From the NCBI RefSeq assembly GCF_000150275.1, contig NW_002060955.1, positions 660,886 to 724,885 on the forward strand: a DNA stretch of 64,000 nt. Direction: 5' to 3'. Under the pieces are notes generated by a model that was not told where the DNA came from, searched no databases, and was given only the letters and a program-made list of their open reading frames with translations. Position numbers and translations under genes: made by a program. The DNA comes from Trichoplax adhaerens. Taxonomy: Eukaryota > Animalia > Placozoa. Position 1 is the first letter of the stretch. Each line of letters starts with the position of its first letter. Below, piece by piece: positions 1-64,000 of the stretch.

Positions 1-3000
1 TTGATATGTTCTAATAATTCTACCATTTTCTTCCAGTCATCATTCATTTCATCTAGACGTTGCTGGAAGTGATCAAGGAAACCTTCGCCAAAATTCTCTT
101 TCAACTGTGCTAATAGGCGTTCAAGCGAAGAACGGCGAGATTCGTTCGCTTTTACATCGTTAGAATATTCCTATAATGAATTATATGATAAATTGTTAGC
201 AAAAAAAAGAAAACTATGGTTCTATTTTGAGTAAAAATTGGTTCTATGCCCACGGCTGTTATATATAAATTACAATGGTATAATTATTGCCAAGTTCTAG
301 GTTAAGGTATAATTTATCAAGGAGAACCATTCCATCTACTTGGTTATAGGGCACTTGCAATAGCATAAATAAATTATACTGATGGAAATATTTGGTAGCT
401 ATGAACAAACTTATGTTCTAATATCTGGACAAAATTTTTTTGCGTCTAAGAATATTCTGTATAAATTTTGGTACAATTGTGACAAAATATTAGATATAGA
501 TAGTCAATATTTTTCTAAATTGCTATATGAATAATAAGTCTTACAGTATATGTATATAAGTGATCCTGCATCTATGACTAGCTAATCTAAATTAGTGTTA
601 CATAATTATTTCAAAATACTAAATTACGGTATAGAATATTGACGAGAAATATTTTTCTATATTGCTATAGGTCACAAGCAATAATACGTATAAATCAGGC
701 TGATAAATTATTGTAACAAAATATGGACTCATTCCATTTAAAATTTAAGTAAAATACTCCTACGTCCACGACTATGCCATAGAAATTGCAAAGGTACAAT
801 TATTACAAAATATTAAACTATGGTATAAATTATCGCTAATAATTATTCTATCTGAATTGCTACAGCCGCTAGAGATCTATTTTAGAAATTTAAGCTATTA
901 AGAGCTATTAGAACTATAATATTGTCCGTATATTATATCAGCAAATTCTAACTACTTAATAGGCTCGATTAACTACCTGCAATTGCTTTTCTTTATCGTC
1001 GGTATCTTGCAATACTTCTTGCGGCTCAATATCCGCATAAAATTCTTCAATTTTAGGTAATAATCCTGTTACCCATAAATTAAATGCTTCATATTCAGTA
1101 TCGAATGATTCAATTCTATTGCGGCTTTTATCAATCATAGCTTTTTGTCGAGCAGCTTTAATCTTGAGACTGTCGAATTGTCGAACAAGTTGATCTAAGC
1201 CTGGTTTAACACGTTTAGCTGCAAGATTGTCAGATGCCTTTAATTCTTGATAGTCTTTCTTCAGCGTAGTTATACGCTGGCGGCATTTATGAATTTGCGT
1301 CTGGAATAACTGTACAGAAATTATATCAAGATTAGAATAACTTCAGAGATACATAATGAATAAAAATTTACAAAAGATTCTACATTCTTAAGACGTTAGA
1401 ATTATATCATTCTACGCATGTTAAGGGAAATATAGACAGTATTGCTCACCAAAACGCCTTCAGCCCGAGCCTTGAAAGAATCAGCGTCATCAAGGATAGC
1501 TTGATCATCTTGTTGGATTAATTTTTGATGGCTATTTTCAAGCCATTGCTTAATGGATTCAATATCTTGAGCAAGTCCAGCTTCGTTATCTAAATCCAGG
1601 GATGATTGTGATTCCCGTTTACGTTCTTGAATAAAAGCAAAGTAACCCTGAAGATCGTTTTCTAACGAGTTTATATGCTCTTCTAAATCATTTCCGCTGT
1701 CATCAGACTCTTCTTCAACTAGGACAAGCGTATCGATAAAGGTCTTGAATTCTCCTTGCAATTGTGCACCTTTACGCTAAATGATTAATTAAAATTGACT
1801 TCTATTAGATCTACAGAGATAGCATGCAATATCTACCATCAATCTAAACGATCAATCAAAATTGCTACTACAATCCAAAAGACAGTATGCAGAGTCTATC
1901 TTTAAGCTAAATAATCAATTAGAAGCTGCAATGTATTAAATGTATGGAGACATCAGGTATTCCGCTACGAGTTGCTTAATGCCCTAGTTAAAGTAACTTT
2001 ACTATTTATAACTCAATCTTACTTCAAATTCTTCCAATAATTTGCTATTGGTTGCCGGATCATTGTTCTTATTGGTGTCTTCCTGAACTGAAGAACGTAA
2101 TTCTTGCAATTTTTTGGTAAACTGTTTAATTTGTTCCATTTGCTGGGTGTTAAGTGTTTTATGTAATCTAGAAACGATATATTAAATTGATAAACTCTCA
2201 AAATGAAATTTTAGTAGCATCAATAGATATTAATTGATATAGAGGCTGATTAATTACAATAGCTGAACATCTTGCGATTGCTTCCGTAAATCTTCCCAAC
2301 GTTTAGACATTTGCGAAATGTAGCTAACAAATTTATCTGAAAGAGTAGGTGCTAATTCGGTAGAAAGTAGCTCTTGGCCCTGCTGTAATAGAAAGCCAAT
2401 ATTGGCTTGGCGACTGGTTATGTCGATCATGAATTTCTGTAGAGCAAGAATCACTTGTTAGCCGATTTCTTGCATACATAGAAGCGATGTTAGAAATTTT
2501 TAAATTATATATTTCTTTTGCAATACTAAATCTTTACTACAGCTAAAAATACATAAAATGATTGTCATTTTATTATCAATCAACATCTCCCAAAAGCATA
2601 GATTGAACTGCCTATAGGCATCTTTGTGCATTCCTTTTAAGTTACAAATATAATGAAATACTTATGGTAAAAAATCTTCTTTGGCTAGGAAAAGATACTT
2701 TTTGAATCTACAGAATCCAATTAAAAACTTGGCCGTCGATCATTATCAGATGATCTATGTATCAATGTTTTGAGGTACTTAAGGTATTTCATATATCTAC
2801 ATTATTAGCGATATTCTCGCTGGTTAAAGTAAATTGGATATTGCATAGATGTAAGCCATTCATTATCACTAACTACTTTTCTACAGTATCTTATCCAACA
2901 GATTCGTCTAGTGCCTAAGTATACCTCAAAGGAATGAAATTGAGTTATAGTAGTCTTTAATTCGTTGCCCATTTCAATCCCATTTAGCGTTTTTTCAGCA

Positions 3001-6000
3001 TTTGATAGCCAATTCAAGACATGACGTAGTTTCTGTTCATATTCTTGAACATTAATTTTGTCCTCGACGATATCATCATCTGATTCTCCTTGATTGCCAT
3101 CATCAGACGAATCGCTATCTGGATCTATAGGATTAACATGCCATTAAGTACCAGTCGATCAAAATATTATCCCACTCAATCGTTCTAAACTTTAGGCTCT
3201 AATTTTACCAGAAAAAAATCACTTTTAATAATTTTACAACTCCAACCTCGAATACTCTCACGCTTCTTTTTTAATTCCAGTTCTTCTTTTCGTTCCTATT
3301 CGAAATGATCATAGATAATCCATCTATTAAACTAATTTTGTTAAATGGGATATTGAAATGCACGATATATTATATCTAGGAGAAGTAGTTAGTTGCCATT
3401 TAGGTATACAATCATATAGAAATTATATCTAATTTGCTAAGGCAATCTACTAGGTCATCCTTTGAAAATATATCAACATTACTGATGATTTTAGTAGGAC
3501 AAATTTGACTAGGCTTGGATTTATGATATTCGTCTAAGAGGTAGGAGAAAATTATTTTCCAGGATCAAATAGATACTCACTTTATACGATGGCAATTTGG
3601 ATAAAAATACCAAGATATACAATATCATGGCCTTTCCATCAATTTTTTGTGAATCAGCTTCTAAAACGAAGATTAAGATAAAAGGACTAAGTTACTTTTA
3701 GGCCGAAAACATTGACTTCCTAGTTAAGTATGCAGAACTGATTATATGAGAGAGTAACATCTTGTAGTAATATTTCGATTTCATTGTTTAGTTTACTTTT
3801 AATAGGAAATTTTTAAGAGAAACAACTGCAGATTAATATTAGTATCAGCAAGCTTGCCTATACCATTAGCCTCTAATAGCTTAGCAATCCCAAAATTTTC
3901 TTTTGCTAGATCAAAAATTAACTCGAAACGATCTTGTATTTTTTGCGACATGACAAATTGAACGTCCAATAGATCCGGTCTAGGCGTAATAGTAAAAAAA
4001 TGTGGACTTTAGTAGCTATTAGATAGTTTAATAATTTTCTAGAGTTAATAGCAGACAATCTTCTAGTGTTTATTGATAGGATATACTAATAATGAAGATT
4101 TAGAATCTTGGCATAAATATATGACATTACTATAGATGTCTTAAACCAACCTATAAAAGTGTATAATAGCTGAAAATGCATGTCCATCAGTCCAGCATTG
4201 ACCGAAATTAGTTATATCCAGATTTTCGTACCTGAAAATAGCGATTCAATACGTTAATATTGTACGATTCTGACTAGATAATTAATTACGATAAAATAAA
4301 TGATTTTAATTGCAAGTTTAAATTTGAACTTTGATTATATTTGGTCATAAAGAGATTTTACTTAACCATAAAATAGCGATATAAGCATTAAAAAATCATA
4401 AAAGAACTTTAAAATCGTAAGGCGGTTCTAAAAGATTTCACTGATGTTGTATAAGCTTCATTTAAATTGGCTTACTCTTGGGCAATTTGCTGGAACCACG
4501 AAAGAATTTTACCCTTAACGCTGGATGATGCGTCTGGTACTTCTTTAATTTTATCCTCTATCTTTAGTAGCTACATATTGGAACGATTTAGCATGATTAT
4601 TTGATAATCGAGTAAAATAGAATATGGAATGAATGAAATGATCATATACATAACAGCACTAGAAATGAATTTGGACAATCCATCTTTAAGTAAAATTTTT
4701 ACCTGATAATGCTCAGCAATATTCCATACCAATTGCAGAATTTTACGTTCTTCGCCATTAACTATTGCATCACTATTAATACTTCGAGTATTAATCTAGA
4801 AAAGTAACAATCAATTTAATCCTACCATTAGAATAAATCAATGGCATAGTCTTAATCCCTCTATATTGATATATGCAAGCTATGTCTGTAATGGTACTCA
4901 AAACAGATTATTCAATCTTACCTGATTATTCTTGCAAAATTTTAAAATTTCATTGACATTTTGTATGCGTTCGAATCGCTTTCGACCTCGAATACTTTTC
5001 TAATCATCAGAATGGATGCAATTAGGACTAATCAGTTTGAGATAGTATTGTTTAAACTCTTAGTATATTTGAATTAGAAGGAAAAGGAAAATAAAATCAG
5101 GTTTTCGAGATCGAAAATATTTATTGATAGGAATACACTAATGTCGATATAAATGAGGCAGTATTGAATGTATCGCAATTTTTAATAAATCTTGTATATG
5201 CATTAAAACTGATAAACTATAAATTAAGACCAGACTAATTTGAGGTAATATCGGCTATGCTGTAATTTTACTTTATACTGAAAGAATTAAAAGGGAATCT
5301 AAACCAAACTTAAAATGAAGTTAGATAAATTCCAATTTCATAGTTATTGCTACTATGCGGTCATCATTTGTGTACTAGACTTTGGTCTTATTCATTTTAT
5401 TATTTGTACATTGGCTAGAGTGGCCCAAATTAGCTGTTTACATGCAGCATGATCAATCTTGATGACTATTTCTCATACGTATAGCTGTAAGAAGTTTTGT
5501 CAAACTTACCAAAGTTTGTCCGCTTAATTTCTGAAGGATAGCAATCAGTTTATTTCCACTTTTTAATTCAGTATTGAAATCATTAATAGGTTTCTGATTT
5601 GGTATCTATCGAAAGTCAAATTCATTACATTATTTTGGAACCGATCCATTTTTAGTTACGCAATATATTGTTAGTGAATCAATGATGAGTAAGATATCTA
5701 AACCTACCAGAAATTCTTTAAAATGAAAATTATTAGCAGTGATGAGGTTAAAAGTTTACAGATTCACTTACGGTGATAAGAATTGAGTTAATCCATCGTA
5801 GACAGGCCTTCTTTTGGATAGTCAAATTAGTTGGAAGTGCATCTATGATATGAAATATAAACTTATAGATTATTTATATCATTTTCGTACAAAGTTTGTA
5901 TACAAGTAAATGTGAAATCAGCTAAGGTGAAATTTGAAGTTCTACAGCTGACATAAATAGGAATTGGGCTGATTAATAAAAGTGATAGATGTGTTAGATT

Positions 6001-9000
6001 TTAGCATTATGGGCGTAAGTCCAATACAAAACTAAACTTTTCCTTCCAAGCGTTGATAATAGTTTCAGAAAAATGTCGGCTTAATCGGTGTGTGACGACG
6101 TTACTAGTTTCGATAAACAGCTATCAAACTTGTTTCAATAAATTAGGAATATCCTGATTGACTACGATTTAATTCTATCCTTTATGGTGATTCTATATTA
6201 TACATACTCATATCATCATTGAGAATCTATTGGATGGCCTTTACAGCGACTAACTTGAACTGAGTAAAATGATGATAAAGTCCATTTATTTATTATGAGT
6301 AGATGATCATCACAGCTATACTGCTATGAGCATAAATTCTATTTATTATTAAGTCAACTTTATTCAACAAGAAGAAACTAAATTATATCAAGTATATTCT
6401 ATAACATGTAAATTATGGTTAATCGCATTGTTGTAAATGAGGTCACCATGAAGGTTTGTTTTATTTGTTGAGAAGTGTTTAACTGACATAAATACTCATA
6501 GATTGATAGATCAGACAAGCCTAGCTCCAAAATGTAGTATGATTTGTAATTATGTTGTAGTTCTAGTATATATCTGCTTTAATCAACAGAAAGCAGCTTA
6601 CACACACTAGCTTTCAAGCTGTAATGAATAGGAAATGGCCAGCTTAAGTATACCGTATAAATATGCATATTGCTATATGATTATCAGCAAGTAGTAATTA
6701 TGATGTAAGTCCGTATTCATTTAGCAAAAAGAATGTATATTAGATTGAGCTTTCTAGCATGATAAATAGAATATGAATATAAAAGGTACCGGTACGTTTG
6801 AATTATGCTCCAATTGATTATACTATACGATTTTAAGCTACACTCATGATAAAGCATTGCATTATTTTAATTAGAAAGATCTAAATTAGCTTGAAATCTA
6901 TGCTAAGATAGCTAGAATATGAATATAAACCATAATCACTAATTACAAAGATCGATATTAATTTAGTAAGAAGGATATAAATTAGAAGGAATATTGTACA
7001 GTAATATATACGATAAGATTATTAACTAATGGATATAAATTGTTTCAAAACTGAGTACTATAATAAATGATCATAAACTACAGTCATGATGAGAGTTTGC
7101 ATTATTGCAAGAAAAAGGATGCAAAGCAGGTAGTATTATCAATGAAAGGTACACATATATGTGGCAACAAACTGTGATCATAGAAGATCCGTATTAATTA
7201 ACAATAAGAATTCAAATTAAGAAAAAGCGGTATACCATGATTACTAAGATACAGTTGTCAACTAAAGGGACAGATTGCTTCAGGATACCATATTATATGA
7301 TTATAAGCTATAAATATGAAGGTCCTTAAATATTTAACAAGACTCAGATCGAACCTTCAATCTTAATAAATAAGATATGATTAAAGCTGAAAGATATATG
7401 ATCACATATATTGCTTCCATATACAGCACAAAACGATCGCCACAAAGATCCTTAACATTTTAACAAGAATTAATAAAATACTGTATCTAAAAAAATAATA
7501 TCGATTATAAGTTAAAAATTATATTGGTCCAATTAAGCTAATCATGATAAAGGCCAGTACTGATTTACAAAGTGGACGTAAATTAATTTAAACGTTATAT
7601 CGCGATAATTTAAGATAAAATTATAGACTAAGGATATGATGCACAGTTATATTTTTATATATAAAGCGAAACTATCCCGTTATTGACTTGGATCAACGGG
7701 ATTAAATTATATCCTGGTCTCATAACTACCATTTATTGAACGTTCTTGATTGAACAAGGAAGAAAGCATACTATGCTATCGACTAGATGTACTATTGAGG
7801 ATTATTACATTCTCCTCTATTTTTTGGCCTGCTTATTGTATTACAACACAGCTAGATATCATCATTAGGTGCCTATTCGATACATGTTTCTGAATTAATT
7901 TTAATACTGTACTTTTATACCCCTGAATTATGTTAGTAATAACTGTCAATATTTTAATTTACTTATTCTAATTAGCTATTGATTCATTTTTGTATGATAC
8001 TATTCGTCTTGTCTAGGATCTAGATTGTATTTGTAGCGGATGGAATTCCCTTAATGTTTTGCTTATTGTTTTCTTTTAATTAGTGACAGTAGGAAGGACG
8101 ATCGAGTGTCTAGACAGTCTTAATCATGGAATTAATTGGTTTTAAAGACTTGTTTTGTTTTCAATTTTATTTAAAAGCAGGTAGATAAAATAAACACAAG
8201 CTTTCAAGAGTCTGCACAAGTCAATAAAAAGCTTTCATCAGGATAATTTGAGAAAGCGCTAAAAAATGGTAGAGTGTGGACGTGAATGATAGTTTCAGAG
8301 TTAATTTTATATATATTCAAACTTATTCAAATGTTTTGCGTTGTAACATCAATTACTAGGGCGCCGTTGGATATTGTAGAACTATTCTAAAGTTGTTTTA
8401 AATCTATTTAAAGGAAAATCCTTTATATCATGTAGGATTATACCAGGATGTTTTATTCTAGTTGCATAAAAAATTAAGTCCGATATATTTTAAAGACTTT
8501 CGAACTTGATTTGATAAGTAAAATAAAATGATTGTAGGCATTCATTACAAGGAAAATTCTATATCAGTTTGTTGAACCGATGCTAGGATATCTACTACAT
8601 GGTAGAAATTAAGTCAATGAAGCAATTTTAATAGTATTGTAGGTAGATTTTATCAGAATGCAAAATGATGCAAGTTATTGCTCTAAATGATCATTTTGGT
8701 ACATCAATCTTTTGAATAAAGTATCAGAATATTGCAAAGGAATCGAGAAAATAAATTCATTCTAAAAAGATTCACGTTTGAGCAGTATAACTAGGCATTT
8801 CTGCTAAGGAAATTTGACATTGATTTATTGAGTGAGTTCAACTATATCTACTATAGCGATCGAATAAATGAACTAATTTGGAAGCTATGCTTATCAGATT
8901 GAATTACTACTGCAAAATAAGGCTACGTATTGCTCACAAGGGAAATTCTACATCGGTCTAGAAATAAATACAAACACATCCACTGCTACATGGGGACCCG

Positions 9001-9808
9001 GTGCATATGCTAATTGTAAAGTAGTCCAAGGTAGATTTGATTAACATTGCAAAATGTGAGTATAATTTTCTCATAAGAAGATATCTATATCGAATTAGGA
9101 AATAAGGAGTAGTCTATTTACCATCACTATAAAATTAATGAGCTAAATTTTAAGTGGATAGAAGCAGATGCAATAGAGATCGATAGAATGAAGTTATCAT
9201 AATTTCTAACCTATCAAGAAACTAAATTTAAAAGCGAATGAGGCGGACTTGATCTGCTTAGCAAAATGGAACTTAAAATTTTAAACTAAATTTTAAGGTG
9301 ATCAAGGCGGATTTGATCAATCTAGCAAAATGAATCTTAAAATTATTTACGAAGGAAATTCTATTTCGATCAATGAAATTAAATGCAAGGATACCCATGA
9401 TAGGGATCGACAGGATGAAGTAATCTAATATCTAGTCTATTATGAAACTTAAGTGAAGGATAATTTTGCCTTGCTATAAGTCATAATCTTGAGACCTGAT
9501 GAAGATTCATTAGATTAAAAGCTCTAAATCATTGTAATTTTATATGTGATCTTGATACGATAGTAAGCAATCAATAAAATAAAATTGCGGATGCATAAAA
9601 TTAAATTCAATTCTTTAAATGAAGATTTAAAACCTTTCAATGATATTATAGTTGGAATCAAGCTGTTGGTGAGTAGAGTATTTAAGCTGCTTATTTTATC
9701 GATGGTTAAAGCATATTTTACACAGAGTAAGCTCAAACTACTACGGCATATCTTACCTTTTGCGCTATCCCATTGGATCTGCTGAGATGATGATGCTGAG
9801 GATGCCAT
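1..9808 (-). CDS. DMD: Dystrophin/utrophin ortholog, 5' portion (CH1, CH2, first spectrin repeats); multi-exon, continues beyond left edge
   Basis: Frame-consistent GT-AG exons: 9757-9808 (candidate exon 1, MASSASSSQQIQWDSAK), 5772-5842 (DALPTNLTIQKKACLRWINSIL), 5510-5605, 4922-4999, 4703-4795 (INTRSINSDAIVNGEERKILQLVWNIAEHYQ), 4476-4570, 4151-4231 (YENLDITNFGQCWTDGHAFSAIIHFYR), 3864-3979 (PDLLD...AKENFGIAKLLE), 3581-3660, ~3262-3295, ~2925-3124 (YEQKLRHVLNWLSNAEKTL), ~2258-2436 (FMIDITSRQANIGFLLQQG...RWEDLR), 2023-2167, 1450-1776, 977-1309, 1-170. These match dystrophin CH1/CH2 and spectrin repeat 1 (YQTALEEVLSWLLSAEDTL; MMDLTAHQGRVGNILQLG). Exon 1 is less certain than the rest. Confidence 0.9.
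6570..7520. repeat. Highly degenerate local repeat tract
   Basis: Recurring words: tagaatatgaatataaa twice, ggatataaatt twice, ttgcattatt twice, tatgatta(t)aagct twice. Period not well defined; boundaries approximate. Confidence 0.4.
8400..9460. repeat. Degenerate tandem duplications
   Basis: aaggaaattctatatc-like word at ~8411, 8549, 8938, 9076, 9352; aggcgga(c/t)ttgatc....tagcaaaatg at ~9241 and ~9305; gatcga.ag.atgaagt.atc at ~9178 and ~9405. Confidence 0.55.
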
Positions 9809-11049
9809 GGATTAAATTAACAGATGTGGGAAAAGTAGGAAAGAATAGCCAAAATCTTACTAGCCCAGGGATATGTGTATCTAATAAATGATATTTAGAT
9901 ACTTTTAAAACTTTAAGATATTAGATTTAGTCATCATAAAAACTGCTTAAGCTATCTTAGCGAAGAACGATTAGTATGTTATGTCAGTCATTTCCTTATT
10001 ACAGTAGACTGTCTATTTCAGTATTAAATGGAGATGATACACTTACAGTTTCCTCTTTCAGTCCACAAAGATTATTCAAAAAGGACAAGCTAAAGAGGTA
10101 TTGACCAAGATCGAGAAGTTTCATTGGAAAGATTAGTTGAAAGAAAATGAGATAATTAAATTTTAGTATTGCCAATATAAAATTAGTTTTTTTATTTCCG
10201 ATCAATTTAAGTCCTTCAAATGCAAGTGTGAAATTGATAGCTAGTTTTGTCTTCCAACGAATATTGGAGCAATGTAAAATATATGAGGAACTATAGATAA
10301 TAGGAAGAGTTGTTTATAGCTTTAATGAAAATGGTAGCAAATGGAGATATAAGAAGAGAACCATGAGTACTTAAGTTGTGCACTAATCTTGCCGTATATA
10401 GATATAGAAAAAAAATTCGGCAATCAGGCTTTCTATAGCTTATAAAATATGCCATTTATCACTTCTACAAGTGATAACAGCTGAGATTTAACTGATTGAT
10501 ATGGTATTAAGATGGTATATGATGGAATGAATACAAAAATGAATATAAATATGGTATATGATATAATCTAACATTGTTGTTATTACGATAGAACAGTGAG
10601 CGCGTATTGCAGTATTTTCTTAATCCATGTTAAATGTAATGTCGTAATTAGAATTACTTATGCCACGAAATATGGAAATAAAAGTTCCAATAAGTATAAA
10701 ACTAATTGTATTCTCATAAAGATTAGTTGCAGTAAAGTATGCCTAAAACTGAGATTTAACTTGCTGTTATTAGAGCAGTCACTAGTAAAATAAATAGTGC
10801 AGATATTATCTATTTTCTCTATCTCTAAAATTTTATTTTTTAATTAGAATAGCTTTTGCCATAAAGTATTATCAAGAGAAAATTTCCAGATTTGTGAATT
10901 TCATCTTTTTATAAAAATCAGTTTAAGAATAGTATGCAGAAAAATTTGTGATTTAATTAATTCGATTCCTGTTTCCTTCATTCATATGCATTTTAACTCT
11001 TAGTTGTAGATTGGTAGCTTAAAGATTTTTGTCCCTGGCGTTTTAAATT

Positions 11050-12020
11050 TAATATCGAATTATTGGTCATTAAGGTGGAAAGAACCAAGTGTAACTGATA
11101 TGTGATATTGAGGAAATTGAAAAGTTTGGCTGAGATTATGTATTTTAGGTTAATTTAGATAGAAAGATTTGAATAGGAATATTTTTTCAGAAACTATTGA
11201 GATTAGATCTCATTAGGTATTAAACGGCATAAAAAGTTCCACTGATATAATTTAATTTAGGCTTAGTTTAGATAAATAGATTTCAATTGGATCGCCATGT
11301 TTTCCTTACTATCATTGAAATGGGCAGTTATTGGGCGTGGGGATGCGAGAAGAGTTTGGCCAGGATAACTTATTTTCGATTTCATTTAAAGGGAAGATCT
11401 TAACTAGATCATCCTATTATCTCAGCTATCATTATAGTAGGTAGTCATAAGGTATCAACAAGCGGAAAGTTTTTCAGGGATAATGTATCGTAGATTTAAT
11501 TTAGATAGAAAAATCGTAATTAAATCGCTATATTTTATCCCTACAATCATCGAAAAGTGCAGATGTAGTATTAGACACTTGGAGGCGAGAAAAATTCGCC
11601 TAGAATAATTTATTTTAGGTTTAATTCAGATGGAACATTTCGGCTTGATCGCCATATTATCCCTAGTATCATAGGAGTAGGTAGTTACAAGGTATCAAGA
11701 GGCGAAAATGGTTTTGTTAGATAATTTTATTTTAGATTTAACTTAGAAACTTGCGTAATTGGCTCGACATACGATTCTAGGCGATGTTGAAGTCGGCTAC
11801 CTTCAAGTATCAAGAGGCAAAAATGTTTCTTTAAGATAATTTATTTTCGATTCAATTTGGACAGAAAGGCCCTGATGTAATTAGATAGACATATCATTCA
11901 TGTCATGATTGAAATAGACTGTAGGCCAGGTATCGAGAAACTAAAATAGATCAGTCATCTGCGAAATGGGCTATAATTAGGTACCAAGGGGTAAAAATAG
12001 TTCCGCTTAGATCATATTTT
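11050..12020. repeat. Degenerate tandem array, ~118-120 bp unit, about 8 copies
   Basis: aggtatcaagaggcgaaaa-like anchor at ~11216, 11335, 11450, 11574, 11690, 11805, 11928, each followed by gataat(t)tattttngatttaattt. Confidence 0.75.
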
Positions 12021-13439
12021 CTATTCCTATTTTTGAAGACTTTTGTTATTGAGTTAAAATTCGAAAGATGGGCAAAAACAAGAAAGACGGATAAAGTCAA
12101 TATTCAGTTGCTTTTTCGATCTTTAACTAAAATAGAAAGAAAATAGGATGTTCTGTATTTTACGAGAATGTCAGTAGAGATTGAAGTATCAATGGCGATG
12201 ATCGGTTGTGAAATAAAGAGGAAGGAATATGTCCGTATTGAAAAGGTTTATTACATTTTACATCCTTTCCAAGTTGAAATATAGTCTAAAGTTCATTATA
12301 GAAAATCATTTTGCCGATCTTACATGGAAAATGGCTATATTACGATTTGGTGCGCTCTCAATACTAACAGTTTGTCAACATGTCGGTGAGAGATGTCAAG
12401 GAGGAATGATAGAGTGATATAGCAAGGATTTGAATTTTGATTTTCAGTCATGATCGTTTTAGAACTCTTGTTATGCAATAAAATAAAGCAAATTAGTCTA
12501 CGACTTGATTGATTGATGAATTGATTGATCGGATATTCCCTGTTGAATAGTCGTTGTTTATGACCTTGAATATACTTTAAGCTTAGATAGCTTAATAGTA
12601 TAGCGAGATGAGCTTAATACCCTGTTGCGAAAGTGATGTACCACGATTGTGAAATACTTAAAATGTTTATGATGTTTGTCCTTCCTGTATCTAGCAAATC
12701 AGCAAAAGTAATTTTCCTGTAGATTGAAAGCATTTTACTGAAGGACGTTTAGAGAATAGAATTGGAGTGATATCGAAGATTCTATGGCCTAATCGATCGG
12801 TAAAGTTAAAATCCTTTTGCCTTACCCAATTTAGAAATGGATACGGTGTGGAAAATAGAATCACCCAGATGTATCCATGAATCATGATTTCGATTGCCTA
12901 ATCATGCTACGACAAGGATGATGATAATTTAATCCTGTCTGCTAGCTAAAATAGTCGAGTATCATTGATTATAATTATTGGTGCTCAATGTTAGATAGTT
13001 AGGGTACTTAAATAGATAAACTAACACCATTGCTCATTAAATTAGCTGTTCTAGACGACCACTTATACTGTTCTCTAATTATACAGGTAACCCTTCAATG
13101 CATAATCTCTAATGATAGACTTTACTGACTAATGATATCAAATACAATGTCACAGTTGTTGGCTCCATCAACTGGTTGAATTAGTTTAATATTCCTGACA
13201 TTAACGTACCATGGGATATTCTATTAGTCTGCTGAGTGCAACACACTATCAAATTAGCCAGTCGAGGCTGATGATGACCAATTAATTATATTTCTCTTCC
13301 ATTCAGACCTCTATTTTGTTCATCCATTTAATTTTATGATTACGCAGACTATCATTTTCTTGATTATTAGTCATCACTGTTGGCTGAATTACTCAAATAT
13401 CCTTGACATTGAAGGTACAGTGGGATGTTGGTAATAGTT

Positions 13440-14880
13440 TATGTGCCATCATATGATTAATCCTCTGACGTAGGTATTTTACAAGCATACAACATGTCTA
13501 ATACTGTATACGAACTGTCCATCTGAGCTACTTTAGTGGCCAAAATAAACCACGAAATTGATTTTACATCCTTTCTTCCTTCATGATTTATGATATGATT
13601 AATTTTCTGAAGTAGGGAATTTGCAAAACTTGCAATATATCCATTACTGTATACGAGCTATCTATCTTAACTACTAAGTTGGTCAAAATAAACTACGAAA
13701 TTGGTTTCAAAACCTTTCCTCCCTCATGATTCATGATATGATCAATCTTCTGACGTAGGCATTTTGCAAACATACAATATGTCCACTACTGTATAGGAAC
13801 TGTCCATCTAAACTACTAAATTGGCTAAAATGAACTACGAAATTGATTTTATATCCTTTTCTTCCCTTATGATTCACGATGTGATCAATATCCAGACGTA
13901 GGCATTTTGCAAACGTGCAACCTGTCCACTACTGCATATGAGCTGTCCATCTAAATTACTGAATTAGAGGAAATGTATTGCAAACTCGATTTTTGACATC
14001 ATTTCTTCCCTTAATGATTCTTCTTTAGGCTAAATTTTCATAACGTAGGCATTTTAGAAAGCTTGGCTATATGAGCAGTCTATCCTAACTGCTAAATTGG
14101 CCAAAATGAATAGGGAAATCAATTTTATCATCGTTTCTTCTCTGAATAAATCGTTTTTAGGCCAATTCTCATGACGTAGATACTTTTAGAAACATGCACT
14201 ATACGAGCCATCCATCTGCACTACTGAATTAGCCTTAATGAACCAAGAAATTTTACAATTGATTTTACATCATTTCTTCCCTTTATAATTCATGATATAG
14301 TCAATCTCCTGATGAAAACATTTTACAAACATATAACATATATAGAGTACATCATACACTATACGAGCAGCCATCTGAACTACTGAATGGGCCAAATTAT
14401 ATTACAAAATCAATTTAGCATCATTTCTTCCCGGCATAGTTCATACGAAGGTAAGTCTCTTGAGGGAGATATTTTAGACACGTACACTATACGATTCGTC
14501 TAACTGATCTACGGTGCTAAATTGGCAAAAATGAATTGCGGAATCGATTTGATATCACTTCTTCTCTTCATGATATATGATATGATCAATTTCTTGATGT
14601 AGATATTACAGAATCATGTCGTACACGATACGACCAATCTATCTTAACCACCGAATTGGCCAAAAATGAATAACGAAATCGATTTGAACATGATTCCTTC
14701 ACTTAATGATTCATGCTAGGATAAATTTCCTGATGTAAGCATTTTTGTCTCGTAAACGATACGAAGAGTCCATTTAAACTTCTCAACTGGCCCAATGAAT
14801 CATAAAATAAACTTTTGATATCATTTCTTTATCGAACGATTGAACATTAAGATGGATTTCATGGCGTGGACATTTTACAA
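13440..14880. repeat. Degenerate tandem array, ~128-160 bp unit, about 10-11 copies
   Basis: Unit actgtatacgagctgtccatct-aactactgaattggccaaaatgaa...gaaattgattttacatcatttcttccc...atgattcatgatatgatcaat..tgacgtaggcatttt at ~13503, 13646, 13787, 13931, 14069, 14197, 14358, 14486, 14625, 14755. Frame-breaking indels between copies indicate non-coding. Confidence 0.85.
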
Positions 14881-16149
14881 ATAACATATATATAATAGGG
14901 CAATGGCCGTAGCACAGTTAGTCGACTAGCGCCATTAGCGCTACATAGCAGATTCCACATGAAATGATTACTTTAAAATGGATCAACTTAAGCCAAAGGT
15001 ATCCAAAAAGCAAACTAGACTGATATTATATATATATTTATACACAAACTATATTCTAACAGTCAATTTGCTATTCAAAATCAATTTGAATACGCTTTTT
15101 AATACAATTTCTGGAACATTATGGCAATTCTTCTTCACCGAAATCATGTCGATAGAGAGACTATAGTAGGTAGAAACTTATAAAATACACTTCAAATAGG
15201 GAAAGCATAAGGATTTCGCCTTTTCAACGTCTTTGCTAGACACATGAAGACTAACCTCCCAAAGAAAGTAAAATCTTACTAGATTAGGTAATAATTGTAA
15301 AAAAAGAAGGTAATGAGAAAAGGAACAAAGGCATTTTACTGGTAATTTAGCCTTTTAGACGCATACCTAGCAACTAATTTGCCTTTCCTTACAAGTGTTG
15401 GAATTGACATTTCTAATAGTAAATATAGCGTAAGCCTACTTCTATCTAATTAGAGAGTACATAATGAAGGCAGATTATCCACTAATTCTTGTCTAAATAA
15501 GCATGTTCAACGAATCTACTGCCAAACTATACTGTAAGCTTGCAATCCACTCAGATTGAGAGGATTCGTTTTCTAGCGAATTGAAAACGGGTACATTAGG
15601 ACGTACCATGGAAAAAGTCCAAATAAATTAATCTAAGACTTATTTGGAGCTTGTATCATATTTATATTATTGATTAGACAGAGAGAAGAGAGTAAAAAAA
15701 TCGATATCAAAATATCAAAACAGTTAAATGTCATAATTGGATATAAGAAAATAACTTTCATCTTCTCTCTATACTTGGATATAAAATTATAATTATTTAT
15801 TGTAGCTAAATTCACAGCTTGATTTACCAGGCATTCATCAAGATTATTGTCTACTTTTAGTAATATAACAAGCAAATTGTATACTCTTTTCTCTTGATAC
15901 TATTATCATCATGGTGAAAATGGAATAGTAATCGTAGTGGAGGATACTATAGAAGGGATAGACTAAAAAATATCCAGATAGAAATGTTTGCCTAGGTTGT
16001 CAGAGTTAAATGAATTTTCCAAGGTTAACAACGATAGAAAATTAGCGTTTATGGCTATAAGATGAAATCTGAGTAGTATTTTCTCTCCCCTTATACCTCT
16101 TCTCATGGTAATGAATAAGTCATTATGACATGGATACAGCAAAAATAAG

Positions 16150-17630
16150 TTGGATAATAGACCTAAAAGGTTTCAAAAGCCAGCTTACAGCCATAAAAAA
16201 TCCTTAATTAGATAGAATTATTCATTATTTTGGGCCAGTAAACTACTCCTCGAAAAGCTACTGTAACCGAAGTAAGACCTCTGGCTATCAAAGTACTATT
16301 TATGCTTCATAAGCTAGTCTATAGATATGAAAAAATTTCCCTTAGCCCTTTAAAAAGGAATATTCTTTATATTGAGCCAGTAAACTACTCGATTGAGAAG
16401 TTGCTGTAATCGAATAAGACCTCTGACTATCAATGGGCAATTTAGGCTTCAAAAGCCAATCTATAACGATGGAAAAGTTTCCTTAAAAAAGTATAATCTT
16501 CGTTGTAAGTTAATAAACGACTCGATCAAGAAGCTACTATAATTGAATAGGACCTCTGGCTATCAAAACACTAGTTAGGTTTTAAAGTCAGCCCATAAGG
16601 AAAAACAGTTTCCTTGGGAAGGAATAACTTTCATTTATGAGTCAAATAAATTACTCATTCAAGTACTCTAGCAGCTGTAATTGGATAACTCCTCTCTCAA
16701 TCAAGGTGTTATGGAGGTTTTCAAAGCGAGTCAATAACGATGAAAACTTTCCTTGGAAAGAAATATTCATCATGTCGAGTTAGTAAACCACTCAGCCGAG
16801 TAGCCACTAGAAAGAATAAAATCTCCGGAGATGAAAGCATTATTTTATCAGAGCTTGAGCGGAAAAGCTATAAATAAGTTGGAATTTAGGAATAAATCAC
16901 TTCAAAGTGAATGCTGTAACGATGGAATAGTCATCGTGTTGAGTAAGCAAACCACTTTATCAAGTAGCATTAGAAAGAATAAAATTTCTTAAGATCAAGA
17001 TGATATTTTATCCAGACTTGAGCTTAAAGCAACAAACAAGTATGATCATAGCCACGAATAACTTCAAAGTCAGTAAATTAGTTAATAGCGTAGGTACTAG
17101 AAATAGGATAACATCTCTCGAGATGAAGCTGCTATTTTATCAGAGCTAAAGCGAAAACGCAATAAACAAGTTGGATAATAATCACGATCAACTTCAAAAT
17201 TAACAACGAAGGAATATTCATCATGTCAAGTCAGTATAGCACTCATTTGAGTAGTTAATAGAAAAGGATAAAATCTCTCGTGATGTAGGTATTATTTAGT
17301 CCGAGCTTAAGCAGAAAAAGCAATAAAGAAGTTGAATAATAATCATGATTAACTTTAAAGTTAATAACGAAGGATTATTCATCATGTCAAGTCAGCAAAT
17401 CACTCAATCAAGTAGTTATTAGAAAAAGATGAAGGTGCTACTTTGTTAGAGCTAAAGCAAAAAAGCGATAAACTAGTTGGATAGCAGACATGAATAACTT
17501 CAGAGTCAGTTTATTTTGGTGAAGAAAGCATTTTCTTGGAATAAACATTCATCATCCTGGGTTAACTACCAACTTAATCAAGTAGCTGATGTACTAGGAT
17601 AAGATCTCTCAAGATCAAGGTACTATTTTA
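16150..17630. repeat. Degenerate tandem array, unit drifting from ~135 to ~160 bp
   Basis: agtaaactactc-like anchor at ~16237, 16379, 16512, 16645, 16782, 16945, 17234, 17394. Left copies carry gacctctggctatcaa; right copies carry tattttatcagagctt...aataaacaagttgga...taacttcaaagt. Confidence 0.8.
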
Positions 17631-19179
17631 CCCACATTTTAGTATATTTGCAATCATAGGCTCGAGTTCATTAATTATCGGCTAGTAAAATTATGTACTC
17701 GCATTTATCGCATCTAACATGAACATGATATGGATACAAGCTCACTTTAGATAGAATTCTAGCTCCTTCTCCTAGCATAGTTTGTTTATGTCGGTGAGGA
17801 GATTGATTCATTCCAACATGGCTGATCTATTTTTGTGCGATAGTGTCGTAGAGCTATAGTATTGTGGAAGGAACAAGTTGGTTTGTAATTTAAATTTTTA
17901 ACTAATTGTTCCTAGACCAACCAAAATATATAGTACTCGCCTCGAAAGAGAGTGTATACTCGAGATCGAGAGAGAAAGTAGAATAGACAATCATCAGGGA
18001 TTTGTGTATAGCCTAGCCGACAAAACTATAGATAGTATATCTTACCTTGAGGGATAAGACCATGAGTCCAATAGCTCTAGAATTTTTTATACTTTACTGA
18101 TTGCCAATTTATATAGAAGTAAGGTGGAAAATAAAGGATTGATTGCAGTGCAAATCTTCACGGCAATTAATTTTCCGTTATAGCTAGAGGGATATAACCA
18201 ATTTAGGAATACTATAGCTCTAATCAGTCGAATTTGGAGGGCGCTAACTCTTCTTCTTCGTCTTCGGCTTCTCCTCCTCCTCCTCCCTCTTAATAGTTTG
18301 GATGTTGTTGATATTACTCAATCTTAATAGCTAGCAATTATTGGTTAGCGTCGTTGAATAGTTTTACCACTCATGGCTTCTCTGTCTTTTCCAACGGCAT
18401 GCGCATGGACCATGTGATTTCAACAGCTGTATACTATTAACCCTATAGGGAAAAAAGCTACTTGTCAAGAATAGGAATACAATTCAAAGTTTGGACAATA
18501 AAGTCAATTATCATTTTAATATATGTTTAAAGAGTAAAATAGAGTTGATCAACTCTTATTGAAAGAATAAAATTATCATAAAAGCAAGAAGAAATTTGCG
18601 GCAATCACCTACTCTATCCAGTATTATTGCATTCATGTCAGGGTAATAAGTCTATCCGCTATCAGAAAAAAAGAAGCGTTCGAATGATAAGAATAGAGGA
18701 TAGAATAGAGATCATGTTTGCCTTTTGATATAGTCTGTTAATAGATTGATAGCAGAATCGCCACTGTTACATGACATCAATGACTAAGAATTTAATTTCA
18801 AATAGAAGTTGATGATATTGAAAGATGCGATGACAATAGACAATCACTAGAGAAATACGAAATATTCCATGTCATCATCATCTTCAATAGATGATCAATA
18901 GCTGTCAATGTTATTTTTATTTCTTTTTTTATATAGCTAATCCTTAAAATGTTTTTGAAAAATTGTAATTTTAATTTCAATTGGAAGAATGAAAGGGATA
19001 GGAGAATACAATGCATCCACGGACTATCCATAAGCTTTTCAAGTTGTTCTACTGTAGTCATCATCATTAAATTATACTTAGAAAAATACTTGCTACAATT
19101 AAAATGGATTGCAACTTGTAGTAGACAGGTATCTATTCTTTTTCTTTAATACTCTCTTCAATAAGTAAATTTAGTTTCA

Positions 19180-20600
19180 ATTCTAAAACTTGAACTAAAG
19201 ATAGGACAGATTAACATCTAGATCATACGACAAACGGCTGATCATGTTGCTATCGAGAAGAGTTGTACCTCGAGAGGGTAACTAGTCAAATTGGCTTAAA
19301 ATGAATTTGAAACTGGGATTGATGACTAAGATAGTACATTCCAATTTTACTGTTAAGCTAAAGATAAAATAGGCTAATATATAGATAACTAGTATAGACT
19401 ATAGGAAATATGCTTGATCATGTCGCTTTCGAGAATTATACTGCTATGATAACACTCTATCGATCGGGTAACTTGACAAGTTTGCTTAAAATAAACTTAA
19501 AAATAGGATGGATGGCTATGGTAGCACATTCTAATTCTTACTCTTAAGCTAAAGATAAAATAAGTTAATATATAGATAACTAGTATGGATAATAAGACAA
19601 ATGGTTAATCATGTCGCTATCGAGAAAATTAGACCGCGATGATGACACTCTATCGATCGGGAAAATTGCTAAGCTTGCTTAATATAAATATGAAATTAGG
19701 ATGGATGGTTAAGGTAGTACATTCTATTTAAATACGCTTGATAAACATAGAAAATTGATTACCATCCTTGATGTAATGCAGCAGTGCAGTGTTTCATTAA
19801 AGATTACGAGAAACAGACAATTTTGGTTGCGAAAGGATTAATTTTAAGATCGAGATGATCTCAATTTCGGCTTAGAACGACGAAAAGCTATGATTTAAAA
19901 CAGCTTTAAGCAGAGAGGAGAGTTAGAGAAAGTACTTAAAGCTGCCTAATCGATAATTTTAATTTTGATTCTTACGTTGAACTAAAGATACTCCAAATTA
20001 ACATCTCGATAATGTCAGCCAAGATTGAAGGCGTAAAGTTATTTTAGCAGCGATGAAGTAACGTAGTATTAACTTAAGATTTAAGATAAACAACAATTTT
20101 CAGTCTAGAAATGATGATAGATTAATAAAGCTATAATTGAAAAATCCATAGGGCAAGGAAAGAAGGCATAGACATACTTAAATTTTTCGATTGAAATTGA
20201 CAGAAGTCGATAAATACACAGCCTCAATTTATATTCTCACTTTAAGCTAAAGATAATTGGGGTTAACATCTAGATATTATTGCGAATGATTGTTCATATT
20301 ACTATCGAGAAAAATTTATAAGTTTAGTTTTGAAATTGACGGAAATGTTTGAGATAAACGAAGATTGACGAAAATGACAATAAATTAATATTGATAAGAT
20401 TCATAGTAATTTTAACTACGATGAAGTAATGACGTATTTATTTTAAGAATAACATGGAGAAGAATTTTTGTACATACAATATTTATGATTATGACCGATT
20501 AATGAATGCTAAGTAGTGAAGCAGCTATTAGTAGAGAGAGAAAATATAGGAATTATTATTGCTTAAAGTTTATTGAAGTTGACGGAAATACTCGAGAAAA
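19180..20600. repeat. Degenerate tandem array, ~160-190 bp unit, decaying to the right
   Basis: aagctaaagataa anchor at ~19193, 19355, 19546, 19980, 20244; near-identical aatatatagataactagtat and acactctatcgatcggg pairs; atcatgtcgct.tcgagaa repeated. Confidence 0.75.
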
Positions 20601-21860
20601 ACAGAGGTGAGAATTCAAACTGCATTAATTACAATGATATAGCTGTAGAGATTAGTTACGGTACGCCATTACTCTAACTCTTCAAAATCAATTCCTACTA
20701 CCAGATATATTTGACTTGTTATTAGCACTACTATTTTTATTATCGCATTGTCATTGTTAAAATTTGCTGGTAATTAATATAAATAACATTGGGATAGTTC
20801 TGGCTACGATAATGTAGCTTCTAATTTGAGGCTAACGATTAGTATATTAAATTAAAAAGGATAGAAGTCAAAGCACTTCTAATTATGGCGGTGTAGCTAT
20901 AGAAAACACTCAAATCTTGGATGACTTGTGTTAATCTTAAATTGAAATAGATTTAAAGTATATCACATAATTAGAGATGGGAAATTAGTCTTTCCATTCA
21001 TATTTAAGTATACGCATATTATTATAAAAAGTATTCGAACCACTATTATTACTGCTGTATCACTTCTGTAGCTTGAAATATTTCTTGCTTTTACAATTAA
21101 TGTTAATATAGGATGGATGGAAATTATAGTAAATGAATATGATCAAGATTCAACGCAGTTTTCCTCTATAGCTATATTAACTAGCATTAATATTTGTATA
21201 GGAACAACAGTAACCATAAAAGATAACTAAGGATAGATTTGAAGCCTTGATATAATGCAGTTATAGAAAATTCTTAGACTAAATATCACTGAGATTTTTT
21301 TGCTTGTTGATCATATCGCTGCCAAAAGTAGAATATACTCTTATTATGGCTATAAAATCATATCTTTTACAGCTAAGTTCTTGCTTAAATGTAATTTTAA
21401 AATCAACATAGGGATAATGGTCGATAAGTGAATCGATTATCTAACGCAGGTGACATTCTGAGCTTTAACTATGCTTGTGTCACTGCTAAAAGTCATTCTA
21501 TAAAAGTTATCAATTTTTAGGGGATATAATTTGCAGCTGGATCATATCATGTATCTTGCATTCTGTACTACTGAATAAAAGGTAAGAAAATGCTCTATCT
21601 TACAGGCTATTTACAGTTTCCTTTTAGTGGAAATATCGCAAATAGAATCAAGTTAGATTTCAAAGAGATGAAGACATGTAGGTACGGCACTATTATTTTG
21701 TGATTATTATATTATTGTACTGAAGAGTGATGTATCTGTAATTATTAATTTGCAAAAAAATCATGATAGCTAAAAAGTAGATGTTGAAGAGTTATAAATA
21801 ATATTGCATATTTCATTTCTATAGCTTATCGTCAAAGATAATTTAGAAAACGTACCGCGC

Positions 21861-22230
21861 TTAAAATTTGATTTAAGTAACAAGAATAAACATACATAAA
21901 GAGTTAAATTCGAAATAGAAATACTGTACTATGATGACCAATTAGTGGGACTAGAAGAAACGTGTATGAAAACAAATTTCATACATGATTAATAGATTAT
22001 CCTGGAAAGAGAATAACTACCCTATAGGAATTATAATTAACGAGGTCGTCTTTAAAATTTGTATTAAGCTGCAATAATAGATATACTTCAAGAGTTAAAT
22101 TCGAAATAGAATACTATGATGATCAATTACTAGTACTAGAAGAAACGTATGTTAAGACGTAAATTTTATGCATTATTAATAGATTATGCCGGAAAGTGAA
22201 TGGCTACCTTATAGGAATCATAATTAATGA
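21861..22230. repeat. Two-copy direct tandem duplication of ~185 bp
   Basis: ttaaaatttg...aagagttaaattcgaaatagaa...ctatgatga.caatta....gactagaagaaacgt...attaatagattat..ggaaag.gaat..ctacc.tataggaat.ataattaa present twice, starting ~21861 and ~22052. Confidence 0.85.
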
Positions 22231-24316
22231 GTCATTATTATAATGTTGTCATTATTATTGTTATTGCAACTTATTTTATATAATTTTCTTCGTGCGATAA
22301 AGTAAATACATCACAAATCATAATATCATTATTGCAGTATTATTATTGTAGCGGCTTATTACTGCATGTAAAGATGATAAACAGGTAAAATACACGACTA
22401 CTATTATAATATAAATATTATGTGTATTCTATTCATACAGCTACTGATTACCAAAATCAGATAGGCGAATTGATGCTATTGGTAATTTAAGCCCGATTGC
22501 TACATAGGTTAAATGATTTTTGGCTACAAATTTAATTTGATTCTGCGCAGACTCAAGATGAGCTTAAAACTGATTAATTATTTCATAATCAGAATAATTA
22601 ATCTATCATTAGTATATGAAATTATACTGCAAATATTACTAGATTGATGTTAAGATTGAATCAAAAATTTTGATATGCTCAAATCTAAGTATATACTTCA
22701 TCTATATTAAATCATGTATAACTTATGTTCTGGTATATCTTAGAGCTAATGATATGTGTAACAGACTAAAGTACAAGAAGAAACCGTCATCCTATCTCTT
22801 TCATAGTTACTTTCTACTGATTTATGTCCATGAATAGGAGGAGCTGATTTATTTTATTTTATTGCGAATGATTAGGGTGATTATTATCCAATAAAAATTT
22901 GCGTAGTCTAATTAAATCGTTCGTTACTTAGGTATCGAAGCTTAAAAACTGAAAATTGTAATATGAAAAATATTTTATTAAGGAAAATATTAAAAGTTCC
23001 AATTTCAATATCTATGGCGGTACTATAAGTTTTATAAATGCTATATCTTAGATATAAATGCAAGATGTATTAAGACTATTTGTCATAGCTGGAATATCCT
23101 TATGTATCTAATTTTGTAAGATTAATCAAATTTAAAATAATAAATTGCATTAAAAGCAGTCTTATATCAGCTAACAAATTTTTTGCCGAATAGTCTAAGG
23201 CGAATAACTCTTGCTAGCCAATCTAAACTTTAACTAGTATGAGCTCACAGCACCATCTAATTGGAATATCTTCGCGTGAAATGTTACATCTGCAGCCAAT
23301 TGTTGTAAAGGTTGCCTTATGTAATGTAGTTCTATTCGTAGGCTACTATGATAAAGGTAACGTTTATATATGCATCTATCTTCGATTATTCTGAACAAAG
23401 GTAGATGTAGATACCAGGCAGATATTAAACATAAACAGTAATATATACCAATCTCTATTTCTCCTTTACAGTACTCGAAACTTTCATATAGTGTGTTTTC
23501 GTACATTATGAGAACGATTTAGTTAACTTCTATCTGGTTAATCTTGTCAATTTAGTTACACAAAAAAGTTCGGACATTTAATCTATTCTATTTTACTTGA
23601 GCCCATCCTGTTACATTATTTCCTTATCTCATCAAAATATTATGCAATTTTTTCATGTTATTGACTACAATAAAGATCACTATTTTCTTCTCTTAATACG
23701 ATAACCTACTTGAAACCCTTGCTATCGCGATGTATGAGCAGTTTTAACAAATGCCACACAAAGTATTACCGCTACAACAAAATTAAGTCCAATGGCTAAC
23801 TGCTTAGCCTTGAAATACAACTTTTACATCTAATTCTAACTACAAAATTTATACTATCCAAGTTAAATTTTATTTTATTGCAAGCTCATTGTACAATCCA
23901 ATTGCAATACCCTTATATGAAATATTACATCGGTAGCTAACTACCACAGTTAAGCGAAATTAAAATTATCTATTTACAAATTGTAATACAATAAAGATAT
24001 TGCGTTGACTAGAGCAACATCCAATCCAATTACGAAACTCTCGATATGTTAATTCGGTTATAACAGCAGACAGTTATAAAATGATAACGAATGCTCGTTT
24101 CAATTCAAGTTATTGAATTACCAGATCTTTTAGTTATAATGATAATAATATCGAAAAATAAATTTGTAAATTGTATTTGTAATGAAAAATCGTTAATAGG
24201 CGGATAGATAGATGGATAAATTGACAGATAGCATATAAAGTATTAGGCAACGTAAAGAAAGGAAGATCGATCCAATTATTTTAACCATTTATCAATGCCA
24301 TATCCGTTCCAAAAAT

Positions 24317-27300
24317 CTACATAACTTCTTCTTTCATAGATAGAAAGTTTTGCATTTTATGATCGAAATCAATAGGTCTTTCCGTTGGCTCTTTATAATG
24401 TACCGTCATTTTCTCACTTAAATACGTAATTAATTCACAATTTTCTTCAAATTTGCGCAGCTTATCACGATACTTCTTACGTATATATTCATTATTCCTT
24501 GGGTTATTAGCTAAGAGGAATAAAAATATGTATACTATTAAGTGTTGTACACATGTAAACTTGCACATGCTTGCAGATGCGTTAATAATGTTATTAAAAT
24601 GATTCTACTAGATTCTCAAAAGCTACCTTTTAGAAAATATGCCATATAAATATGGGCTGATTGATGAGCATCCAAGAATGGATGTTTCGGCTTGAATGAG
24701 CCAACAGCTGTTAATGATTTTACGGTAATTTCAGCTAATGATTGCTCGAGGTAACCCAATATAGGTAGACCGGTCACATTTATTGGATCTAGCCGAGGAG
24801 GTAGTTTCTTTGGTAGCGTTAATCCGTGGTATTTATTTGGAAGCCTAGCATAGAGATACAAAAACGTGAGTCTGTAGCAAAGAAGTGAAAAATTTTGACT
24901 CCAATAGCACGATAAAATTTGAGATAAAAAGCAAAATCACAAGTCGGTGCACCTCATAAACTTTTCCAATTTATCTTCCGATTCAAAGGAATATATTTTA
25001 CCGTCAAATTCGGCCAATAATTCTGTTTTACCAGGTATAATACTCTCATATCTGATAACAAAATTGTATTAGGTATTATTTAAATCATACTTCTATAGCC
25101 TCGGCTAATATCATTTTCATATAGCAGTTTATCCTATTTTCATCTTTTGTAGCATTTTACCTTTGGTGACCTTCCAAATAAGTAACTGGACAATAACCCT
25201 TTAACTCAATTTCCATCGGAAATTTCGCTTTAACTTCCGCAGGAGTGCGTTTAATTGGTAATAAATGAGGAAGAGGCAAGTTGACAGGAGACTGTGGCGC
25301 AAGAAATTGTTCAGTATTATTAAGAAATTCCTGTAAAGTTTCTTCATCAGCCATTTTATAATACCGACCACGGAATTCAGCTATAATATAAGATAAATTT
25401 TCATGAATTATGAAGTCATAGGAGCATGACCAGTAAGATCGACGTATAATGTATTTACCTCCGTATATTAATTGATTATCGCTATAACAGTCGCGTAACT
25501 CTCCTCGATTAACTAAACTAACTGGGCAATAATGCCGATATTCTCCAAGGCGAGCCTCACATTCTTCAGGCGTTATGCAAAGATTAGCAATAGGTGCAGC
25601 CAGACCTACAAGAAAAATACGTAACAGTTGCTGTTAGTATACCTTTATTGCTATGTATGTTTTCCGTGTTTAATATTCTTACCACTGTGGGATTAATAAC
25701 AATTTTTTTACCTTTAGAAATTCTTTCGGTGTATATTTGGATTTGTTGAATACTTTTTATGGCAATTTCGGAAGCGGTATTCCATACTAACCATTTAGAT
25801 GCTTGGCCATTGATAGGATACCAGTTGAAATGACGTTTATGGTACCATTGTTTCACCGGTATAACTACTTTTCTCCAATATTTCAATCTTAAGCTAAATA
25901 TTCTGGAGCTGTCGTGTAATGGTAACACTCTGTATAGATGAGGGAAATAGTTAGTAGAATATCTTTAATCTGCGGTAACACAGATTAATACTATATATAT
26001 ATATATATGTAACATAACAATATATGTAATATCATTTTGAAACGGTAGGGAGTTTTTACCTATCTTTGGAACGGCGGTCCATAGCAGCTCGACGTTTTAG
26101 CTCTTTATCTTCAACATCAAGCTCAATAATTTTAACTGGAAGAATTTTTCGTTCATTCATTAATTCAACTTGTTTCTTGGTACTAGGGAAACCATCTAAC
26201 ACAAATCTATTTAAGCAAATGGACATAATTATTTATTTTGACAGACCAGATTATTTAAGGTTTTTATAACAAAATTAATTAACTTTAAAATATAGTTTAT
26301 ATATTTTATTTTATTACCCTCTAGTTTGACATGTTACATTCAGTAAGGCATTTTCTAACGCTTGAATGCCTAAAGCATCAGGTACAGTTTGTCCGACGTA
26401 AAGATATTCATTTATTTCCTTTGCTAAGGTGCTTGTACTTTGCTTCTCCAACACTAATCGTATGGCTTCTCCCATCGATAATCTCAAAACTCCATAGTCT
26501 GCTACAAATCGATTAGCAACTACAAGAAATTGTGATAATAATTATTAACTTGTTAATGGCATTGAAATCCTTAACATAATAGCGAGTATGAAAGGCATGG
26601 AGTAGATTATTGGATCCTTCAACAGTACGCTGCAGTAAATTATTACTCATTTTTATTTACTATCAGATCAAAACTTACGTGTTGTTTTGCCGGATTTAGG
26701 TGGGCCAACAATAGCTATTTGGAAAGGTATAACTGGACCTGGTGGAGATTGATGGATGTATTTGAGAGGATTATCTATGAATCGTTGTCTTGCATCTTCA
26801 GATGAAAGGTAATAAACATGAGAACGATGGACAACAGGATAAGTTGATACACCAGGACCATGCAACGGCTGCACAACTTCCTTATCGAACAGCTACATTT
26901 AGATACCAAGTCAAAAAGAGATATAATTTTAAGTATATTATCTCCGATACTGAAAGGCTTGCGATAAAATACTAACTTTAACTGGACACCACCATCCAAA
27001 TTGGCTAGATTGCTTATATCCTGTTTCAATTATTTGCCTTGAAAGCCTAAAGTCAACGGGATGACACTTTTCCAATAGGCTTGTACGATTTTCAGTGTAG
27101 GGCTTGAGCAGTTTATTTAAGAGATAACGAACAATGTGAGGTTTACGGCCAGAAGTTACTTCAGATTTTGGCATCCAGACCTCTTCCATTGCTTCCTGTT
27201 ATAGTTATAACGAAAAGCATGTCAACAATTTAAACTTATACACTCTACTTCACCCTAATAATACAATGTTAGCTAGCAGTATACCTGGACTAAACTTAAG

Positions 27301-30300
27301 CGATTCATATCGTCATCATATCGTTCTAATAAAACTGCTTTCAGTCGATCTCTGGCATCATCTTCAGCTTCTTCTTCTTCTTCTTCTTCTTCTTCTTCCT
27401 CTCCTAGCTCTTCTTCTAATAGAGCATCGACATCTTCCTCGTCCTCTTCATCTTCATCTTCTTCTTCACTATCTGATATGTCCGAATCACCATCTTCTCG
27501 CTTACGTTGTAACCGTTCTTCCCGCTCAGCTTGCCTGGCTGCTCTTTCAGCCTGTAATCAATTCATTTGTCGTGTTACGTGTACATTCAATTTATATACC
27601 TATTTAATCTACTAAAGAAATTGTTCGTTTTTGTTAGCCCTAACATAGCTCACTTTTACCTCACGTTCTCGTTTCCTCTCAGCAATTTCAACTAGTTTCT
27701 CTTCACGCCTTTGTTGATATTCTTCTTCCTAATGATCGCATCGACAAGATGATTGAATAAGGTTAATGATAAAATTATCATGGTAATAATTAATCTGTAA
27801 AAATTAAAACGCGACATACATATAAATATTGTATTATATTTACCTTTAACTTTCGTAGTCTTTCTTTTTCTTTTTCTCGCTTCTCAATTCTCTTATTCCG
27901 TTTAGTTTGCCACCTTTCCATCAGGGGAGGTAGTAACCGATCCATTACATCGGAATCATCAACACTTAAAATTATGATTATATCAGGGTAAAATCCTGCT
28001 TGCGCCATATAACGAACTTGATTTGAGGTACGTGGGAATCCTTCTAAAATAAAACCCTTTTTGCTGCAGTGTAAAGGGTACGAAAGATAAATTTGTTTCA
28101 ATGAAAATGCGCTAAAGAATAGCTAAACAATACCATTTCTATAGAATCACCAACATTATTAAGGTTTGTAGACCTTAGCACATTTTTAGGATATTAATTA
28201 CTTAGAATCAATAATAATATAATTTTAGTTCTATTTAGGGTAGGACTAACCGAAATGGGTCTTCGTCCCACCAAGGCTGAATAACTTTATCTAAAGTTTC
28301 GTCAGGAATAGGCTCATCATCTGCTAGATAAGCTCTTATTGCGTCTTCATCCTCATCTAGTTCAAGTTCATCATCTTCTTCTTCACCCTCCTCTTCAATG
28401 ATTCCACCCCGTGCATTATTAGCTTCCGCATTTGCTTTATCTTCATTGCTTGGTGCTATGTCTTCAATTAGTTCTTCTACATCATAACATAAGAAAAAGT
28501 TATTGATGTGTACTGACGAAATTGTCAAGATCTGTATGTTAATTATAACATACCATTGTCATGTTCTGAAATATCGTCTTGTAATTCTTCTTCTAGTTCA
28601 TCAACAATTCGCTTCTGAGTTTTGGTAATAATCAATTCTTGTAATCGTTCGCGGAACGTAATGTGAAATATTCCAAGTTGTTTACTCAACGTGCGACCAT
28701 AAAATGTTTTACCACTTCCTCGAGGTCCAATAATACAAATCCTTAACGGGGGAGGCTAACAATACAAGGCGCAGATAAGTATAATTTTAATTTAAGTAAG
28801 CAAAAGCTAAATGATGGAGAAATTTTAAGCTCAAGAAATTATAAAGTTTTACCTGTAAAGGCTTGCCATTTGATAGAAATAAATTTGGATTGTCCAAAAA
28901 CTGAGTTCTAGCATCATTGGATATAAAAAAGTAGGTATGCTCACGGAATCGAACTGCGGTATCTGGCGCGCCAGGGTGTAAAATATTGCGCTCTTTTAGA
29001 GTTACAGGACAGTAATGGCGTGTTTCACCAAAATTTTTACGCCCGCCGCCAGGGATTGTAAGATCATCCTCTTCATCTTCAAAATCTTCTTCTTCTTCAT
29101 CTAAATCGATACCGGTATATTCCCACGGTTGATGTTCAAATTGATCTATGACATACATACGCGCAAGGTTTTACATAGATGTTGCGATTACAATTTAATA
29201 AATGAGGAAAAATAAATGTACTACTAGTACATTAAAAATATAGCTACTTACATTCTACTTGTTTAATAAATTCATCACTTTGTTCTGCAAGATCAAGTTC
29301 ACATGGCACATGAATTGGATCGATCCCTAAGCCTTTGATTGATGGAAGGACATGAGACCAGTCGCGGTCAAAGAATTGTCTTGTTGTAACTTGTGCATGC
29401 CATTCAGGACATTCCGGTGGCATCATTCCCTAATATAAATTAAATGAATAGATCGTCATTGATAGGGATATATTAGTTTATTTCCTTCTAAATTTCAGCT
29501 AAATCAATTCATTCTTATTAGTTTACCTCCTCTGGTATCTTGTCTAATGCACTCATGAGAGTTTTTTCAAACTCTTCATCATCTCCAAGATCACCTATTC
29601 TTGACAATGATGCTTTTAATCGAATTTCTTCATCAATTAAAGCGTCTTCCTGAGCTTTAGCTAAATCTAATTTTGCTTTGGCTTCATCTTCATCGTCTTC
29701 GTCATCTTCATCTTCTTTTTTAGATTCGCGGTCTCTTTCATTTGATCCTAATGTAAAAATGAATATTGTATAGTAAGATAATTATTACCGATATGTACAG
29801 AACTTATCTTATAATTTCTTGATTTTATAAAGTTGTAATACCAGTATCTTCTTCTTCTTTACCGTCTTTGTCACCATCTTGATCATTACGCTCTTGCTTA
29901 TCTCGTAATTCTTTTTTCTTGTCAGTAATCTCTAATAGACGTTTAACAATTTCTTCTCGATCTTTTTTTGACTTTTCACGACGTGCAATCTCTATTACTT
30001 TTTTACTCTCACATTCTTCACTCACTCTATTTACTATAGTCTCGCGATTATTTTTGAACCATCGCTTGGCTAAGACACTTTGATCTCCGCTATCATCCAT
30101 AAATATCACATCATCAGGGATTAATCCACGATCAGCCATCAATGACCACTCATCTCTTGATCTAGGAAAGTTGTCCAGAATCCAGCTACCGAAGCTAAAA
30201 AAATATATTATCCTCAGTATTAATTCACCTCTAGAATATCAATCATGTTATTCATTTTCCTTAATAGTACACAGCATACAAGAATAAAAATTAATTATAC

Positions 30301-33300
30301 GCTTATTGGGCTTACATCTGCCCATTGCTGTCGGGGGATTCTTGCAATTCTGTTGATCTTTCAATTATAGCATCTTCAATTGCATCCGCGTACATCTCAG
30401 GTGTGACTCGAATTGAATCTGTATTGAAATTTTCCATTGTACTATTGACTAAAGCAACTACTTCCGGATGATCCGGTCCTATTTCTTGTTCATCAATTAC
30501 TTCATCATCGATTGGATCATCTACTTCTTCGTCATTTCCTTCGTCATCTGAAGCATTTGATGTACCTACGGTTGACAAAATCATTTTTCAGTAAAATATT
30601 TAATTGCTATATAATAGTAATGATCTAGTTTAGGACTAGCATTAATAGTAAGAGCAAATATCAAGACTTTAAAATACAGGTTATACTTTTAGAAGACAAT
30701 CTTCGCTCTTTCTGGGAAGCTCTTTCAGCTTCAAATTGCTGATTAGATTTAACAACTGATATAGCGTTCGCCAGTGCTTCTTCTTTTGCTTGTTTATAGA
30801 GATTATCTTTAACTGTTTGAAGATGTGGTTTAACTAATTCTTCAGCACTTAATACCTGTATTACCCACATTGTAAGTGCATAGCCATTAGAATATACTAG
30901 TTATGAATATAAGCATTATTATTTATTTATTATAGAAATAAAAACCTTAGCATTTAATTTATTCGCTATAGATTTGGACAAAATCGTTTTTCCAGAACCA
31001 GGCGGACCTAATACAGCCAATTTGCAAGGAATTTTAGGTAGTGGGGGTAGTAAGTAAGGCCTTGGATTTTTCATAAAAGCGTCCAGTGCTTCTTGAGAGG
31101 ACATAAAAAACATCTGTCCGAGGAAACTAATAAATATAATTTTGATAGTTACTATGTACAGTTATAGAAGCTGCACTAAGAATATCAGTTGAAGCTTTAA
31201 AATAGCATAAAGGGGTTTATTATTTACTCTATAATTACTATATATGCCTTCAATAGGGCATTGAGGTATAATTATATTGTAAATTTATAATAACTAAGTA
31301 TCTTGATTACGTAAAATGAAATCATTTATATTGTCATAAGAATTATAAATGATGCCATTAAATTATAGCTACGCCAAACACTGCATAAATATAAAGTATA
31401 GTATTGTATGTTGCATTCTACGATTAAAACAGTAACTTGAAGTTATTGCATTTCATATTACGGTATACATTATTAAAATACTCTTGCTGTTCATTTCACT
31501 ACAATTAACAGTTACTATGTAGTGTGTACAAGTGGAAGAGTAGTATTACCTAACGCCAAATTCGGGCTTGCCCATGACAATATTGCCCTGTCTCAATGCT
31601 ACAGGACAAGCTCTTCCCCAACGACTTCTTCGCCACCTAAATCGTGGTGCTAACATATTTACAACTCCCATTGTTCTCATTAAATCATCATTGTCTATGT
31701 CATCTTGTGGGATTTCGTCTTCATCATTTTGTAGTCTTGTTGGTACAATCACAGAACGAAGCTCGAAAGTACTGAGTTTTGCTAGTAAGGCCTACAATTT
31801 GCATTGAGTATTATGCAAATGATTAAGAATTTGTAAAATTTTAGTGTTTTTTTGAATTGCTTAATGCTATTTTAGTGTATATATATATATATACATATAA
31901 AAATATATTTATTTATATGGTGGATGTGTATATATAAATAATTTTTACGAACGATCTAACCAACCTTAAATAGTTCAATTGGAGCCAATTTAGCATCCAG
32001 TTCAATTAAATATTGCCTATCATGATCTGCCATATAATCCTATAACATTTTGAAGGGAGATAAAATATCGGTTCACAATTTGAAGTAATTCGATTATAAA
32101 TTATTGATGATTTTTTGATATCTTTAGTAAATACCTCTAGTGGCCTTAAAAGAATTTCTTTGTAATATTTAATGCTGTGCAGAATACGAGGAGAAAAATC
32201 TTCAGGCCTTCTAACTAATCTTTCGACTACTTCTTCAGTAAGTTCACCAATCATACTAAATACCTGTTAATAAAACAAAACTTACCATTAAAATCATAAC
32301 GTTTATTTTTTAAACATTCTGGATGGGACAGTTGATAGTTATATTTAGCTATTATCATTTAGCAAACTGCATACATCCTCTTCTATAATTTCGCCGCTAG
32401 TGATAGAATCCTCTTCATCTATTTCTTCTTCTTCTTCCTCAATACTCTCCTCTTCGTTATCTAAACTTTCATCTATTAACCGCTGGGGTTCATAGACTTC
32501 TTTTACGAAGACTTCATTGGTAACCGGATCAACTTTGAGATTAAGCCGACGATGATATAAATCCTGATCTGGAATCTGTATTGAAAGTAAATTACTATTG
32601 TAAGCGTTATGGTAACTTTGTAATTTAGTAGAGAAATTTATAGTTGATCGTCTATCCAGTGCAACCTTTAAGTTAACGATAAAGTCCGGTTTTAAAGGCC
32701 AAGACTGTATCGATTGTATCTGTTTTGCTGGGGTCATCCATTCGTTTGATGCAGACGGAAAATCATCCAAAACATACCCTGTAGTGATATTATTATAATT
32801 GTTATAATAACTCTTGGTAAAATTGGCAGACTTTGAATTAAAAGTTTTAGTAATGGACAACAGTTAACAGATATGACGTAATTACGTATTTTAATTAACA
32901 AATTTACCATGATGTTGCACTTCTGGAGATTCTAACTTATTTAACAAAATTTCCATTGCTAATTCTTCTGGCACACTGTCGCCATTGAGTAACAACTGCT
33001 TAGCCTAGATAATACAAGAAATTGATATTCAATTGGCATTAATTTAGCTCTTTAACTATAAAGATGAGTTTGATGGTAGCTTGACCAACCTTTAGGCCAA
33101 GCACAGTTTCTTCCTTTATCGCTTCTTCAAGCGTTTGAGTACAATTTACCAAGATGCATTTCCAAGTCTTGGCTAATCTTAACGCCAATGTGGTCTTGCC
33201 AGAACCCTAATGTGTGCAATCGTTGAAGCTCTCAGCTAACTTAGCCTAGTATATGGCATACTTTGTGCAGAGGTACTTACCGGTTTCCCAATAATGATAA

Positions 33301-33627
33301 AACAGGTTGGTTTAGTAGTTAAGACGTTCTTGAAAACCTATAGGAGGTAAACTTTAGCTTAGAGATATTCACATTTTTGCTGCGATAAAAATTTCGGTTA
33401 TGAACGATATTGATATTTGGATCATGATTCTACTGTAACCGTATACAGGTATGCGCAAAAAGAGTGTGGTATATTTTAATTTATCTAATGCACGGAAAAT
33501 CAAATTAAAGTAACTAAACAACATTAATACCTTCAGGCATTTGGAGTAATTATGATGATTATTATAAACTAACCTTATCATCGTCGTATTCATCCACCAT
33601 TTTTTGGTTGAAAATATTACTGTCCAT
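24317..33627 (-). CDS. AK9: Adenylate kinase 9 (large multi-domain AK/NDK with YHS-like CPV modules), many exons
   Basis: ATG at 33627; spliced N-terminus MDSNIFNQKMVDEYDDDK|VFKNVLTTKPTCFIIIGKP|GSGKTTLALRLAKTWKCILVN...KLESPEVQHHGYVLDDFP matches AK9 (LLSKPVCFVVFGKPGVGKTTLA...KLNSPEVCHFGY). Four P-loops (GKPGSGKT, GPPGSGKT, GPRGSGKT, GPPKSGKT), RWRRSRWGRACPVAL, FGETRHYCPVTL, SQFGWWCPV, ELKGYCPVTY, LPKKLPP...LPILGYLEQ...KPKHPFL, stop at 24317. Confidence 0.95.
25993..26008. repeat. (TA)n microsatellite in AK9 intron
   Basis: Visible TA run; similar runs at ~31878-31892 and ~62538-62553. Confidence 0.7.
27369..27398 (-). repeat. (GAA)10 coding trinucleotide repeat, poly-Glu in AK9
   Basis: (ttc)10 on + inside an AK9 exon reading EELGEEEEEEEEEEAEDDA on -. 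Confidence 0.85.
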
Positions 33628-33661
33628 GATTTAATAAATCATACTATCGATTTTGCTGATC

Positions 33662-33945
33662 CTGTGATCGAAAAGACGCGTACATTCAATTCAGATGAGT
33701 AGTACTATGACTATCGTTGAGGGTAATTTAGTGCAATTTAGTTAATATTAAATTAGGTTTAACATTACGCTACTGTACTGTAGATAGGTAATAAAACAAG
33801 AAATTATGATAAACTAGTTGTATTCAATGATCAAATAGATTAAGTGTCTGTAAAATTTTCGAATTTGTATCATTGAGTTTCTACCACCATCAATTGATCC
33901 AGTATACATACAAACATGAACGCAATCTTCATCAAGCTACCTTAC
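33662..33945 (-). other. Probable 5' UTR intron of AK9
   Basis: Minus-strand donor ttg|gtaagg at 33945 and acceptor cacag|g at 33662, 35 nt upstream of the ATG. Confidence 0.5.
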
Positions 33946-34108
33946 CAATTATTTTATCTGTGATGGAAGGTATCGCTTTTAGCCAACTATGCTAGATTGA
34001 TTATCCACTTTTTGCCAAGGAATAATTTACTCTTGTATATTACAAACGTTGTCAGGCTTGGGCTGATGTATGCTCTTCCCAGCTTGTCCACTATTCTGTA
34101 TATACGTG

Positions 34109-34122
34109 GTTACTATAGAAAC
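34109..34122. promoter_or_regulatory. RFX X-box upstream of AK9
   Basis: GTTACTATAGAAAC fits GTHNYYATRRNAAC with no mismatch, ~165 bp upstream of the inferred AK9 UTR-exon donor; AK9 is a ciliary/flagellar gene. Confidence 0.65.
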
Positions 34123-34159
34123 CAACTTGGTCTTGCTGACGGACTACGCGACTAACGCG

Positions 34160-34625
34160 AGTGTTCACTGTTCAGTGTTCAGTAGTCAGGAAAGCGTACT
34201 ACAGTACAGTATACCGTACGGTACATTATTGTTCATTGCACACTGTATTGTACACTGTACACTGTACAGTACTGATTCGACTCAGTTGGAACAGTCATAG
34301 TGCCCGTGATAGAAGATCTTGGCGTCTGCCTAGCCTGAGTCCTGTACAGTGTACAGTGTACACTGTACAGTACTGATTCGACTCAGTTGGGACAGTCCTA
34401 GCGTACAGTAATTCCGTCTGCCTAGCCTGAGAGTCCTGTACTGTACACTGTAGTGACTGTACAGTACAGTACATTACTGTACTAGCTTGAGTCTAATGCT
34501 ATTCCTGTACAGTGTACAGTACACAGTACACTGTAAATTGAAGATGTACTGTAAGGGTTTGTACTGTACTGTGTTCACTGTGTACAGTACAGTACAGTAC
34601 AGCACACTGTAGTACACAGTACTAG
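34160..34625. repeat. CTGTACAG/TACAGT/ACTGTA-rich quasi-palindromic island with an internal ~95 bp duplication
   Basis: Dozens of actgta/tacagt words; tacactgtacagtactgattcgactcagttgg at ~34259 and ~34359; cgtctgcctagcctgag at ~34323 and ~34416. Confidence 0.85.
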
Positions 34626-34721
34626 GGACCTTTATTAAAGTACAAAGTACTCTAAGGAAATTCTTTTCCATCTGTGTTGTGGCTAATTCCAGGCGTCCGT
34701 CAATCCCTCAACTTGCCTCAT

Positions 34722-34864
34722 TCAGAATGCATCAAACTCCGTTATATCACTTATATACCTCGCTGAAATGATTGTGAAATGGTATTACTATAGAATGTAA
34801 TGCATTTGTAGAGCTATTTCAGCCAAGAATACTTCTATAGTACAACGAGTTCGATGCATTCTGA
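34722..34864 (-). ncRNA. Candidate long-hairpin non-coding RNA (unassigned family)
   Basis: Inverted repeat 34722-34746 / 34841-34864 (12 bp perfect, then G-U pairs on the minus strand), inner stem gctgaaat/atttcagc and further nested pairing. The fold is seen in sequence; expression is not shown. Confidence 0.35.
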
Positions 34865-34899
34865 CTGCGAGCTAGCGTACTGCATAACATCTTCGATTG

Positions 34900-35150
34900 C
34901 CAAATTCTACGCTAGTACGACAATCTTGCATATCGTCCAGTACTGAACTTCGCAGGTCTTGTGTACAGTCTACTGCAGTACACTCAGTACGCAGTACTGT
35001 ATCGAGCAGTACAGTAGCGACTAGTGACTACGGATGTCGGAATACAGGACACCGGTCGACCACTAGGCAAATCGAGTGGTTCTGTCTATCTAGTCTGTCC
35101 ATGGCTCTTGACAGTGTCGTCATGCGTGTACAGTACTGTGTGCAGTAGTG
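34900..35150. repeat. Second CAGTAC/TACTG-rich island immediately upstream of ZNF277
   Basis: gtgtacagtctactgcagtacactcagtacgcagtactgtatcgagcagtacagtag and gtgtacagtactgtgtgcagtag; higher GC than flanks. Confidence 0.65.
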
Positions 35151-35225
35151 TGTGTCGGTCAAACGTTGAAGTCGAAGGGATGCTGTTGAGTTTCGAATCT
35201 CCTTTTCGTCAGAAAGTGTGCAACG

Positions 35226-38200
35226 ATGGATGATGGCAAAATTCCATGCCTTCTGTGCAATCAATTATTTCGTCATAAGGAAGAACTGCAAGATCATATG
35301 CAAAGCAATTACTCGTTAACTATTAATAGCATAGAATGCGTAGCTGATTTATCCAGGTAACAACTACTGTATAGTGAAGTCATTTAGACGGCGATGAAGT
35401 CGACATGAATACAGTACATCAGTACACCATTGCTACCAGCTAAAATTTGATTGCATCACTGACAGTCCCAATATACTCGCTATTCGATAGAAGAACTCTG
35501 TTGCTACCATGCTTGCGTAATAATGATGATGTATGCTAGTGAAATGCTATAGTTGACAATTTGGAATGGGTAGTAAGTGCTAGATGTGACAATGAATGAT
35601 ACGCGTATCATTATAATAAATGAATGAATGATTGATTCATCATGGCTAGCTTCTGTCCTCCTTGCAAGCCACGTAGGCTCATGTTGACCAATGATGGATG
35701 TACTTGCTCCATGTTATGTCTATATTTTGCTATCAAGGATATCACTGTCATGATGATATTGTATGGCTCGAATAGTATTGATGCAAAAGCTTGGATAGGT
35801 CTGCTATTCGGCTACGGTGTAGGAAAGCATAGTGTTAGTCGTAGCGGCGTAGGTATATTATTAATTACGAGTAATTATTGTACTACATTACTAGCCTGAC
35901 CTACAAAAGAATACAAACCATATTACTTTCGAATGGATGTTCTACTCAGTATACAGTTCTAGCTGTTATTCGGTCTAGCACAAGCATAGTAAAATCAAGT
36001 TCATCTAGGTTGCATTGTATACTATTACATTGAATAACATTGGATGGTACTAAGGTAGTTATCACTTAAAGATTGCTGACAAGAAGCAATGTTATTATGC
36101 CACATATCGCAAAGTTCATACATTACGCGTATTACTGTACTATTGGATACGACTATGATTGAAGATGGCAATTTTTCGGTGAGAATAGGTATTTAAAGTA
36201 TTGGAAAGACAGATTAACCATAGATAATTTCAAGGACCTTCTACCGTTCGATCATCAAATAGGTAAAATCTAAAATTTGGGATGCATTATTTTACAATTT
36301 ACTAGTAACTAGCAGTATAATTAATTGATTCTTTACATGTGCACGTACAAACTATAAGAGCTGTATGTGTTAGGCCGTGATAATGAAGATGACTGCAATC
36401 TTAGAGAGAAATTAAAAAAGGATACTTTGGTGAGTCTATGTAGAAGTTGTGCAATCTTACCGAAATAAAGCTTTTCATAAGCATAATACGAGCTTTGAAT
36501 GAAATCTCACTATCCCGAGTAACTTTAGATAAAATTTTATCGTGATGTATATCAGCTTGAAATTGAAATGTTAGACCGTATCACAATGCTTGTCATGCGG
36601 TATTTCCTATTATGACCTTTGCTGGTAATGACTAGACTTTAAGTGCGACAGTTGATCTCTTTTTCAATTTGTTGTATACGAGTAGTTAGCTGCCTTAGCT
36701 CAACAAGAACGAGAAAGGATGGACAGTGAACGGATGCTATCGTGTTTATTTTGTAAAAAATTATCAACTAGCAAAAGGTACTGCTGGTTAGCAAGTTAAA
36801 TACTTATCATCGAATGTTGGTCTAAAGTGTCTTGAAATTATTTCTAGTAATCAGCTTATTAAGTATAAAAATTCCAGAACTTATAGAATGTCTATTCTTT
36901 GAAATGAAATAGAAAGGAGTTACTAAATCATATGAATGAAGAGCATGCGTTTAATTTAGGCTTACCAGATAATCTAGGTAACCCTTGGTGACTACAGTAT
37001 TATGATTTTATTGCTATAGTTTCAATACATGGTGCCTCATAGGTTATTATAAATGCTCTTCATAGAGCTAACCCTTCAAAGCTGACTTTTATCAATTACG
37101 TTTTAACAGTTTACGTAGATCAGTTTTTAACCATCTTGAAATATAAGCTAGAACGGTATGATATTTTATTTTGTACGTTTACTTGAATTGCTTTCTACAG
37201 TGTAAAAGGATTAATCACAATTCGAAATATAAGTAATGAAAACTATTTTCTCGTAGATTTATTTGTTTATATTGCGAAAGAACTTTCCGCGATTCTACCA
37301 CGTTGAAAGACCACATGAGAAAGAAAAGGCATAGAAAAATTAATGCCAATAACAAGGAATACGATAAATTTTATATTATTAATTATCTAAGTAAGTACTC
37401 TTATATACCAAAATTCAAGAACTTGGAAATTTCCTTTTAGATTTACAAGTAAACAGACAGTATCATTACTAGCAAGTTAAAAATACAGACTGTGCTGCAC
37501 TGCATTAAATAGGATCCTGGTAAAGGTTGGAAGAATATTCAAGAAGAAGAGAACAGACAAGACGACAACGATACAGACAACTCGGATGAGTGAGAGACTT
37601 TTATAGCTAATTTGCAGTTATATAGGGGATAACTGACTATCTCATTAAAGTTTTGCTATAACCTTTCTGCAGGGAGTGGAGCGATGAATCTATCGATCAG
37701 GCTGCAAACGCTTCATGTTTGTTCTGTGATTTGACTTCCCAAGTCAATGATGTTGTCGTCCACTTGAACGTAAGGTTACTCATATAAGTTCTATAATATA
37801 GTAATTTTTAAACTTACTTACTGTCCGTAATCATTAGGATTTTCACAATTTTAATATTTCTGGTCTTGTGAAACAATTCGGTAAGAAACTATACTATATC
37901 TATACAAGAGTATAAATAAAGAAATAGTATAGTCCAATAATTTAATTTCCATAGATTCGAACAGAGCTATGTTACAATATTCTCGTGTGTATTTGGACTC
38001 ATAGGACTAAATATCTACGAACAGATAAAACTAATTAACTACTTACGATTAAAGGTAAGTCATGCAAGTAATAGTTCAATGAAAAATATTATTTGTACGA
38101 GATGCGTGAATCTATGTTAATGCCGATTTCTGTAACCGATAAAATTTAGATTTAGTTTATTAATGATTATAGAAATGTGACTTGGGTGTTAATAAATTAA

Positions 38201-38648
38201 TTAATTGTAGAAAAATGAAAATAAATGCGGATTTTGTGGCTGTCAGTGCGCCAGTGTGGAAGAATTTTCAACGCATGTTAATGGGGCTCATCTATGTTTT
38301 AATTCTGAAATCAAGGAGATTCAACTTCCCGCTAAAGAACATTGGAACCTATCACTGTATGTCACGTACCTGAAATGCTTTGATGTACTGTACCCATAGT
38401 GGGAAAAATATCTATTTGAATGCTTTCGTCGATGCAAGTACAGTACTGCTCCAATTTTGTTATTTTGGAGTATTACTGTACATCGTAAGCTAGCATTAAG
38501 TTACTTTTCTTTGGTTGCTATTGCCGGGCGGCATCATTACTAAATTGTTTTAATTTGAATTATCTGTAGATTTTTGTTCCCAGTCATTGAAGATGATCCA
38601 TTGCTATGTATATTAGAAGATGAATCCACTGATTGTTCGCCATTGTGA
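35226..38648 (+). CDS. ZNF277: Zinc finger protein 277 ortholog, multi-exon
   Basis: Exons read MDDGKIPCLLCNQLFRHKEELQDHMQ...VADLSR (35226-35356) | YLKYWKDRL (36189-36262) | LYVLGRDNEDDCNLREKL | QQERER...CLFCKK | LLNHMNEEHAFNLGLPDNL | VYVDQFL | CLYCERTFRDSTTLKDHMRKKRHRKINANNKEYDKFYIINYL | DPGKGW | EWSD...CLFC | LNIYEQIKLINYLR | CGFC | FLFPVIEDDPLLCIL...stop 38648. Matches ZNF277 (HAFNIGLPDNI; CLYCEKTFRDKNTLKDHMRKKQHRKINPKNREYDRFYVINYL). Missed by the ORF track because exons are short. Confidence 0.92.
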
Positions 38649-39458
38649 TTGTATAAACGATAGACTATAGTCTTTACGGAAATAACTCTAGATTAACGTT
38701 TGCTATAGTTGAGTACGAACTCACACGTTCATATGTATATACATGCACACTATGAAGCTTACGAAGAGAGGATAAATTATCTTCCACACCGTTAGTTAAA
38801 ATAGTTTTTACATTTTTATTTCAATCTTTACTACCCATCTATTTATTTGCTAGACTTAAATGGTTGTTTCTTATATTAATCGGTTAGCAGCTATTTAAAA
38901 ATTTTTTAAGTTGACGTGATGCAAGGTTAATTGCTATCAAATTGTAAGGCCTAAAAAGTTGTAACTATATGATTAATAACAATGCTGCTGTCGATATAAG
39001 ATGTAATTGATGTGATTACACTGTACCTGTACATATTGTTTAAAATTAATTAGTTAAGTACGGTATGCCAGTCAATGACTACAAGCCATTGCTATAAAGT
39101 TGCAGAATGAATTTGGCTTAATAAAAATAGAAAATTAAAATTGCAAATGCTCTGCATATATACAGTAAAAGAAATTTCTGCGATACTATGTTATTAGTAT
39201 TTCAGGTACACAGCACATTTTTTAAAATTGTAATTTGTAGCAGTTCAATTTTGTTTTCGAATTACAGCGATACTATATAACGCATTACCGCATGGGTGTG
39301 CAGTAAACGGGTATCACACGTATATACAAAATCAAAGTAAATTATTGTATTGCTAATCTGCCAAATCAGCATCGCATTACAAAGGGTAGAAAACGAGATA
39401 CAGCACAAATAATTGTAAATAAAAGATACTATTACGATATCGTCATTCCAGAATAACT

Positions 39459-42400
39459 TTATTTCCTCCCCCAAAAATTCTCCTTTCTTTGTTTAGATCT
39501 TTCTAGTACATCAGAAGCATAAGAACTAGCCATAGAGGAAACTGACTCTCGATCATCCAATAAACGGTTTTTTAATTTAGAAATTCGGTCTGAAATTTCT
39601 GCTATATTGCCGTCATGGGGATTATTATCGCCAGTATTTCGATGAGAATTCGAATAATATCCTCTGTCTGTACTGTTTTCATTACCAGCAACATTACCAT
39701 TTTCATTGCGCTTAACGATTGTAGTTGCATTCTGGCCAAATTTTCGTCTCAGATTGGATGATTTTGGCGGCCTTATATTTGAATCCGAAGTTAAATTGCG
39801 ATTTTCTTTCGTCGCTTCGTTCTTGTGGTTAGCAAATCCGACGGTTGTTTTAGCTTTACTGTAGGTATCCACATTTTTTAAATTTCCTTTATATTCCTTA
39901 TTTAATCCATCTACATAAAATTGAATTATTATCAATTAAATAATTTAGATATCAAACGAGTTGTGTTGATGTTATAGTGAGTTGAAATGATTAAATTAGT
40001 TAATATGATGTATGAAGCTTATACGTAGATTCTTAATTTAAATAAAACATTGCATATGTGATAATATTTACAGTTGCCACTATGCAGCGTATTACCGGAG
40101 TTTGATTTTGTAGTTACGAAACCATTCGTTTGCTCATGGTCATGACTCTTACTCTTCGGTTCATATGCTTTGTTATCAATGGGATTTCTTCTTTCGACAA
40201 TAGTATTACTTCCTAATTTCTCAAATTGGTCATTCCCATTCCCTTGTCCAGCTTCAATATTTCCATTACCAGGCCTTTCACTCAAAGTTTCTTCATCGTC
40301 GTAATCCTCATCAGCTTTGTTACTTTCTTCAGTTTCGTTTTCGTTCGCTTCGACGGTCCAGGCTTCCTTTGGCTGGGAAGGAGGCAATTGCTGTACTTGT
40401 GACACCTTCTACGAATAATATTAATCTTTATCAAATTACAGCATCAAAAGATGGAAATAAGGTAGATGTGAAATAACAATAGTACCTTTGAAGTTGTTGA
40501 GTAACTACCACGTTCATTTGTAGTGCGATTTTCTCTCCCTGATCTAGAAGTATCTGATGCAGGTTCCCAAAGATCTTCTTGTGCCATTTCCATTACCAAT
40601 AGATTCTTTCTTGTAAAGAATGTTCCCTGCTGCGATCTTTCACGAAACAGTTGAACCTTTTCACGCAGTTCCAAAATCTAATTATGACATAAACAATAAA
40701 TACATCGTCAAAATTAACTAAGAATACGATCCATGATTATTCGCAGTCGTAAATACTTATAAGTTGCCAAGCTATCTCAAATACCTGTTTATACCACGAT
40801 GGTGTACCATCAGGAGAAATCACAGGAGAATTATCATCATCCTGGATATATAAATCATAGAAATACGTAAGCAAATAGCTACAGTAAAATTAATATTTTA
40901 ACATTTCTGTAAAAGAAATCAACTTAGACCAAGCTTCAAGAGGAAGTCTAAATTAAACATGCCTTAATTTTGGTTATATTCTTATCAGTGATTCGCTCTT
41001 TCGGAACGTAGGAACCTCCTCTGTATGCCATTAGGAAGGGTGCCTTAAAGTGTTCTTGATATTCCGTTGTAAATTTCCTAAATAGAAAATTAGATCATTT
41101 TAAGAATCGCTAAGGTAGTCACTAGTAAATCCTTTAATCTTAATGCTATACTTTCGTCTTCGATGAGGGAAGAAAGGTCGATCTGGATTTTCAGATTGCT
41201 CTAAACGTTCCATATAATCAGATATTTTGTCTTTATAACCAGATGCTTTAATATCTATTTTATTTTAAAAGAATAAATAAATTAATCTGGCAGATAGTAT
41301 AAAAGAGATTGAATTGAAAAGATTACCTTCAGATTTCTCTTTCTATTGCAATTGTGGTAAAAAAATAGTAATTGGTTTGAGTAATCAAGAAAATGGAATT
41401 AATTTATAAATAATAATACGTAGAATCATTAAGTCTTAAGTGATTAGATTGCATAGACAAAATAATCATATAAATACGATTATACCTTATTATAATAGTC
41501 TCCATCTAGAATACTTTTCGTAGTATCTAAGCTGCTTTCCGATCGTTCATCGATAGAGCGGCTAGGACGTGCCAACCTTGATGATTGATCTTGCGCGGCT
41601 GGTTTAGTAGACTGCTGCATGGATTGCCTCCAATCCTGATACTGTCTTTGATATTCAGATTTTACGTTAGGCCTTGGGCCCATATCAACCTTAACAGGCG
41701 CTAGAAAAAGCAGAGAATATCGTAGATTGTTAAAACATGTATCATTGGTTATTACCCTTTGTAAAATATTGCATAAAGCACTAGTGGTCTAACCAATATC
41801 AGTACTCGATTTGAAGATGGTATTATCTGCGGCAATAATTGGTGATGCTCTTTCCGGTAATTTTTTCCAATCGTATTGTCTCTGATACTCAGATTTGCCA
41901 TAAGCTAATCTAGGAGGATTAGTAGGGCGTAAACCAGCTTTGTACTGTAATGCTTTGCTACCAATCTTATCCTGCAAAAAATCGAAAATGTCAGTTCAGT
42001 ATTAAATCCTTACATTAGTATGTTATGATGTTACCTTATCATTAGAATAGGCTAATAGTATAATAGTAGCTAATAGTTATACTTGTAATGCCTTAACGCG
42101 AGTATTATTTGTGAAACGCTGTTACGTATTTGATATTGATTGTTATTGTGTGTAGGTAGCAAGAAGATAATTCAAGTTGTAGCTCATGATAGTTGGATAA
42201 GATAGTAATTATGCTGAGATTAAGTTGAAATATGTATTTACTAATGGAATAACTATGTTAGGAATATTTCAGTTCGAGATATCTTCCATAGTAAGGTATA
42301 ATAATATAATTACAATGTAGTTGTTTACAAATTAGACAGTTCTTTATATAAAGTGAATCATTCGAGTAAGAAAGTACTGTATTGTGAATAACTGTGCCAA

Positions 42401-43917
42401 TACAAGTTCTACCTTTACGATACGATACTGCATGTGCGTTTGATGTTTTAAAGCGTTTAAGCTAGTAGGTTAATTATTGACTTTTACTTTATGTTCCCTT
42501 ATCGCAGAGTTAATTTATAATATATTACTATTTATTTCAAATTTTTTAGGCTATACTGGATTAAAACATCAAGTGTAAGAAGAATCTAATGTAACAACAG
42601 AATATTATGTCCTTACGCCAATGTCTACGACAGAAATGAAAAGTTTACATTTCATCTAAGATTAGGTCAGAAATTATTAATAATAACTTGTTGATATGAT
42701 GCTATCCAAAATAATAATGACGTAAATATAATACGAGCAGCTTACTTCATCTTTGATGGCTGCTTTTTGTCTCACTTCTTGAACAAGACTTTGTGGAGTA
42801 TCATCTGGAGCAGTGTAGGGTCTGGCTTGATTGATCTTATTATTTGCTTCTTGATACTTTAATGATTCACCAGCAGAATCGGGATGCTTTAAAGTAAAAT
42901 GAAGCAATTCATCAAAGTATATCAGGGTTAACTAGTTCTATATGAACTGACAACACTAGCAATCGTATTTATGTTTACATCAACAACATCCGTCAGACTG
43001 ATAGCAACAGCTAAAGTGTACTATCAACAGATAAATATCTCAGTATTTAACTGGCTACTATGAGATAAGATTGTAGTAATGAATCTTTACTACGACTACG
43101 ATAATACAACTTGCGCCTAAACGAAATGCTGTAGGCGTATATTATCAAGACGTTGGTTTCAAAGCATAAAATGGGAAACAATTTTCAATCTTGTTTATTT
43201 GTACTTTCTATACTATATTTCTTAGAATCATATGCCATCGTCGCTACCTGAATAGTAACTCTTTTTTTCCTCTGCAATGGTGGCTCTCTAGCGGTTGATG
43301 ATTCCTCCGATGGGATTCCTGCCGTGCTTGACTTCTCGACGGTTGGTCTATCTTGAAAGTTTGCAGCTTGATTCTGTGATGGAAAAACTGCACTTTACTT
43401 TGGCCTTCCTTCCACAGTTTACCGATGCTGTAAACTATTCCAATGATTAACACTACAGTAACACTACTACAGTAGTAGTCGATAGTTTTTATCCACTATG
43501 AAAGTACTGGCTTTAACTTGTACAAAAAAGCAAAGGATGGAAATTGGCATAAAGCTTATGCTACTGTATAGTAGAAATAATTGGAATGTTACCCTAGTTT
43601 GTCCTTGAGACTTACTGTAACTTTATTACAGTATAATAGTCGGATTTTTGCAATAGAGAAAGAATTTTTTATGTATAGCAGTATTGTAAGACTGATAACA
43701 AATAGAGTATTTCTAAAGGGCAATATGTATGCAAACGGAAGAGTAAACTCAATAAGCAATTAGTGCAAGTCTTTATTGTAACGATGCATATCTACGATCA
43801 CTTAGGCTAAAGGAATGTAATCCTGGAAGATATCCTACTCAGCTTGCATCCTTTTAACAGTGTTCTATTCCTGTATGGATTTAATTCGAAATGGCCTACC
43901 TCAAATCTAACAGGCAT
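39459..43917 (-). CDS. MDM1: MDM1 (centriolar microtubule-binding protein), multi-exon
   Basis: Exon 1 43900-43917 encodes MPVRFE (human MDM1 starts MPVRFK); EPPLQRKKRV; repeats KSEYQRQYDW, KSEYQRQYQDW, TTEYQEHFKAP; WYKQILELREKVQLFRERSQQGTFFTR; C-terminus VSSMASSYASDVLERSKQRKENFWGRK (human ...KRKENFWGKT). Confidence 0.92.
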
Positions 43918-44754
43918 GTTGAGTTACACCAAATTCAGTACTACTATTAGTATTGCTGTTATCTTTGGCTTAAAAGTTGGATGTCAATGGATTTATTGAA
44001 ACCAATTGTGACGAGATTCTGCAGACCAGGATAATATTTTTCTTCTTATTTTGCACGGTGGGTAACTTTCTATCTACCCTGGCTTTCTACAATGCTCAGT
44101 AGGACCTATACATCCATACAATTAATCATTGTCGCTATTAATTCATTGCTAAAATGAACAAGTTGTTGTAACGTTGCGCAACTATTGTCACATTGACATG
44201 AATGGAAAATTGTAATCATAATTCATTTCTAGCTTTGGCATAAGGTCATTTTCATGATACTCTAACGTGGATCTCTGAATGTATCGTAGTTTCAATTTTT
44301 CAAAAAGTCTTGTAATTTATTCAACATGCTGTCCTAATACTGTAGAAGGTAAGATTGACTAAATATGGCCTATTTAAACTCTCTATATAATAAGCAAGTA
44401 CTGGTCTATCAAGTCTATTTAAGATTGAGCTAAGATGAACGAATAGAACTAAACGTTGATTTCATCCTACTTAGCCTGTATTTCTACCAATACGAATGTA
44501 CCATATCATGCTGATTATTGCAACGAGTAATGTAGAATAGCATACCATTGATAAAATAGGGGCTGTATCAGATGTCTTTGATGGAGAAGCAGTGTAATCT
44601 TCTATCGGACGACAACTAGATGGAGTTCCTGACAGGTTAATAATAATTTTTGGGGCAATTCATCAATTTTTCTATTTGTACTGAAGTATTTACAGTTAAT
44701 AATTCAATTTAAATTGAATTTAGGCAGTGTTTTGAAATTTGCAGTCGTGATGGT

Positions 44755-45070
44755 AGCACAGAGTGCAGTGTACTGTACTGTGCAGTCTGTACTGTAGTCG
44801 ATGCACTCTGTACTGTAGTACACAGTACAGTACATATACTGTGTAACACAATACTATATACTGTACTGTAAAGTACGGTACTGGACCGGACTGCTACAGT
44901 GCACAGTGTACAGTGAACAATGCACAGTGTAGCCACTGTACTGTAAGTACCCACATTTAAACTCCCCAACCTGCAAAGCATCCGTTAAAAATCGGTTTGA
45001 CATTGCGCGGGAATTGGTCTAACTGACTGAGAGGTACAGTACAGTGAGTCCAGCCAGGGTCAGTCTGTAG
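44755..45070. repeat. Third TACAGT/ACTGTA island, upstream of MDM1
   Basis: gtgtactgtactgtgcagtctgtactgtag...tacacagtacagtacatatactgtg...ctacagtgcacagtgtacagtg...actgtactgtaagtac; same vocabulary as 34160-34625. Confidence 0.85.
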
Positions 45071-45157
45071 CTCAATCATTTGTAGCTTCCATAAGGCCTT
45101 CAAAGTACCTTTAAAATGGTGCTCGGTAACTTGCTCTCTCATGCTCATGGGCCTGCT

Positions 45158-45171
45158 GCTGCTATGGATAC
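45158..45171. promoter_or_regulatory. Candidate RFX X-box
   Basis: GCTGCTATGGATAC (reverse GTATCCATAGCAGC), one mismatch from GTHNYYATRRNAAC, beside the island upstream of MDM1; 1.2 kb from the ATG. Confidence 0.35.
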
Positions 45172-48100
45172 TTTTATTTAATTTATACCTTTACTGTAGG
45201 GACAAGTGCTTTGTTTTCTCTATCATTGAAAGCACGGCTAAATTGACTTTTGATAATCAATATTTTTTTATAAATAGGAAAAAAGTTGATTGACATAATT
45301 AGATTACTTGGTCCACGATACTCAGTCGGACTGACTACTGCCATGTCTTGCATTGGAGCACAAACTTTACCCATTCAAAATTCCAACAGATGATCCACTC
45401 ATGGAAGGGTGTAATAGATAGTACACAGTAAATAATCCTGCTGAAACGGCTGGTATACAGTATACCTTCAATCCACCTGACCAAACAGATTTGCTCCATT
45501 GGAACGAAACTAGTACAATCACCCGTCGCCTTGTTGACAGATTACTATAGTATACGGAATAGGGAAGTTATTTCTCGAATGGTGGCATGGTCGATGAATT
45601 CTATTATTTTCACCAATTAACCTACATTTTCCAGAAAGGACAAAGCCTATATTGTATAATACACTATTATACTCGCGACGACGATATCATCAATGGATAG
45701 CTTTCTAAAACTAATAAAAGCTAATTGGCAATAGTAAACGTTTTAGAGGAAAAGCAACGTTTCGTATGACATATCAGGATATGTTACATTATGACCAACG
45801 AAGCAATTGTTGCTATTGATAGTGAATGAATTATATTATACTGTACAGTCTAGAACATGATTAGTCAATAATGAATGAATACTTTGAAATAACCTACTGT
45901 TGATTAGGTTATATACAGCATGCTATGCTAGACGTATCATTTTATTGGGCGTGTAGTTAATACTGCGACAGTCGAAAATGTGATATAAAATGGAAACTAT
46001 TGAGTTAATTTACATCAGATTAAATTCTTAACAATTTTACACAATACTAAACGTATCACGTTACCATCCGATAGCATGTCAGTGCCAGAATAAGATTCTG
46101 AATATCTACAATTTAGGGTAGTTCGTCTATTTTGAAATGCTCCTGGTAAGCATTCTTCCGTGATTTTCGCTTGACTTTATAAGATACCTAGCGTGATAGG
46201 CACAATCATTATTAACGTCATGTTACCAAAAGAAAAAGTAAACGAATTCATCAGATATTGACGGAGTTCAAAAGAGAAACTGAGTTCTCGTATATTGCTC
46301 GAATAGAGATTGAAAGTAACTGTATAAGGAGAAGTAACCTAGTTATTACAGCCACACTGGAGATATTCACCAATCTTTACCACAACGGAGGGTTGTAACA
46401 AATGCACGTGTAAAAAAAAGTGAGAAATGATCATTCCTTGCGCTACAAAGGTGCCGTAGGCTAGGCTCTACGATGTACATTACTCTAGCCGGTAGCGTAT
46501 CCGTTAATCATTATGCAGAGAACCAATCCCAGGATTGGCCAATTTCGTGCTTTGCCGCTATGATAAAGTGTCTTTTCAAAATAAAACAACAATTACAGTT
46601 TCTTGTAAACTTTATTACATGCATTCGGTTCGTCTCACTAAACATAATCATATCTTGCCAATAAAGTCACAAGATTAAGGTTTTCAATCTTAGACATATT
46701 TGGCCTGTATGACAGTCTTACATCGATTTGAAATCAAAAATATGTGTATGTATATGTACCTTGCTAAAACAGCTTTTATGATTGATTGTACTGTATATGC
46801 CACTTTCGTAGAATGAACTATACAGTACAGTAGAAGCTGTTTCAGCCACGCACAGTATTCATAACTGTTAACGGATATTGAATTGGCCAATTGTACATTA
46901 TTTGGCAGTTTGATATACGCCACATCCGACATTGAATCAACGCAATATCATACCTCTGTTAACACAGAGACTCGGCAGTTGAATACAATTTTACAAGTAA
47001 GGTGTAGAAGGACCGTATTTTCTCATTATTCCAACCGATCTTAAAACAATCAGTTACCTATCCGCCATTGTAAAGCCTCGCTCTATTGAACAGCTCGTGT
47101 CTGAATTTTTTTATTGCCAATCCTTCTCGAAATATTGAATACGAGTCAATCTCGTTTTCATCGATCATTTAGTGAAACTTACCGTACTTGACAACATTGC
47201 CAGGCCCTTTCGTTATTACTAAGTAGGTGATTACAATAAGATTATGGAAAACAATTTTTAATTGCCTTTATTGCATAGCGGATTGCAGGATGTAGGTTAA
47301 GAAATTGAAGACTTTAATTTAATTGATTGATTTCCTCTTCCGCCACCAATAAAAAATAATATTCATTGTCAGAAAGTCTATTCAGGAGCTACTAAATACA
47401 ATTTTACGGTAGTACATGAGTACAGCACCGGAATATATCCATTAATAAAAAATGCGAATTCAATACACACTAACCGCCTACTTGGTATTTTTGTTTTGTA
47501 ATTGCTTTTCGTGTATAACAAAAGTGTGAAGTGCTTAATTATATAGTATTTATTTACTTCGACGCTTACAGCGTCTGAATTAACTTCCTCTATTTTACGT
47601 GTGGGATAACAATGTACAGTATTTGTGATGCGAATGAGTATTGTCTAGATTTAGCAAACCAGACAGTCCAGATAATGTGTCGAATCAGAAGACGCATCAA
47701 GAATATCAAATAAATCGTTTCCATTTATTTGAATTGACAAACGTCTTTTACCACGCATTAAATGTCTGATAATTTCATATGAAACCCCTGTAAAGTAATT
47801 GGCTAAGATATATTCCGTAAAAACAAACAACCAATTAGTTGAATGAAATTTTTATACATATGTAATCGTAGTGTCGCATTGGCTTAAAATGAAAAGTAAC
47901 GAATCGCAAGAAAACTGACCACTAGGACAAGTGTTAGACTACGGCGATAAAGCCGCTGAAGAAGTACTGTCTCTCTTGGATGTTATAACCATTCTAACTC
48001 CTTCATCGCTGTTTATCAAATATGTATATTACGCAACGAATACGCTAAAATATTATTCCGTTCATCCCTTTGATTAGCCCATTTGTCACGGGTATAAGTT

Positions 48101-51100
48101 AAATAACTTTAGTGGAGATAGAAAGAGGCAGCTAAAGTTAATTTATAACATCTTTCTGGATCATAGTTCTCTATGAATCTGCAAAATACTTTGTTGTAAT
48201 AGCCTACTAACCTCTATGTAGTGGTAGCATACGTTAACGGTAGATGCGAAAAACGTAAAGCTAGTCTAATAGTCTTTATTTCACATTTTATAATAGTCTC
48301 CTAGAAGTTATAACAAATTTTGTAATAGTTACAACATTTGAACGAAACGCAGCAGTATCCACGAGTAACCCAACACGATACGAAATTTGTTTCGTGATAT
48401 CTTTGCTTATGTTTTGCACGTTAATATAATAGTTACTGTTAAGGTATTTAAAACAGCTATTGTATCGAAATATGGACACAGTACATTTATTCTAGACTTG
48501 AAGGAACATATCTTTAATATGCCTTTTGCGATATTGTTTTACGATATTGTTGAATTTTCCTTATATTAGTAAAAACACAATTGCCCTGTGTGTAAGAAAT
48601 AAAAACAAGAAAGATTACTTTAATTCTGAATTGGTAGCAGTTACATTAAAAGTTACATTGTCTTACCTTTGATGCTGCAGAATTTATGCAGTTTATACTA
48701 CTTACATTACAAATCTATGATATGTCAAACTTGTTAGAGTTTGCATGAGGTCATATTAATATTATTTGCAAATTATATACGACATGACATACAGCACTAT
48801 ATGTTCTTTTAGTGGAAACTGCATTTGTTTCGTACTTTCATTATCAATGATGTGCAGGGGTCACGCATGATTAACATAGTGTAATAGCGATTATTAATGT
48901 CACTTTGGCTGTAAAATATGACGACTATGTCTTGTCAGGATAACTTAATTCTTTAATTACAATTTGAAACTGAAAAACGTGACCATAGACAGTTATTATG
49001 CAATGTCAAGCAAATATTTTTTCAATTAGTTTCTTAACCATTTAATCTTCTAATATTTTGACGACTTTATATAACTATAGACAACTTTATCATGCAGTAT
49101 AGGCTTAGGCGTGTTGTTCAATTTGTTCTATATACTAAGGAAACGAAATTAAACCTTTACTACAGCTTCGATAGTAAATAATTACAAATTTAAGTTAACT
49201 CTTATTAAAAATATACCGCTAAAATGAAAGCACTTTTATGATTTCAATACATAAAAACTTTGACAGCATATCAAGTAATTAAAGTCATTTATTTTATTAT
49301 TATTGCTTTAGTTATCGTTGTTTCACTGCTTACATGTTGCAGTTCTTATTTTAGAATGCCGATAAATTAGAAGCTTGCAACCATTGTACTTGCTGACGCC
49401 AAATTCATAATTTATATGCTGTGAAAACATCAGTGTACTATTATAATCAATATTGAACATTTATGAGCAGAAATCTGCGACGATCACATTCGTGGTGATT
49501 GGTAATCCATGAATTAAATCTTTTTTTCTAAAATAATCCAAGCAAAGCGAAAAGCATGAATATGATGCCTGCTTTATTGACGTCAAGAAAATGATAGCTA
49601 CTACTAGCGGAAAACTTCAAATGAAAAAAAATTTCAATTAAACTGCATCTATGTTGCTGTCACAAAACAGCTTTGCAACAAGATAACGTAATCTACGATC
49701 AATAAGTCAATTCCTTGAACTACGTATCAAGGAACGATATCTGCACTATCACGAGCACTTTTGCTCTACTAGCAGACTACACAAAGACTTAAACGCCTCG
49801 TATTTTACGTTAAACACTAAGTTGGAAATTCTTCTTTATTTCACGATATACTGCATTTATATACTATTCCTCAATAGTTCATGAGTCATAGTTAATACAA
49901 TTAACATTAGAATCATTTACTGAATTAGATATTAATTTTAGCTACTGCTCTCTTAATGCAGACAACAGTATTTACGAACATAGACATGTAATAACTAATA
50001 CAGAATAGTCAGATTACGATATGTCCTATCACGGAACATTTCCATGATAATTTACAGTCTATCATAAGTAAATTACAATCACAATGATTCGAACTGTAAG
50101 CAGATGATTTGCATTCCCTATTATAACTATTATAATTTCAGTATGTGTATAAGTGTCACTGTCATAAAAAGTCAGTGCTATATTAAAATACAGTATATCC
50201 AAATTAGAAGTTAACTAAATAAGGATAGTCTAGCAGAATTATCCTAACATAGTTATTTCTACTGTAATACAGTATTTAACACTGTAACAGTTGCGTTATA
50301 CTCTGAAAGAAAGTATCGGTACTTCTATTTACAATACGAATTCCCAAGTAATATTTTTGTTTAAAATCAAACATAATATAGTAAATATTGTATAGATAAC
50401 TGATGGAATGCTAAACTATTGAAACTATCCTCTATGTCTAAAATGATAGCAGTGTTAAGAGATAATCGTCCGTGTTGAATAAGCCAAGTTAATTGGCCTT
50501 ACTTGATCGCAGACACTGTAATTATATTGAGATGCTAAACAATTTAAAATGAATTACGGTACAATTGCAAAGAGAACAAAAATTATCATATAATGCAGCA
50601 AATCAGAATAGAATTTATTTAATTTATTTAACGATTACTGTACTAAGCTATTTTATAGGGAGTCCAGTTATCTCTTTAAACCTTAAAACGAAAATATATT
50701 GTCCAGATATTCAATACTTAATTGCTTACTGTAATCGACAATATAAAATAGCATGAAAGCGGAATAAATACTAATCACTGACCATTGTAAACGGATGAGT
50801 TAGATGATATAATGTGAATATCGCAAGATCTAGCTACTGTTATCTTTACTACATTATCGAAACTAATAGTTTAAAATCTTTTTAATTTTATCATCTGCTC
50901 CGCATGCTGATAGTAATACATGTTTCATTTGATTTTATAGAACTATAGATAATTAATTTCTAATGTTGCAGAAACAAAGTAAATGACCTCACTGATTCAT
51001 AAATCAATGTTGTAATAAAATTTCGTACCTATATGCAAATTGAGTAAGACTTATTTTCTGGAGAATGCTAGGATACCTGATATGTAATGGTCTATGATGA

Positions 51101-51510
51101 TAAACTTAGGATTAAAAGCAATTATATCAGCTCATGCGGATCAATGGATATTTTATTATTTTTTTCTACTTTTGATGAAGTTACATTATATATTTAGAAT
51201 TGGATAACAGCTTTTTTTAAAAGTCTTTAGAATAATATATTATACTACATTAGTAGTTCAGTAGGTAATAGCAGAATTTTATTTGTATACTTAGGTATCG
51301 ATTAAAAGCTTAATTTAATTCATTTCATAAATGATCACACTTCATATTGATGTTAACACCAATAATATGGCATCTTTATGGATATTAAGTACTAGCTTAA
51401 TCAGACTTAACGTATCGGATATTTCAAATGAGATAAAATAGCAGAACATTTTCATATATGCTACTGTAATTTAAAGAGAAATGAATAAATACCTACAGAA
51501 ACTTCTGTTA

Positions 51511-53790
51511 TTATGGATGGGACATTGTACTATTGTGCTTTATTAATATTTTTCGACATCGGCTAATATAGTATTGCTTGGTGCAATCTTGACATTTTTC
51601 TCGATAACTTTTTAAATTAAATTGGCAGTTACATTTTACGCTTTGCGTGGATTTGGTAATGTGATAACCATAATCACAGCACATTTCTTCACACGAAATT
51701 TCACCAGCTTTAGCATACAAATGACATCGCCTACCAGCAACGCCAGTGATTCTATATTTCTTGTTTTTAGCGCAATAGTCAGGTGATGGATCAATATAAA
51801 TTAGTTCGTTGAGTTTAGGTAATCTTGCTCTCGAATTGTTTATTTTAATTACCAATTTGGTCTTGAGTCCAGTTTGCGGGTCTTTAGCTGAAGATTTCGC
51901 AAACATTGCTTTTTTGACTAGATTGGTTATTATGCGTTTTATATCCTTATCTGACGGTATATGAAAGAAGCAGGTACTGATAATGCTCATTTCCCCAAAA
52001 TAATTGCAATGAACTTTTACTATTTTCTTTATTGCCTTATTTTTAAAGGAAAATAAAATCAGTTTGAAGAGGTTAGAAAAGAGTTTGATGATAAATATAT
52101 ATAGAATTGCATGATTTTCAAAATGGCTTAAAATGGCTTAAATTTTCTAGTAACAACTTAGATCCTTTTTAATAGTGTAAATTATAAAATTATGGAACGG
52201 AAATATAGTAAGCTGTACAATTTTATAGTTTTTTTTTCTCTAAAGTAGAAATTATAAATCATATACTATCCATGCGATATAAATTTTTAATTAAATTTTA
52301 GTCTAAATTATTACATGAATTGCAACGCGGTGGTTGTGTTCTTCCATTAAACGACGACGATCAGATATTCTAGCACTATTTAGAAAGCTTTCCACAATTC
52401 CGAATATTCTGTGACATCTTTTAAGATGCTTATGCATATTTTCACCAGTGCTAGCATTCAAACCAGGACAGATATTTAGAGTTGTTCCAGATAAGCATTT
52501 CCTTACGCTATTGCGGGCTACTGTTGCTGCAATATATGCAGTTCTTATAGCAGCTTCCTTACTACCTATAATTATTAAAATTAAACCGATAAATGCAATA
52601 AGATTCTAAACTGCAACTAGAAAAGTAAATTTAATGCATTATACCGGTACATCTGCATGTAGTCAATATACTTATCATAAATCATATAAAATGATATTAC
52701 ATTAGAATTTTAATAAAGTAGATTAATATAATAACGTCTATAAGTTATATTACGCAATTTACCGATTGGTATTGCCTGAAATCGTATAGCTGACGACTCC
52801 ATATTGGTTTTACAATTCCAACGGTGAAAGCGGTATTTTTGACGACATAATCGTATGCCTGCTTTTATCCCATTATCAATTAGTTCAGGTAAAATTGGGC
52901 ACTTTTTGCAATGGCCAAATTGTGTTGTAGTTAGATCTAATAGTTTGCAAGGATTAAGAGATCCACTATCGATTGAGAGAGAAAGGAAATTTATTTTAAA
53001 CAAGACAATATCTTGATTAAATTGTATATTGAATTACTTGATCAAATTTATTAATATAGAGTTTATAATATGCGGATATGTAATATATTCAGAATTCACC
53101 AGTAGCACAATTGCAGCAGCATTGGTTTTAAAACATTGCTGTAGTCTACTATAAATATATAATTAATGTCATTTCCTGGCAATTTAAATTTTACTGTTAT
53201 AATTACTTTAAATTCGATTTTGTTTAATTTCAAAGGATATTTTATATAGGAGCATATACATTTTCTAAAGTTATTACATCTATTAATTAAATGATCTTGT
53301 AAAATTTTGTATAATTGGTTATTAAGTTATAGAAACAAATTTTGTCTCTTCTTTGACAAGGGTATATATCTATAGTAATTTGAACATTATTTCAAATGAA
53401 GCTTAATCAATTGGGTAAGTTTAATGTCTATTCAAAAAATGTATCTCTGAAATAAAGTTTTTACAATTTGAGAAATTAGAAAATATTGCATGGCTTTCTA
53501 ACATAACTTGTAATAAAATAAGATAAAAATTTTGTACGTTAATAATATGAACTTTATTAACAGTAAGTCCTTTGTAAATTATTGACGCAATTTAAACAGA
53601 ATCCGCAGACAGAGCTTACAGTGTTTTAAGAAATACAAAATACGAATTTTAAAACAATCTTTGTAGTTTTTAATGATCAATGGCGTTTATGATTTGATAA
53701 AATAGCTAATTACCTGGCATAGGGTAGAAATATGGCCAAAAAGAGCATATGATGAAGCTGATAAGAATGATATTGTTGATTATTAGTCAT
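51511..53790 (-). CDS. Wnt: Divergent Wnt-family ligand, 4 exons, ~351 aa
   Basis: Exons 53714-53790 (hydrophobic MLFLAIFLPYA signal-like), 52763-52965 (GIKAGIRLCRQKYRFHRWNC), 52315-52565 (GSKEAA...RRLMEEHNHRVA), 51511-52035 (LIYIDPSPDYC...GVAGRRC...CEEMCCDYGY...CNCQF...CQDC...C). Splice phases 2/1/0 give one uninterrupted 1056-nt frame. Subfamily not assignable. Confidence 0.92.
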
Positions 53791-56700
53791 GATTCTTCCT
53801 GATCATTTAGTCAACAATGTCAAATCAGGTTATCAAGGAATGAATATCACGAGCGACCTAATGTTGAAATGGCGGTTTAAGAAATTAGCGATGCTATTTA
53901 AAGCTTAAGACATAAAGTCTGTCTTATTATTAATATTATGAATCATATAATTTTATGTGGGTGCTTTCGTTCATATCTAGTAGCATGTCAATGTAATTAA
54001 AATTTTGAATGTAGATGCTATTATAATTATTTATTGAGTTTATTAATGAATTGAAATTTCTTCCAACATGAATATTGTACAACTTGAGACTATGACAGTT
54101 TTCACCTGAAGTATCTTCAATTAACTCAATTTATCGAAAGGTTAAATAAAGCGAACTATTCTTTATCATTTGCGTACGCTTATATATATTCATAAATAAA
54201 AGTTTTACTACAATTAATATAAAGTCTATTTAGGGAAGTATCAGCCAATTAGCCAGGGAATTAGAAATTTATTATTACGAAGTAACTTAATACAATTACT
54301 GTAAAACATTATTGTTAACACTATTTACTATCAATCGAATAAGAAAATAATTAAATAGAACTAAATTTGGTTATTAATACTGATATTCAATATAAAATTA
54401 GTTCCTATAATGACAAAAAATAAAAAATAAATTCGATTGTTCTAAATTTACAATAAATCATAGATGGATCTATTACTGTTATATATTATTTCTGTTTTGA
54501 TATGAACATTAGGTTAGCAATAAATCTAATATAGCTTTTGAAAAGACTATTGAACATAACTGATCTATTTCACTTAATTAAAATGTGGAAATACGGAGAC
54601 CATTATTTATTAATTTTATTGTATCTGATGGTACTTAGACAAAAACAAAAATTATACTCTATTCTTATTCATTTTCTCCTATAGCTTCTAAATATAATGT
54701 ATATCTCTATTGCTCAATGAACAGTACTTTATCCAGGACTATGCATATCAAATTTGCTATCAATTTATAAAGCATACAAATACACACAAAATTTAAGGCA
54801 TTTATATATAAGAATAGAAAGAAAGAGAGAAATTTTAAGATGTAGGAATACATAAACGAGCAAATATAATATAGATATTAATATTAAATCTCTTCCTCAT
54901 TTATTAAATAGTAATTTTTTAAGTGGATTTTAACATTCATTTTCGGCCTTGTAGTTTTTTTATTACATATAGATACAAATGTCAAGTTGATTGCTACTGT
55001 TTTTGTATAATTGGGTATTTAATATCTGGAAATGGGATTTCAATGTTATTATTAGCTGATAATTGAAATTATTTGTCTTTGCTGGAAGTTTAGATTTTCC
55101 GAGAATTAATGTTTTCGAAGATTATTTGCCTGAGTATTGGATAAAAATGGACCACAGTTGCTCAAAAAAGGAGATAATCAACAAATAACCAAATTATAGT
55201 GACTTTAAAAGATAGAATAATTTATAAGGATAATAAGGATAAAATGTCCATGGTAAAATGATATTCACAGAGATGTCTTAAAATGTGAATTTTCTGCATA
55301 GTATTAACTGCACATAAAGTTCAAAAACAAAACATATTTGAAAGCTTAAATATCTTGATAAATAGTTGAAAACTAGTACATAGAAAGTTACAGCATCGTA
55401 ATACAGTTTATCCGTGTGCAAAGATATGATCAAAAATCAATTTAAAATGAATGTTAGTTTTATTACTCATGTCATACACGTAAATACGTAAATTTTACCG
55501 TATTTATATGATAATGCCAATTCGATAATTTTTCATCCATCTGAAGTAATCTTGAGTTATATAAATTTAAATACTCTATATGCAAAGTTAAATTATTTAC
55601 TCTACCGCTAATACACTAAAATGAGAAAATTTAGAATTCTAAGAGAGTAAGTGAATAATATTCACACTTCTATTACATACATGTATTCTAATTTTTATTG
55701 ATAGCTCGCCAAATTGATGACTACAAGTGCGTAAATTGAATAAAGATGAAAGTTTTATTTACATTAAATGATAGATAATTATCTTTAGATGTGCAGATTA
55801 TTTAAAATTACTTAGCTATTAGCCTTAATTATGTTTCCACAGATGCGATATGAATATTTAAATGCTATGTCTAGCGGCGCTGCAACAAAACGAAAATCCA
55901 CGTACAGATTTTCGATGTGATAGCTGTAATTAATATCTAATTAGGATTTTCTTAATCTCCCATTTAGTCTATACTTTGTACAATAGCTTTAAGTAATAAT
56001 TAGTTTCAACCTTATTGCCCAGATACTATCTATACTGTAAAATCAACTTTGCAAATGAATGACCTACTGACCGTCTGATATTATTTGTAGTTGAATCAGC
56101 CTTTCATTTATAACATTTTACCATTCTGCTCTCATGCTACTATGCTTAATTAAATAAACTGAAATTCACCGTTGAATCGATAAAACATCTAAGATATGCG
56201 ATTCATTGAGAGGTATTATCTCTCTATATTGTATGTACAGTATTCTGTCTCTTTGAAAAATTTCCGAAAACTCAAATAACAGGAACCAATTTTATACCCT
56301 TCAAATTATACCTTGCTACCTGATTGATCATTGGCTCATTTATATAATCCAACTAGTTACTACTTCGGATAACGTTGCTCGATTTTATGGACTATACCTG
56401 TACCAAAACTTATCAGGCCAATTTTTAAGCCTAATAGTGTGTTTTAATAAATTGTTTAGGTCATCAAATGATATCAGTTAACTTTATTATCCATTTGGCG
56501 AAGCGATAACTATCTTGAAATCTATCAAATAACTTGAAATGTATAGATACATTAGAATAATAGATTTAAAGAAAGATTTAGAGACACTGTAGAATATACT
56601 TCACTAATTACTGTCTATCTTATAATACAATCTCAGCTAGATATAAGAATCAAGTAGCACAAAATTCCCTAATACTGATTATGGCTTGAACTAACTCTAT

Positions 56701-59700
56701 CAAAAGATTTGCCTTATATTAATGCTTTCCATATTGTAAAGGCCACTACCGTTCACCTTTATTTTTATTATGTGTTAATAGGAGATTGCTTGTTTTTTTA
56801 ATTTTAGCTTTCGGTTACTTTATTTAAAGGCTGTAAATTAAGGAACTGACTTCTATTTTCGTTATTTTTGTTAATTATTAGCAGTAGTATTATACTATTG
56901 TATCTAATGCAATGTTACTGGTATAGAAACGTATAGAAATATGAATGAGTAACTAAAATGATAAATACAATGATAAATGATACTTAAGGTAATTAATTAG
57001 ATCAAGGCATTGTATTTACGCTACAAGTCACTTATTAATATTTTTACTAGAATTCTGCGTTGTATTCAATTTCTTTTAAAAGTGTTATTTAACAATTGTG
57101 AATACGTAGGAATTAATATTAGTAATTAACTATTTCCTGCTAATAAGGTACATTTATGGATAAATAGTTCGTAAGCAAGATATAAAAGCACTTACTCTTA
57201 TAACGTACTGCTATAGTACCATTAGTATTATTAAGTATAAATTTTATAATTTTGGACATTAAAATTTACTTAAGTAAAATAGGTCTTAAAATAGGACATT
57301 TATATATTTAGAAGATCCTTATGTATTAGCTGATGTACCGATACCTTACTGAGACTAAATATAGTAAAACTATTAATAGAGTCTTTTGATATTACGATAA
57401 TGATTATATGTTTAATGTTATAGTCGCCTTATGTTGTTCTAGACAAGAGTCTTAGAAAAAGTGGGATAACATAGAAAAATCTATTTATTTATTTAGTAGA
57501 GTGATGAAAATCTAAATTAAGATATAGAGATAGCAATAATAGTATGTTTATGCACCGATGTTTTGTATATAACTAGGGTTTCTCTTAAAATTAACATAAG
57601 TTTTGTTAACGACTATAGTTCAAAACTTGACTTTGTGGCTTTAAGTTAACTTAAGTTTTTCTAGTTTCAACTACTGAGTTGTGACACTTACAAACTAAAT
57701 TTCGTAATAAATGATTGTTTAGTGTTTTATGCTTATAGCTCGTCAAGTGATCCACCCACGCAGTATAAATTTAAAATAATTTGTTCCAAATTTACGATTT
57801 CTATACCTTTTTTATGCCATCATTAAAGAAAGCGGAAACAAATCAGCTGCTTTATGACTTTAATTGATAAAAATTAATAACGGCCTATTTGTATTTCTAC
57901 TAACATCCAGTATGGTGGCTATATTTTTAGACTGCAGGTAAAAATTTAAAATATGACGAAATATATTATTATAGTACTATGAAGTGTCATTAGATAAAAA
58001 TAGACACTGTCGTGTTATATATTAATAAATAATAATTATAATTAATGTAATGATTCTAATTACCGGAATCCAATAATAAACTAATCAATAGTAAAAAAAT
58101 AAAGTGACCTAGATCGTTCGTTTGACTGTAAAGCTACAAGTTAAATTTCTTGCTCTGTTGTCTAGTCTAGGATTACGCAAAAAAAATTATCCACTCCCTT
58201 CTACTATGATTATTCATGGCATAAGTCAATGCTACTCTGTGTAAGTTAAGCTTTAACAAATATACCATTAATTAAAGAACATTAGTAATTGATGCGGTTC
58301 CGGTTACTTGCTGTGTGCTTTCTTACACAATTTAATGCAATAGTTCAAATATACGCTTTACCACAGTTCAGATGCTAGCAGTATTTGTGTATACTATTAC
58401 GTACATTTACTACACTTAAACATTATTTATCTTTCCTCTAAGCACATGCTACAGCTATAATATCAGACAATTCATTAGAAAGATACAGGGAGTATGTTAA
58501 TTTTGCATTTTTGAATCTATTTATCTATTTACATAACCTGTGTGTATAATTTATAATATCATACTGTTGTAATTATGCAATGACACGTGAATAAAATTGC
58601 AAAGTCAGTTCTTACTCTTGTAACATTAAGTAGGCTCAGACACATTTCTTTCTTAAATATTCAGTAATTATTTGAAAAGAATACAGTTTTACTGATTTAA
58701 TAATGAAAACGCTAAGAAACATTTCATCATCAGTAATAAACTATATACTTTTACACCCCTTTACAGTTTAATTTTGATGCTAAATAAATTTATGAATTTG
58801 CACGATATGCTGAGATACTGCATTTAATATCATATTTGGCAAGGATGTTCAGCGTTCATCCAAATTTAACAGCTTTATTATCAAACCCGCTGGGAAAAGA
58901 ATTCGTGATTGTATGATTTAAATAAAAAGTATCTATCATATTCTGAAAGATATTCAAAATCATAAAAAGGTTTTATATTAAGATTTAATGAAGTGCATCT
59001 ATTGATGTTTAACTAGTGAAGGCCCTTCCATTTATGCTTTTTACATATAAAATTTGATTAGCTATTGTTTAATGGCTAGAAACTATTTACTGCTTTGATA
59101 GTAAATATGCTATATCAAGTGTAGCAAATTATTACTGCCTATCCAACGTTGTTTCGTACATTTATGTACTTGTTAGGTCAATCCCTAACATGATCATTGA
59201 AGATACTTGATATTTGATTGAATGAGTAATATAGCAGCCTATGTGTATGCTATTGATATGAAATAGACATATTTATTTTGTTTAGAATGTATTCAACTTA
59301 CGTACTAGACATAGGATTGCTAACGCAGTAAAGTAAAGTCATTTCTTATTTACGAATTAAAGTTGCTAGTTTTGATTGTAACTATACTTATGATCACTGC
59401 TATTCAAGAAAGACCAATGCTTATGATTGATTTTTTTTAACTATCAATATCAACTAAAATTACATTTATGATCATAGAATAATAGTTACATTAAACTACG
59501 TTTTCCCAAAATCGATGAAAGATCAATTAAATAATATATACCAAAAGATGAAATAATGCTAGATTTGATTCTATAACTTATAAGATACGGATAAATTAGG
59601 CAACGTAGATCTTGCATTAGGGTTTGCTTAGACAGTTATTAATATCAATAATATCAAGCTTATTTAAAGTTTGTAAAAGAGCGTCGAAAGTTGATCGGCT

Positions 59701-62700
59701 TTAAACTTTCCATGACTGTATTACTGTGAAATTCAATAGAAGGAGGTACTACTGTATCGCTATTTCAAACTGATAATGAAATGAATTCTCAAAATAAAAT
59801 ATAATTTTCTCACTTACCCTTTAGACTCCTCTCTTATTTACGACTAGCACCTTCACATATGATTAGCTGTTTACATCAACACAATTATCGTTGACGGTTA
59901 AAATTGGCATTACTTTATTTTCGAGCTTGAAAAGAAATGCAAGACAATTTAATTCTTTGATATTGCTATTCTAGTCTTTTAATTGTTATAGTGGTCATTT
60001 ACAAATAAGATTTGTCTGACGAATCCGATAGTAACCTAAATAACAACTAATAGCTTACTATAGCCTCAAGCAATCGTAAATGCGAATAAAGCTTTTAGCG
60101 AAATACGTTAAGTTTGTACTAGCTTTAATGACAACAATCAATCTCCAATCCTTCATCACAATATGTTCACAGACCCTTAATGATTAGAATTACAGTCTTC
60201 TCTCATAAGCAGCGGCTTTGTCTCTCATTCATGTTATAAATTTTAATTCTCAGACGTTATGTCAATAATAAACAAAAAAATGAACCATAATATATTATGG
60301 AATAATAAATACGCTAAAATTATACTTATTTACCTAAGCGTGATTTAACTGAGATAATGCGAATACATTATGCTATTTTTTTCTCGAGAGATTTTTTAAA
60401 CAAGTTAATACCATAAAGTTGATTCTATTCTTAGAACTTGTCGTACGATATATTTAGTTTCTTATATTCATAGTAATAATTCAAAATGCTACCTTATTTT
60501 CTCTTTAATCGATAGTAAATAAGTCTAAATCTGATTATATTGGCATAGCATGTCTAAAGGAAGCTTTCGATTGCTTATACGAATTCTTTACTACCCTTAA
60601 AACAAAAATTTAGTGCATTTATAACTCACTATTTCATTAAGCTTCCTGGCAATGCGCATTCATTTATTTGCAGTTAACTGTCTATTAATATTTTCATTAG
60701 CGTAATGTCATCATTTCTGATTACTGAAATTAATAGAAAAAGATCATTATAATAACATTATGCTTTATAGTGCCTTTAAGTTATTGTTAATAAAACTGAA
60801 GGTTGAGAAAAGTGGTGTTAGCGCTTTAACATGAAAGCAAATATCGATTAAATGCCACACTATGTTGGTACATATAAGTTTGATTGATGAGAGCTTGATT
60901 AAAACTAAATTAGAAAGATTTTATCTTGATATCAAAGAGGAGATGGTGGTAGTAACTCCGTATACAATTAAGAATTAATCTCAGTGCGTACTATCTGTAG
61001 TCATAATAAAGCATTTGTAGTTAAGCTATCGTAATATTTACTTGTAGTAACTTACAATTCATAGCATATACGATTGCACAATTTAACCAATTATATTAAT
61101 GTCATATTATAGAAAGCTCAGATGTTACCTATATATCGAAATCTATCATTATTGGATACGTAATAAATTGCTATTCATAAGAGGAGTATCCATTACTATC
61201 TATACCATTCAAGGATGGCTTCATTAACTAATATACTGGCACATATGTGTACAAAATAATCTCAGTCATCCAGATTATGAAAACTGCCGCTGACATTAAA
61301 CGGCAAGGCTTACGTTAGAAAGTAATCAACTATATGTATATAAAAATTATCTGTGAGCTACCATACTGTATAGTTCGCTATAAAATTAAATTATAAAAAA
61401 CTATACATAAATGATCTAGATCGAAAGTAATGTTTTGTGCTTTAACAAATATATTTCGTAACTAGTTTTGTTACTTGCTAAGTTGATTAAAAATCGTTAA
61501 CGAAGTGCCAGTATTATAGTAAATAAAAACAAGCTTAATGGAATATAAGTAAGCTGTGTAATATAATTAATAATCTTATCTGTTTTTAATACGGAAGATA
61601 AATGTAAGATGTACCAAGTTAAATTACGCTATGTTCAGATCCAGACGATGATAACAGCACCAAGGACGGTGGGATAAAAAGCTTATATGTAAATGAATAG
61701 AGATAATGCGGGTAGGGTCGATTGATTTAATAAGCCCATAGATCAACTAAACAGTTAAGGTCATTAAATATGAATAGATAAAAGAAAAGAATATCAGTGA
61801 CCTTTAAAGTTATTTTAATCAGCTATTTTTGCCATAGGCAAATCTTATATCAGCTGAATGATGAGTGGCATGGAACAGTAGGGTCGTTGTGCAACTTTAT
61901 CAATTATAATTTAATATTACGTTAGAATTAAAACAAAGCCAAGTTCAATTGTAATTGCCATTACGATAATCTATACAATTAAAACGCGATTCTTTTCTTT
62001 AAATTAATCATTTTTTTTATTGGCCGTAATTTTAAAGCATCTAAGATTAAAACCTATTCGTAAAGGCACAAATTAATTAATTCTATCGCTTGACACGACT
62101 TTAATTAATCTCTAGTGGTAAATGATTTAATTTGCACCAAAACTACCATTTAGATACAAGAAATCGTTAAATAGCATCAGAATTGATGTTATGTAAAACC
62201 AGTAAACTTATTTATCAGCGCAATATCAAATATTGAATATCTGCAACAGCGAACTCTCTATGTTTTAGTACCCAGCATGAAATTTCATGTTTAAATGCTT
62301 ACAAAAACAATTGAATCGATTGCAAAGCTGAGCATTTTAACATCACAAGGCTGATATTAGCTTCGCTAACAAATTTTCCGTTATAAGCTAAAATGGATTT
62401 TGCTATTATTAAAAGTGAAATATTGAATTATAAGCTATTGACCAAAGTAGAACTTTAAATCTTAACACTACCTGCACAAGTAACGCCCGTGGATATTTAA
62501 ATTTCACTTTTACGATATATACGAGCATTCGTACAAATATATATATATATATAAATTCATGAACATTCTTCTGATTATTGCTATTGCAATGGTCATTTTG
62601 ACCGATAAAAACCATTAACATCTGGAAAATGTCGTTATAAATTAGTATTATATTATGATGAGATTGTATAGCATGCCAATCTACAATTTTACGCAGGCGC

Positions 62701-62914
62701 TATACACTGACGAAAGACTGTTTTAAATTCTTACTTTCTGGTTGCATACGAAATCACCAAGCTGATCAAGTCCAGTAGATCCGGAAATAATATATCATAT
62801 GGCTGGCTAATCTACAACCTTATGTCATGTACTCGAAGGTATTTTAATTTGATTTCTTTTTCTATACAATTTTAGCACGTCTTATCGAGCAATATATTTT
62901 TAACTTTTTTGATG

Positions 62915-64000
62915 TTAGTAGTAAATCTTGTCCACTTTCTTCAAATTGATCTTTAAGAATTCTGGTTTATCTCTTTCTTCTTCTTGAATTCTATCAGCCT
63001 TAATAGGAGATAAATATAAAAATGGAGTGGCTCAATCAAATACTGAAAGTCTTTTAGATAACATCTTGAATTTGTTTGCTAAAGTTCAAGAAACGATGGA
63101 ATTGCTACGACTATCAAGATCAAATAATCACAAATGGAGTATTAGATAAAAGTAATTAATTCACTTTAAATTATCGCAAAAGGAGCACTAGCTGAGTAGA
63201 TAAAAGGAATTGATAAAGTTCAAACTATCGTAAGAAAAGCTTTAGCTGATTAAATAAAAGGAATTTTAAATGAGAAAACAACGGTATATTGTATGTTACT
63301 TTATTGTATCCTTCTAAGTTTAACTATAACATGCTGAAAGAGGAATCGCCCTGATACCCGGAGGATCCTGTTAAGGTTATTGTCATAGTTTTGTTTTATA
63401 CAGCAAGCTATTCATCTGGATTGTCCTGGCCAGCTTAATAAACTACTTATTTAGAGCTTTAGCTAAAATATCCTGAATAAACTATTACATAAATGTTTAA
63501 TTAGTATCCATAAGCGAAAGCTTCGAAGGAGTTATGCCTAATAATGAATTTCGATGGGTAATTAGTTCCCTGATGCTTCATTAGTAATAGCTATCGTAGC
63601 CATGAAGAATTTTAACTTACTCGGAATCTTCATACCAACACTGTTACATGTGACATCATATTTCGGGCTCAATATTAGTCTACTAGTTATCCTCACACTA
63701 ATACTAAGCTGAAATCACGTAACAAGGATTTATGTACCATTGAAAGATTTAAATTTATAAGAAGCTCTATCAAAATCTCCCTAGGATAAAGTCCTACTCC
63801 AAGAATGGCTTTATTGGAGTAGTATAGGTGCGACAGCTATGGTACATAATACCGTAATTTGTAAAGTTAAGAGAATTTCGAGATTAATTAGATTTAATGC
63901 TAATAGTTTTACAGTATTTATATAAAGTACTTCCGTGTACCACGTCTTAGATCTAGTGAAATTACTGTATGTAGGAAGTTTACCCTTTGAATACGGTTGG
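62915..64000 (-). CDS. Probable 3' end of a FAM107/DUF1151-like gene entering from the right edge
   Basis: Terminal exon 62915-62998 after a pyrimidine-rich acceptor: ADRIQEEERDKPEFLKINLKKVDKIYY*, similar to the FAM107 C-terminus (KLQEEQENAPEFVKVKGNLRR). A phase-matched donor agg|gtaaac at 63983 ends an exon reading NRIQR. Only ~32 residues visible. Confidence 0.45.

Follow-up and report, generated by a model that had tools for sequence, protein, structure and literature searches.

Can a Wnt dispense with the site at which Wnts are acylated? The question is raised by a minus-strand gene in the window analysed here, a 64-kb stretch (C1402:660886–724885) of the AT-rich genome of Trichoplax; positions given below are positions in this window. 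A first-pass annotation had described the gene as an intact Wnt that lacks the Porcupine motif, and had proposed that it is an independently evolved, lipid-free Wnt. Palmitoleoylation of hairpin 2 is regarded as near-universal in Wnts, and is required both for binding of Wntless and for the main contact with Frizzled. In particular, the tip of the canonical thumb, hairpin 2, is stiffened by an inner disulfide and carries the palmitoleate into Wntless and into the groove of the Frizzled CRD, while the tip of the index finger forms site 2. Porcupine inhibitors in clinical development rest on the near-universal palmitoleoylation of Wnts. The gene itself is already known; what appears to be new, on comparison of the sequences assembled here, is that it belongs to a conserved, independently evolved Wnt lineage that lacks the acylated serine, the second such lineage after WntD.

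A four-exon gene of the Wnt family

The gene comprises four exons on the minus strand, encoding ~351 amino acids, including two split codons (Ser and Gly), with GT/AG splice sites at all junctions. Exon 1 (53714..53790, minus strand) starts with the ATG at 53790, encodes MTNNQQYHSYQLHHMLFLAIFLPYA and two bases of the split Ser codon, and ends at the donor CCAG|GTAATT; it carries a hydrophobic stretch, MLFLAIFLPYA, that forms a putative signal peptide. Exon 2 (52763..52965, minus strand) encodes the start of the N-terminal domain, comprising the C...C...C...RWNC framework and one extra Cys (in HCKKC). Exon 3 (52315..52565, minus strand) encodes the remainder of the N-terminal domain, including an N-A-S sequon, and reads ...EEHNHRVAIH at its 3′ end. 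Within exon 3, LNICPG stands in place of CxC, so that the second Cys is missing, and HLKRCHR stands in place of WGGC, with the Cys retained and W-G-G absent. Exon 4 (51514..52035, minus strand) encodes 174 amino acids, starting with AIKKIVKVHCNYFGEMSIISTCFFHIP (window 52035–51514), that form hairpin 2, the linker, and the C-terminal cystine-rich domain; the TAA stop codon follows at 51511–51513 (minus strand). The 52315/52035 junction reads ...EEHNHRVAIH|AIKKIVKVHC and places 17 residues between the HN(N/H) His and the first Cys of the hairpin, the same number as in canonical Wnts. The intron at this junction lies just ahead of hairpin 2, a position common to both paralogues in the genome and to the orthologue L010 (see below).

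We ran the Pfam, database, and fold searches with individual exons. Against the Pfam wnt profile (PF00110; cut-off 20.3 bits), exon 4 scores 84.8 bits (1e-23; profile positions 158–305) and exon 2 scores 30.6 bits (3.3e-07; profile positions 4–52), so that the alignment to Pfam wnt proposed in the first-pass annotation places both exons above the cut-off. A Pfam wnt scan of the whole genome agrees with these matches. Exon 3 by itself has no Pfam wnt match, and aligns to a Wnt profile made from full-length relatives. A HMMER search of PDB sequences with exon 4 retrieves Wnt5a (3.9e-16) and Wnt7a (2.4e-10). The protein contains all of the Wnt motifs RWNC, SPDYC, CCDYGY, and CNCQF, and its cysteine framework retains 19 of 24 positions which, together with the one extra Cys, gives an even total of 20. 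The missing framework cysteines fall in three places: the N-terminal CxC, which is without its second Cys; hairpin 2, which is without its inner pair; and W-C-C, whose pair is absent.

An AlphaFold2 model of exon 4 alone, computed with a 70-row alignment, has a mean pLDDT of 83.5, and the top nine Foldseek matches to this model are all solved Wnt chains (E from 8e-11 to 4e-4); the structure prediction that had been suggested as a check is, for exon 4, Wnt-like. The gene is a member of the Wnt family by profile, by cysteine framework, and by the fold of exon 4. The open frame, the GT/AG junctions, and the framework cysteines retained also bear out the earlier description of an intact Wnt reading frame with intact splice sites and most core cysteines.

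Both receptor-contacting hairpins are altered

Hairpin 2 is degenerate. It reads CNYFGEMSIISTCF (51967..52008, minus strand; exon 4 residues C10–F23, mapping exactly to 52008–51967), where canonical Wnts have CxCHGxSGSCxxKTCW. This hairpin falls two residues short of its canonical counterpart, retains the outer Cys pair, and lacks the inner Cys pair and the His of CHG. Met16 occupies the column of the acylated Ser, with Ser17 adjoining it, both in a HMMER alignment with human Wnt7a and in a MAFFT alignment of 70 sequences; the two alignments agree with the first-pass reading of a motif that is two residues short, without the inner Cys pair, and with Met at the acyl position. In the MAFFT alignment, the columns of Y12, M16, and S17 are C, S, and C, respectively, in at least 90% of the family. 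In the exon 4 model, hairpin 2 comprises strands 7–13 and 19–25 connected by a turn at residues 14–18, with Met16 at the tip and Ser17 inside the turn.

The motif that is missing here is widespread. Among the 94 best representative Wnts whose match spans the hairpin, 87 carry C.C.G.S, three carry Thr in the acyl register (one unnamed protein besides the Wnt-2b-A-like proteins of Styela and Clavelina), and four have an aberrant acyl site. Absence of the motif is therefore unusual and far from typical, while not unique among predicted proteins.

In a scan for C.CHG, CHG.S, G.SGSC, C.C.G.[ST], and W[GA]GC, no such string occurred in any of the six frames of the 64-kb window; within the 279 nt of intron 3, stops close all three frames. 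These results speak against an alternative exon that restores the motif, which the first-pass annotation had named as a possible flaw in its reading: no frame of the window encodes one. The peptide used as a Porcupine substrate in vitro (21 residues) has both disulfides, C5–C19 and C7–C14 (PMC12612157); the literature on the tolerance of Porcupine for Thr, on its need for disulfides, and on its consensus yielded nothing usable beyond the description of this peptide.

The index-finger hairpin, CNCQFNLKSYREKC (51592..51633, minus strand), has K-S-Y in place of the W-C-C tip (Frizzled site 2). Specifically, NLKSY takes the place of x-W-C-C-x at the tip, and the cysteines of columns 142 and 143, each present in at least 90% of the family in the 70-sequence alignment, are absent from the gene. 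The exon 4 model shows the index finger as a long hairpin (residues 124–140 and 145–160) with a pLDDT of ~95. The finger tip reads NLKNY in both orthologues described below, and loss of W-C-C is common to both orthologues and to the paralogue on contig C1414.

The genome holds two further Wnts that keep the acyl register

A Pfam wnt scan of 105.6 Mb in 1414 contigs identified exactly three Wnt genes, in line with the published count of three for Trichoplax (PMC2959043, PMC13128682). Since the genome holds exactly three, the gene analysed here is one of the trio named Wnt8, WntA, and WntB by Di et al. 2026 (PMC13128682). One paralogue is located on contig C1402 at ~934–936 kb, and the other on contig C1414 at ~10.135–10.141 Mb. 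Both retain the CxCHGxS register (MCKCHGTSTAC and CTCHGTSGSC; fuller reads MCKCHGTSTACTYNTCW and CTCHGTSGSCQFKTCW), and the gene is only 27–30% identical to them. At the WGGC position, the paralogues read GEEC and WKALC. The first-pass annotation was correct in that WGGC is gone from the gene; its loss is nevertheless not specific to the gene, and we reject it as a special trait, all three Trichoplax Wnts being without WGGC.

The genome also encodes Wntless and several MBOAT proteins, and published work cites a placozoan PORCN. Because the two other Wnts keep the acyl register, Wntless and MBOAT genes would be needed in any case.

All three Trichoplax Wnts show peripheral expression by FISH, qPCR, and single-cell RNA-seq (PMC13128682), so that a lack of expression, on which the first-pass annotation would have given up its reading, is not what has been published. 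Axin and body size go up when any one of the three is overexpressed and go down on knockdown, and the authors note compensation among the three (PMC13128682). The same paper makes no mention of lipid, serine, cysteine, or Porcupine, and, among the papers searched, none connects a Wnt of placozoans with the absence of the acylation site.

Absence of the motif is conserved in a gene under purifying selection

We performed a word search of public assemblies with the open frame around exon 4 as query, scoring on exon 4 alone. Two orthologue lineages, L010 and L012, were obtained as partial proteins that are 63–65% identical, each present in two independent assemblies (sources: Logan runs SRR30664516 and SRR30664515; ENA metagenomes ERZ23499115 and ERZ27263980). 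The orthologue contigs have 29–30% G+C, and the orthologues read, upstream of the called genes, AIKKHVKVHCDNIGEVTIITACW in L010 and AIKKTIKRRCYNIGEETCW in L012. In particular, L010 includes the last part of exon 3 (...LKRCRKLF...EEHNHRVAIH|GTAAGT) and has the same exon 4 acceptor as the window (TATAAG|GCAATAAAG); its positions 3–209 are 65% identical to exon 3 of the window, with a pN/pS of 0.24. The G+C content, the shared exon boundary, and the degree of identity suggest that both sources are placozoan.

Hairpin 2 of the orthologues reads CDNIGEVTIITACW and CYNIGEETCW, neither of which contains the motif; the Porcupine motif, reported at first pass as lacking from the gene, is absent from the gene and from both orthologues. 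The acyl-Ser column is occupied by Met in the window gene and by Val and Glu in the orthologues. In L012, an extra in-frame 12-nt deletion makes the hairpin four residues shorter, leaving a loop that is six residues short of the canonical one, with only seven residues between the Cys pair and with Thr abutting the closing Cys. A Ser or Thr is present one residue past the acyl column in all three lineages (GEMS, GEVT, and GEET); the placement of the 12-nt gap in L012 is ambiguous, and the homology of its Thr is uncertain for that reason. Loss of the motif predates the split of the three lineages.

The remainder of exon 4 is constrained. All 12 of its 12 cysteines are invariant across the orthologues, and three N-x-S/T sequons are conserved. 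The Nei–Gojobori dN/dS for exon 4 is 0.175 (dS 1.42) between the window and L010, and 0.224 (dS 0.57) between L010 and L012; between the window and L012, synonymous sites are saturated. For all pairs, including the exon-3 fragment, bootstrapped pN/pS values are 0.24–0.33, with upper 95% limits of at most 0.44. Nucleotide identity between the window and L010 is 52% in intron 3 and 68–70% in the exons. The gene is under purifying selection, and it appears to encode a constrained protein that transits the ER. The comparison of dN/dS with orthologues that had been suggested at first pass thus gives values that are not neutral, and the view taken there that the gene is not a pseudogene is upheld: we reject a pseudogene on the basis of the dN/dS of 0.18–0.22 against two orthologues, the conserved cysteines and sequons, and the even number of cysteines.

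An orphan lineage distinct from WntD

We searched 1.84 billion representatives with an exon-4 profile built from the three orthologues. The profile retrieved its own cluster at 6e-80, with the next best match at 3e-13, and 744 proteins in all at E ≤ 0.001; among named proteins, the Wnt-7b-like ones of Limulus and Tubulanus come nearest. No orthology to WntD was found in this search of exon 4 against the 1.84 billion representatives. The gene represents an orphan Wnt lineage, observed in this analysis only in this genome and two close relatives. Because the lineage is an orphan, and because the paralogues keep the Ser, loss of the acyl site is independent of insect WntD, as the first-pass annotation had supposed, and the resemblance to WntD is convergent.

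Discussion

We consider it likely that the gene is a functional, selectively maintained placozoan orphan Wnt that is lipid-free, is exported in the manner of WntD, and relies on protein contacts for its action as a soluble ligand. Specifically, hairpin 2 would no longer be a substrate of Porcupine, having no acyl Ser, no His, no inner disulfide, and a shortened loop, and the protein would most likely not be O-palmitoleoylated. Export would proceed by the ordinary secretory route, without Porcupine or Wntless, by analogy with Drosophila WntD, and the secreted protein would be soluble and diffusible. Because both Frizzled sites are changed, site 1 at the lipid thumb and site 2 at the W-C-C tip, any contact with a receptor must use protein surfaces, and we infer a mode of receptor binding of this kind. 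The precedent is close: WntD has no acyl site, is unlipidated, is soluble without detergent, and depends on neither Porcupine nor Wntless for its secretion and activity (PMC2427328), and a 2023 review still lists it as the unlipidated Wnt (PMC10112924). Alongside WntD of the fly, the placozoan protein would probably be a second Wnt that is naturally free of lipid.

A rather unlikely alternative is that acylation has shifted rather than disappeared, with placozoan Porcupine modifying the next Ser or Thr (Ser17 in the window gene, Thr in the orthologues) to give a Wntless-dependent, lipidated Wnt with a remodelled thumb. G-E-x-[S/T] recurs in all three lineages in protein and DNA alignments, and Ser17 lies within the modelled turn at 14–18; in L012, however, the Thr is the one of uncertain homology, and it abuts a Cys in a seven-residue loop that would leave little to enter the tunnel of the enzyme. 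Natural Thr occurs at the acyl position of the Styela and Clavelina Wnts, yet the G-x-S register holds in 87 of the 94 representative Wnts and the three with Thr have it in that same register. The outer disulfide and the Gly are retained, but two features of the substrate hairpin, its His and its inner disulfide, are not, and the Wntless and MBOAT genes that such a route would use are present in the genome. We judge it unlikely that the protein is instead a lipid-free antagonist with a Wnt fold or a ligand of something other than Frizzled (LRP5/6, a CRD-only receptor, or another Wnt). This would fit the alteration of the lipid-bearing thumb and of the W-C-C tip of the finger, the two canonical CRD contacts, although the C1414 paralogue also lacks W-C-C, so that this loss alone is no mark of an antagonist. 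WntD itself inhibits Dorsal signalling (PMC2427328), and Trichoplax is reported to be without Dkk, WIF-1, and Cerberus (PMC13128682); against an inhibitory role stand the increases in Axin and body size on overexpression of each Wnt and the decreases on knockdown, read with the compensation noted (PMC13128682).

Artefact or decay, that is, a degenerating duplicate or a wrong gene model with an exon bearing the canonical motif elsewhere, is largely refuted, and we regard it as very improbable. Its attraction lies in the strong divergence of the gene (27–30% identity to the paralogues, and at best E = 3e-13 to Wnts outside its own cluster), in the failure of exon 3 alone against Pfam, and in a gene model built from genomic sequence alone. 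Decay, however, is at odds with a dN/dS of 0.18–0.22 over saturated synonymous distances and with an open frame and canonical splice sites in both the window and L010; a wrong model is at odds with the conserved intron position and HN(N/H) spacing and with the lack of a motif-coding alternative in 64 kb; and expression of all three Wnts is documented by FISH, qPCR, and single-cell RNA-seq (PMC13128682).

It is conceivable, though on balance doubtful, that an ancient pan-placozoan Wnt without both Frizzled-CRD contacts still activates beta-catenin signalling. If so, an early-branching animal would export a Wnt, and engage its receptor, independently of lipid and purely by way of protein. A second independent lipid-free lineage would amount to a natural experiment on the purpose of the lipid, and would bear on how Wnts spread in an animal without a basement membrane or true tissues. 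The Ser-less Wnt is conserved across deeply diverged placozoans, alongside two canonical paralogues in one animal, and published electroporation and RNAi tools for Trichoplax make a three-way comparison of its Wnts directly testable.

Comparison with known Wnts

The canonical lipidated Wnts of solved structure (XWnt8–Fz8 CRD, 4F0A; WNT3–FZD8, 6AHY; WNT8A–WLS, 7KC4; WNT7A–WLS, 8TZO) have family and fold in common with the placozoan protein. In particular, they share RWNC, SPDYC, CC-x-x-GY, CNC-x-F, and the C-terminal cystine framework, and exon 4 matches them; in contrast, their CxCHGxSGSC, WGGC, and W-C-C are absent from the placozoan gene. The two Trichoplax paralogues resemble it in the exon-4 boundary just before hairpin 2 and in having no WGGC (and, for the C1414 gene, no W-C-C), and differ from it in keeping CxCHGxS and in being 27–30% identical to it.

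Other departures from the acyl site are sporadic. Glandiceps talaboti XP_077998206.1 reads CRCHGFKGC and is also without the Ser, and two unnamed assembly proteins, P0073 and P0113, are also without the acyl register; each is a single uncharacterised prediction, and together they indicate that loss of the Ser recurs at a few per cent. Unlike the gene described here, the Wnt-2b-A-like proteins of Styela and Clavelina keep both disulfides and carry their Thr in the normal register.

The closest known system is Drosophila WntD (Ching, Hang and Nusse 2008, PMC2427328), which is likewise a natural member of the Wnt family without the acylation site of hairpin 2. WntD is an insect gene, whereas the placozoan protein is an orphan known here from its sequence; and the placozoan gene has lost, in addition, the W-C-C tip of the finger and, within hairpin 2, the inner disulfide and two residues.

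Frizzled-binding and WGGC elements of the three Trichoplax Wnts

Remodelling of Frizzled site 2 extends to a second Wnt gene of the Trichoplax adhaerens genome. The paralogue on contig C1414 has a canonical thumb (hairpin 2, CTCHGTSGSC), yet its index-finger tip lacks the W-C-C motif and reads CNCIYNLFLKNTVNC (L002:1501-2010, corresponding to contig C1414, ~10.1406-10.1411 Mb, of genome G000). In the same paralogue, the CCGRGY sequence of Wnts is replaced by CLKCGY. Because the C1414 paralogue, like the window gene, lacks W-C-C, Frizzled site 2 is remodelled in two of the three Wnts of the genome.

The WGGC motif is absent from all three Trichoplax Wnts, namely from exon 3 of the window gene and from the equivalent stretches of the paralogues (L001, L004, and L005). 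The position is occupied by LKRC in the window gene and by GEEC and WKALC in the two paralogues. The loss of WGGC is a lineage trait; its interpretation as a peculiarity of the window gene was rejected, since both paralogues also lack the motif.

Genomic setting of the window gene

Contig C1402 carries two of the three Wnt genes, at 712 kb and 934-936 kb, on the same strand and with a spacing of ~220 kb. The pair, having only 30% identity in the last exon, may represent an old Wnt linkage. Within the window, an unrelated adjoining gene probably contributes an exon at 39462-39935 (minus strand), where a 158-aa open frame matches Pfam TEX33 weakly (E = 8e-4) and, at 20.3 bits, falls short of the 27-bit cut-off. 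The sole G+C-rich stretch in the window is located at 34001-36000 (G+C 0.41 versus ~0.30).

Variation at the Wnt acylation site

In one orthologue lineage of the window gene, hairpin 2 is further shortened, to CYNIGEETCW, by an additional in-frame 12-nt deletion that is identical in two independent metagenome assemblies (L012:240-749 and L013:225-734). Reviews understate the breadth of natural variation at the Wnt acylation site. In particular, tunicate Wnt-2b-A-like proteins from Styela clava and Clavelina lepadiformis (P0014 and P0028) have Thr in place of the acylated Ser (hairpins CKCHGKTGSC and CKCHGPTQSC), and the 692-aa protein XP_077998206.1 of the hemichordate Glandiceps talaboti (P0029), of which the C-terminal half is a Wnt, lacks Ser at the acylation position (CRCHGFKGC).
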